Assembly: GCF_006345805.1 (NCBI RefSeq) | Contig: NW_021834156.1 | Location: forward strand, 4,456 to 68,455 | Length of the DNA stretch: 64,000 nt | Reading direction: 5' to 3' | Origin: Octopus sinensis | Taxonomy: Eukaryota | In this document: one piece after another, positions 1 through 64,000 of the stretch | Numbering within the stretch: the stretch's first letter is position 1 | Layout of the letters: each line of letters begins with the position of its first letter | Notes under the pieces: model-generated | Told to the model about the DNA's origin: nothing | The model's input: only the letters and a program-made list of their open reading frames with translations | Database searches by the model: none | Translations under genes and position numbers: made by a program

Positions 1-132
1 AAGATACACGGAGGTGCTTCTCAGTTAATTTGGCAAGATCTATCAACTTTCTTGTGCATTACCATACATATGTACATGCAGAGATACCCGGCGTTGCTCG
101 GGATTGAAATGGCATACTTTGTAAATTTATCA

Positions 133-1168
133 TGTCATCCCATAAGTTTTGTCTGATTTTACCTTTTTTTTAAAATTGAATGAAATTTAATAGTATTTTA
201 GAATGCTTGAATGAAAGAAATTGCAGAAGATGGTTTGCAAAATTCAGAAGCGGAGATTTCAGCCTTGAAGATGAAGATCGAACAGGGTGTCCAGTTGAGT
301 TTGATGATAAGCTCCTTGGGGCATTACTTGAAGAAAATCCTGCATTATCAGTTGAAGAATTAGTTCAAACCATACAACTGTTCCTCGTCATCTTCAACAA
401 CTTGGAAAGGTTCCTGAACTTGGAAAATGCGTGCCTCATGAATTGCCCGAAAGCAACCGTAGAACCCGAGTTGACATCTGCTCTTCTCTCCATTCTTGCG
501 GACTCATTTCACCCGTTTTGGATAGACTTGTGACAGGTGACGAAAAATGGATCCTCTATCGAAATGTTAAACATCATAAACAGTGGCTTGGTAAAAAGGA
601 AAAATAATCTCAACCACAACCGAGAATGGAACTTCATTGGAAAAAGTTTCTTCTCTGTATCTGGTGAGATTGCAAAGGAGTAATTCATTTTGAATTGTTA
701 CCACCTAATGCAACAATCAATGCTCAAGTCTACTGTCAACAATTAGAGCGTTTGAACCAAGCTGAGAAGAAAAAAGACCTGCTTTAGTGAATCGAAAAGG
801 AGTGATGCGTGACCCCACACTGCAAAGATCACATCACAGAAGATCGAAGAGCTTGCTTGGGAAAAAATTCCTCATCCATCCTATTCTCCCAACCTTGCTC
901 CTTCAGACTACCATTTGTTTCGGAGGTTACAGAATCATTTGAGAGACATAAGTTTCGCAAGCCAGGAGGAGGTCGAAACTAACATTTCAGAGTTCTTCGC
1001 TTTAAAATCAAAAGAGTTTTACATTAATGGGAATAAAAAGCTTGTAAATAGATGGAAGGAAGTAATAGATAATCAGAGAAAGTACATTGATGACTAAATT
1101 TCAATTAAATATAACGTTTGATCACTTGTTTTCTTTATTCAAAATTAGGACAGAACTTATGAACGCTA
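133..1168 (+). mobile_element. Decayed mariner (Mos1/SETMAR-like) DNA transposon with both imperfect TIRs
   Basis: Frame-broken transposase motifs: RRWFAKFRSGDFSLEDEDRTGCP (HTH), VTGDEKWILY (about 531-560) and HPSYSPNLAPSDYHLF (about 872-920); the DNARPH segment is deleted. Left end CATAAGTTTTGTCTGATTTT (141-160) is an imperfect inverse of right end AAAATTAGGACAGAACTTATG (1141-1161). Confidence 0.9.
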
Positions 1169-1399
1169 AGGAGAACATGCGTAGGATTTTTAACTCGACG
1201 GTAACTGGTAACACAAATTCGCTTCCATACGACCAGCATCTTTCAACAGGAGAAAAATATGGCGAATAGCACTTCACATTGTAGTGAGAGACATTTGCAT
1301 TATGTAAGGCCGAGCTCCCAGAAACAGCTGTCAAATTAGATATATTATGCTTTCTCTTCTTAATATTCTGTTTTTGTATGCTCCATATAAATGTAAATT

Positions 1400-1445
1400 T
1401 CTCTCTCTCTCTCTCTCTCTCTTGCTCTCCCTCTCCCTCTCCCTG

Positions 1446-1510
<65 letters not shown>

Positions 1511-1879
1511 TATACATATACATACTTACATACATGAATACTACTTATATATAATATATATATATATATATATATGAAAGAAAAAATTGAGTGAAAAGAC
1601 AACAGAAAACTTATGTTATATGGTTAAAGAATATATATAAATCGTCATATTAGAAAAATGTAATAAAATTTTGTGAGTAGTGACATTGTTTTTGGAGAAA
1701 TAGGCAACCATCCAACCATTACGCCAGCGATGCGCTTTCACATACCAACTCTCTCTCTCCCTCTCTATATATACAACACAAACACACACACACACATCTG
1801 TTTACACTTGTGTTTATCTCCTGAATATATTTAGTTATTACTTTCTACTCGTATCTCTATATATCTATGGGTATCTGAA

Positions 1880-1911
<32 letters not shown>

Positions 1912-2054
1912 CTAATATACACCACACATACAAACCACCACGTTATATATATATATATATATCTATATTATATATTATATGTATGTATGTATGTATACAT
2001 ACATACATACATGCATATATATAATATATATATATATACATACATATATATATA

Positions 2055-2091
<37 letters not shown>

Positions 2092-2175
2092 TACATATAC
2101 ATGTTTCAAATATTCCACGATAGGTATGTAAAAGCCGACAGAGAGATCGATCGATCGATCGATAGATAGATAGAT

Positions 2176-2238
<63 letters not shown>

Positions 2239-2275
2239 TAGATAGATAGATAGATAGATAAAGATATATCATCTA
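1400..2275. repeat. Compound microsatellites (CT)n, (TA)n and (GATA)n with short unique interludes
   Basis: Direct reading; explains the YI/IY and IYLS-type ORFs in the track. Confidence 0.95.
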
Positions 2276-2927
2276 TCATCTATACCGTTTTCTACAACCA
2301 CGAAAACCTTAGGAATAACATGCCAGTTCCGGTTTCACATTAAATCAACAAAACATTCTCACGTTGATGAGATTATTTTTTCTGCAGAAATAAATTATCA
2401 TTTCACAAAAGTTAATTAGTAAAACCAACAAACAGTTTGATTTAAGTGTTAAATATACACATCTCTCTACTTGACATCGTCTCCAGATGAGTGCAATACA
2501 AATTGAGCGACCACGGAATTTTCCTCTACTTGTCGCTTTTGCTGTAGTTTAACACTATTATTGGTCTTAAGTGACAAGTCATACATTTTCTAAATTTACT
2601 GCAGGACAGTGAAAATCGAAAAGTCGATATGTGTGAATCAAATTCAGTCCTATTTGAATTTTCTCTATATATCTCATTCTGACGAATCCCAGATGAACTC
2701 GTCGGATCTAAACATCGATGAATTTTTCTGAGTATTTACAATCCAGCGGTCTCAGCATGAGAGGCGACTCTAGTTCGGTTTCACTCACGAGTATTCAAAG
2801 TCTAGTAAGTTCTCTGAGAGAAATTCCCTTTTCGAGCTGAGGGGAATATGATTCGGCTGGGTGTCCTCTACTAATCCACGCCATTTTAGAGTACCCGCAG
2901 ATATGTGTGTGCGTGTGTGTGTGTTTG

Positions 2928-2961
<34 letters not shown>

Positions 2962-3222
2962 ATCTGATTATGACATCACTCTAATATGGTGATATGGACT
3001 GTAGTTATGTAAGTTGGAGTAACTTAGCGGGTTCCTACTCACTAACCCTTTCAATGACTGTTTCAAAAAGAACCTAACTCAAGGTTTTACATTGCCTTTG
3101 TCACAGAAAGTTTTTTAGTTCAGCCCCTAATGATATTTTAAGAATTTCAAGACTAGTTATTCACAATATAGTTCCTTGTTTAAAATAGTAGGGTTTGTCT
3201 CTACAGAAATTTCACTGTCGTT

Positions 3223-3442
3223 CTTATTTCTTTACTGCCCACAAGGGGACAAACAAGGACAGACAAACGAATTAAAAATCGAGTATATCAACCCCAATGT
3301 GTAACTGGTACTTATTTAATCGACCCCGAAAGGATGAAATGCAAAGTCGACTTCGGCGGAATTTGAACTCAGAACGTAGTGCCAGACGAAATACCGCTAA
3401 GCATTTCGCCCGGTGTGTTAACGTTTCTGCCAGCTCGCCGCC
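3223..3442 (-). mobile_element. tRNA-derived SINE, family A
   Basis: Reverse complement reads GGCGGCGAGCTGGCAGAAACGTTA...GAGTTCAAATTCCGCCGAAGTCGACTTTGCATTTCATCCTTTCGGGGTCGAT...GTGGGCAGTAAAGAAATAAG, with a B-box-like GTTCAAATTCC; more than 12 related copies in the window. Confidence 0.88.
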
Positions 3443-3717
3443 TTTCTGGTAGCTTTTCTGTCTTTCTAATACCTTTCAGGTCTTTCGTAATTGCAGGCTT
3501 ATTGGTTCGATGCTGTTGTTTCTAACCAAATCACACCAGACATAACACAGCACTCCTATATTCAAACCCTATTCTATTTGTAACCATTTCGTCTGATTGC
3601 CATATAACTATTATTCAAAGTTTCTACTACAAAATCAACCCTTATCCTCCAATTAACAGAATGAGATAAAAAAAAATCCAATGTAGTGAAAATTTTCAGA
3701 ACATTTATGAAGAGAAG

Positions 3718-3765
3718 GTCTTACAGCTGTTTCCGGGATATATTATATATCCATTCATCAGAGAC
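3718..3765 (-). ncRNA. Minimal type I hammerhead ribozyme motif (Penelope-type)
   Basis: Minus strand: GTCT-CTGATGA-AT-GGATATA taa TATATCC-CG-GAAA-C-AGCT-GTA-AGAC. Intact core, 7-bp stem II, palindromic stem III ACAGCTGT, GUA triplet and 4-bp stem I. Confidence 0.7.
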
Positions 3766-3823
3766 GGCGCGGGAAATGTTTGAATAAAAGTTGTTATAGA
3801 GAAGATATGAAATAGAGAGTATA

Positions 3824-3860
<37 letters not shown>

Positions 3861-3919
3861 GTCTCTCTATGTTTATGTGTGTGTATGTGTGAATTTATAT
3901 ATATGCATATTATTCTTGA

Positions 3920-3990
3920 ACATATATGTGTGTGTGCGTTTGTGTGTATGTGTGTAAGTGTTTGTGTTGTGTGTATGTGTGTAATTGTGT

Positions 3991-4050
<60 letters not shown>
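3920..4050. repeat. (TG)n microsatellite
   Basis: Direct reading. Confidence 0.95.
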
Positions 4051-5814
4051 TTCTATATACACACGTTTTAGCACATGTGTAAGAATTATATTAAACCAAA
4101 CCGCTTATGCTGTGGCAATATTTTATCTCGATTTCCCATATTTAAATTTAAGTTCCTCATTTATATTTAACATACTCCTAAACACTAGCGCTCACACACA
4201 GACATAAAGAATATAAACATGTATTTGAGATCTAACCTATTATCTTGCTTCATTTAAAGATGTCTCCTAAGAAATATTTACAACCATTCCCTTCGTTAAT
4301 GAAGTGCCAAAGGACGATTTATTGATATATATTGCTTGTACATGCTAAGGTAGTGTGTTCTCATTGTTTTTGTTATTCTTCCTTCCTGAGATCTCTAGGC
4401 AATATTACCAGTAAATTGAGGTTTTTAAAATCGTTATAGACACCGAACGAAAATCTACCGTTCCTCTGCATAAGTTTGAAAATGCGATGGTAATTGTCCT
4501 TATGTCAGTACCAAAAAGAGACGAATCTCATGCGCCTCCAGCTAATAGGTAGGACGCAAACATTCAAACAGCTATCGACCCTTTTGTATACTAACAAAAA
4601 AATACCCCATGCCAAGAAAAATTTATGAATCTTCTGCTCACAATAGCATACCCTTTCATATTAAACTGAATGTTATATGGAAATTATTGCCAGGTAATAA
4701 TGCTTCCATGCCACCACGGAATCTTTGTAGACATGCCAAATAATTAAAGCCAGAGCTTAATGTCTCCTATACACGCCATGTTAAAACAGTTCTGTATAAA
4801 CTAGGGGGAAAGTAGAGAGTATAGCTGTCTGCTATAATCTCTATAAACATTTAACCATTTAGAAACGGACAAAGAGTTTTAAATACTCGTTTTGTTTAGC
4901 TTTTGATGTTCAGCTTTTTTGGAATTGCTTAGAAATAATTCAGAATATGTGAAAGAAAACAACGCGTTTTCTGATGCTTGAACGTATAGGTTGAAGTCTG
5001 TCCTTCATTGATGAGGACAGAATAAGATCGAAGCACGTATAAAGTTATCTCCCGTATTTGGTAGAAGAAACACATTCATCATAGCCGCGATAATGTATAG
5101 CTTGCAAACGCTAATGTCATAAGGCAGAGAAAGAGAAAGGAGACAAAAGAGAGAGAGGGGGGAGAGAGACAGATAGACAAACAGACATATTACACTTAAA
5201 TGACATATAAAAATGCTTGGGAATTTCTACCAGACATGACTCAAGAATAGTAATAGAAACGTACGGATGTACATCAGCGATCTTTCCAGCCACAGTACCC
5301 GCGCTCTGTTTTAAAAATATACTTCCTTATATGGGTACAAGGTCTGAAATTTTAGTAAGAGGGAGCTCGTCGACCACTTTGAACCCAATGATGAAACTGG
5401 TAGTTATTTTATCGACAAAGAAATAATAACGATATCACGAACGGGAAATCAGTGATATTAAGACAAAGTGTTATTGCAAATAACAGCAAAGCTATTGCAT
5501 GTCTCCACGCATAACATCAGAACATTCAACGAGCAGATCAATTAGCCCTGCATATTACGTTTCGTATGTTCTACCATCATAAAGATGTAATATTCATCAA
5601 GGTACTAATAATAAATTGATCGTAAAAATCACTAATTAGGAAACATTATGTGCTGAGGGGAAAACATCATTATGGCTACGACGAATGAGAAGCGTTTGTG
5701 TTCTAACAACTATGGGAGATAAATTTATATGTGCTCCGAACATACTCTGCCCTCATCAATGAAGTTTTTCTAAGCAATTCCAAAAGCTTCAGGTTAAGAA
5801 ATATACAAAAATTG

Positions 5815-6400
5815 TATTGGCTGTAATTACAGCTTGAATTTCCAAGCTATAACCCCCAGATCATCGCAGATCCTCCTCCATGTTTAACAGTTGGAAGATG
5901 GCAGTTTGTGTCAAATGCTTTTTTTTTTCTATCGCTGTCTCCACACATATACTCCGCCGGTGATCGGAAATAAGGTAAAGGATTACTCGTCCGAGAAAAT
6001 AACATTCTTCCACTGCTCTCGGGACCAATTCTCTAGGCTTGTACTTTTGTGATCCTTTCTAATAATTCGCGTAAGTGACCGACGATCCCTATCTGAAAGT
6101 TTTGTTTTTTTTCCGGAGTTTTGTTTTGACGAGGAGGTTTTTCCCTCTTTCTTAGATCTGTCATTACTTTCGAGGCACTACTTCTTGATAAACCAAAAAT
6201 TTCGGCTGTTTTCTTTACGCTAGCGCCTGCCATAAGAGATCCAACCATTTGACCACTTTGAAAGTCCGATAGATCTGTCATGTTAATGAATTTTAATTGC
6301 CTTTTTCTGATGATATCTGAAGAAGCAGCAATTTTAACATAACTTATTAAGCAACACTAATAACACTAGTCAATAGCCAATTTTCATCAGGGATATTATG
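5815..6400 (-). mobile_element. Internally deleted Tc1-like transposase remnant
   Basis: ORF 6033-6281 MTDLSDFQSGQMVGSLMAGASVKKTAEIFGLSRS (paired-like HTH), followed by EQWKNVIFSDE and PTVKHGGGSAMIWG, then a jump to the C-terminal IQAVITA-like segment. Confidence 0.85.
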
Positions 6401-6404
6401 TCTT

Positions 6405-6870
6405 TTTTTATATGTAGTTTTGTCTGCAGATTTCAAAAATGTAATCGGTTTCCTTCTATCAGGCACAGTTTTTTCTGATGGTTGAATTGTTTCTCGGTTG
6501 AGAAAAGGCAAATAAAATCTGATGGATTTTTCAGTTTGTTTAAGAGCCTTTTAGATCTGATGTAGAGATTTTCTTTTGCTTTTTCTGACAAATTGGCCTT
6601 ACCTCATTATATAAGACATATAACTGATATCTTCGTGGACAATATTTCTGACTGTTCCTTCTGACACGTGAAGGTCTTTTTCAGTTGACCTCATGGTCTT
6701 TCTGGTGTTGTAACCAATGGTTTGTTCAACTTACTGGATAAATTCAGATGTTCCGATGATTTCATAGCTTTTTATACTTTTTATGCTTTGATACTGGTGA
6801 TACGTTTCCATCTTCAATCTCTAACTCCTTACAAATTTTGTAGACGAAAGATCGGGAAACTTTTTTAAAA
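6405..6870 (-). mobile_element. IS630-Tc1-mariner N-terminal remnant, probably maT/DD37D-like
   Basis: Manual translation with stops and a frameshift: KVSRSFVYKICKELE...EFIQ*VEQTIGYNTRKTMRSTEKDLHVSEGTVRNIVHEDISYMSYIMR*GQF, an HTH-type region. The catalytic triad is absent, so the subfamily is a guess. Confidence 0.55.
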
Positions 6871-7595
6871 TCGAGATATTTCTAAACTGCTATACTCAGC
6901 TTTTATAAGTACAATAACAGCGTACCTCTTTATTTCTTGAGTATACTGAGGGTTTACCATTATTATTTTCTGAAACAAAGATTATAGAGAATGTGCAGAA
7001 AAGGCAGCAATGACCCCCAAAAATGTATATCCTCAAATACCTTACACACCCTATATATATAGAAATATATATATACATATATGTGTACCTGTTAGTTGTG
7101 AATTGCATTAATAGTTAACGATTCAGATACTGTACTGTCTTTTCGCTGACAAGTCATTTAGTATTAATGAAGACTCTTATCTAGTGTGAACGACCGCCAA
7201 TAAATAATTTTCACTGAATTCTAGAGATTACACCATGTTTGATTAAGCTGAGACCAGGAGAGATTAAATAACTTTGATTATTCATTAATTTATTGTCCAT
7301 GGAAATTATATTTCAGAAAACGAAAAAAAGAAAAGAAAAGAAAAGAGACAGGCAAAACAGAACTAATCAGGAAAAGTAAAGAACAAAACGAAAAGAAATA
7401 TGGCGGACAAACAGACAAACAGATCTCGAGATTACTGTGCGATTAGTAAACGGAAATACTAGTATCGGCTGAGCAGAAGTCTAAATTACTTTTGTTGTTT
7501 TTGTTGCAGAGATTAAATATCTAGCATTGAGCAATGATCTTGCAATGAACAATTGGTTCATATTATTTTTCGTTGAGATATTAATTTCTACCGCT

Positions 7596-8652
7596 AAGGC
7601 GACGAACGGACAGAATCGTTAGCACGCTGGGCAAAATGCTTAGCAGTATTTCGTCCGTCATGCTTTTAAATTCCGTCGGGGTAGACTTTGTCCTTCATAC
7701 TTTCGCAGTCGAGAAAATAAGTACCACTTAAACACCAGGCTCGGTTCAATCGACTTAGTCGCACTCCAAATCTGCTGGTCTTATACAAATTTGCGACCGG
7801 CAGAAACGTTAGCACGCCGGGTGGAATGCGTAGCCGTATTTCGTCTGCGTTACGTTGTGAGTTCAAATTCCGCCGAGGTCGACTTTGCCTTTCATCCTTT
7901 CGGGGTCGATAAATTAAGTACCAGTTACGCACTGGGGTCGATGTAATCGACTTAATACCTATGTCTGTCCTTGTTTGTCCCCTCTGTGTTTAGCCACTTG
8001 TGGGTAGTAAAGAAATAGGTATTAGTTTCTACTTCTTGCGCGTCAGAAATATTTATTGTTATTCAAGGCGACGAGCTGGCAGAAACGTTAGCACGCCAGG
8101 TGAAATGCTTAGCGGTATTTCGTCTGCGGTTACGTTCTGAGTTCAAATTCTGCCGAGGTACACTTTGCCTTTCATCCTTTCGGGGTCGATTAAATAAGTA
8201 CCAGTTACGCACTGGGGTCGATATAATCGACTTAATCCGTTTGTCTGTCCTTGTTTGTCCTCTCTGTGTTTAGCCACTTGTGGGTAGTAAAGAAATAGGT
8301 ATTTCATCTACCGCTACGTTCTGAGTTCAAATTCCGCCGATGTTGACTTTGCCTTTCATCCTTTTGAGGTCGATTAAATAAGTACCAATTAGGCACTGGG
8401 TTCGATATAATCGACTTAATCCGTTTGTCTGTCCTTGTTTGTCCCCTTGTGGGCAGTAAAGAAACAGGCATTTCGTCTGCCGTTACGTTCTGAGTACAAA
8501 TTCCGTCGAGGTCAACTTTGCATTTCATTCTTTCGGGGTCGATAAATTAAGTACCAGTTACACTCTGCGGTTGATATAATCGACTTAATCCCTTTGTCTG
8601 TCCTTGTTTGTCCTCTCTATGTTTAGCTCCATGTGGGCAATAAAGAAATAAG
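7596..8652 (+). mobile_element. Cluster of five SINE family A units (two near full length, two 5'-truncated head-to-tail, one degenerate)
   Basis: Units at about 7597-7790, 7797-8020, 8065-8300, 8298-8470 and 8467-8652, each repeating the GTTCTGAGTTCAAATTCC...TTTCATCCTTTCGGGGTCGAT core. Confidence 0.88.
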
Positions 8653-9505
8653 AAATATTTAGTGTTATCTGTTTATTATCACTTTTACTAACAGATGTCG
8701 TTCGTCCCGACGGAACGACCGAAGTGGTTGAACTGCTTGGCGTTAATGCCAACTTCTCGGTAGATCAGAACTAGGGCAAGGTAACGAGCTGGGTTGCTAT
8801 GTCTTATCAACCCTGCTCGTTACGAACCGAAATTAAGTTATGAACCGAGGGTAAGTTATTTCTGAAGACGTTGCGCAGGAGTAGGAAATGTCTTTATCAT
8901 CTGTTATGATTTCCTGTCTGGCTTCATTTTCTCCATCTAGTTTCCATCCAACCTGATGACAGCATCTGGTTTTCAACTTCTCGTTGAAGGCGGTGCATCT
9001 CGCGCCAGCTCATATTCTGTATATTTATGCTGACGCTGCTGATACGCAGGGACGCACACCGGTTACATCAACTGCGGAGATTTTCGGATGGTAAGCACGT
9101 TTGGATATATATTTTTCTGGGACACATCACATTTTTGGAGCTTCGTTCCTGAGTCAAGCTAAGAATAAACCTGGATAAGTAGAACCTGGGATGTGATCAG
9201 ACTGTCATCGACCTCTATCTGAGTGACAATAAGAAATGGTAAAGTTTCGTTCCAGCAAACCATATATGCTTAGATGTTGGATATAGTGACGACATTGGGA
9301 TATCTGACCGTAACCGAAAGTGCACATGCTAATCATTCCTGAAGGACTTCCAGAATGGAAACTTAAAGATAATTTCTAGAAACCCATGATTGCAATGCTA
9401 CAGACGGGTCGCAATGTTTCGAGATAAACATTATCACTGATGATTAATACTTATAATCTTCTTCTTCTTCTTATTATTATTATTGTTGTTGTTGTTGTTG
9501 TTGTT

Positions 9506-9690
9506 AAGAGAACAGCGCATGTCATCAAAATGATACCCGAATACAAAAATACGAAACTGAGTTTACCTGTCATGAACACCCGTGTCTGATAAGTGTACAC
9601 AAACCGCACGCAACGCAACCATAAGTGAGTGGCATGGTGATCTCATATCAAAATAAACAGCGCATGACCTTGCAGGTGGGGCTTAGTTCG

Positions 9691-9692
<2 letters not shown>
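9506..9692 (-). mobile_element. 5'-truncated copy of the 550-bp family D retroposon
   Basis: Matches the terminal ~185 bp of the copies at 19229, 30086 and 35834; flanked by (TTG/TTA)n and (CAT)n. Confidence 0.75.
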
Positions 9693-9770
<78 letters not shown>

Positions 9771-9817
9771 CCACCACCATCATCATAATCACCATCACTA
9801 TCATCATTATTATTATT
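9693..9817. repeat. (CAT)n/(ATT)n trinucleotide tract
   Basis: Direct reading; source of the poly-His ORF. Confidence 0.95.
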
Positions 9818-10500
9818 AATTTAAGTCACGGTCGTTCTAATTCTTGGTAGAACTTATGTGAGTAGCGGGATATTACCTTGGTATCCATAAGCTTTCAATA
9901 GTATTCCAAGTCCATAAGACTTTTCTGACAATTGTTCTTGTTCTTAAGAGGCAAAATTTCTATAAAAGGTCTACTGGACATTCGATACCAATATCCTTCG
10001 GCCATTTGACTACATTTTTACTCGCAGTTCCAATGGCCCAGTGGTTAGGGCAGCGGACTCGCGGTCGGAGGATCGCCGTTTCGATTCCCAGACCGGGCGT
10101 TGTGTGTGTTTATTGAGCAAAAATACCTAAAGCTCCACGAGGCTCCGGTAGGGGGAGGTGGAGATCCTTGTTGTACTCTTTCGCCACAACTTTCTCTCAC
10201 TCTTTCTTCCTGTTTCTTGGGTAAGGCTGCGATGGACTGGCGTCCTGTCCAGCTGGGGGGAACACATACGCCATAGAAACCGGGAAACCTGACCCATGAG
10301 CCTGGCTAGGCTTGAAAAGGGCGCATAAAAAAAAAAATTGACTACATCTTTACTTGCAGTTCCTAATGCACCAATTATTACAAGCACAACCTTTACAGAT
10401 TATGTACGCGAAATTCTTCTAACTTCAAATTCTGAGGATTATTTTCAATAATATTTATAGGCCAACTTGTTGCTTTTGTACGTCCGTACCTGTGGTGTGT
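9818..10500 (-). mobile_element. 3' end of an R4/Dong-like RLE non-LTR retrotransposon, interrupted by a SINE
   Basis: After removing the SINE and one TSD copy, the minus strand reads EFEVRRISRT*SVKVVLVIIGALGTASKDVVKWPKDIGIECPVDLL*KFCLLRTRTIVRKVL. This is the typical R4-clade C-terminus, followed by a short 3' UTR and (TAA)n. Confidence 0.8.
10032..10337 (+). mobile_element. tRNA-derived SINE family C (tail type 1) with 26-bp TSD
   Basis: Head AATGGCCCAGTGGTTAGGGCAGCGGACTCGCGGTCGGAGGATCGCCGTTTCGATTCCC, ending in a poly(A) run. TSD 10006-10031 / 10338-10363 with 2 mismatches. Confidence 0.9.
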
Positions 10501-10669
10501 GTCACACTTCTCTCAAAGAAAGAAATGAGTAGCAAAGCGGGAGAGAGGAGGACGGAGAGGCAGTAAAAGAGAAAGAGGGAGAGAGAGAGAAGTTGCAAAT
10601 AATGTCGTTATCGTTCTCCTTGCCTTCATTCTGTCGTAGATTGCCTTTTGTCCATCTGCTGTCATGTCA

Positions 10670-10687
10670 CCATTACTACTACTGCTG

Positions 10688-10739
<52 letters not shown>

Positions 10740-10885
10740 CACTACTACTAGTACTGCTGCTGCAACTACTACTACTACTACTATTACTATTACTACTATT
10801 ATTAGTAGTAGTAATAGTAGTAATAGTAGTATCAACAGAAGCGGCAGTACTATAGGTGGTTGTGGTGGTGGTGGTGGTGGTGTAT
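10670..10885. repeat. Compound trinucleotide tract (CTA/CCA/GTA/GTG)n
   Basis: Direct reading; source of the poly-S/T/L ORFs. Confidence 0.9.
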
Positions 10886-11451
10886 GCAGTACTCTTGTGC
10901 ATCTTTAGCAGTGATCGTATATATGATGTAATTATTTTTCCCCGTTGCGAACGAATGTGGAAATACGATACTAGAAAAGATTAATTGGAAAATGCAGACG
11001 AAACAAAGAGAATAAAGAAGCAAAAGAATATAAGAGATATATAGAAATATAAATGGAAGAAGAGTAAGAGAGGAAAGAGACAAATGAGGGTTGATATAAA
11101 GGAAAGGGAGTGAAGAAGAAAAAAAAAATTATAAAAATGAGCTTTGCCTTTGCCTTCAGTCAGCAATATAAGCAACTGCACGGATGATTATCTCCCTTAA
11201 ATGACCAAAATATATTATGCTATATCTCCATATTGTCTTAACGAGATGCATCTTATCGGATCTAGAAAATGCTTGCTGAGAGGCATAAATTGCTGCTGCT
11301 GTTGGATGCTGTCGTCCTTGTTGTTTATCCCCAAAGTCAGGTCTGATCGACAAAAAAAAAAAAAACGGAAAAAAACCTATGATTAAAAAATGTTTCATGT
11401 GTCGCCATCTTTATTTGATTTATTTTTATTTTCACTATCTACCTGTAACCT

Positions 11452-11585
11452 AAGGCGGCGAGATAGCAGAACCTTTAGACTGCCAAGAAAAAACACGCCT
11501 AGCAGCATTTCGTCCCAATTTTGGGTTCTGAGTTCAAATTCCGCACTTTACATGGCGTACTAGCGATTCTGCCAGCTCGCCACCT

Positions 11586-11671
<86 letters not shown>

Positions 11672-11690
11672 ATGATAATAATAATAAGGT
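11452..11690. mobile_element. Two truncated SINE A heads in opposite orientation followed by (TAG)n
   Basis: Plus-strand head GGCGGCGAGATAGCAGAA...GTTCTGAGTTCAAATTCCGC, then GCGATTCTGCCAGCTCGCCACC (minus-strand head), then (TAG)n at 11586-11670. Confidence 0.7.
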
Positions 11691-11945
11691 GATATTGGCA
11701 AGAAGATATTATTTATGGTACCCAAAATAAAAAAAATAAAATTGGCCTCGTGGTATTTGAAATCAGGATACAGAGACTCAGAACGAACGACTCCACGAAC
11801 TTTTTCCATCGTCTATACAATCCTAATAATTCGGCATATCGTCAGGTGTTTCATATTTCAGTACAGGACCAGCAATTTAAAGAGGAGAGAATTAAGAGAT
11901 ATTCTCGACCCTAGTACTTGAATGATACTCTATTTTATCGACTTT

Positions 11946-12105
11946 AGGCGTAGGAGTGGCTGTGTGGTAAGGAGCTTGCTTGCGAACCTCATAGTTCTGG
12001 GTTCAGTCCTACTGCGTGGCACCTTGGGGAAGTGTCTTCTTCTATAGCCTCGGGCCGACCAAAACCTTGTAAGTGGATTTGGTAGACTGAAAGAAGCCCA
12101 TCATA

Positions 12106-12177
<72 letters not shown>

Positions 12178-12395
12178 AGTGTGTATATATTTGTGTGTCT
12201 GTGTTTGTCCACCCACCATCGCTTGACAACCGATGCTGGTGTGTTTACGTCCCCGTGACCTAGCGGTTCGGCAAAAGAGACCGATAGAAGAAGTACTAGG
12301 CTTACAAATAATAAGTCCTGGGGTCGATTTGCTCGACTAAAGGTGGTGCTCCAGCATGGCCACAGTTAAATGACTGAAACAAGTAAATGAGAAAG
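11946..12395 (+). mobile_element. Full-length tRNA-derived SINE family B with internal (TA)n(TG)n, nested in an old minus-strand SINE A
   Basis: Head AGGCGTAGGAGTGGCTGTGTGGTAAG...GGGTTCAGTCC; internal microsatellite about 12100-12200; tail ...AAATGACTGAAACAAGTAAA. The flanks ...TTTATCGAC and GTCGAAAAGATGAAAGCC... rejoin as SINE A. Confidence 0.88.
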
Positions 12396-13481
12396 TGAGT
12401 AAATGTGACGTCGAAAAGATGAAAGCCAACGTCAAGCTAGATGGAATTTAAAATCAAAATAGCGGAGCCCCGATCGAATAAGTCAAGGAGTTCTATCCGA
12501 CGTGCTTAATATTTTTCGATTTTGCCTTTTGTTACATTGTATTATATAGTTGCGTGAGTTGTGAAAATATGCTTGATGAAGTAATGGTCTCGCGGATTTT
12601 AATCTATACACACAGAAATATGATGCATCAAATTATAAATATATACAACGAGAGGACGGACGTAAAATGTTGTAGATAGTGTTAGAGCCATGATATGATT
12701 AGATTTTGAAAGTTATGCATATGTAGCATAATTATGTTATGTACGGGCATTAATAATCAGAGAGTTTTATCTTAGTTTATATAATTAAGTTACGTAAATA
12801 TACATTCTGAGTTCCAGTTGAAAGAATTCTAGAATTCTTGCAAATTTGAGAGATAATGTACTGAAAATTATCAAACGGAATTGAGTGAGAACTGTTAGAA
12901 TTTACAAAATTAGAGAGAGATAGCTGCAAAAGTAGATGCATGCACTTAGTTACATAGTTATAGATAATATTTTGGCAGTAGATTTACGGTGGACATAATC
13001 GCTACATACAAAACAGCAGTTCTAATATAGTTAGAGACAGATACACCTAAAAGTAGGTGAATTATGCCTTTAAACTTGTAAGGCGAACCGTATTGAGACA
13101 GAGTCCTCACTGCTGATACGTGATGTATTACTGGGGACTCAATAATTTGTAGATAGAATTGACAGACTCAGGGTTGGTATTCAAAAATACATGTCCCTAT
13201 TGTAGAGGGTTAACAATAAGCGAATCTAAATTATGAACACTGAAAGTATATGGCACATGAAATATAGTTATTGTTATTTTAGCATATGTGTACAAAGAAA
13301 CACATATACACACATTGTAGACTTGCACATGTGTAGATGCAAAAATGCATATATACATAGCTATATATCTGTCTGTCAATCTGTCAGTCTGCTTCTGTCT
13401 GTCCCTATCTCTCCCTTTCTGGCTGTCTGTCTATCTATCTATCTCTCTATCTCTCTCTCTATCTATCTATTTATCTATCTA

Positions 13482-13521
<40 letters not shown>

Positions 13522-13524
13522 CAT

Positions 13525-13685
13525 ATATACGACGGTGTTCCTTCAGTTTCCATCTACCAAATCCACTCACAATGCTTTGGTCGGCCCGAGGCTATAGTAG
13601 AAGGCACTTGCTCAAGATGCCACGCAGTGGGAATGAACCCGGAATCATGTGGTTGGTAAGCAAGGTACTTACCACACAGCCATCC
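13525..13685 (-). mobile_element. SINE family B, 5' half
   Basis: GACGGTGTTCCTTCAGTTTCCATCTACCAAATCCACTCACAA...ACCACACAGCCA matches family B up to the internal microsatellite. Confidence 0.85.
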
Positions 13686-15276
13686 TGCACCGATGTATGT
13701 TGATATTTTACTGTCGATATTCTGAATTTTGCACTATGTTACAAGAAACAGTTTGTAGGGGCGCAGTGATTAGATAATGTCGTCCCAGAACATATCAAGA
13801 GAGCTACACTTTTTGAGTACAATACTTATCTGAAGCTCATACGGATGCGTATGTACAGACGTGGACGCGGACACACATTTATATACATGTACCTAAATAT
13901 ATATTTTCTTGTGCATTAATTTACATTCAAGAATGTACTAAGAATAGATATGCAAATGAACCTTTCGGATCATTACAATATGCAGTGCAAATAACGATTT
14001 TTTCTTGGTTGGCAGATATGAGCAGTAATCAGTTTTGGCCATTGTAATTATATACAAAACCAGCGATTTGTTTAGACAAAAAAAATCTGGTATCTCTCGC
14101 TGGTGAGTCACAAACCAAAACATCAGGATCCGCGGATTCCTTGTACTAATGAACCTCGTGTTTCATGAAAACACTTCCGAAACAATTCCTGATTCGATAT
14201 TTTGTACAAATGCAAGTACATAGACAAATAACTATTGTTCAACAGGAGGACGCCACCCTCACTGGATTAAATAGCCATCTCACAAATTTGACCGCATAAT
14301 CTTTATATTATTCTACATCCGCTAGATTGATCAAGATTTCTGCAGACAAACAGGACGATAATCTTGCTTTTCATTTCTCTTCTTCTTCAATATTTATGTC
14401 AACTATCTTCGTGGTTGTCTTGTCGTTTTCGTCATGTTTACTCCTAGACCAATCTTCTGGATTTTAAGTAGGTATTCACTGAGAATGAATGAATATATGG
14501 CACGGTATAAATGTCTGCCAAATTATTATATCTCTACAGCATGAAACTATCAGTAGCACTTTTATTATGTTCCGCCTATATTAAATGGAATATACATTCA
14601 TATATATATATATATATATATAATATGTATGTATATATATGCATGTATGTATGTATTTGTATATATATGCATAGTGTAATATAATGTAATAAAATATAGA
14701 ATGTTTTGTAGTAATATCCAACCAAGGAGAGTAGTCAATACACAAATACAATATTATGATAAATTATCAGCTCATATGTTCTAACGGAGAATTGTCTCAA
14801 GCCGTTAGACGTACATGGTGTTTCTGAATATAATATAAGTGTTATTCGCAAGGAGATCGCAGTAATAAAACTTACTCGAATACCTGCGATATATAGCGTA
14901 GCGGTTATTCATTCTCTTCTCTCTCTCTCTCTCTCTCTCTTTGTCTCTTCCTCTATCTATCTATTCATCGAGATACATAAAGAGAGAGATTGGGAAATGT
15001 CTATGTCCATATATATATATATATATATCATATATTATATATATATATATGTATGTGTGTGTATATGTGTGTGTGTGTATGCATGTATATGTTATACATA
15101 CATATGTATGTATATGTATGTGTATGCATATATGTATATATATATATATTATGTGTGTGTGCAATATACATGTATGTAATGTATATGAGTGTAAATACAT
15201 ATATACTTATCTGCATATATATATATATGTACAGTATACATGTATGTATATGAGTTTAAATAAATATATACTTATC

Positions 15277-15339
<63 letters not shown>

Positions 15340-15758
15340 ACAATATACATGTATCGATATGAGTGTAAATAAATATATACTTATCTGCATATATATATAT
15401 ACAGAGAGAGGGAGAGAGAGACAGAGACAGTCAGACAGAGAGACAGACAGAGTAAGGGCTATATGTGTATTGTCCTCCTAACTGGAGAGTTGATTGTGTA
15501 ATTGTGTTCTGCATCAGAGTTTCCGTCCATCTTCATTATATTTGCAATGCTAAGTGTATAAATAACGTCCCACTGAATACTTTATACGGTTTCAGCTTAT
15601 CGTATTCAAAGGCCTGATCACAATCTGTCCGTTCACTATTATTATAGCTAATTAACGCTGTTGTTCTAGGACCATTATATAACTTAACTTACCGTTAATA
15701 TCACGTTATCGTGGTACACAAACACACGCTCACATACACACACACATATATATATATA

Positions 15759-15826
<68 letters not shown>

Positions 15827-16121
15827 TAATTGAGTAGTTGATGATTATCTTATTATGGAAATCGGTTACCGATACCTGGGTAGCCAATTCACGTCAGAAA
15901 AACACGGTTGAAGTTACATGCCTAGGGCAGAGATCACGTGCTATCGTGTGGAAAAATTTGTGTGTTTTTGAATACAAATAATGAAAGAATGGAGTTGAAC
16001 GACGAATTTTGTTAATTCGTCGTTCAACTCCATTCTTTCATTTATATATATATAATTATATATATATATATAAATGTTTGTTTATATACACACACCATAC
16101 GTACACACATATATATATATA

Positions 16122-16310
16122 TATAGTCGCCATGTTTGATGGTAAATTCACAAGCTTTTTTATTCTCTATCTGTTTATCTCCTCGTGTTCCTTGCTGTTG
16201 AAGATCGTTGGCTCGAAATGTAAAAGACCTTGCCGAGCGTCAAACTAATAACCTGCTTGTTGTTTAAACACTTGTTTTCGTCTTTTGTTTATCTGTAAAT
16301 TTCAACTCTC
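16122..16310 (+). mobile_element. Penelope-like pseudo-LTR fragment (family P2) with degenerate hammerhead motif, in (TA)n
   Basis: CTGTTGA-A-GATC-GTTG-GCTC-GAAAT-GTA-AAAGAC...GAGCGTCAAACTAATA; homologous to 40010-40225 and 62960-63125. Confidence 0.65.
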
Positions 16311-16508
16311 TCTCTCATATATATATATAATATATATAATATATATTATATATATTATTATTATATATATATATATATATATAATATATAATATATATAT
16401 ACATGCATATGTACATATTTATATACATATATATTGCATATATATATATAAACACACACACACATATATATATACATATATATATTTTTATGCACACACA
16501 CAGAGACA

Positions 16509-16540
<32 letters not shown>

Positions 16541-16587
16541 CGTATATATTTATAAATATACACGTATGTACTGCTTTGATGTGAAAT

Positions 16588-16870
16588 ACGAGGGTTAAAT
16601 GTTCATAGAGTGGCTGTTATATTCTCATCAAGTATAACCAAATGAGGTTTATTTTTCAGCATAGACTGCATTGCGGTTCTCACACTTCTTCCATCAGCGT
16701 TGCTGTGTTTGGATCCCGTTCGTGAAATGTTATATCCTATTGGCCAAAAATAGTTATCGTCATCATCACTGGGATACTGCTTTCTAGCTTATATTTTCCA
16801 TATTGGAAACTGATGATATTCAGATGGGGCCAAATTATACAGCTGCGTTTTACCAAAATGTCCCATTGTT
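16588..16870 (-). mobile_element. 3' end of a mariner element
   Basis: Terminus TACGAGGG typical of one mariner TIR class; the reverse complement translates to GIQTQQR*WKKC, resembling the GIxKLxxRWxKC C-terminus. Confidence 0.6.
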
Positions 16871-16976
16871 TTAATATATATATTTATATTCGACTTTTGG
16901 TAATTTGGGAATGATATAAAACTGTTTTGACCGATTGGGATTTTATTCTTTATACATACAATTTATATATATAAAT

Positions 16977-17040
<64 letters not shown>

Positions 17041-17044
<4 letters not shown>

Positions 17045-17235
17045 ATCCAAACAAGAAAACAAAAAAAACACAACAACGCGAGGACGTGGAACAAATAAAG
17101 TATTATTTGACGCTCAGGAAAGAAGGGAAGAAGGAGGGTTTAATGTTTCGAGCGGAGCTCTTTGTCGGAAACATAGGAGAAGGAAGATCCGAAAGGGAAG
17201 ACAGAGGAAAAAAATCGCCAGCGGTACTCACAAGT
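17041..17235 (-). mobile_element. Penelope-like pseudo-LTR fragment (family P1) abutting (TA)n
   Basis: Reverse complement is nearly colinear with 50645-50830; hammerhead-like GTTT-CCGACAA-A-GAGC-TCC-GCTC-GAAAC-ATT-AAAC has a mutated core. Confidence 0.7.
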
Positions 17236-17266
17236 CACATATTGAAAAGCATTATATATATGATAT

Positions 17267-17297
<31 letters not shown>

Positions 17298-18361
17298 ATT
17301 TAAAATGAGGGTGAAAAATTGAATATTAATTTGATTAACATCAAGTTAAAACCAGTGGTCTAGCATATTAAAATCTGAAGGTTCAGTAAATTGTATTACA
17401 TACATATGTATATGTGTGTGTATGTATATGTGTATGTATGCATGTATGTGTGTATGTGTTTGTGCGTTTGCGTCGGTGTGAGTGTGCATATGTATGTTTA
17501 TGTGTACTTGTTATTTGCTTCTCGTCACTTGGCAACCGGTATGGCTCCATTTGTGTCTTTGCAACTTCGCTATATTTACATAGTTTCTTTGATACGCAAG
17601 TTAGAAAGTCGACATGACATGACGCATTTTAAAGCTGTCACCAAAGAATCAATTCGTGGTTGGATCACGTATAACATTATATAAGACAACAATCAACTTA
17701 TTGCCTATGTATTTTAATAGATCAAGTAGCGCTTAAGATTAACGCTACGCGCATAGATTTCTTACTATCTTCAACATCCTCATGAATCTAGCAAAGTGGA
17801 TCTTTTATAAATAGCACCTCCAGCAGTCCACCTTTTTTCTCACGCGTTGTCTCTCATGTCAGGGATTATAAAAGTCATTGATTACGTAAACTGATATGTC
17901 GACGAAATCGGATGTCTTTGGAGACGTTTCCTGATTGTCTCTATTGTATTGTTCTTAATTTTTAACCCTAAGTAGTCTCTGGTGGTCTCGGAGACCTGTT
18001 CTCAAGTGTTCTCCACTCATGGATAACCTGTATTTTATTTCCTTTAGAACATAGCCTATACCTCAGGTTATTATCTAGGTAATGTGTTTGCATATCAGTA
18101 GAATGACATTTCACGGTTATTAATCAATGACATCTTAAGTGAGAACTGATACCAGTGAAGTAAATATATGTTGTTTGCTTAAAACATTTCGTTGAGAAGT
18201 ATATTACACAATAGAGTGTATAAAAGGTGAAGGAGGGGAGACTGGCTGCTGTGAATCGAGGCTACGAGATTACACGTCTGGGCTTATATATGCTCACACA
18301 CACGAGCGCGCGCACACATAGGCACACCGTTCACAAACACACATATACATATATATACATA

Positions 18362-18525
18362 TATACGACAGGCTTCTTTCAGTTTCCGTCTACCAAATCC
18401 ACTCACAAGGCATTGGTCGGCCCGGGGCTATAGCAGAAGACACTTCCCCAAGATGCCATGCAGTGGGACTGAACCCGGAACCATGTGGTTGGTTAGCAAG
18501 CTACTTACCACACAGCCACTCCGTG
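18362..18525 (-). mobile_element. SINE family B, 5' half
   Basis: Matches the family B head. Confidence 0.85.
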
Positions 18526-18540
18526 AAATATATATATATT

Positions 18541-18760
18541 TCTTTACTGCCCAGAAGGGGCAAAGCATAGAGGGGACAAACAAGGACAGACGAAGGGATT
18601 GAGTCGATTATATCGCCCCCAGTGCGAAACTGGTACTTTATTTATCGACCCCGAAAGGATGAAAGGCAAAGTTGACCTCGGGGGAATTTGAACTCAGAAC
18701 GTAACGACAGACGAAATAACGCTAAGCATTTCGCCCGGCGCGTTAACGTGTCTAACAGCT
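18541..18760 (-). mobile_element. SINE family A
   Basis: Matches the family A body and tail. Confidence 0.85.
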
Positions 18761-18873
18761 CTCTTGAAATATATATATATATATATATATTCTTTTATTC
18801 TTCTGTTTGTTCCAGTCATTTGACTGCGGTCATGCTGGCGTCCCTTATTCGATTTTATTCGTTTTATTCGTTT

Positions 18874-19121
18874 GTCACTGGTGCCATGGGAGCATTGGTT
18901 TCAATGCCACCCAACATGAAGAAATATGTGGAAAATTTAGAAATACACTTCAATCTAGGTGTATTGCAAAAATCGGTATTACTTGGAACTGCATGCATAT
19001 TGCATAAGGTTCTGTCTGTCTGAGGTCCTTGTAGTAACTTGACAGACGGCACAAATCCACGGTAGACAGAATATTTTTCAACCAGCAACATCACGATATT
19101 GGATACTTTGTGACGTCTTAC
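18874..19121 (+). mobile_element. 3' end of a second R4/Dong-like RLE retrotransposon, followed by (TAA)n
   Basis: End of ORF 18688-19023: VTGAMGALVSMPPNMKKYVENLEIHFNLGVLQKSVLLGTACILHKVLSV*, matching the R4-clade GALG...LQKxxLLGTAxILRKVL signature; about 100-bp 3' UTR, then (TAA)n. Confidence 0.82.
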
Positions 19122-19228
19122 AAAATAATAATAAAAATAATAATAATAATAAAAATAATAATAATAATAATAAAAATAATAATAACAATAAAAATAATAA
19201 ACGCAACAACAACAACAACATCAAAAGT

Positions 19229-19781
19229 AATGCCTTGATGCATTACCAGGCAGTGGCTTTCATGGCTTTCGCTCTTAACTGATTGGAAGTGTTATTCTGT
19301 TCATTGTTTTGTCTTGGCATAAAAGATGGGCTACAGTAAATATTCTGCTCAATACCACAGATTAGTTTGCCAGTTGTTTGACCTAACAGTTGTGCATGTC
19401 CCTTAGTGGCTTACTATACATGCAACTCTGATCACGAGCAGAAGTATAGGGGGAGCATCATAGCCCTGTGGTGAGAGAAATTCTTTGGGGTTTGAATAAT
19501 TCACCTCTGGAAACATGGATGTTTCGTTGACCATCCTTAAGCAACCCTTATTCAGGGACCTTTTGAGCGGGATGTGCTACTCGACCTGATGAAAATTCTA
19601 ACTGGGCTGCACCTGAGAGTTTATGCGCTGTTTATCTTGATATGAGATCACCATGTCACGCACATATGGTTGTTATACATAGGGTTGTGATGCTTATCAG
19701 ACGGGTAGTCCTGATCGGTATACTGCGATTCTTATATTCTACCCCAGTGTCACTTTGATGTCATGCGTTACTCTCTCACTC
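19229..19781 (+). mobile_element. Full-length family D 550-bp non-coding retroposon in (TAA/CAA)n
   Basis: Begins AATGCCTTGATGCATTACCAGGCAGTGGC and ends GTCACTTTGATGTCATGCGTTACTCTCTCACTC(AAT)n; colinear with 30086-30638 and 35834-36402. Confidence 0.8.
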
Positions 19782-19965
19782 AATAATAATAATAATAATA
19801 ATAATATAATAATACATAATAATAATAATAATAATAATCATAATATAATATAATAATAGATAAAATAATAATAGAAATAATATAAGAATAATAATATAAT
19901 AATAATAGTAATAATAATCGTAATAGTAATAATATAATAATAACAACAACAACAACAACAACAAC

Positions 19966-20008
<43 letters not shown>

Positions 20009-20196
20009 CAAACTTTTTTTATTTATTTATTTTTTTTTATTTTTATGTATTAGACATTCACTAGTACAACACCAACCCCCAAACCCCCCAAAAACCCCCA
20101 AATATATGGCACAGAACTTCCAACCTGTTGCCTCTTGAGGTCTCTGGGTGAGACTTGGAGCCAACTTGTACAGACATAAAGCAAAAGTCAAACATA

Positions 20197-20228
<32 letters not shown>

Positions 20229-20550
20229 TTCACCAGACAATATGCCCTAACATTCTGACAATATCGATACTAAAAGCTGTTATAATATGTCTGTCGAAAA
20301 TCCGGATTCCAAGGCAGCAAATTTACCAGTCAGCAAATTCTAATCAAATGAAGACAGCAAAAGAATATTCGCCGCCGGGAATTTATAATGTTCTCAAAAA
20401 GAAATCTTCAGGCAAGCAAGCACCTCAGATATACAAAACTGTCTTCAAAGAATTCACTCCAATAATTTATACTTGACTTCAAATGATGGTTACTGAATAT
20501 GAATTCTGACTGTATTGTTGTTCGTTCAAGTTGTCTTACAATAATTGTTT

Positions 20551-20594
<44 letters not shown>

Positions 20595-20651
20595 CATAAT
20601 AATAATAATAATAATAATAATATAATAATGATGATGATGATGATTTCGTTT

Positions 20652-20722
<71 letters not shown>

Positions 20723-20783
20723 TTCGTTTGTAATAATAATAATAGTAATAATGATTTGGTTTGTAATAATAATAATAATAATG

Positions 20784-20814
<31 letters not shown>

Positions 20815-20863
20815 ATATAATAATAATAATAATAATAATAATGATTATTTCGTTTGTAATAAT

Positions 20864-20919
<56 letters not shown>

Positions 20920-20930
20920 TAATAATAATA
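19782..20930. repeat. Large (AAT)n field with embedded islands, including a probable third R4-like 3' UTR (about 20050-20198)
   Basis: (AAT)n at 19782-20005, 20198-20228 and 20560-20930. The island motif TGAGGTCTCTGGGTGAGACTTGG resembles TGAGGTCCTTGTAGTAACTTG of the 3' UTR at 19021. Confidence 0.7.
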
Positions 20931-21488
20931 CTGAGAGAGAGTTCCGCGCTGAATAACAACTTGGATGTGCTACCCCAGGTTCTCCATTCAAAAACAAATC
21001 TAATCTAATAACATCGGTAGAATGGTATAAAGGAACCTGTGTAAGACTTGAAGGAAGCGGCCTTTTAACGAAGATAATCACAAAGACAATATTTATTGCC
21101 ATACAAAGCATGGTTTCTTCCATGTACGATGTATGAATGAAACATATACAAAAGACATATGTGAAATCAACATCGGAAAGTATAAAAATTATAAAATATA
21201 GGCGGAAAAACACAGTAAGTACGCAAATTGATTAATTACGCATACACTCGAATGTCTACACAACCATATATATATATATTTTAATACACCTAGGACTACA
21301 CATACATCCCAATGTTTACACAAGTATGTGAATTTTACAGGACACATATACACACACGCATATGAAAGCACGTGTCATAAATGAATCGCAAATATAACAA
21401 AACATTTTTTTTTTCGAACTAACATAATGGAGCGAACAATTCATATGTTTAAAAACACCACAAAAATCTATGCCCGGGGATAAAACTA

Positions 21489-21888
21489 TACTCTTCTACT
21501 CTTTTCTCTTTTACTTGTTTCAGTCAGTTGACTGTGGCCATGTTGGAGCACCGCCTTTAGTCGAGCAAATCGACCCGAGGACTTATTCTTTGTAAGCCTA
21601 GTACTTATTCTATCGGTCTCAATTGCCGAACCGCTAAGTTACGGGGACGTAAACACACCAGCATCAGTTGTCAAGCGATGTTGGGAGGACAAATACACAC
21701 ACACATACATATAGATATGTATATATACATATATACGACGGGCTTCTTTCAGTTTCCGTGTACCAAATCCACTCACAAGGCTTTCGTCGGCCCGAGGCTA
21801 TAGTAGAAGACACTTGCCCAAGGTGCCACGCAGTGTGACAGAAACCGGAACCATGCGGCTACTCACCACACAACCACTCCTACGCCTA
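21489..21888 (-). mobile_element. Full-length SINE family B
   Basis: Tail TACTCTTTT repeats through head CCACTCCTACGCCT; internal (CA)(TA) tract at about 21690-21735. Confidence 0.9.
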
Positions 21889-21974
21889 TCAAAAATAAAT
21901 AAATACAGAAGAATACATATTTATTAGTCTTATGGAGCGACGTTACGAGCAATGTTTTCATTCAGAGAACTTGG

Positions 21975-22322
21975 AGGCGGTGAAAGGATGAAAAACCAAG
22001 TCATTCTCTGGATTTTAAGCTGAAATTCTTTACGAAGACAGCATTACACCAACGCATTATATGCATACATACGTACACATGTGCGTGTGTGAGTGTGTCT
22101 AGGTATCTAAATGCATGCTAGCATATTGATGTATGTATGAAATGAATCAATGCTGCCTCTCAATTCTCGGGCGTAGAAGCATTGTATTAAGTATTGACAT
22201 CAGTGAAAAGAGACCTACGCTAAACTATGTACTGCGTACATACCAATCTCAGAATGTAGGGATAGACGAAATGCTGCTAAACATTTTGCTCCGTGTGCTA
22301 ACAATTCTGCCAGCTCACCAAT
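21975..22322 (-). mobile_element. Degenerate SINE A split by a ~250-bp insertion copied from 27559-27887
   Basis: SINE A head at 22250-22322 and continuation GACTTGGTTTTTCATCCTTTC at about 21982-22002 flank a near-identical copy of unique sequence from 5.5 kb downstream. Confidence 0.75.
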
Positions 22323-22789
22323 AATACTAATAACACTACAACTACTACTACTAATAATAATAATCCTAGTTATTTTTCTTGTTGTTGTATATTATATGTC
22401 GTTATGGTCCTTCTCTATAATTCCTGGTGGATCGGTGGTGTTGGTGATGGCATACGTCCATTTTCTTTTTTCCCATTATATTTGTTTGAATATTTAAAAA
22501 GATGAATCTCTTTAAATAATCTTTGTAAATTTCCTTTATGTGTGTTATTGGATCAGTTCTGATTCTAACAGAGAATATGGAGGATTAATTCTGAGAGATT
22601 ATAATACAACTAATCCTGTATCGTGTTTGCAGTTTATACGCACATCGACAAATATGCACATCGTGGCAATCACTCACAGACAGACACAGATTTATTATTA
22701 TTTCGGAGGGGAACGAAATAAACTGCATCAACTTGCTATAAAAAACAGGTAGTAATTTTAGGTTGCTTTTATCCTTAGTGCAAGTCTGG

Positions 22790-23500
22790 AAGAGTGCAAT
22801 TCGATTTTAACAGTTATTTTTATAAAGCTATAATGGAAGTGACAAAAAAGCATATTCGGCATATTTTGCTTTATGAGTTCAATAAAAGCAACAACACATC
22901 GGAAAGTGCAAGGAATATTAATGCAGTATATGGGGATCGGAAAATAAGCGTAAGCCAGTGTCAGAAACTACAGCATAGAAGATGAGTCTCGCTGTATGAT
23001 TTGTAGAGCTCAACGAGGAAGAAAATGCCATTGTAACTGTTGAGAAACCAGCAGAGAAGCTTGGATTTGGTCATTCAACCATTCATCGACACCTGCCTGC
23101 CGTTTGAAAAGTCAGAAAGTTGGGTTAATGGGTTCCTCACAACCTTTCCAAGTCTGTATGCTCGGCCACGTATAGAAAGGATGATATTCCAAAGGCTGGA
23201 GCAGTTTGAATGAGAAACGATGTTACACCCACCGTATTCACAGGACATTACCCCATCTGACTATCATTTATTCTGCAGTTTTCAAAATCATTTGGACGAA
23301 GGAAATGTGAATTCTTTAGACGAGGTCAGAACAATACTGTACGAGTATTTTTTGGAAGAGGGACCACATACAAGTCTACAAGATAGATGGAAAGAAAATG
23401 TACAAAATGAAGGAGAGTATATTTTAGATTAAAAAAGAACTTTGTTCATCTCAATTTAAAAAAAATAAAAGATGTATAAAAACTACATTATTTATGAGAT
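22790..23500 (+). mobile_element. Internally deleted mariner transposon
   Basis: MEVTKKHIRHILLYEFNK...SARNINAVYG (N-terminus) and LHPPYSQDITPSDYHLFCSFQNHL...RWKENVQNEGEYILD* (C-terminus); right end ACATTATTTATGAGATGAC is mariner-TIR-like. Confidence 0.88.
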
Positions 23501-23505
23501 GACAT

Positions 23506-23541
<36 letters not shown>

Positions 23542-23783
23542 CAAGTATAGAGACCGTGCGCAGTAATATTCATGAATAAAATCAGTAAGGGGAACGGTAA
23601 TAGGATGCAAGATCTAAAAGTCAAACATAAGAATTATCCTTGCTGATATTCAAATTCCCGTGACTGAGTTTTGTTCCTTCCTTAGCAACCAATTCCTACC
23701 ATTCAAAATACTAAATAATACGCATGCACAACTACATAAATACATACGTACATACATAATACATACATACATACATACATACA

Positions 23784-23816
<33 letters not shown>

Positions 23817-24365
23817 GTATACACATATATATATTTGTATGAATATATGTACATATGTACGTACGTAAATAAATATGTATAAATGTATATATAATATATA
23901 TATATATATATATATGCATGCGCATATATTTTTTGTATGTATGTATACATCTTGTCGATTATTTATGCTTACAGCCATGGTTAAACATAACTTGGAGAGT
24001 GTATAATTTAATTAGAAGCTGAATACTTTTATGCAGCCACTCTCAGTTTTATTTTACGGATTTATTAAGTACCATGGCAATATATAAGGGAATATATTCG
24101 CGGCCATGTCCAAATTTATTCTTCAGCATCATACCAAATTCTAGTTGCTGATAAATTCATTTATGCTGTTGTCATGCGCAGTCGTTATACACAGGATCAG
24201 TGTGTAAGATAACAATGATACACACACATACTTAATATTCATATATATATATATATACACATATATGTATACAAACTTTCTTGTATATATATATATATAT
24301 TATATATATATACATATTACACACACACACACACACACCACACACACCACACACCACACACACAC

Positions 24366-24411
<46 letters not shown>

Positions 24412-24865
24412 ACCATGGATGCGTGAGGTTCTATATATTTGATACTTAATATAATACATTATTCTTAATTCCAGTTGTGAAAATTCTCGCAAATTGCTAA
24501 ATTGCTATTTTATGGATATTCTGTATAAAGTGTATAATGCACATTTATTACATATACTGTGTTGGCTGTACATGTATGGTCCGGGCGTACACTGTCTAAT
24601 AAATATATACCAATGTGAGTTGAAATTCGAAGTTAACCAGCATAACTTTAGTTTATATTAACCCTCCAAAACATGTTTATTATGTATCGTCTTTCCTTTC
24701 TGCTTTTCATACTTTTTCTTCCCTCCTTCGATGTTACTGGGAAGCTGAAATAAGCTCAGGATACTTTTTACTATAAAAGAGAAATGATGTACGATTTTTC
24801 GGGAGGAAATTTTCAAAATACGTACATCCTTCCCTGTGCACCGGATCTTCGCCTATTATTTGATA

Positions 24866-25265
24866 CTAGCAGTATCGCCCGGCGTTGCTCGGGTTTGTAA
24901 GGGAAATAACTATAACGCATTTTTAGAGTTATAGCTAAAAAATAGCAAAAAAATGCATTAAAAATGAAAAAAAAATATGGTAATTTTTTTTTTAAATCGT
25001 TGACTCATCGTAGACATTTTTAGAGAGTTACTTCCTTTATATTAAAAAAAATATGCAATGGAAAAATAAAATGGAAAAAAATAATGGTAAATTATTTTTA
25101 AAATCGTAGACTCATCGTAGACGCGCGCTAATACCCAGAAGGGCTCGATATGAATCACGACTATAAGATACCCGGTTTTGGTTAAACTGCACCGCAAAAT
25201 GTGGGAGTAGTTAGGAATCTAATTCGGAGTAGACAGACACACAACCTTACTTTTATATATAAAGA
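24866..25265 (-). mobile_element. Complete 400-bp non-autonomous Helitron
   Basis: Minus strand: A|TCTTTATATATAAAAG...CCCGAGCAACGCCGGG (subterminal hairpin) CGATACTG CTAG|T. 5' TC, 3' CTAG, A/T insertion site and no TSD. Confidence 0.85.
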
Positions 25266-25594
25266 TATACATATAGCTATGTGCATTATTTGATTTCCAA
25301 GTATAACTGTACAATGGTGTATTTGTCTCAAAGGTTTGAGTGAAATGTTGAGCTTTTTTGGTATTTACCTGTCAGGTGTATAACGTTTGTTTCATGTCAC
25401 TTGTATGGCATTCCTTTCGTTGTTTATGCTGTCGCGTAATACAATTTATTTCGCTCATTCCGTAGCCTAATACATCTATAACTGATTTTGTTTTGTTAAT
25501 CATCATATAGAAATTTTGGACGTTCAGAAAATACTGTCCAATAAGGCAAATATTTTAATAACTTTTGGCCTTTATGCCCACATTATGCACACGT

Positions 25595-25635
<41 letters not shown>

Positions 25636-25872
25636 TATTATATATCTATATATGTAAATATATAAAGTGTACATATGCACACATTATAATGCTCACTTTT
25701 ATGCACATATATGGTTATACACTTCGAAATATACATGTATACATGCAAAGCTGTGTGCATGAATTTATTGGTAACACACACACATATTTTCCTTTTTTGT
25801 ACTCTTCTGAATGCTCTAGCCATGGAGAATCATTTTGTTGAACATATCAATCCCAGTATTCTATGTATGTAT

Positions 25873-26166
25873 ATGGCCCAATGGTTAGGGCAGCGGCCTC
25901 GCGGTCGGAGGATCGCGGTTTCGATTCCAAGACCGGGCGTCGTGAGTGTTTATTGAGCGAAAACACCTAAAGCTCTACGAGCCTCCTGCAAGGGGTGATG
26001 GCAATCCCTGCTGTACTCTTTCGCCACAACTTTCTCTCACTCTTTCTTCTGTTGGCCTGCTCGCTTAGCTAGCCGGGTGGCGTCATTCGAAGGCTAAAAT
26101 AATGCGAACGCATTGTGACCAGCGATGTTTAGCAACATCTAATGGTCTGGTCGGTCACGTGATCAC

Positions 26167-26167
<1 letters not shown>
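25873..26167 (+). mobile_element. SINE family C (tail type 2)
   Basis: Family C head and body to CTCACTCTTTCTTC, then the distinct tail ...GCGAACGCATTGTGACCAGCGATG...GGTCGGTCACGTGATCACG; flanked by TA-rich tracts. Confidence 0.85.
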
Positions 26168-26205
<38 letters not shown>

Positions 26206-26384
26206 TACATGTGTGTGTGTGTGTTGGTATGTGTGTTTGTATGCACCTTTTCTCTCTTTGGTTAATATTTTATAGAACTCTCTTTGTGAACTCGAAATGT
26301 TTGGTAACGTAAATAACTCATCACCTGTTTGAAACGATTTAGAGACGCACAACAGAAAAACACATACGCATTCACACACGCGCA

Positions 26385-26419
<35 letters not shown>

Positions 26420-26499
26420 ACACACACACAGACGAGCTAGAATCTCTAAGCATTAACGTGTATAAATACAAATTTCTTACTAGTTGAAATATGCTTGAG

Positions 26500-26610
26500 G
26501 TATATTCGAACCCGTATGAAAGCTAAGTTATGGAGACGTAAACACACCGACATCGGTTGTCAAGCGATGGTGAGGGGACAAACGCTGACACTCAAGTACA
26601 CACACACACA

Positions 26611-26662
<52 letters not shown>

Positions 26663-26810
26663 GACGGACTTCTCTCAGTTTCCGTCTACCAAATGCATTC
26701 AAAAAATTTTTGTAGACCCGAAGATGTAGTAGAAGACCCATGCCGAAGGTTGCAAGCAACCATGTTGTTGGTAAACAAGCTAGTAACCACACAGTCACTT
26801 CTGCGCTTAG
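26500..26810 (-). mobile_element. Degenerate SINE family B with internal (TA)n
   Basis: GCTAAGTTATGGAGACGTAAACACACC...(TA)n...GACGGACTTCTCTCAGTTTCCGTCTACC...ACCACACAGTCACT. Confidence 0.8.
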
Positions 26811-28142
26811 GCACGCACACCCCCCGCAAACACGCACAAACACACACACGCACACACTCATACACACTTACACATATATACATATTTATACTTAATGGAA
26901 ACTTCACAAAAATCTTCTGCGCCCCCAGGCGGTCAGGTGTGAAAATCTCTTCTCGGTTAAAATAAGTTGAGTCAAATTTGAAAGTATGGAATTAACAGCA
27001 AGGATAAAACTAAGATGTGCAGAGTATATACATTTTTACCTCATCATCTAGTTATAGCCATGTTGGAATCGTCCACTTGTCTTTGATAACAAAGAAACAG
27101 CGCTGGACTCGATATTTTACAATGTTAGGTATATGTTATCAAGCGAAAGTACTTTATATTTTAAAAGGTATTCTTGATTCTGTTTTCATCCTCCAATATT
27201 ATTTGTTCAGCAATAGAAAACTGAGAAAGAGAAGAATTTCTTTCTTACATATACGTCAATGTTTCCAGGCAACCTAAGAGTTTTGTTAATATAGTACAAT
27301 CATTTTTATAGTGCATTAATATAGCATTAATTTATACATTGGAGTATCAAAACATATTTATACGTAGAAGTCGTGATAGCTTAAATAACGTAAATGTGTG
27401 TTTTGATACATAGCGGCTTAAGTCATCAGTATTACTTTCTCAAAGTACTTGTCTCAACCTATGGCTACGATAACACACTAGTATTTTACAATGAAATTAG
27501 AAAAATCGAACTCAATAGGCGTCCCAAATGTTACATCCGCTGCATTTCAAAAGATGCATCATTCTCTGGATTTTAAGCTGAAATTCTTTACGAAGACAGC
27601 ATTACACCAACGCATTATATGCATACATACGTACACGTGTGCGTGTGTGAGTGTGTCTAGGTATCTAAATGCATGCTAGGCATATTGATGTATGTATGAA
27701 ATGAATCAATGCTGCCTGTCAATTCTCGGGCGTAGAAGCATTGTATTAAGTATTGACATCAGTGAAAAGAGACCTACGCTAAACTATTGAGAAATCTGCA
27801 GTTACTCTATCTAGATTACAAGTCCAGTTTTATACCTGTAATTATTGGGGTCTCTGGACATGTAACACACTGCGTAAATACCAATCTTGAGAAATTAGGC
27901 TTCTGAAAACTAGAAAGGTGAAGGCTAATTCGAAGACTACAGATCCAATCCTTCACAGGAACTGTAAAAATCTGTAAAACTTTCCAGAAGTCTATCATTT
28001 AAATATATATAAGCATGTCTAGATATGTATATGTATGCATGAGAATGCATACATAAAGCAAAACATACAATTCTGCACATATATATATATATATATATAT
28101 ATAATAATATATACAGACAGAGAGACAAACAGACAAGAGTAC

Positions 28143-28230
28143 CCTGTTTTTGATATTGAAATTCCAATTAAGGAGCCTTGGATCTAGGTTAGAAACTGGC
28201 TCTTTCTCTATTGGCAAGGAATCTTGAAAT
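28143..28230 (+). repeat. Short interspersed repeat (family E), second copy at 56011-56110
   Basis: GAAATTCCAATTAAGGAGCCTTGGATCTAGGTTAGAAACTGGCTCTTTCTCTATTGGCAAGGAATCTTGAAAT versus GAAATTTCAATGAAGGAGTCTTGGATATAGGTTACAAACTGGCGATTTCTCTATTGGCAAAAAATCTTGAAAT; probably a retroelement 3' end. Confidence 0.7.
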
Positions 28231-28265
28231 ACGTATACATATCTATCTATCAATCTATCTATCTC

Positions 28266-28334
<69 letters not shown>

Positions 28335-28620
28335 ATCTATATATATATATATATATATAATATATATTATCTACAACACACACCCACACACACGTACATA
28401 CACTTGAAGCGGATGGGTATGTGTTCGAATACCCATGTTTCTGTGAAAGATTGTACGATAGGAGCATAGATCTGCCACGTTTCGGGCACTTATATACACC
28501 AAAAAACAGCCGTACTTTCCGTTATTCAACAATATATTTTGTCTGAACTATGATTATCATGAGACGAAAATTGTGAATGGTTCGGAAAAATTTGAATATT
28601 TTCACCTTTAGATATTATGA

Positions 28621-28684
<64 letters not shown>

Positions 28685-28956
28685 CACACACACACAAATA
28701 CACACGCACGCACAGACACACATATACATACATATCCATATATACATACACGTGTATACCTATACATTTATATTCGTATATATATATGTATATATGTGTG
28801 CTTGTACGTAAACATATATATGTGTATCTGTGAATTTGTGGGAGGTGTGTGTATTTGTATATGTATATATATACATGTATATATGCTTATACACTTATAA
28901 ATGTGTGTAGATGTGCATACATATACATGTACATAACTTGAAGGAAACATTGTATA

Positions 28957-28996
<40 letters not shown>

Positions 28997-29534
28997 ATGT
29001 GTATGCGTGTTTGTGTGCTTGTGTATGTATGTGTTTGTCTGTATTTGTGTGCGCATGCGTTTACATATTTCTATATTTCTTACTGGAAATCGAAAAATCT
29101 AAAATGGCGTCAAAATATGTCAGATGTAATTTTCCTTCGTTACCACTGTGAATGTGAGAGAAAGCAACAAGCTAATTCATTGCTGTATGTCATAATTAGT
29201 TTATATTGCCATCTAAATGTTTTGTAAATTCACGGCAAATATTTTAAAATCACTGACATGACAATTATCTCTGTATGTGTCTCATTAGTATATGGCAAGT
29301 CTATTTACATATGAAGTTTCAGTTGTGAAATAGTTTGCTTTTGTTATTCTTCCATTTCATTATAATCCAATTACATTATTCTGAAAAATGTTAGAAGCAA
29401 GCAATGCAAGAGGAATATTGGATTTTTAGAATAATTGGCTTTCAGTGTTTTGCTGTGTTGTTATATATTCCAAGCTAAAATTCCACTGGAGTTCAAATTT
29501 GCATTTAAACAATGATGGGATTCATAAAAGGTAT

Positions 29535-29537
29535 TGT

Positions 29538-29579
<42 letters not shown>

Positions 29580-29788
29580 TATAATATAATAATAACAATA
29601 ATAATAATAATAATAATGATAAATATGATAATGATAATAATATAATAATAATAACAATAATAATAATAATAATAAAAAATCATAATAATAATAATGATAA
29701 TATAATGATAATGATAATAATAATAATAACGATAATGATAATGAAACTAATAATAATGATAATAATAATGATAATAATAATAATAAAA

Positions 29789-29853
<65 letters not shown>

Positions 29854-30085
29854 GGCTTCAAATTTTTCCACAAGGACAGCCGCTTTGGGGGAGTAGATGT
29901 GTCGATTCCACCGACCCCACTCTTATTATTTATTATTATTATTAATTATTATTATTATTATTATTGTTTATTGTTTTATTGTTGTTGTTGTCGTTGTTGT
30001 TGTTGTTATTGTTATTATTATTATTATTGTTATTATTATTATTGTTGTTGTTGTTGTTGTTGCTGTTGTTGTTATTATTATTATT
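29535..30085. repeat. (AAT)n tract followed by an opposite-phase (ATT/GTT)n tract
   Basis: Direct reading; source of the poly-I/L/N ORFs. Confidence 0.92.
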
Positions 30086-30635
30086 GAGTGAGCGAGCAGA
30101 GCATGTCATCGAAGTGACACTGGTGTAAAAATATACGAAGCCCAGATACCCATCATGACTACCCGTCTGATAAGGGTACCCAGGCACATGCATCACAACC
30201 ATATGTGCGCGACATGGTGATCTCATATCAAGATAAACACACATGACCTTGCAGGTGGAGCCCAGTTAGAATTTTCTTCAGATCGAGTAACCCATCCCGC
30301 TCAAAGGTCCCTGAATAAGGGTTTTTTAGGATGTTGAACGAAACACCCATGTTTCCAGAGGTGAATTATTCAAACCCCAAAGAATCCTTCTCAACACATG
30401 GCTATGATGCTCCCCCCCTACTTTCTGCTCGTGATCAGAGATGCACATATCGTCAGCCACTAAGGGACATGCTCAACTGGTTAAGGTCAAACAACTGACA
30501 AGCAAATTGTGGTATTGAGCAGAATATTTGCTGTAGCCCATCTTTTATACCAGACAAAACAATGTACATGATAACACTTCCAATCAGTTAAGATCAGAAG
30601 CCATGAGAGCCACTGCCTGGTGACTGCATCAGGGC

Positions 30636-30638
<3 letters not shown>
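30086..30638 (-). mobile_element. Full-length family D retroposon in (TAA)n
   Basis: (ATT)n GAGTGAGCGAGCAGAGCATG...CTGCATCAGGGCATT (TAT)n. Confidence 0.82.
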
Positions 30639-30688
<50 letters not shown>

Positions 30689-31160
30689 TATTACTATTAT
30701 TATTATTATATTATATAATATTGAAGAATTGCACTCATGACAGAATAAGACAACTTGTATATGCTATATTATTGTTGCGTCCATTTGAATGCTAACTGAA
30801 TGAACCTGCTGTGGAAAGGCAAATTTGCTTTCCTTTCTAAAGGCAATGACAACAAATATATAAGACATGCAATAGGATCCGATATAAATCACTAGCATAC
30901 CCTCCGAAGTGACACCGCTACTAAGTGCTAACATCATCATGAGAATCTGTAGATATAATAATAGTTAAATTCAACGAACTATATTTTCATCGTACGTATT
31001 CAGAAACGTAAAAAAAAAATTGGGACACTGCTATCCAAATATATTGGGCACTTAAAAAATATCCAAAACATGTGACTCATTTCATCATTCTTCGGAATTT
31101 AACTCCAGTGGTACAGACCCTTTAGAAGTTGTTGTTGTTTATCGCTCTTGCAGACAGCAT

Positions 31161-31392
31161 TACTCTTTTACTATTTTACTCTTTTACTTGTTTCAGTCAT
31201 TTGAGTGCGGCCATGCTGGAGCACCGCCTTTAATCGAGCACATCGACCCGGGACTTATTCTTTGTAAGCCCGCCCAGTACTTATTCTATCGGTCTCTTTT
31301 GCCGAACCGCTAAGTAACGGGGACGTAAACACACCAGCATCGGTTGTCAAGCAATGCTAGGGGGACAAACACAGACACACAAACACACAAAC

Positions 31393-31453
<61 letters not shown>

Positions 31454-31617
31454 CGACGGGCTTCTTTCAGTTTCTGTCTACCAAATCCACTCACAAGGCA
31501 TTGGTCGGCCCGGGGCTATAGCAGAAGACATTTGCCCAAGATGCCACGCAGTGGGACTGAACCCGGAACCATGTGGTTGGTTAGCAAGCTACTTACCACA
31601 CAGCCACTCCTACGCCT
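31161..31617 (-). mobile_element. Full-length SINE family B
   Basis: Complete tail, internal (CA)(TA) tract and head. Confidence 0.9.
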
Positions 31618-32267
31618 ATATGGACAAAAAATAGTAATCTCTAAACAGCATATCGGAATACTTTGGAAAATGCCACGATTTTGATAAATATCGTTAAACC
31701 ACTCATACTGTAAACTAAAGTACTTTATTACGCATTCTAGCTGGATTTTAACCGACAAACTTTATTACATTATACTTCATATCATTACCGACTTTGATAT
31801 TTTTGAATGCTTACCCATCCTCGCGGATTTTCATTTAGCAGACTGGATGAATACATAACTAGTCACCAGCAATAATCACACTCCTACATTTCGGCATTTA
31901 GTGACAGCTCAGTAGTACAGTCTTTAGTTCTCAGTACATTTTATGATTTAAAATATGTTTGCAGATTGCAGCTCATCCTTAGTGATATACTTTTTAAGGT
32001 CTTCACGATATAATATGAGTGTGAACCTGCTCGCGCAAACACACACACACACAAACACACACACACATACACACATACTTAGGTATGCATGTATAGGTAG
32101 ATATAATGCCCATCCTCGCTACTTTCACCCACCCGACATTTTAAGCATAAAATTGTTTGTAACAATATATATTTATATTTCACTTGGGTATTGCGATATT
32201 AATAAACTAGTATAGATCTCAATTTGGGTATACTTCCCAACAAGGCGTTAGTCGAGTACAGGGGGCT

Positions 32268-32336
32268 CCGACGAAGCTATAAGGACTCAGCCACTCTAAA
32301 ATGAGCCAAATGCATCATATAGCGGAAACAGCCGTA
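32268..32336 (+). ncRNA. Degenerate hammerhead-like motif with long stem II loop
   Basis: CCGACGA-A-GCTATA...TATAGC-G-GAAA-C-AGCC-GTA; U4 is mutated and no stem I is evident, so it is probably dead. Confidence 0.4.
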
Positions 32337-32574
32337 AATGAATGAAGTTCATCAGATAATTGTTTACTCCTTTGTCATTACTTTTTCATTTCTTTCTCTC
32401 TGTCTGTCTTTCTCTCTCTACCCCTCTCTCCCTCTCTCTCTCTCTCTCTCTCTATCTCTTTATATATATGTGGGTGTGTGTGTGTGTATATATATATATA
32501 TAGAAACAGTGAGGGAGAGAAAGATAGAGAGTGAATGAGAGAGAGAAATAGATAGATAGACAAATAGACGGACA

Positions 32575-32582
32575 GATATATA

Positions 32583-32626
<44 letters not shown>

Positions 32627-32683
32627 TAGATAGATAGATAGATAGACAGAGAGAGAAATAGACAGACAGACAGACAGATAGAC

Positions 32684-32741
<58 letters not shown>

Positions 32742-32786
32742 ATAGATAGATTGATAGATAGATGATAGATAGATAGATAGATAGAT

Positions 32787-32866
<80 letters not shown>

Positions 32867-33398
32867 GACAGACTGACAGACAGAGATAGAGAGAGAGATA
32901 AATAGATATAGGCATAAGTATGTAGGCTACATATGTGTCTATATTTAGCTCCATCTGTCTCAATATGTATATATATATATATACACACAGAAACGTTAGT
33001 ACAGACGTTGTGCATAGGAAAATACATAAGCTTCAGTTATTTCTCGTACCGAAACATAGCCTAGCAAATTACCAATTATTCGACGAGCACTGAACTTGTC
33101 GTAATTAAGGGGACGTGTTACTTTTTCAGTATGGCAAACACACATAAATGTACTCAGGTGGTGTACAACATCTATTACGTTCCACTGAGACCAAACAACA
33201 TGTCAAATAATAATGGAAACAGAAGAATAACAAAGGAAACATACCACACATTAGTTGCTTTTGGTGTATCGTATTACACTTCCTGGCGTTTCAATTTCTT
33301 AGAGAATCTCTATGCTAAACAATGACAAAATCGTTCGATATTTCCTGAAAGATAATGAAGTAAAGATATACAGATCCATATACATACATGATACTTAC

Positions 33399-33481
<83 letters not shown>

Positions 33482-33725
33482 CATACACACACATATATAT
33501 ACATTATATATATTACATATATATATATGTATATATATACATACTACATATACACACATATATATATATATAGACATATGTATATATGTATGTGTATATA
33601 TTTATACATTATATATATATATATATATAAACACATACACACACGCATGTATATAGATATATGTACTTATAATATATATATACCCATAAATATATTATAT
33701 ATGTATATATATATATATATAGAGA
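32575..33725. repeat. (TA)n, (GATA)n and compound TA/CA microsatellites
   Basis: Direct reading: (GATA)n at about 32625-32905 and (TA)n at about 33400-33720. Confidence 0.9.
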
Positions 33726-35187
33726 GAGAGAGATAGTTAGAAGGATGGATAGATAGATAGATATTCATATACTTATGTATTTCTGTCTTTCCCTTTTCTC
33801 TGTGTGTGTGTATATGAGTGTGTATGTAAACGCGTGTACATTTCCTTCAATATAGATTCATATATGCACATATATGTACATACACAAAGATACGAACACA
33901 CACGCAAAAAATACTCTCACAAAAACACTTATGCATGCACCTGCACACACACACACGCATACGCACACATGCACACAGAGGCAGTTGCACATATATACAT
34001 CCACTTACACATATTTATACACAAAAGGTTATTTTCATCTCCATGTCCCAGAGTGATATTCTTAAATTAAAATAATTTTTCCTGCAAGACACTCGGTGCG
34101 TTCCAACCAAACTTGATTATCGACGTTCACACCATTCGCCCTTTCCAGCTATAGATACACAACACACACACACACACACACACACCCGCGCACACATAAA
34201 CACACACACAACACACACAGACACGCACACACACCAACACATACACACATATACGTATATTGTATATATACGTGTCTGTATATATATACACGTATATATA
34301 TTGCACATATGACACGCAATTCTTTGGGCAGTTCATTTATCTGCTCGTTGTAAAGGTAAGTGGCTTAATGCTTGAATCTTCTTCATCGTCATCTTCGTCG
34401 CCGTCCTCTTCCTCCTCCACTCCCCTCCTCCTCCTCCTCACTCATCATCATCATCTTCATTATTTGGCATTTCTTTTAGTGTCACTGCATTAACGACTTG
34501 TGGAATTATGTCAAATAGCTGTGGCCATATGCAAAAAACAAACAAAAAAAACGGTTCCAGTTACCAAGGGACTCCATCTTGAAAATAGTCCTGTTGTCTT
34601 GCAATGTTCTGAAAAATGCAGGTAATTTCAGTCTTTCTGATATCGGTGGTAAAAGGTACTCACTGTATGGTGGACAACATTGAAAGGACTGAAGACAGAC
34701 ACTTTCCTCTTCCGCCAAGCCCTCATCGACATTTTTTCAAGTTCTACTTGAAAGACGAAGGCAAGGGTGGAGAGGGAGGTGCTGCCCTCCAGTAACGGTG
34801 GATGAGAGTGGCGGGAATAATCCACGTGTATGGAGCTTATCTTTCAGCCAGCACTAGTCAGTGAATACAGCTAGGAGTAAGTTCTTGTTCCTGTAAGTAT
34901 GAGTAACATCTGAGCTGTTCCATTTAATCAGGAGTCTTCTTTAGTTTTTACTTCATATACAGATATTTTTCAGGTATGTTTTTCGTTCTTCCTTGTAGAT
35001 TCTGTATTAACTTCGGCCATTTTTGTTACATTTTCCTTGCAATATTTCCTCGTTCAAAAACCTAGTGGTGTCTAAAAGAAACCGCCATTTCATCTTCCTC
35101 ATCATCCTCGTCGTTGTCGTCCTTCTCCTCATACATCTTCATCCTTATCACATCAATGTTCCCATTATCATCATCATCATTATTATT

Positions 35188-35362
35188 AAGAGACAGAGAG
35201 CAGTACATGCCATGAAAGTGATGATGGGACACAAACATAGCAAGCCCAATATACTCATCATGATAAGGGTACACAAGGTACATGCACCACCCACATATGC
35301 ATTCCACATGGGGGCCTACTATCAGGATATACATCACATGACCTTACAAGTGGAGCTAGAGT
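35188..35362 (-). mobile_element. 5'-truncated family D copy
   Basis: Retains the same terminus (GAGAGCAGTACATGCCATGAAAGTGA) next to (ATC/ATT)n; abuts a SINE B. Confidence 0.72.
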
Positions 35363-35784
35363 TACTCTTACTCTCTACTCTTTTACTTGTTTCAGTCATT
35401 TGACTGCGGCCATGCTGGAGCACCGCCTTTAATCGAGCAACTCGACCCAGGGACTTATTCTTTTGTAAGCCCAGTACTTATTCTATCGGTCTCTTTTGCC
35501 GAACCGCTAAGTAACGGGGACATAAACACACCAACATCGGTTGTCAAGCAATGCTAGTGGGACAAACACAGACACACAAACACACACGCGCATATATATA
35601 TATATACATATACATATATACGACGGGCTTCTTTCAGTTTCCGTCTACCAAATCCACTCGCAAGGCTTTGGTCGGCCCGAGGCTATAGTCGAAGACACTT
35701 GCCCAAGGTGCCACGCAGTGGGACTGAACCCGGAACCATGTGGTTGGTAAACAAGCTACTTACCACACAACCACTCCTGCGCCT
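35363..35784 (-). mobile_element. Full-length SINE family B
   Basis: Complete tail, internal tract and head. Confidence 0.9.
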
Positions 35785-35833
35785 AGAGTTAGACATTTTT
35801 TTTATTATTATCGTTGTTGATGGTGTTGTTGCT

Positions 35834-36402
35834 GAGTGAGAGAGCAGTGCATGCCATCAAAGTGACACTGGGGTAAAATATACAAAGCCCAGTATACACA
35901 TCATGACCATCTGTCTGATAAGGGTACACTAGGTACATGGGTACACTAGGTACATGAATCACAAAATGTGCTCGACATGGTGATCTCATATCAAGATAAA
36001 CAGTGCATGAACTTGCAGGTGGGGATCAATTAGAATTTTCTTCAGGCCGAGTAGCCCATCCCACTCAAAAGGGCCCTGAATAAGGGTTGTTTAAGGATGA
36101 TGAAAAAATACACATGTTTCCAAGGGTGAATTATCCAAATCCCAAAGAATTTCTCTCAATACATGGCTATGATGTCTCCCACTACTTCTGCTCATGATCA
36201 GAGATGCACATAACATCATCCATTAAGGGACATGGTCAACGGGTTATGGTCAAACAAGTGACAAACAAATCTGTGGTATTGAACTGAATATTTGTTGTAA
36301 CCCATCTTTTATACCATGACAATACAATATACATGATAACACTTCCGATCAGATGAGATCAGAATACATGAGAGGCACTGCCTGCTACAGCATCAGGGCA
36401 TT
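35834..36402 (-). mobile_element. Full-length family D retroposon
   Basis: (TTG/TTA)-rich flank, GAGTGAGAGAGCAGTGCATGCCATCAAAGTGACAC...CATCAGGGCATT, then (ATT)n. Confidence 0.82.
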
Positions 36403-36409
36403 TATTATA

Positions 36410-36501
<92 letters not shown>

Positions 36502-36517
36502 AAAAATCATATTATTA

Positions 36518-36724
36518 ATAATCCTTTTTACAATAGGCACAAGGGCTGAAATTTTGGAGGAGGGGACCCGTCGATTACACCGCCCCCAGTGCGTAACTGG
36601 TACTTAAATTATCGACCCCGAAAAGATGAAAGTCGGCCCAGGCGGCACTGAACTCAGAACATGAGGACAGACGAAATGGCGCTAAGTATTTCGCCCGGCG
36701 TGCTAACGATTCGGCCAGCTCACC

Positions 36725-36725
<1 letters not shown>
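36518..36725 (-). mobile_element. SINE family A with an alternative tail, between (ATT)n and (AAT)n
   Basis: Family A head and body, but the tail reads ...GTCCCCTCCTCCAAAATTTCAGCCCTTGTGCCTATTGTAAAAAGGATTATT instead of the usual tail. Confidence 0.78.
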
Positions 36726-36756
<31 letters not shown>

Positions 36757-36906
36757 TAATAATAATAATAATGATAATAATACTACTACTACTACTAATA
36801 ATAATAATAATGATAATAATACTACTACTAATAATAATGATGATAATATTGATAATAATAACAGGGAATTATATAGAAGGGAGCTAAGAAGTATATTAAG
36901 CAGCTC

Positions 36907-37105
36907 CCTTAAACACCCCTTATTCAGGGACCTTTTGAGCAGGATGGGCTACTCGACCTGTTTATCTTGATATGAGATCACCATATCGTGTACATATGTT
37001 TGCGATGCATGTACTTGGTGTGTTCATATCAGACGGGTTGCCATTATGGGATTCATATATTTGTACGCCATTTTTCACTTGATGGCACGCACTGTTCCCT
37101 TACTC
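36907..37105 (+). mobile_element. 5'-truncated, internally deleted family D copy ending in (AAT)n
   Basis: CCTTATTCAGGGACCTTTTGAGC...GATGGCACGCACTGTTCCCTTACTC(AAT)n. Confidence 0.75.
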
Positions 37106-37154
<49 letters not shown>

Positions 37155-38319
37155 TAATAATAATAATAAAAGTAGTAGTAGTAGTTGTAGTAGTTGCAGT
37201 TATAGGAGCAGCATTAGCAAGTAGATGCCACAGCCAGCGTTGCAGTTACATAAACGTAAGATTTCCCATCAAAACGTAATCATCCAAAGCAAACAAGGCT
37301 TAATGTCTGATTGAAACGAATCTAAAAGTTTAGATTATTTCAATTACGTTTATCTTGTTTTCTTTTCTATGTGTTTTATCTCTCTCTCTCTCTCTTTCCT
37401 TTTTTTTTCTTTTTTGTTGTCTTAAGTGGTTGCAACACGTTCTAATTGTCATTATCTCTGCAACAGAACCTTCATTAATGAAAGCATGCTAAAATAGATT
37501 AATTGTAAAGACACTTGTATTATTATGGAAAAGGCAGTGGAATTTAGATGATGGAGTTCTTGATCTGAAAGTGTTTTTAAGCTGTGGTTTGACGCAATTG
37601 CAATTATCTCTTGAACAGAAATGTATTTTGTCTTTACAACAGCGACGAGTCAATGAGAATGCGCCTATTTGATTGCTAGAAATAGCAAGCAAGTCTCACA
37701 AATAATATTCTGGTCATGTCTATTTATCATCTATCTATCAATCTATATACATACATGTATCTCTCTCTCTCTCTTCTCTTTCTCTCTCTCTCTCTCTACC
37801 TCTCTATTATCTAATCTATCTATCTATTTATCTAGATATCTATCATCTAATTAACTATCTATCTATCTATCTATTATCTATTTCATCTATCTATCTATCA
37901 TCTATCGATCTATCTTTATCATCTATATATATATATATATATATATATAAAGGGGTAGGCACATAAATGTGAAACAAGGTGGAAAAAAGAGTACTCAACA
38001 CACAGAGGTAGCAGTAATATGCTTATTTAAAAGCACCAGAAATAAGTATTATCTCTACATACATATCTATATATTAATATATAATATAGATATATATATA
38101 TATATTATTATATACACAGATATATACTATATATAGATATTAAATTATTGGTGAAGTTTTAATTCAATTATCCGCACCAAGCACGGTTGCAACGCCAGAT
38201 GGTTGTACCTCCAACCGTGCTGTTCATGCTGTGATTTTTGCTACTAAGGTATCGGTTAAATTTTTGATTAATCTACTACAAGATATTCATTTTCTATTTC
38301 ATATAATCTATATATTATC

Positions 38320-38354
<35 letters not shown>

Positions 38355-38389
38355 CTATATGATCACCATATAACTGGGCCTTGCTGGGC

Positions 38390-38730
38390 CTCGACTTTCA
38401 AGAATTTTAGTCGAAAAGATCGACTACTATTTTGTAAAGCCTGGCTTTTATTCTATCGGCATCTTTTGCCGAACTGCTAATTTTTACTGTGTCGTCAGGT
38501 CACAAATATCGGTTGTCAAGCGGTGGGGAAGGACTGATAAGGACAACAGGACTCTCACACAGACATATGTGCGCGCACATACACACGCGCACTCCCACAC
38601 ACACATATACAAGCACACACACACCCACGCACGCGCACATCCTTCGATTTCCATCCACTAAATCCACGCCGAAAGCTTTGGTCGCTTCGAGGCTACAGTC
38701 GAATATAATTCCCCAAGGTGCCACGCAGTA
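38390..38730 (-). mobile_element. Old, diverged SINE family B
   Basis: TTATTCTATCGGCATCTTTTGCCGAACTGCTAA...TATCGGTTGTCAAGCG...CCCCAAGGTGCCACGCAGT. Confidence 0.7.
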
Positions 38731-38921
38731 GTACTGAGCTCCTCTTGTCACTTTCTCTGACAATTCTTTAAAAATTAATGCTATAAATTTTCTCATTAAG
38801 CCTATTGCGTCACAATTCTTTACTATTAGACCCATAATCTTCACTGAATAGTTTCATACAAAGACAAGAAAATGTGTCTCTAGGCTCTAAAAGAAAAAAG
38901 TTATATTCTAAAAGGTATATT

Positions 38922-38953
<32 letters not shown>

Positions 38954-39003
38954 ATATATATATATTATATATCTATATACTATAATATATATATATATAC
39001 GCT

Positions 39004-39099
39004 AAATACAATAGAGGCACAAATTGAAATTGTTTTTTGTGTTCTAGCACAACGTTTTCCTATTGGAAGCCTCTATGTATTATATATATTAATATATAT

Positions 39100-39135
<36 letters not shown>

Positions 39136-39213
39136 ATACAATAAGAGGCTACAAATTGGAAATATGTTTTTTGTGCTCTAGAACACGTTTTCCTATTTGG
39201 AAGCCTCTTATTG

Positions 39214-39250
<37 letters not shown>

Positions 39251-39913
39251 CAATAAGAGGCTACCAAATTGGAAATTGTTTTTTGTGCTCTAGCACAAAC
39301 GTTTTCCTATTTGGAAGCCTCTTATTGTATTTATATATATATCTATATATATTATATAATATATATAGCTATATATATAAATACAATAAGAGGCTACCAA
39401 ATTGAAATGGTTTTTGTGCTCTAGCACAACGTTTTCCTATTTGGAAGACTCTTATTGTATTTATATATATATTATATATATAAATACAATAAGAGGCTAC
39501 AAATTGGAAATGTTTTTTTGCTCTAGCACAACGTATTTCCTATTTGGAAGCCTCTTATGTATTTATATATATATATATATTATATATATATTAAATACAA
39601 TAAGAGGCTACCAAATTGGAAATTGTTTTTTGGCTCTAGCACACAACGTTTTCCTATTTGGAAGCCTCTTATTGTATTATAATAATATAATATATAGATA
39701 TATATATATATATATATATATAGCTAATACAATAAGAGGCTACAAATTGGAAATTGTTTTTGTGCTCTAGCACAAACGTTTTCTATTTGGAAGCCTTATA
39801 TTGTATTTATATATATATATATATATATAAATACAATAAGAGGCTACCAAATTGGAAATTGTTTTTGTGCTCTAGCACAACGTTTTCCTATTTGGAAGCC
39901 TCTTATTGTATTT
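39004..39913. repeat. Tandem array of eight ~87-bp palindromic units separated by variable (TA)n-rich spacers
   Basis: Units at about 39004-39081, 39135-39217, 39246-39332, 39379-39462, 39482-39564, 39593-39678, 39726-39808 and 39829-39913; each AAATACAATAAGAGGCT...AGCCTCTTATTGTATTT. Confidence 0.92.
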
Positions 39914-40009
39914 CTGTATGAATAATATATAGTCTAATGACTAATTCGTTTTTGTGTTAGGCTACTGGTAATAATAATTTATTATTACCCTATTTTATTA
40001 TATATATAT

Positions 40010-40225
40010 ATGACCGCCATGTTGAATCGTTAGCTCCTGCACGCATTTTTTTCTCTCCTTGTTTCTCTCCGTGTTTCTTTTCAGTGTATCTTTCTGTTGA
40101 AGAGCGTAGGCTCGAAACGTAAAAGACTTGTTTTATTTCTATTCCTGAGCGCCATACTAATACAATTGTTTGTTTGCACCCCACCTGCCTTCGTCTTTTG
40201 TTTATTTTCGTAAAGCTTCCCGTTA
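40010..40225 (+). mobile_element. Penelope-like pseudo-LTR fragment (P2) with variant hammerhead at 40089-40126, in (TA)n
   Basis: TCTTT-CTGTTGA-A-GAGC-GTAG-GCTC-GAAA-C-GTA-AAAGA; (TA)n on both sides. Confidence 0.7.
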
Positions 40226-40887
40226 TATATATATATACTTTCAGTATGGTAGATGAGTTCAACAAAACTTTAGATTCAGATGAATATAGTACTTAAGTTG
40301 ACGCACCAGAATTTAGTACGGTATTATCCATACAATTTCAAAGTAAGGTTCCCTGCTGCGCTTGAGTGGGGTCTGACTCATAAGCGACCGTGATTTTAAT
40401 GACCTTACTCTATGTATATACACGGCAATAAGAAAATGGAGGGGATCAAGAGGTGTTATTCATCAATTTTTAGACATTATCATGTCCATATATTTTTAAA
40501 AAATCAATTATAACAATACACATATATGTATAAATATTATCCTTTACATATGTAAAAAATACCAGTAACTATTAAACATTAATATGTTATATATGTATGT
40601 ATATTGTTATAATTGATTTTTAAAAAAAGTAAATAAATAGACATAATATAATGTCTAAAAGTTGAAGAATACCACCTCTTGAGACCCTCCATTTTCGTAC
40701 TGCCGTATAAATTTAGGATAAAACAACGTTTTACCCTCACCCATGTATTATAATCAGTAGAGTAACTGCCGTGCAATAAAAAAGCATTTGTGTATTCATA
40801 ATTGGTTATTCTACCACATTGTATTGGATAGATATTATCCCCTAGATGATTGAATTCCAAACTCTAACTCCCTTGGAATTATATTTA

Positions 40888-40928
<41 letters not shown>

Positions 40929-40937
40929 TATATTAAT

Positions 40938-41172
40938 ATGCGACCGCGAGTGTGTATCGTTGGCGATTTTCTTTCTCCGTTTTCCTTCCTTGAACCTTTC
41001 CTCTTCTATGTTTCTGACGAACGAATAGCTCCGATCGAAACGTTAAATCCTCCTTTGTGTGGAAGAGCGTAGGCTCGAAACGTTAAAATTCTTTCCGAGC
41101 GTTAAACTAATACATATGTCTGTTTGTTACACCCACCTGTCTTCGTCTTTTGTTTTTTTATGAATTCTCCCT
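40938..41172 (+). mobile_element. Chimeric P1/P2 pseudo-LTR fragment with two hammerhead-like cores
   Basis: P1 5' part with CTGACGA...GAAACGTT (41014-41044) fused to a P2 3' part with a degenerate core and GAGC-GTAG-GCTC-GAAACGTT (41057-41084). Confidence 0.65.
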
Positions 41173-41176
41173 ATAC

Positions 41177-41221
<45 letters not shown>

Positions 41222-42384
41222 ATATATAACCTACATACATGCATGCATAGATACACACACGTACACACACACATACATATATATATAAAGGAAACCCCAT
41301 TGTAGCCTATTTATTTATTTGTTTCCTCAGATGATAATGAAATACCGAGAACACACTTTCAGTTAGACACTGTTATCTTTATCAGAGAGAGAAATGTGCC
41401 ATTTGCAAAGCACTAAGCATATTCAAAAATGAAACACGGACGCAGACTCGGTGACATTATCAGCTGCCAGAGCTGCAAATATTTCTCATTATCCATTCAT
41501 GTCTCACAATACAGAATATCCTAGAAAACTATTACGTTTGACGTTTTATTGAGAAGCAGAGGATTTATGAACAGCAACATTTGACGCCGCTGCCAGCGCT
41601 GATGTTGTTTGTCTATCGACATCGTCGTCGTCGTCGCCGTCGACATCATCGTCATCATCATCATCATCATCATCATACTCCTCCCCCTCATCATCATATA
41701 TGAAATCTAGGAAAAAGAGGTGTGCTCATAAAGAAATGCACGAAGTTTACCAAACCAAATTTTGCGAAATGCATGAATACACGTTAGCACACACACACAC
41801 ACACACACACCCATACACACACGCACACAATCACACACACACGCACACAATCACATTCACACACACACGCACACGCGCGCGCACACCATGTGTATTGTGA
41901 AATATATCGTTGTTATTATGCTAAACTGCTGTATGTCCAAATTTGGTCATATGCGTTTTTTCTTTGCTTTTTCAGTATTCTCTTTTTCCTTGCAATAGCC
42001 AGTTCTTTTAGTCAAACTGATTGTATCTCCAGCTGCTTCAGTTGTTGAGGTATCAAAATTTGTCAAAGTGTAGCACAACGGTTTTTGCTAAGGAATGCTA
42101 AAACTAAATTTTCGTTTTCTGAAAAAGCAACGTTTTGGACTTACGACACTTTTGTATAACAGCAACGTTATCTTTGTGTGTGTGTGTATGTGTGTTGCGT
42201 GTGTATTTGTGTGTGTGTCATCTCCCAGATTCACATAATCATTAAATCTGTCCTTCAATTTTTCTAAAGCCTGTGAAAGAACAGGAGAGTTTGGGCGTCC
42301 AGCCAGGCCTTTTACAATACCTTTATTAATATGTGTGTGTGTATGTATATGCGTGTGTGTATGCATGTGTGTATGCGTGCGTGT

Positions 42385-42575
42385 GTGTGTTTGTCCTTGA
42401 CAACCGGTGCTGGTGTTTTTATATCCTCCTACCATAACATTTCGGCAAAAGAGATCGATAGAATATGTACCAGGCTTTAAAATGTACTAGGTTCTATTCA
42501 TTGGAGAAAAAGTCCTTGAAGGTTGTGCCCCAGCATGGCCTCAGGCCTAATGACTGAAACAAGCGAAACATTAAA
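42385..42575 (+). mobile_element. SINE family B, 3' half (diverged)
   Basis: TTGACAACCGGTGCTGGTG...TTCGGCAAAAGAGATCGATAGAAT...CCAGCATGGCC...AATGACTGAAACAAG. Confidence 0.75.
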
Positions 42576-42639
42576 GAACAAAGACATACATATACGTACA
42601 TATGGTTTCCCTTCATGGCAGAATTAACAGACAAGACTA

Positions 42640-43048
42640 TTTAAGCCTTTTATCTTAACAAATTCATCCTATGGTTGCGGAACTGTTTTCAGAGGGAAAC
42701 GCTATCTTTCAGGATGATAATGCACCAATTCACACAACTAAATTTGTTACTGAACAGCATGAGGAACATTCTAGTGAAGTTGAACATCTTATCTGACCAC
42801 CACAGTCCCCAGATCTCAATATTATTGAACATTTATGGTGCATCTTAGAAAAACAATTAAGGAGTCGATATCTTCCACCATCATCACTGAAGAATGGACA
42901 TAAATTCCTTTAGAAGCATTTTAAACTTTGTTCGAGTCCATATCTCGTAGAATTCAAGCTGTAATTCCTACCAAAGGCGATCCTATCTCATATTAAAATA
43001 AATTTGCTTGAAATCTTAAGGTGTTTCCATTATTTTGACCAACCCCTG
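42640..43048 (+). mobile_element. 3' half of a Tc1-type transposon with DD36E spacing and right TIR
   Basis: FQDDNAPIHTTKFVTEQHEEHSSEVEHLI*PPQSPDLNIIEHLW; TIR GGTGTTTCCATTATTTTGACCAACCCCTG at 43020-43048. Confidence 0.85.
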
Positions 43049-43599
43049 TGTATAATATATATATAACACACACATACATAATATATGTGTGTGCGTGCAC
43101 CTGTATAATATATATATATAACACACACATACATAATATATGTGTGTTCACGTGTATGCTGTACTTGATACATTTACGTTGTCGTCTGACCACCATGAAT
43201 ATTAAAGAGATCTAATGACAGTTACACAGTAACGATTTGACAATACACGGATTGGTTGATGTTCCTTACATAAGTAATATGTAATCCCTGTTAAAGAGAC
43301 ACGCTTTACTTGACGAAACGAAATATCACATAACGGTGATGTTTGGTTTTAGAACATTTATAGAATATACATACGACTGTGTGGTGTGTTTGTGTTTGTG
43401 TGGCGGTGTATTGATAAGAAAATGTCAGAGTTTGTTGAAATATTATTTATTAAGCGCTTTCATATCCGTTACAATTTTGGCATAAATCTGTGCACCACTA
43501 CAAACGATCCATACTGTTTTTAAACACAATACAAAATGAGAGGAAATTCCCAAGACAACGTACCTCAGATTCGTATCGACGCGCATGTATTCGTTTATT

Positions 43600-44240
43600 G
43601 CTTTAATTGTTTCAGCAATTTGACTGCGGCTATGCTGTAGCACACACCTTGGAGGATTTTCCTCAGACAAATCAATTCCAGGACTTTTATTTTTTAAGGC
43701 CTAGCTCTTATTCAAACGGGTTTTTTTTTGCCGATTTGCTAAGTTACGGGGATATAAACACACCAAAACCAGTTGCCAAGCGGTGATGCGAGGCCAAACA
43801 CAGACACAACGACACACACATAAATATGTATATATGTATGTGTATATACAGATATATATATATATAATAATAAATATTAGGGAATAAATCCAAATTTACG
43901 GGGAAAAATCAGATTTAGGATTAAATCCAATTTTATAGTAAAATATTATATAATATTAATTAGAGACAAAACCACTATTTTGTAAAACAAACAAGGAAAG
44001 AACTTAATCAATACATAAAATTTTAATAAAAAGTAAAAAAAACCGCCACTACAATGTTTCATGTCCTCAATGACAATCTTCAGTGGATTTCCGATTTTCA
44101 AATCAGTTTCAATAAATTGTCATTGAGGACATGAAACAATTGTAGTGGCGGTTTTTTTACTTTTTATTAAAATTTTATGTATTGATTAAGTCTTTCCTTG
44201 TTTGTTTTACAAAATAGTGGTTTTGTCTCTAATTAATATT

Positions 44241-44304
<64 letters not shown>

Positions 44305-44480
44305 ATATATGTATATGTATATATATATATGACGGGCTTCTTTCAGTTTCCGTCTACTAAATCAACTCATAAGGCATTAATCGGCCCACGGCTATACTAA
44401 ATGACACTTGCACAAAGCACCACGCTGTGGGACTGAACCCAGAACAATGTGGCTAGAAAGATAGCATCTTACCACGTGTA
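43600..44480 (-). mobile_element. SINE family B carrying a nested insertion in its internal (TA)n
   Basis: 3' half at about 43600-43830 and 5' half at about 44330-44480, separated by (TA)n plus the 43876-44245 insert. Confidence 0.78.
43876..44245. mobile_element. Fold-back insert with ~130-bp inverted arms and a hammerhead-like motif; Penelope-like inverted pseudo-LTR
   Basis: Arms 43947-44077 and 44116-44245 differ by three 1-bp indels; 38-bp spacer. Minus strand 44046-44086 reads CCA-CTGAAGA-T-TGTC attgag GACA-T-GAAAC-ATT-GTA-GTGG. Confidence 0.7.
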
Positions 44481-44528
44481 CGTCATGGTAAATTATTTGA
44501 TTATATTTTTATACGTATACGTATATGC

Positions 44529-44559
<31 letters not shown>

Positions 44560-44990
44560 CATACGCACACGCAGACACTGACACACGTACATACCCAGAG
44601 TCGATTCTTGGCGGAGCAAGAGCAGACACATCAAGGAAAGGGTTGCTGAAGAGGTCACAAATGTATTAAGTCCATTGCCTGGAAAGTTTTCCAGACAATG
44701 GACTTAAGATAAAATGAGAACAATAATAAACGCATGAAGAACGATACACAGTGCGTTTGTTTATTTGACAAACAAAAAAATACCATCCCGTAATATAACA
44801 ATATACACTCACCCACATATATACATACATACATGCCCACCCCATATATATATATACAATATATATATATAGTATATATATATAATATATATATTATATA
44901 TATATATATATATATATGATATTATATATATATATATATATATTAACTATATATATTAATAAATATATATATATATATATATATACATGA

Positions 44991-45160
44991 GGAGGCGCAA
45001 TTGCCTAGTGGTTAGGGCAGCAGACGCGCGGTCGTAGGATCACGGTTTCGATTCCCAGACCGGGCGTTGTGAGTGTTTATTGAGCAAAAACACCTAATGC
45101 TCCACGAGTGGTGATCCCTGCTGTACTCTTTCACCACAACTTTCTTTCACTCTTTCTTCA
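44991..45160 (+). mobile_element. SINE family C, head and body only
   Basis: GGAGGCGCAATTGCCTAGTGGTTAGGGCAGCAGACGCGCGGTCG...CACAACTTTCTTTCACTCTTTCTTC; no recognisable tail. Confidence 0.82.
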
Positions 45161-45936
45161 GTTGTACTAGAAAGCGGTTGCGTGTATATATAGTCTGTAG
45201 GAGAGGCACTATAAACGTCGGGTTCTTCTTCTTCTTCATAATGTCCATTTTCGACGAAGTTAGTAATACTGACACTCTTTCTTAGGGCCTCAGGATTTAG
45301 TGGAAAGAAAAGGGAAAGCTAGACTACCCTCACTTAGGGAACACCACTTGAATACTTGCAGCAGAATTGGCTTCCTTGTATTTACCCGACAAAATTACTT
45401 ATTCTTTTATTTTGTGTTAAATATGAGGAACAAATTATTTAAATATATTTTACTCAATTAAAATTATTAATAATTTCAGTTATTAATTCGAAAAGGACAA
45501 ATTTGTTAATTATTCTAATTAAAAACAAACAATTAGGAAAAACAAAACATATTATTAATTAGCCAAGTTAATTAACATAGGGCTTTTCTGATTAACATAA
45601 TTATTAACATAACTATTAACATAATATTCCTGACGGCTCAGGGAAATCCATATATTAGATTAATTTACCATGGGTACGCAAATGCTGATCTACTACATCG
45701 AGCCTACATAAACCAACTTTGCAAGGGTTCACCCGTGAAGAACTATCACGTGCAATGACGGACTGAACACACTGCAAAGAACGAGTTACGGCAATCCGTG
45801 TCATAAATACGAACCGATGATTATGATGATCATAAGATTAATTCATATGAATTTGATACGTTATAGAAGATAGTTATATACATAGACATTTAATTATGTT
45901 CCTCCTAATGCAACAACTGCGGAACACAAAGAATGA

Positions 45937-46545
45937 ACTCTTTTACTCTTTTACTTGTTTCAGTCATTTGACTGTTGCCATGCTGGAGCACCGCCTTTAG
46001 TCGAGCAAATCGACCCCAGGACTTATTCTTTGTAAGCCTAGTACTTATTCCATCGGTCTCTTTTGCCGAACCGCTAAGTTACGGGGACGTAAACGTACCA
46101 GCATCGGTTGTCAAGCGATGTTGGGTGGGGGGGACAGACACAATCACACAAACATATACACACACGTACACATATATATATTATATAGAAGGCATTAATG
46201 CCCTCTATATAATATAAATAAATATGTTTAAGAGAAAAATTGGTGGATTTTTCTCTTATGAGGTTTTTCACGCTAACTACCTGATGAATTCTGATAAACA
46301 TTTAATTCTATTTTTAAATTGTATATATTATATATATATATATATATACGACAGGCTTCTTTCAGTTTCCGTTTACCAAATCCACTTACAAGGCTTTAGT
46401 CGGCCCGAGGCTATAGAAGAAAACACTTGCTCAAGGTGCCACGCAGTAGGACTGAACCCAGAACCATGTGCTTTCTAAGCAATCTACTTACCACACAGTC
46501 ACTCCTACGGCTGTTACTACTTACCACACAGCCACTCCTACGCCT
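45937..46545 (-). mobile_element. SINE family B with a ~140-bp insert in the internal (TA)n and a duplicated head end
   Basis: 3' half 45937-46170, insert about 46188-46325, 5' half 46345-46545; CTACTTACCACACAG(T/C)CACTCCTACG is duplicated at the head. Confidence 0.8.
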
Positions 46546-46887
46546 ATGTAAAATTTATACCTTTCTGCTTATAGTTCAAATATAATGTTCTTGAACATAC
46601 ATTTGACAGATAATATACAGACATGCAACTCGGTCTCACTTAGATATACTGCAATATAATAACAAGATATACTGCAATATAATAAGATATACTGCAATAT
46701 AATAACAATTCTTGTTAGATTGACAGTATACAACCATTCTATCGCCCCACCACCGTACATGTCTCTACGAGAGATTTAGAAATTCAATATTTCTTATTTT
46801 GATAATCAGTGAATAGACTTCACTGAGTATAGATATATACAATTACGAAGTCGAGACAAATATCACCGGTTGACCGGTGTCTGCTAC

Positions 46888-46932
46888 TCTAGGCCGATGA
46901 AGGACAACGATCCTGAAACACGTGTCCCTAGA
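46888..46932 (+). ncRNA. Minimal type I hammerhead ribozyme motif with one core substitution (U4C)
   Basis: TCTAGG-CCGATGA-AGGA caacga TCCT-GAAA-C-ACGT-GTC-CCTAGA: 6-bp stem I, 4-bp stem II, palindromic ACACGTGT stem III and GUC triplet. Confidence 0.7.
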
Positions 46933-47228
46933 TGCAGTTTCGGCAGCCGGGGGTGTTTGTCTCCCCTTCGTATATGTATATATGGACATAGGGGAAAATG
47001 TGTCAAAGCCATCAGGAGGCGTTCGATGCTTCCTAGGGCTATACAGCGGTGGTGTACCCCCTACTGTCACGTTCTTGTTAGATTGACAGTATACAACCAA
47101 TATAATAACGTGTTGACGTTTAATATCGCATTAATTAAGCTCTTATTTAATACGGATAAATTTTATGATGTTTATACATTTATTTCATTTTCTTTATGAA
47201 TATGATACGCATTTGTGAAATTGACATA

Positions 47229-47740
47229 CCGTAAATCCTCGAGTATAGTCCGCCCTTGAGTATAATACGCAGGAGATTTTTAGGGAGCTGTACATCTGAA
47301 AAACCTAAACCTTGTGTATAATACGCACCACTTCTCTAACTTGAGTTAAGGAGGTCAATATAACGTCCTTGGTTTCTAAAAAATGTATACGGTAACGTCC
47401 TTTATTATTATTGTACATATAACATAATGCAAACGTGTAGCATTTTTGTGTATTTTGTTTACCGAAAATAAAGAAATAACAGTAATAACATTTAATAAAG
47501 TTTGCTTACTGCAAGTAATGGATGATTCTTTTATGACTTCATTGCTTTTAGGCTTGGCTTAAGGTATTTTCGCGCCCGACGTCACAAAATGCGTCTGAAT
47601 AAATATTGCCGGACAGCAAATAGAGACTCGGACATTGCTTAGAAAATAATTTTCATTTTTAATCTCGTATATAGTACGCGCTAGGGATTTTGACCTTTAT
47701 ATTTTGGGAAAAAATGCGGATTATACTCGAGGATTTACGG
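47229..47740. mobile_element. 512-bp MITE with 19-bp perfect TIRs and TA TSD (Tc1/mariner superfamily, probably Tc2/pogo-like)
   Basis: TA|CCGTAAATCCTCGAGTATA (47229-47247) ... TATACTCGAGGATTTACGG|TA (47722-47740). Confidence 0.9.
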
Positions 47741-47869
47741 TATATAAACTTTGTTCTTTTCTATAAAAGTTTCATAAAGCCATTACAACCATGATCGAGC
47801 AGCTTCCAGAATGCAATTAATCAGTTTACAAGCTTAGCGGAGGCTCATATCTTCAACTGTTTTTTGTTA

Positions 47870-48045
47870 TACAGCACAAGACCTTGCCTGATTCAGGTAC
47901 GCTATGATCAAACATTTTGTTACAAGTACAACTGTATTCAGTGCGTACATATGGCTTTGTTATGATATGTTATCCAAGAAAATCTTTAACTTTCGGAGAG
48001 ATTTAGTTGCTATTTCTAGCAGGTTGAGCGACCTCATATAAGCTC
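47870..48045 (-). repeat. Old interspersed repeat fragment (family H); related motif at about 37670, 52000 and 54905
   Basis: Shared motif TTGCTATTTCTAGCAGGT(T/C)GA, or its reverse complement CTAGAAATAG(C/T)A, seen four times. Confidence 0.5.
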
Positions 48046-48469
48046 AGTTCTTGCCTTATATATTTTAAATTTCACCATGATAAAAATATATATACATAAG
48101 GGCCTCCTAACGACAACCTAAACTTCATTTAATCAAGTTAGCCTTCGCCTGAAGAGCAGACTGCGGTATACACCTCGCTTGGATATTCACCACTTCCGAG
48201 GTTCCGCTCGTTATAAAACATATGCAGCCCGGATTTTATCTACTCTGTTTCTTAACTCTTGGATTTTTATTCCCATAACCGGCAACTCTGGTTGCCAAAC
48301 GTGAAATATGAAATATATTTTAAAGCTTATCGTACCTCGATACGAGAAAAATCCACAACCTTCCTCCCAAATGAATCAGTATTGTTCTTGAAAGTTTTTA
48401 AAAATTTTCTACGAATTGCTTGAAGCTCACTTTCTATCTCAATCCTTGGATCTATCTATCCATATATTT

Positions 48470-48775
<306 letters not shown>

Positions 48776-49567
48776 GAATATGTTTATTTATAATTAGGAA
48801 CATAAAAGGTTAGCGTAATGCATGGCGTACTGCCCTGCCAGATTTTGCGCCAAGAACATCAATCGTAAATAGGAATCAATAATAGTAAATACAGGAGATT
48901 AGCTAGTACTGATGGCAGTGACGGCGGCAGCGGCGGTGATGATGGTGACGGTGGTGTTGATTTATGGTGATGGTGAGGATAATTGTGGTGGTGATTGTGA
49001 TTGGGCTGGTGGTGGTGATGGCAGTGGTGTTGGATGTTGTTTGTGGTGGTAGGTGATTTAAATGGATACAATGATTAATGTGAGAGAATGTTATAAATAA
49101 CGATTTAAAAATAGATACAAGCAGATCGATAGATTGGCAACATTGATTGAGTCGTTGACAAACATTTTCGTTTAGATTCTGGGTTGAAATTTGATCGAGT
49201 GCAGCTTAAACTCCTTGGGCCGATGATAAATTAAAATAGTAGTGAAGAATAAAAGGGTGAAATTTAAGGTATTTCCCTGTCCTCAGTACTGAGTGTCTTT
49301 TGTCTTTGGTAGAAAGCATTCGAAAATTTAGAGAATCCAGTGACATCTGTTGACAGATTCTGACGTCTGCAGGATTTAACTTTTCTTGTTTCACGTCCGC
49401 AGAGTTCGGTTTTTCTTGTTTTCGAGTCTATCACCTAAATGCTTGTAATACCATAATTTTGAATTTGATCCACTGTAAATTGCTCCCATGTGCACAAACT
49501 TAATGTTCTAGGTTCTTCTAGGTTCTTGTAAAAGATGGCGAGCTGGCAGAACTGTTATCACGCTAGG

Positions 49568-49954
49568 GAGGTGCAATGGCCCAGTGGTTAGGGCAGCGGA
49601 CTCGCGGTCATAGGATCACGGTTTCGATTCCCAGACCGGGCGTTGTGAGTGTTTATTGAGCGAATACACCTAAAAGCTCCACGAGGCTCCGGCAGGGGAT
49701 GGTGGTGATCCCTGATGTACTCTTTCACCACAACTTTCTCTCACTCTTACTTCCTGTTTCTGTTGTACCTGTATTTCAAAGGACCAGCCTTGTCACTCTC
49801 TGTGTCACGCTGAATATCCCCGAGAACTACGTTAAGGGTGCACGTGTCTGTGGAGTGCTCAGCCACTTACACGTTAATTTCACGAGCAGGCTGTTCCGTT
49901 GATTCGGATCAACCGGAACCCTCATCGTCGTAACCGACGGAGTGCTTCCATCCA
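49568..49954 (+). mobile_element. SINE family C (tail type 3) inserted into an old SINE A, 12-bp TSD
   Basis: TSD TATCACGCTAGG at 49556-49567 and 49955-49966. Host SINE A runs from GGCGAGCTGGCAGAA (about 49537) and resumes through GTTCTGAGTTCAAATC. Tail ends CATCGTCGTAACCGACGGAGTGCTTCCATCCA. Confidence 0.9.
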
Positions 49955-50603
49955 TATCACGCTAGGCAAAACGCTCATCGTCTTTACGTTCTGAGTTCAA
50001 ATCCCCAACGCACTAGATTTTTGTCTTTCATTATTCCTACATCGGTAAAATAAGTTTCAGCTGAACACTGAGGCGAAGGAACTTAAATCCTCGCCTGAAA
50101 TTATTCCGCTTCTGCGAAATTTTAAAACCAATATTCAGATTCTTGTACATGTGTGAGGTATCTTTTTGATTATTTGGTAAGGCGATTGGGTTTTTTGGAT
50201 TGGCAAAATTGTTAGAATGCTCATTTATTCTGGCTCCTTGTGAACCGAGATCAAATCTCGGCGAAACCGAATTTGCTTTATTTTTTTTCCTCTCCTGATA
50301 GATAAACTAAGATACCATTCAAATATTATGGTCAGCTTCACTTTTAATATTTTCGCGGTCGAAAAACTGAAGTAGGGTCGACGGTATCAACTGACCCCTT
50401 TCCATAAATTAGAAATATTTTTTCCAGCCGAGTTTAACTTGGTTATTCATACTTTCGAGAGCACTACAATATAAGTACCAGCATGTATGTGTAGGTGTAT
50501 GTATGTATGTATGTATGTATGTATGTATGTATGTATGTATGTATGTATGTATATGTATGTATGCATGCATGTATGTATTTATCTATCTATCTATTTGTCT
50601 AAC

Positions 50604-50638
<35 letters not shown>

Positions 50639-50639
50639 T

Positions 50640-51300
50640 CAAAATGTGACCGCGTGTGTACCGTTGGCGATTTTTTTCTTCCGTCTTTCCTTCTCTGGAT
50701 CTTTCCTTTTCCTATGTTTCTGGCGAAGAGCTCCGCTCGAAACGTAAAACCCTCCTTCTTCCCTTCCTTCATGAGCGTCCAATAATACTATATTTGTTTC
50801 ACGTCCTCGCGTTGTTGTGTCTTCATGTTTGGATTAACTTTATATATATATATATATGAAAGTAACCAACCATGTAAATGCGAACAGACATCAAATAAAC
50901 CTTCCCGCACTTAGATGCATACCATGTAGCGATCATTTGGACACCTGTGCACAATGAAAATTTACAATTTTCAATCTACATAATAATAAACGAAGAGAAC
51001 GACCTTCTCTGGAAGGCAAAAGAAGAATATTTCATAAGATTTCTGAGTCCGAAACTAAACCGGAAATAGTCAACAACAATTTGACTGAAAACAACTTCCA
51101 CTCTATATAATAACACGGGCTTGAAAAAATCAAGAACTGAAAGTGCTTGCACATCTATAAAAACAAAGCCCACACACATTTTGTTAAATCTCTTCCCAAA
51201 GGTTAGGGTCTTCCAGCTTTCTAAAGAGGTTCTTTTCTCAATCTTAACTCTTTGAGAAAAAGGCTTCTCTCCAAATGTTTTAACTACCCACAAGTGACTA
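50640..51300 (+). mobile_element. Penelope-like remnant: P1 pseudo-LTR with hammerhead motif, then GIY-YIG C-terminus and 3' region
   Basis: GTTT-CTGGCGA-A-GAGC-TCC-GCTC-GAAA-C-GTA-AAAC at 50716-50750; ...RHQINLPALRCIPCSDHLDTC... and NEENDLLWKAKEEYFIRFLSPKLNRK* (about 50860-51070). Confidence 0.78.
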
Positions 51301-51311
51301 AACATAGAGCT

Positions 51312-51478
51312 GACAAACAAGGACAGACAAAGGGATTAAGTCGATTACATAGACCCCAGTGAGAAAGGATGAAATACAAAGTCAACCTCGGCGGAATTTG
51401 AACTCAGAACGTAGCGACATACGAAATACTGCTAAACATTTCGCCCGGCGTGCTAACGTTTCTGCCATCTCGCCGCCT
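51312..51478 (-). mobile_element. SINE family A with an internal deletion
   Basis: Family A head and tail present; the central GGGGTCGATAAA segment is missing. Confidence 0.8.
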
Positions 51479-52151
51479 ATCTGTTCACACACACACACAC
51501 ACGCGCATATATATATAAATGAATATATGCATTTTGTGTTTTCGTGTGTGTATTGTGTGTGTGTGTGTGCGTATGTGTGTGTGTGTGTACATGCTTGTGT
51601 GTGCATGCTTGTGTGTGTCTTTGTGTTTGTATTTATGGCACTCAAGTTGAAAGTCGCTTTTGATTTGTCTACGTCTCAGTAACTCAGCGGATCGGCGCAA
51701 GAGACCGATAGAGTAAATACTGGACTTAAAAATAAATTCTGGAGTCGATTTGTTCGGCTAAACCCTTCAAGGTAATGTCCTTGCATGAGCCCAGTCAACT
51801 GAATATACAAGGAGCTGTTAAATGATAAAAGACTGAAACGCAATATACTTTCACACCTCTTATCTTCATCTATAATGTGTACTTTCGGTATTCATATCTA
51901 AACTACGTTTATTTCAAACGTATTGTATGCTGAACACTTTGCCATATAAGTGTCATTTTTTAAAGTAAGTTGTGATAGATTATCGAAATTTGATTATAAT
52001 TTCTAGCAGGTCGAAATCCATATAAGAAGTTCCTCCATTGATTCGACTCGCGCAACATCTGTTGCTCCCTTGCTCACTACATCAGCCTCGCTGTCATTTC
52101 AAACTGACAACGCCAAAACCGTGCAACACCGCAGTATCTGCATGACTGCTG

Positions 52152-52472
52152 TTTTATTTCATTCATGCGCCCATTTCAAGCCTGCCCAGGCTCATGGGCC
52201 CGGTTTCCCGGTTTCTATGACGCATGTGTTCCTCTCCCACAGCTGGACGGGACGCCAGTCCATCGCAGCGTTTATTCAAGAAACAGGAAGAAAGAGTGAG
52301 AGAAAGTTGGGGCAAAAGAGTACAACAGGGGTCGCCACCACCCCCTGCCGGAGCCTCATGGGGCTTTAGGTGTTTTCGTTCAATAAACACACACAACGTC
52401 TGATCTGGGAATCGAAACCGCGACACTCCGACCGCGAGTCCGCTGCCCTAACCACTGGGTCATTGCGCCTCC
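52152..52472 (-). mobile_element. Full-length SINE family C (tail type 1)
   Basis: Head GGAGGCGCAATGACCCAGTGG and the same GCGATGGACTGGCGTCC...AGAAACCGGGAAAC tail as 10032-10337. Confidence 0.88.
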
Positions 52473-52998
52473 ACGTATGATGGCTATAACTTAAATTAAA
52501 CACCGTATGACTAGAACTCCATCTGCAGACCGCCAGTATCTCTCCCCAGCAATATCGGGGGTAGAGAATTTGTGGGATTGATAGGGACATCGCGTACATT
52601 AATTTGTGGTATTTTTTTTTTACGTAGTGTACGTGTCTTTGTCATTAGATTATATCCAGCATTCATACATCCGCAATTTATCACACTGTGTGATACTGTT
52701 TCTGTTTGATGTCAAATACATTTATGATGCACGCGTCTGAGAAGCACGACCATGGTGGAACGGTGAAGAAATTTGCTTCGTGGCATGGAGTCTTGAGCAG
52801 CTGTCACATTGAATAGCCTCGGGTTAACTAATAACATGTGAGGGAAATTCGGTGCAGGAACGCTGTACATAAGCTACGGGGTAGATTGTGCTGGGAATTT
52901 AATGGCAGAGCTTTGTCGCACAGTGTTACGCCTATTAAGGTTTCATGCTTCTGTGAAATCCACAGCCGTCGACATGCTAATTGAACAGCAGGAGCTTG

Positions 52999-53158
52999 GT
53001 TGATCGATTAAACGAATCCACGTCGTCATACGACGAAGATCGACGACCCCCAGGTCTTCGAAGAAAATTCAACCGCTTACAGGTCAATTTCACAAACAAC
53101 TGAGAGGACCTCGCCGAGAGTGACGGACGGAGAGAACCATCCACCACAGCTGAATATC
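52999..53158 (+). repeat. Old interspersed repeat (family G); inverted copy at 55017-55174
   Basis: Shared TTGATCGAT...CGTCGT...ACGACGAAGATC...CTTACAGGTCAATTTCA(C/T)AAACAACTGA...CACAGCTG(A/G)ATATC. Confidence 0.7.
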
Positions 53159-53785
53159 ATACTCCGCTCTACACACAGCTTCCTCCCCAGCCTCGCTCTT
53201 CATCCTTCCCCTTCACCTTCCTCTTCTTCTAATCAATAATCCTAAATATGGAGCTTAGCTGCGAGAAACTTTAAATAGATACATTGATTAATCTGGATGG
53301 GTTTGCCAATAATACTTTTAAAAATTGAAAATACACACAAATCGATAACTAAAAATCAGAAATCAAAAACAAATAAATGAATATAATGAGTAAATAAATA
53401 AATAATTTTTATTTATTATATCCGTTTTTTTTTTGTCTTTTTAATTGTATTTCACTTTAGTATTCTTCAAATATTTTTGTTTGTGCTTTATGGTATGGCT
53501 TCAACCAAAATTCTTTGTTTAATTTATTTTTATTATTTTTTTTATCATCATTCCTTTTAACTGTTAACTCTAATGAGCGATAAATACAATGGAATATTGT
53601 ATATCAAACAAACGTGTTTAAAAATAAACACATTCGTAACAATGATTCGCTAAACACAAATATTAGCATATTGTATATTAACACTCTAACTGTGTGGGAA
53701 ATATAAATGGATAATGTAATAAGTACACGATGCAACAGACAAAACCTTTTACATTTTATATAGCTATTATTACAAAGCTATAGTT

Positions 53786-54400
53786 AAGACAGCGAGCTGG
53801 TAGAATCGTTAGCACGCCGGGCGAAATGCTTAGCAGTATTTCGTCTGCCGCTACGTTCTGAGTTCAAATTCCGCCGAGGTCGACTTTGCCTTTCATCCTT
53901 TCGGGGTCGATAAATTAAGTACCGGTTACGCACTGGGGTCGATGTAATCGACTTAATCCCTTTGTCTGTCCTTGTTTGTCTCCTTTGTGTTTAGCCCCTT
54001 GTGGGTAGTAAAGAAATAGGTATTTCGTCTGCCGCTACGTTCTGAGGGTCAAATTCCGCCGAGGTCCACTTTGCCTTTCATCCTTTCGGGGTCGATAAAT
54101 TAAGTACCAGTTTCGCACTGGGGTCGATGTAATCGACTTAATCCGTTTGTCTGTCCTTGTTTGTCCCCTCTATGTTAATCCTCTTGTGGGCAATAAAGAA
54201 ATAAGAATCGTTAGCACGCTGGACGAAATGCTTAGTGGTATTTCGCACGTCGCTGCATTCTGAGTTCAAATTCCGCCGAGATCGAATTTTCCTTTCGGGG
54301 CCGATAAATGAAGAACGAGTTGAACACTGTGGGATCTATTTGATCGACATATCTTCTCCCCACAAATGTCTGCCCTTGTGTCAAAATTTAAAGCTGTAAT
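53786..54400 (+). mobile_element. Head-to-tail trimer of SINE family A
   Basis: Units 53786-54020, 54019-54205 and 54204-about 54400; the last has the alternative tail. Confidence 0.85.
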
Positions 54401-55244
54401 TATAAAGCTACTTAACAAAAAATAATGCTATATGTATTTAGATAGGTAACATGTTCCCGTGTTCTATTCAGTCACTCTCCTACCGTAACTCTTTGGGCAC
54501 CATACGTTTTGTCATGAAATCTTTATCAAGAATGTCAAATCTGAGGTTGCTTTTTTGGTAATCCCTGTATTATTGATGTATTTTTCTGAGTGTATTTTCA
54601 CCATTTTATCGTTCTGTTATTTTTCTTTCCATGTTGCTTTCTTTTTCGTTAATCTTCTGAATAGCCATGCAATTGAGCTCAGAGGCAGCTATGGGAACTG
54701 TCATCTGTGTGTTGACGTGTTGCTGAGAAGTGTGCTTCGAAAAGATGTAATGTTAGTGATCGATTTTTTTTGCGAAGAAATTTTTGACAATTAAGCGCTA
54801 AATTCCATAACCACGATTCGATCGGGGTCACTATAATATGAAATTCAAAGTAAATGCGAGAAATCCGGTCATAGACTAAGAGATCTTCACGTAGTTACTC
54901 GTATGGACTACTAGAAATAGTAGCTAAATGTCTTTCCACTCATAACAGTCTGTCTCAACAAAATAAATCGCATTGAATAATGCGGACATAGGGTCCTTGT
55001 GTGAAGGACATAGTGCGATATCCAGCTGTGGCTATTGATTCTCTTCGTCCATCATTCGACGACGATCCATTCAGTTGTTTATGAAATTGACCTGTAAGCC
55101 GTTGAATATTCTACAGAGACGTGTGGCGGAGGATCTTCGTCGTTTAACGACGAAGACTCGTTTGATCGATCAACAGTTGTTCACATCTGGAATACCTTCT
55201 ATTTTAGGACTGATAGATAAGTAAATTATTTACATTATTTATCT

Positions 55245-55255
55245 TATTTATCATT

Positions 55256-55317
<62 letters not shown>

Positions 55318-55333
55318 TATTATTATTATTATG

Positions 55334-55385
<52 letters not shown>

Positions 55386-56000
55386 TCACTGCCTGGAATT
55401 GAACTCGGAATCTTGGTGTTACTCTTGAAGAGTATATGAGCATACCTAGATGTGCAACACCGTGCATAAGAAGACATACATAAAACAGAGCATACACGTC
55501 TGCACACATACATACACATACACACACATACATACATACACACACACACATATATACATACATGCATACATACATACATACACACACATACATACATACA
55601 TACACACATACATACATATATACATACTTACATACATACATACATACATACATACTTACATATATACATACACACATACATACATACACATACTTACATA
55701 CATCCACACATATACATACATACACACACATACATGCATACATACATACATACATACATACATACACACATACATACATACATACACACACATACATACA
55801 TACATACATACATACATACATACATACATACATACATACATACATACATACATACACACATACATACATACATACATACATACACACATAATACATACAT
55901 ATATACACACACACATACACACATACGTACATAAATACATACATACATACATACATACATACATACATACATACATACATACATACATACATACATAAAT
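55245..56000. repeat. (CAT)n(ATT)n tract, a short SINE-head fragment, then ~500-bp (CATA/CACA)n
   Basis: Direct reading; source of the HTYI/MYVC ORFs. Confidence 0.92.
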
Positions 56001-56879
56001 GCATACATAGCCTGTTGTTGAGGCTGAAATTTCAATGAAGGAGTCTTGGATATAGGTTACAAACTGGCGATTTCTCTATTGGCAAAAAATCTTGAAATAA
56101 AACTGAAAACGTACATACAGACATACACACACACACAGAGAAACATATACATACATGTATGTAAGTATGTATGTACTGACATTAGTACGACATGTATGTG
56201 ATTGTATTCTTTTGATTACAATGAATACCGCTGTAGACACTAGTGGCCTGAGTGCATCAACATGTCCCCATGACAAGCAGGAAACAAATATATAACTGTC
56301 AGTACTTCGAGCACTGCAAAATACAAGATGCTAAAAGCAAATCTTTGTATATATTACGTATACAACATTTGTATATCATGTGTGTTTACGACGTCTTCAT
56401 CATATGATATATTAAGCAGGAATATAATTAGTCGTAGTGAGGTAACATTCGGTTTTATAAGAAGATATTCAGATGAGAGTATTACATTCTAAAATATCAA
56501 AAGTATTAATATATACTGCTAAACATACGAGAATTCTTTCGGATAAACCAATATGAAGAAACAAGATGACGTCTATATTATGTGATGAAACTCTGGGAGA
56601 AGTTTTTTAAATCATTCTGTAAACAAGAAGATTGTTCAGCACATCTTCAGTGGAAGAGGCTTTCTATTTCAGTTCTTGTATATTCGATGTACATGCACAG
56701 GTGCGCGCACGCACACACACACATACACACAAACGCAAGCACATGCTTACACATGCTACTGCGCGAGTATCCGCGTATAGATGCACACATACAACATACA
56801 TGCATACATACGTATACATACACATATGCGAACTTATATATATATATACATATATAATGTGTTGGTGCATTCACACATG

Positions 56880-56893
56880 TATGCATATATAGG

Positions 56894-56955
<62 letters not shown>

Positions 56956-57071
56956 ACGCACCTCTCTATCTCTGTAAATATATACTATATATGCATATAT
57001 ATATGTAAACATATATAAATGAGTGTGTATGTGCGTATGTGTATAATGCATATATACATACACATATATAC

Positions 57072-57131
<60 letters not shown>

Positions 57132-57148
57132 ATATATGTGTATGTATA

Positions 57149-57217
<69 letters not shown>

Positions 57218-57305
57218 GTATATATATATATGTATATGCATATATGTATATATGTATGTATATATACATATATAGATATATGTATACACGTATATATATA
57301 ATATA
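56880..57305. repeat. (TA)n compound microsatellite
   Basis: Direct reading. Confidence 0.95.
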
Positions 57306-58016
57306 ATCATGCAAAATTACTTGACGAGGTGTCATATTAAATATTGTTTTGGATTTCAGTTTACACCTTTTTACTTCCTTTCTGAGTTTTCTTCCCTTTC
57401 TGTCTTTCGTTCTTTCTTCCGCTTTTCTTTCTTTCTTTATTCTTTTCTTTCTGTGTCTCCCATCAATTCCCGGACGCAGCTTACGTGTAACCTGAACTAA
57501 AACTACAGCAACCTTAAGAAAAGGGGACAATGGAGTAGGTAAAGGAAGACAAGGGGAGATAAAGCAAAAGAAGAAAAAGGAAATAAGAGGAAGAGACGGA
57601 AGTGAGATGAGGAGTGACATCTAGAAAGATCTAAATATTTGATTGAATCTCCAAGAAAACTGACAGTAATAAAGTATAGCAAGAAAAATAGGGAAAAAGG
57701 ATGTGACAGAAATTGATAAAATGTGAAATATATGAGACTAGGAGAGCGAGAATAAGAAAGAGAGTGAAAAATATAGAGAGAGACAATGAGAAACGAAGAA
57801 ATTATGCGGAAGAGAGACAAGGAAGAAGAGAAAGAGTTGCAGTGAGAAAGAGGAAATAGAAACATTAGTTTTACTACATTAACTAACCAGGTTCAGATAT
57901 TTTTATGTGTATGGTAAAGTATTGATATACGAGGAGACCAATGTGTATCTAAAACACCACGACTCATTGTATAAACACTGGTATAAACAGATAGACTGTT
58001 ATATATATATATATAC

Positions 58017-58372
<356 letters not shown>

Positions 58373-58445
58373 ATGTTTCTTTATTAGCCACACAGGGCTG
58401 CACACAGATAGAACAAATTACAAGGTAGAGCTTTTCTTTTGAAGG

Positions 58446-58484
<39 letters not shown>

Positions 58485-60214
58485 AAGGGAGGTTCGATCA
58501 AAAGGGATCGTAAAAGGAGAGAAAGAGGACAAAAATAAGGGGGGTTAATAAAAAAAAAATAAAAAAAAGGGGGGGGGGGGAGAGGAAAAAAAAAAATGAT
58601 CAATAGGGATCGTTATCACAGAAATGTCAATATGAAGTGTAAAGGGGGAGGACAGGTGAGGTTACCCGTGGAAAAGAAAAGCCTGCGGAAAAGACCACGG
58701 TAACCTCGGTCAATGAAGTCACATTTTATATTTCTTTTTTTTTTTTTTTTTTTTTTTTGCAAATAAGCAACTCTCTGTTTTCGATTTCTGGGTTCATAGG
58801 ACTCTGCTCAAGGTGGCTTCGTCATTCATACGTGCCATTCTTGCTACATTCACCCATCTTTTTTAAAAACATTCGCTAGACAAAACTGCCTCTCTACTCT
58901 CACTTTCCTTTTCAAGTGGTACTTGAAGAAGTTGATGAGAGATTGACCAGAGAGGAAAGTGTTTGTCTCCAATCCTTTCAGACGCGTCCACCAGATACAT
59001 TCTTTCGCCATAGCCACAAGGATGATGAAAATATCTTCCTTCCGTTTGAAGGAAGGAGGCGTGACAATATTGACGATAGACTCAGCTGATAAACCGACTC
59101 GTCCCACACGTGACAGCAGTTGTTCGACATAAGCCCACAGGTCGGAAATTGTTGGACACTGAACGAGTGCGTGCAGAACGGTTTCGTCGCTCTGACCGCA
59201 TCTCGGGCAGGTCGGCCCCGTGTTTCTCGAGCCGTGTCTGTAGAGCTTATCCCGAACGGGTAGCGCTTCTCGTAGCACTGCCAGGCCAGGGATCTCTGGA
59301 AGTTGTCCATGGGCCCTGGCCCGAAAGTCCCGAACAGGCGGGTCAGGTACTCCTCGTCGACGTCCAGGTTCGCCCCGAGACTCGCTCGTCGTCGTACCTC
59401 CCCTCCACTAAACCTCTATAGAATGCTTTGGTTGTGTTGAAGTCACTTAAGGTTGACCCAGGACGGCCAGAGTTGCTTGAGAGCAACGCGACACTCGCGG
59501 TGCCATTCGCCTTCCTCGGCCTCTTTTTGTCCCACGACTGCATTCCAGTTCGGTCATGGAGACGAGCTGCGGAAAGCGTTGCCTCACAAACGGCGACCAC
59601 ACCTGTTCACCGTCGTCTACATAGAGCCAGAGATTGTCGCAGTCTCAGCGCGTGTCTGCGCATCATCAACCACGGCATGCCCAGCCCTCCTTTTAACGGG
59701 TGTTGACAGCAAATGGATCGCCTGACCATCGGGACGCATCCTTTCCACAAGAAGCGAAAGAGATGCGTTTGTAGTTGGTGATGGTAGCGTCGGGAACAAG
59801 GTACGACGGTCAGGCGGGGTAGTAGATGACGGACGCGATGTACGTGTTCGCCACCTCCGCTCGACCTTTTAGGGACAGTTTCCTCTCGGCCCATTGCCGG
59901 GCGAGAGTGACCACCCTACTCGTTATCTCGTTCCAGTTCTTCTCCACTTGGAGGTCCGGACCAAACCAGACCCCGAGCAACTCAACCGCCGGCCGTCGGT
60001 CCAGCGTCCCACGACGGAGGCGCTGGTGGACGGCATGGGCTTGCTTTCTCCAGGTGCCTAGTCGCAAGCCCACTGACTTTTCCCGGTGATTTTCGCTCCT
60101 GTCACCGCTTCGTAGTTTTTCAGTGTCTCGCCGACCAGCTCGATGTGCTCGTGGCTAGACACTATGACGGTGACGTCGTCCGCGTATGCAGACACGCTCG
60201 TCCCGCATCCCACG
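58373..60214 (-). mobile_element. 5'-truncated, frameshifted L1/Tx1-clade LINE (RT C-terminal half, zf-RVT, 3' UTR)
   Basis: [11 protein letters not shown] (RT motif C), LGVWFG, KLSLKGRAEVANTYI, LFRFLWKG...KGGLGMP, REALPVRDKL...CPRCGQSDETVLHALVQC. 3' end ...GGCTAATAAAGAAACA(TATC)n. Confidence 0.92.
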
Positions 60215-60277
60215 GATAGATAGATAGATAGACAGATAGATAGATAGATAGATAGATAGACAGACAGATAGACAGAC

Positions 60278-60363
<86 letters not shown>

Positions 60364-60370
60364 AGTAGAT
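60215..60370. repeat. (GATA)n tract at the 5' truncation point of the LINE
   Basis: Same strand phase as 58019-58372. Confidence 0.95.
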
Positions 60371-61000
60371 AGAGAAGTGAGAGAGACGAACGTCATACAT
60401 TAATAGTAGGAAAGTAAATAGAATGAGAAATTGACAGATAAATGGATAGATAGATAAATAGACGCACGGACAGAAAAGCTGACGGATATATATAGATTGA
60501 CAGATTGATATACAAATAGTGGGGGATGGAGGGGGACTGAGATATATAGAAAAAAGAGGTCAGCAAATACATGAATAGCGAGGTAGACAAATAAATAAAT
60601 AGATAGATAGAGATAGAGAGAGAGGTAGATAGATAGGCATACCGAAAGAGATCGGTAGTTACAGGTAAATAGGTAGGTAGGTGTGTAGGTAGGTAGGTAG
60701 GTATGTAGGAGGGTAGGTAGATCCGAGGTGCATTCCAGAATTTTGAGGCTTTCTTTTAGGTAAAGCAATCATAACCCCCCTTGATTGTTGTACTTTTTTA
60801 TCACCAGGAAGATCTGATTCGTTTCTCAGGTCTAATGCAGATAACTTCCATTAACTGGACCTGATTCAGATCTCTGTTGAGCCTTTGAAAAAGTCTTGAT
60901 TCTGGAGCTTTATCTCATCTTCTCATATGGACAATCCTTAATTACAATTTGGTAATTATGGCACTTCTTTAAGCAGAGATAATAATAATTAATATTATTA

Positions 61001-61230
61001 AGGCAGCGAGCTGGCAGAAAGTTTAGCATGCCGGGCGAATTGTTTAGCAGCATTTCATCTGCCGTTACGTTCTAAGTTCAAATTCTGCCGTGGTCTACTT
61101 TGCCTTTCATCCTTTCGGGATCAAGAAATTCAGTACCAGTCACGCACTGGGGTCGATGTAATCTACTTAATCCGTTTGTCTGTCTTTGTTTGTCCCCTCT
61201 ATGTTTAGCCCCTTGTGGGCAGTAAAGAAA
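61001..61230 (+). mobile_element. Full-length SINE family A
   Basis: GGCAGCGAGCTGGCAGAAAG...GTGGGCAGTAAAGAAA. Confidence 0.88.
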
Positions 61231-61489
61231 TTGTAGTATTCCAAACATTTTATTTTCTATGTTACTTGATATTATATTACAGGTCACTGCCCACTTTATG
61301 TTCTTTCGCTTAGCTTGATGTTTTCGCAGTCACAAACACACATACCCACACAAGCACATGTATACAGTCGTATGCTCATGTGTGTATATGTCTATATGTG
61401 TATATAAATTGTGTAGTCTAAGAGAGAAAGAGATAGATAGATACGTACATACTCGCATACAAGGCTGAAGCCCTCCGCCAAATTAAAGA

Positions 61490-63125
61490 CACCTTCTATT
61501 ACTCTCTGTATCCTCCACTATCCCTGACCCCATCTCCTCCTCGTGTCTCTCTCCCACTGCCTCCAATCTCATTGTCCGAACTCCACGCACCCCCACCATT
61601 TACATCCTTCCGAAAATCCGCAAGTCCCACAACTCTGGACCGCGCCATCGTCTCCACCTGTAACTGCCCCACGGAATTTGATCTCAAAATACCTCGAGTA
61701 TGTCCTTACCCCGACACAGTGGCTTCTCTCCCCTCCCACAACCACGACACTAATCATGTTCTCCGACTCTTCAACTGGTCCTCCTTCCTTCCTGGCCCCT
61801 CTAAACAATTCTTGGGAATGGCCATAATTTAACTTCTCCTCCACCCACCCTAACCCCACCTAGCTCTCCATCCCATACTCCCAATTCCTCCGACTGTGCA
61901 GGGTTTGCAGTGAAAACCATGACTTTGAGATTCAGTCTCATCTTATGGTTTCAACCTTCGTGGATATCCCCTCACCACTATCCACATAGCCCTCGCCAGA
62001 GAACGTTCTGTGGACCGAGCCTCTGCTCTCTCTCTCCCCGCACCCGCCTCACATTTGCTCATCTCCCCTTTCCCCTCACCTAGCACTCCTCAAACCTGCC
62101 CTGCCAACGCACCGTTCACCGAGCCTTCCGGCGACTCCAGTGCGACCCCCTCTAAATAGCACACCTTCCCAACCTCCGCTTCCCTCCTTCAAACGAGCCC
62201 ATAACCTGCGTAATTCCTGGTTCAACAGTTTCTTCCTAAACCCAACACACAACCTGGATCGTCTCACGCTCTCGCACTTGCCCCTACCTCTCCAATAGCA
62301 TCATCCTCACAGTCAACCATCATCGTTCCACTATCACATCACCGACTCCTTAACCTACACGTCTAGCAACGTAATTTACTGCATTTCCCGTTCCTGCCCT
62401 TCTCTGTACATCAGTCTAACGGGACGCCGTTTAGCTCACCGGTTCGCGGAGAACCTCCGAGACATCAGACTCGGCATACACCTCGGTCTCGTGCCATTTT
62501 TCGCTCTGCCGCGTCCATTCACCTATAACACGTCTGTGTTCGGATCGTCTTTGCACATGTGGCCGCGCGGAGTCCTGCCTTCACTGTGAACAGGGATCAA
62601 TCTTCTCTCTTCGCTCTTTTGCATCACATGGTTTTAACTCCCGTCCTATCTTCACCAGACTCTACTCCTCTCCTCTCTTCCTCTGACACCTACTTCCTCT
62701 CTTCACTCCTACCCACATTATTTCATCATTGATACCACTCCACCCACATCCCAGACTCATACTCTACACACCACACTCCCGCATACTCCACCGCTAACCC
62801 CACATCCAAATACCAAAGTCATTAGCCCCTACGCACACACACACAGCAACGCACGCGCACTTTTATTTTGGGATCACAAATACTTTATTATCTTCCGTTC
62901 TTTCCACCTCTTTTGTCAAAACCACTTTTTCCAACCAGCCACCATGCTTGATCCCTAAATCCACAAGTTTTTAATTCTCTCTCAGTTTATTTTCTCGTAT
63001 TCATTTCTGCTGAAGAGCGCAGGCTCGAAACATAGCAGACTTTCTTACTTTCCTGAGCGTTTAACTAACGCATCTGCTTGTTGATGATACACGTCTTCGT
63101 CCTTCTTTTTCTGTAAATTTCAACT
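61490..63125 (+). mobile_element. Decayed Penelope-like retroelement (RT fingers and thumb, GIY-YIG, terminal P2 pseudo-LTR)
   Basis: RTPTIYILPKIRK, RAIVSTCNCPTE, ISKYLE, SLPSHNHDTNHVL; RT catalytic core deleted; SIPYSQFLRLCRVCSENHDFE (from 61867); TSSNVIYCISRSCPSLYISLTGRRLAHRFAENLRDI (from 62359). Hammerhead-like CTGCTGA-A-GAGC-GCAG-GCTC-GAAAC-ATA at 63007-63034, then (TA)n. Confidence 0.9.
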
Positions 63126-63129
63126 ATAC

Positions 63130-63172
<43 letters not shown>

Positions 63173-63259
63173 TTATATATATAATACGTATATATATATA
63201 TGTGTATATATAGATATATATATGTATGTAATTTATATGTATATAATATATATACATAC

Positions 63260-63298
<39 letters not shown>

Positions 63299-63959
63299 GA
63301 TAACACGCTTATATCTGTATTTTTATGTGGGTAAGTGCATGGGTTGTGTATGCAGATATATATAATATAAGTGGTGTATTTTCAATAGGCACACATACAT
63401 TCATACGCGCACACATATACACACAGACTCACACACACGCGCGTGTGAACGCACGCTCCTACATGGCGAAAGGAAGAAAGAAATGAGCTTAATGATTATA
63501 TGATAAGGAAATATAGATAAGAGAATGCGACAGGGAGTTTTGGAATTGGAGATAAAACGATGGTAGAGATGAAACATAATGAAAAGAAACAGCAACAGCA
63601 ACAAGAGACACCAAAAAAAAAAAAAAAAAACACGAGGAATATGAATCATAACAACAAAAACGAAGCAAAATTGTTATGTGGATTATGAAACGAAAGATAA
63701 TTTGTGGTAAGCACCGAAGTTATATAGAAGAAGTAAAGAAATGAAAGCACTAAAAATAGATGAAGTTTTCATTAACTTAACTGTCACTAGCAAGTGTGAG
63801 CAATTCAGTCGCTTATATCAGTTTTTGTCCGTCGTTTAACTTGACTGTATCGGGCTGAGCAGTCATAGTTTCTTTCCTAACACCAACTTCCAACCTGACC
63901 AGGTTCGAAGTTGGGGTTACATATATATATATACATACATATATATATACGTATATGCA

Positions 63960-64000
<41 letters not shown>

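What the first reader, a model, noticed from the sequence alone, without database searches (positions are those of the whole stretch)
39004..39913. Array of eight 87-nt long hairpins separated by (TA)n spacers
Seen: each unit folds back on itself entirely. In unit 3, AAATACAATAAGAGGCT pairs with AGCCTCTTATTGTATTT (17 bp perfect), then an A/A mismatch, CCAAAT/ATTTGG, a T/T mismatch, GGAAA/TTTCC, a small internal loop, GTTT/AAAC-type pairing, and TGTGC/GCACA closing a 4-nt TCTA loop. The same mismatches recur in most copies, and spacers are TA-rich tracts of roughly 15-55 nt. No similar sequence was noticed elsewhere in the window. Known: the 80-bp all-TIR MITE Made1 gave rise to the human miR-548 family, and coleoids have an expanded miRNA repertoire. 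Inference: this is a tandemly amplified mini-MITE (TA|CAATAAG...CTTATTG|TA) that could act as a polycistronic pre-miRNA or hairpin-RNA cluster, an ADAR substrate, or a cruciform array. Caveats: the loop is short for a canonical pre-miRNA, and the copy differences look like homopolymer indel errors.
Basis: partly seen in the sequence, partly recalled or inferred. Interest (0 to 1): 0.75.

Follow-up and report, generated by a model that had tools for sequence, protein, structure and literature searches.

The report
Tandem palindromic repeat inside TA microsatellite
Eight same-orientation copies of an ~85-nt self-complementary repeat sit inside a long (TA)n microsatellite of a repeat-rich animal genome; they most likely arose by local tandem duplication, and nothing here shows that they are microRNA genes.

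Summary
Eight copies (78-87 nt, 88-100% identical) lie exactly at 39004-39913. They are separated by 19-53-nt (TA)n spacers. Each copy folds into a ~37-bp hairpin with a 4-nt loop (z -4 to -12).

The array was built mainly by local tandem duplication, not by repeated insertion:
- All eight copies share the same orientation.
- Start-to-start distances repeat exactly as 111/133/103, giving a 347-bp three-unit higher-order repeat.
- A GCT interruption recurs before every third unit.

MITE identity is unproven. BLAST and a covariance model found no solitary copy in the 64 kb. No TSD can be read in (TA)n. No transposon in the window has similar ends. No relative was found in any collection I could search.

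An RNA role is unsupported:
- Rfam gives only generic sub-threshold AU-hairpin hits, on both strands.
- Copy differences break pairs rather than compensate.
- The loop and the self-pairing (UA)n flanks do not fit Drosha substrates.
- The whole array folds just as well into long inter-unit duplexes.

Copy differences are 29 indels against 6 substitutions. Other repeats in the same window show about 1:7. This suggests unpolished consensus errors in the array. The source organism was not identified. Overall this is an ordinary repeat structure of low interest.

The parts
38916..38999 (.). Upstream (TA)~43 microsatellite that leads directly into the array (imperfect; ends ...TATACGCT)
   Evidence: TRF; sequence
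39004..39081 (+). Unit 1 (78 nt, most degraded copy; preceded by CGCT)
   Evidence: 88% identity to unit 3, MFE -22.9, 8 one-base deletions + 1 substitution
39135..39217 (+). Unit 2 (83 nt); first unit of higher-order block A
39246..39332 (+). Unit 3 (87 nt, longest and best-paired copy; used as reference)
   Evidence: RNA -45.3 kcal/mol, z -12.1; DNA -30.4 kcal/mol, z -11.5
39379..39462 (+). Unit 4 (84 nt); AGCT interruption lies in the spacer upstream
39482..39564 (+). Unit 5 (83 nt); first unit of higher-order block B
39593..39678 (+). Unit 6 (86 nt)
39726..39808 (+). Unit 7 (83 nt); directly preceded by AGCT
39829..39913 (+). Unit 8 (85 nt); followed by unique sequence CTGTATG...
   Evidence: (-44.4 kcal/mol, z -11.4)
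39135..39481 (+). Higher-order repeat block A (units 2-4 plus spacers of 28, 46 and 19 nt), 347 bp
   Evidence: TRF period 347, score 1300; block A vs B 325/360 identical, against 308/380 and 306/381 for registers shifted by one or two units
39482..39828 (+). Higher-order repeat block B (units 5-7 plus spacers of 28, 47 and 20 nt), 347 bp

Best explanation
This is a short local tandem array (minisatellite-like, period 103-133 bp, with a 347-bp three-unit higher-order repeat). Its unit is an ~85-87-nt almost fully palindromic, MITE-like sequence embedded in a (TA)n microsatellite. Inferred history: one founder palindrome came to lie in or next to a (TA)n tract, perhaps by a TA-targeted insertion. 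Because the same microsatellite flanked it on both sides, misaligned recombination or replication slippage between the (TA)n tracts duplicated unit plus spacer. A three-unit block was later duplicated again. The hairpin potential is an automatic property of an all-inverted-repeat unit. It is not evidence of an RNA gene. At the DNA level the ~1-kb self-complementary AT-rich locus is expected to be cruciform-prone, unstable in length, and hard to sequence. The many single-base indels between copies are probably local consensus errors, so the true copies may be nearly identical. Shown: the copies, their folds, uniform orientation, the higher-order period and the anomalous indel spectrum. Inferred: the duplication mechanism, the lack of function and the error origin of the indels.
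For: - Eight copies, all on the + strand: + hits are 88-100% identical and - hits 76-82%. Covariance-model scores are 69-111 bits on + against 19-69 bits on -. Orientation is defined by two asymmetric mismatches and an asymmetric centre shared by all copies. Eight independent insertions of a palindrome into the symmetric (TA)n target would agree in orientation with probability 2 x 0.5^8 = 0.008.
- Start-to-start distances are 131, 111, 133, 103, 111, 133, 103, so units 2->5, 3->6, 4->7 and 5->8 are each exactly 347 bp apart. TRF reports period 347 with score 1300.
- Block A vs block B is 90% identical, against 81% in shifted registers.
- The GCT interruption recurs before units 1, 4 and 7.
- No further copy exists in 64 kb.
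- Duplication by slippage or unequal exchange between short flanking repeats is the standard model for minisatellite origin. MITE-to-tandem-repeat conversions are documented, for example Xstir, the oyster HindIII satellite and BIV160 (PMC6947457) and DTC84 in a clam (PMC3879986).
- Variation among copies breaks pairs. The apparent 'both sides changed' cells come from misaligned unit 1, and the covariation term is +1.35.
- Indel spectrum: 6 substitutions against 29 one-base indels, 22 of them homopolymer deletions. Other repeats in the same window show 2988 mismatches against 438 gap openings.
Against: - Unit-level variants do not sort cleanly by higher-order position. u3~u6 are close, but u2~u5 and u4~u7 are not closer than other pairs. 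The higher-order signal therefore rests mainly on spacer lengths and the GCT marks.
- Unit 1 to unit 2 spacing (131) breaks the period.
- A second, unrelated 63-nt perfect palindrome also abuts a (TA)n tract at 15980-16042. This hints that TA-tract-associated palindromes may be a recurrent, possibly insertion-driven, class in this genome.
- Transcription and small RNAs could not be examined, so lack of function is an inference.
- The rest of the window has a low indel rate, so 'consensus error' needs a local cause, such as failed polishing in the tandem repeat. That could not be checked.
Confidence: 0.6

Rival explanations
1. Repeated independent insertions of a TA-microsatellite-targeting mini-MITE into one (TA)n tract. 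This is the Micron / SaTar / MuTAnT type of modular array assembly.
For: Every unit is flanked on both sides by (TA)n. Microsatellite-targeted non-autonomous elements that pile up into uninterrupted linear arrays are documented in plants (PMC5907723; PMC4486113). Another short perfect palindrome abuts a (TA)n tract at 15980-16042. (TA)n is the commonest microsatellite here, at 3.7 kb of the 64 kb.
Against: All eight copies share one orientation (p about 0.008 if random). Spacer lengths repeat as 28/46/19 and 28/47/20, with an exact 347-bp period. GCT marks recur every third unit. SaTar arrays are described as mixes of unrelated families, whereas this is one family. No solitary copy lies in the window, although (TA)n tracts are abundant there.
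Confidence: 0.1
2. The array is a transcribed hairpin-RNA locus. It could be a polycistronic miRNA-like cluster, or an endo-siRNA hpRNA cluster like Drosophila hp-CG4068, or a multi-hairpin ADAR substrate.
For: Each unit gives a very stable 37-bp hairpin. Palindromic MITEs have given rise to miRNAs, as with Made1 and mir-548 (PMC1784062). Tandem hpRNA copies made from one transcript exist in flies, with 20 copies of hp-CG4068 (PMC10317233). If the host is a coleoid, hairpins in introns and UTRs are the main A-to-I editing substrates (PMC9699675).
Against: No Rfam family reaches its gathering score in the window. In E-value mode only generic AU-rich miRNA models hit, at 60 bits or less against thresholds of 76-200. 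They hit on both strands and often centre on spacers rather than units. Differences between copies destabilise the hairpin, down to -23 to -32 kcal/mol in five units, with no genuine compensation. The 4-nt apical loop, the absence of single-stranded basal flanks (the flanks are self-pairing (UA)n) and the absence of any downstream CNNC run against known Drosha/DGCR8 substrate rules (general knowledge). The full-length transcript folds into long inter-unit duplexes on either strand, not eight separate hairpins. The arm 12-mers are absent from the text-held supplements of the octopus miRNA survey, which is weak evidence because the large files are truncated. No evidence of transcription is available.
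Confidence: 0.1
3. The array is partly an assembly product. The repeat is real, but the unit number, the higher-order duplication or the copy-to-copy differences come from mis-assembly or unpolished long-read consensus in a hairpin-rich tandem repeat.
For: Copy differences are 83% one-base indels, mostly homopolymer deletions. That is a roughly 30-fold reversal of the mismatch:indel ratio of other repeats in the same window. Fast-mutating (TA)n spacer lengths are preserved between blocks A and B to within 1 nt, while the non-repetitive units differ at about 5% of positions. This is hard to explain by real mutation. Palindromes and (TA)n tracts are notoriously hard to sequence and polish (general knowledge).
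Against: The two 347-bp blocks are not identical copies and have different spacer interruptions, as expected for separate stretches of DNA. The window's other repeats show a low indel rate, so the assembly is generally well polished. Eight units with variable spacers are unlikely to be invented outright.
Confidence: 0.15

Closest known systems
Made1 / hsa-mir-548 (human 80-bp all-TIR mariner-derived MITE)
   Same: The size class and architecture match. Made1 has two long inverted arms with a few unpaired bases between them (two 37-bp TIRs plus 6 bp; PMC1784062). If transcribed it would form a very stable hairpin.
   Different: Made1 is a dispersed family tied to an autonomous element (Hsmar1), with experimentally detected miRNAs. 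Here there is no sequence similarity to the mariner fragments in the window. No dispersed copies were seen. The copies are in tandem, and there are no small-RNA data. No mir-548 match appeared in Rfam.
Micron / SaTar / MuTAnT microsatellite-targeting non-autonomous transposons of plants
   Same: These elements are flanked by (TA)n on both sides and lack readable TSDs. They can form uninterrupted linear arrays inside a microsatellite (PMC5907723; PMC4486113).
   Different: They are 380-1900-bp Mutator-like elements from plants, and their arrays mix unrelated families. Here a single ~85-nt palindrome recurs in one orientation with a three-unit higher-order period. That points to duplication rather than targeting.
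MITE-derived or MITE-borne tandem repeats (Xstir in Xenopus; pearl/DTC84, BIV160 and HindIII satellite in bivalves)
   Same: In these cases a MITE-like unit is converted into, or carries, a short tandem array linked to a microsatellite segment. Palindromes are proposed as hotspots for changes in array length (PMC3879986; PMC6947457).
   Different: DTC84-type elements have non-palindromic core repeats packed between defined flanking modules, and they move as a whole. Here no flanking inverted modules were found around the array. The unit itself is the palindrome, and microsatellite tracts separate every unit.
Drosophila hp-CG4068 tandem hpRNA cluster
   Same: It has many tandem copies of a hairpin in one orientation, with rapidly changing copy number (20 in D. 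melanogaster, 9 in D. simulans; PMC10317233).
   Different: hp-CG4068 is shown to be transcribed as one unit. It is processed by Dicer-2 into siRNAs that target a specific gene. None of this is known here, and no target homology was detectable in the window.

Membership tests
MITE (all-TIR, Tc1/mariner 'Stowaway/Made1-like') | Terminal inverted repeats | tested here: met
   The whole unit is an inverted repeat with a 17-bp perfect outer stem and 37 bp in total. This is trivially true of any palindrome.
MITE (all-TIR, Tc1/mariner 'Stowaway/Made1-like') | Target-site duplication (TA) flanking individual copies | tested here: inconclusive
   Inner flanks are (TA)n, so a TA duplication cannot be distinguished. 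The outermost flanks are ...CGCT|AAATAC and GTATTT|CTGT, with no duplication.
MITE (all-TIR, Tc1/mariner 'Stowaway/Made1-like') | Many dispersed copies at unrelated loci | tested here: not met
   No solitary copy in the 64-kb window by BLAST with word size 7 or by covariance model with filters off. The genome-wide count cannot be tested with these tools. There were no true matches in metagenome, prokaryotic-genome or viral collections. The five hits are unrelated inverted repeats.
MITE (all-TIR, Tc1/mariner 'Stowaway/Made1-like') | TIRs shared with an autonomous transposon | tested here: not met
   No similarity to the mariner fragments (180-1094, 23214-23429) or to anything else in the window. 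No similarity to the neighbouring 297-bp inverted-repeat element. Not testable genome-wide.
Microsatellite-targeting TE arrays (Micron/SaTar/MuTAnT) | Element bounded by the same microsatellite on both sides | tested here: met
   The (TA)n spacers and the upstream (TA)43 tract. The last unit, however, ends in unique sequence.
Microsatellite-targeting TE arrays (Micron/SaTar/MuTAnT) | Array built by independent insertions (mixed families, no fixed orientation or period) | tested here: not met
   One family, 8 of 8 copies in the same orientation, and an exact 347-bp higher-order period.
Canonical animal miRNA precursor / cluster | Match to a curated miRNA family | tested here: not met
   No Rfam hit at gathering score. 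The best sub-threshold hit is MIR7723 at 59.9 bits against a threshold of 200. Hits fall on both strands and on spacers. MirGeneDB was not available.
Canonical animal miRNA precursor / cluster | Drosha-type architecture: ~35-bp stem, apical loop of about 10 nt or more, single-stranded basal flanks, downstream CNNC | tested here: not met
   The stem length is acceptable at 37 bp. But the loop is 4 nt, the flanks are self-pairing (UA)n, and there is no CNNC in the spacers or the right flank. The criteria are taken from general knowledge.
Canonical animal miRNA precursor / cluster | Structure kept by compensatory change among paralogues | tested here: not met
   Broken pairs dominate. The covariation term is +1.35. 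The only 'both sides changed' cells stem from misaligned unit 1.
Canonical animal miRNA precursor / cluster | Discrete ~22-nt reads from both arms with 2-nt 3' overhangs | not testable with these tools
   No small-RNA data were available.
hpRNA / endo-siRNA locus | Long near-perfect intramolecular duplex | tested here: met
   37 bp per unit. The whole array folds at -411 (+ strand) and -398 (- strand) kcal/mol, with long inter-unit duplexes.
hpRNA / endo-siRNA locus | Transcription, Dicer-dependent 21-nt siRNAs, and a target gene | not testable with these tools
   No expression data. No homologous target is seen in the window.
Minisatellite / short satellite with higher-order repeat | Head-to-tail copies with a multi-unit period | tested here: met
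   TRF periods of 103-133 and 347. Exact 347-bp spacing occurs four times. Block identity is 90% in register against 81% out of register.

The most novel reading that the evidence does not exclude
The array is transcribed as one unit and its eight hairpins are diced into endo-siRNA or miRNA-like small RNAs, or they act as a multi-hairpin sink for ADAR. That would make it a lophotrochozoan counterpart of the Drosophila tandem hpRNA cluster hp-CG4068, caught at birth from a palindromic repeat amplified inside a microsatellite.
Probability: 0.07. Interest if true: 0.6.

Novelty: new member of a known kind. Interest (0 to 1): 0.2.

Why it matters
As it stands, little. Short palindromic MITE-like repeats, their association with TA microsatellites, and their conversion into small tandem arrays are all known phenomena, and this looks like one more instance. 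It has three uses.
1. It is a clean example of how a sequence caught between two tracts of the same microsatellite becomes a minisatellite with a higher-order period.
2. It is a warning for miRNA and hairpin predictors. The locus yields dozens of sub-threshold Rfam miRNA hits purely from AU-rich self-complementarity.
3. It flags assembly quality. The indel-dominated copy differences mark a region where the consensus probably was not polished.

Only if small-RNA or editing data showed specific processing would it bear on how new hairpin-RNA genes arise from repeats.

Tried and rejected
- Finding other copies through proteins. The unit is open in two frames, so I searched its translations against the 5.8-billion-protein collection. 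No candidate was found. Exact look-ups of the 122-aa ORF running through the array and of a mariner ORF were not on record.
- DNA pattern scans. A 25-base pattern matching either arm gave 0 hits in metagenome, prokaryotic-genome and viral collections. A looser pattern requiring both 12-nt termini gave 5 hits, all unrelated bacterial or metagenomic inverted repeats with different interiors. These collections are essentially non-eukaryotic, so the negative says little.
- Literature string search for the arm sequences returned 0 papers. The arm 12-mers are absent from the held supplements of the octopus miRNA paper, but the two large files are truncated.
- Identifying the organism. The LINE zf-RVT ORF and a mariner ORF hit only unnamed ENA and Logan contigs at 56-75% identity. 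A run-accession search in papers was uninformative. None of the fetched contigs carries the unit. The coleoid attribution stays unverified. The window is clearly animal-like and TE-rich, and 15.8% of it is microsatellite.
- A composite mobile element carrying the array (pearl/DTC84 or Helentron style). No inverted or direct repeats link the left and right flanks.
- Derivation of the unit from the 297-bp inverted-repeat element 500 bp downstream, or relatedness to the 63-nt palindrome at 15980. Alignment scores were below shuffled controls.
- A window-wide noisy assembly as the cause of the indels. This is rejected, because other repeats show a 6.8:1 mismatch:gap ratio and several 180-230-nt pairs with 0-1 gaps.

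Full report
**What is there**

The region 38916-39913 starts with an imperfect (TA)43 microsatellite. It continues with eight copies of a 78-87-nt sequence at 39004-39081, 39135-39217, 39246-39332, 39379-39462, 39482-39564, 39593-39678, 39726-39808 and 39829-39913. BLAST with unit 3 as query gives 88-100% identity and E-values of 1e-17 to 1e-32. MAFFT gives 88% mean column identity. The copies are separated by 19-53-nt tracts that are almost pure (TA)n.

Each copy folds on itself.
- 17 bp, A/A mismatch, 6 bp, U/U mismatch, 5 bp, small internal loop, 4 bp, a 3-nt bulge, then 5 bp closing a UCUA loop.
- That is 37 bp in all, at -45.3 kcal/mol, against -12.7 +/- 2.7 for shuffles (z = -12.1).
- As DNA it gives -30.4 kcal/mol, z = -11.5.

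The other units reach -22.9 to -44.4 kcal/mol (z -4.3 to -11.4). The observation and its coordinates are therefore confirmed. The one correction is that only unit 3 is 87 nt long.

**How the array was built**

Although the unit is nearly palindromic, its orientation is defined by the two asymmetric mismatches and by an asymmetric centre. All copies share these features. All eight copies point the same way:
- + strand identities are 88-100% against 76-82% on the - strand.
- Covariance-model scores are 69-111 bits on + against 19-69 bits on -.

(TA)n is its own reverse complement, so independent insertions should be randomly oriented. Eight in agreement has probability 2 x 0.5^8 = 0.008.

The start-to-start distances are 131, 111, 133, 103, 111, 133, 103. 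Units 2->5, 3->6, 4->7 and 5->8 are each exactly 347 bp apart. TRF reports the 347-bp period as the best-scoring description (score 1300). The spacers repeat as 28/46/19 and 28/47/20 nt. The two 347-bp blocks are 90% identical in register (325/360), against 81% when shifted by one or two units. A GCT interruption lies just upstream of units 1, 4 and 7.

This is the signature of duplication of a three-unit block, and before that of unit plus spacer. Misaligned exchange or replication slippage between the flanking (TA)n tracts is the obvious mechanism. It is the textbook route from 'sequence between two short repeats' to a minisatellite (PMC6947457). Caveats:
- Unit-internal variants do not sort neatly by position in the block.
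- The first interval (131) is out of period.

**Is it a MITE?**

Only the trivially satisfied criterion, inverted termini, is met.
- The conserved palindrome reaches AAATAC...GTATTT. This is seen where the flank is not TA: GCT|AAATAC at unit 1 and GTATTT|CTG at unit 8.
- A TA duplication cannot be recognised inside (TA)n.
- No solitary copy exists in the window, although (TA)n tracts are abundant there: 3.7 kb, with 15.8% of the window being microsatellite. Neither BLAST with 7-nt words nor a covariance model run without filters found one.
- The unit resembles neither the mariner fragments in the window, nor the 297-bp inverted-repeat element 500 bp downstream, nor the 63-nt palindrome at 15980-16042 that the model picked up.
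- No inverted or direct repeats join the two flanks of the array, so it does not look like the cargo of a larger element.
- Outside the window I found nothing. Translated-unit protein search gave no candidates. Exact ORF look-ups were not on record. A 25-base arm pattern gave 0 hits in three DNA collections. The five hits to a looser termini-only pattern are unrelated sequences.

Those collections are mostly prokaryotic, so the genome-wide copy number remains the key unknown.

**RNA function?**
- No Rfam family reaches its gathering score anywhere in the window.
- With permissive thresholds the 1.3-kb region gives 157 hits. Nearly all are AU-rich miRNA models, and all are far below threshold (best 59.9 bits against 200). 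They fall on both strands, and many centre on a spacer with half a unit on each side. This shows that the models respond to generic self-complementarity.
- Differences among copies break base pairs and cost up to 22 kcal/mol. There is no genuine compensatory change, and the covariation term is positive.
- The architecture is poor for the Microprocessor. The apical loop is 4 nt, the flanks are self-pairing (UA)n rather than single-stranded, and there is no CNNC downstream (the rules are from general knowledge of Drosha/DGCR8 substrates).
- Folded as one 941-nt transcript, either strand prefers long inter-unit duplexes rather than eight separate hairpins: -411 and -398 kcal/mol, z -29 and -46.

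If the locus is transcribed, it would therefore look more like a long dsRNA or hpRNA substrate than a miRNA cluster. Tandem hpRNA copies exist in Drosophila (hp-CG4068; PMC10317233). It would also be a good ADAR substrate. Nothing available here says it is transcribed. The arm sequences do not occur in the text-held supplements of the octopus miRNA survey, but the large files are truncated.

**The copy differences**

Relative to unit 3 the other seven copies carry 6 substitutions, 26 one-base deletions (22 of them in runs of two or more identical bases) and 3 insertions. In 25 kb of alignments between other interspersed repeats of the same window, the ratio is 2988 mismatches to 438 gap openings. 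Several 180-230-nt pairs have 0-1 gaps. The window is therefore not generally noisy, and the array's spectrum is reversed about 30-fold.

Moreover, the fast-mutating (TA)n spacers keep their lengths between the two blocks to within 1 nt, while the non-repetitive units differ at about 5% of positions. The simplest reading is residual long-read consensus error in a tandem, hairpin-rich stretch that polishing could not resolve. In that case the real copies would be nearly identical and the array young. A palindrome-specific slippage process cannot be excluded. This needs the raw reads.

**Context**

The window is AT-rich (27-45% GC) and has no tRNA or Rfam genes. It is full of microsatellites, a SINE-like repeat present about ten times, mariner fragments and a LINE reverse-transcriptase remnant. 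No host exon was recognised, so I cannot say whether the array is intronic. The organism could not be named. The TE proteins hit only anonymous ENA and Logan contigs at 56-75% identity.

**Comparison and verdict**

Structurally the unit is like Made1, which has two 37-bp TIRs plus 6 bp (PMC1784062). Its setting resembles the TA-microsatellite-targeting Micron, SaTar and MuTAnT elements of plants (PMC5907723; PMC4486113). Its tandem amplification resembles MITE-to-satellite conversions such as Xstir, BIV160 and DTC84. It fails or cannot be tested on the defining features of each family.

I file it as a new member of a known kind: a palindromic, MITE-like repeat amplified in tandem within a microsatellite. 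My confidence in that account is 0.6. Rivals are repeated targeted insertion (0.1), a functional hairpin-RNA locus (0.1) and partial assembly artefact (0.15). Interest is low at 0.2. It would rise to about 0.6 only if small-RNA or editing data showed specific processing, which I put at about 7%.

Noticed in passing
window 15980-16042 (plus the (TA)n tract at 16043-16075): A 63-nt perfect palindrome: 29-bp arms, 5-nt loop TTGTT, RNA MFE -44.8 kcal/mol. Its right end abuts a (TA)n tract. It is unrelated in sequence to the array unit and is single-copy in the window. It is a second case of a short all-inverted-repeat element next to a TA microsatellite.
   Followed up: partly
window 40416-40712: A ~297-bp inverted-repeat (MITE- or foldback-like) element 500 bp downstream of the array. 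Its ~83-nt arms are 80-83% complementary, with 131 nt between them and TATA on both flanks. It is unrelated to the array unit.
   Followed up: partly
whole window: The microsatellite load is very high. TRF covers 21% of the window, and 15.8% has a period of 6 or less. (AT)n makes up 3.7 kb, (AGAT)n 1.9 kb, (AAT)n 1.6 kb and (ACAT)n 1.0 kb.
   Followed up: partly
window ~12000, 13550, 18340-18520, 21750, 26600, 31430-31620, 35590-35790, 38430-38740, 46370: A SINE-like interspersed repeat is present about ten times in 64 kb. Some pairs are 92-96% identical without gaps. One copie ends ~180 bp upstream of the (TA)n tract that precedes the array.
   Followed up: no
window 180-1094, 23214-23429; 58853-60154 (- strand): There are decayed mariner-type transposase fragments (HTH_48 hit). 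There is also a LINE reverse-transcriptase remnant (zf-RVT), whose DNA is 81% identical to an anonymous ENA metagenome contig (L001).
   Followed up: partly
window 37719-37946: A long (TCTA)~59 microsatellite has only 75% matches and 10% indels. Several (TA)n tracts also show one-base phase shifts. These may be further signs of local consensus noise in repeats, or they may be genuinely degenerate tracts.
   Followed up: no
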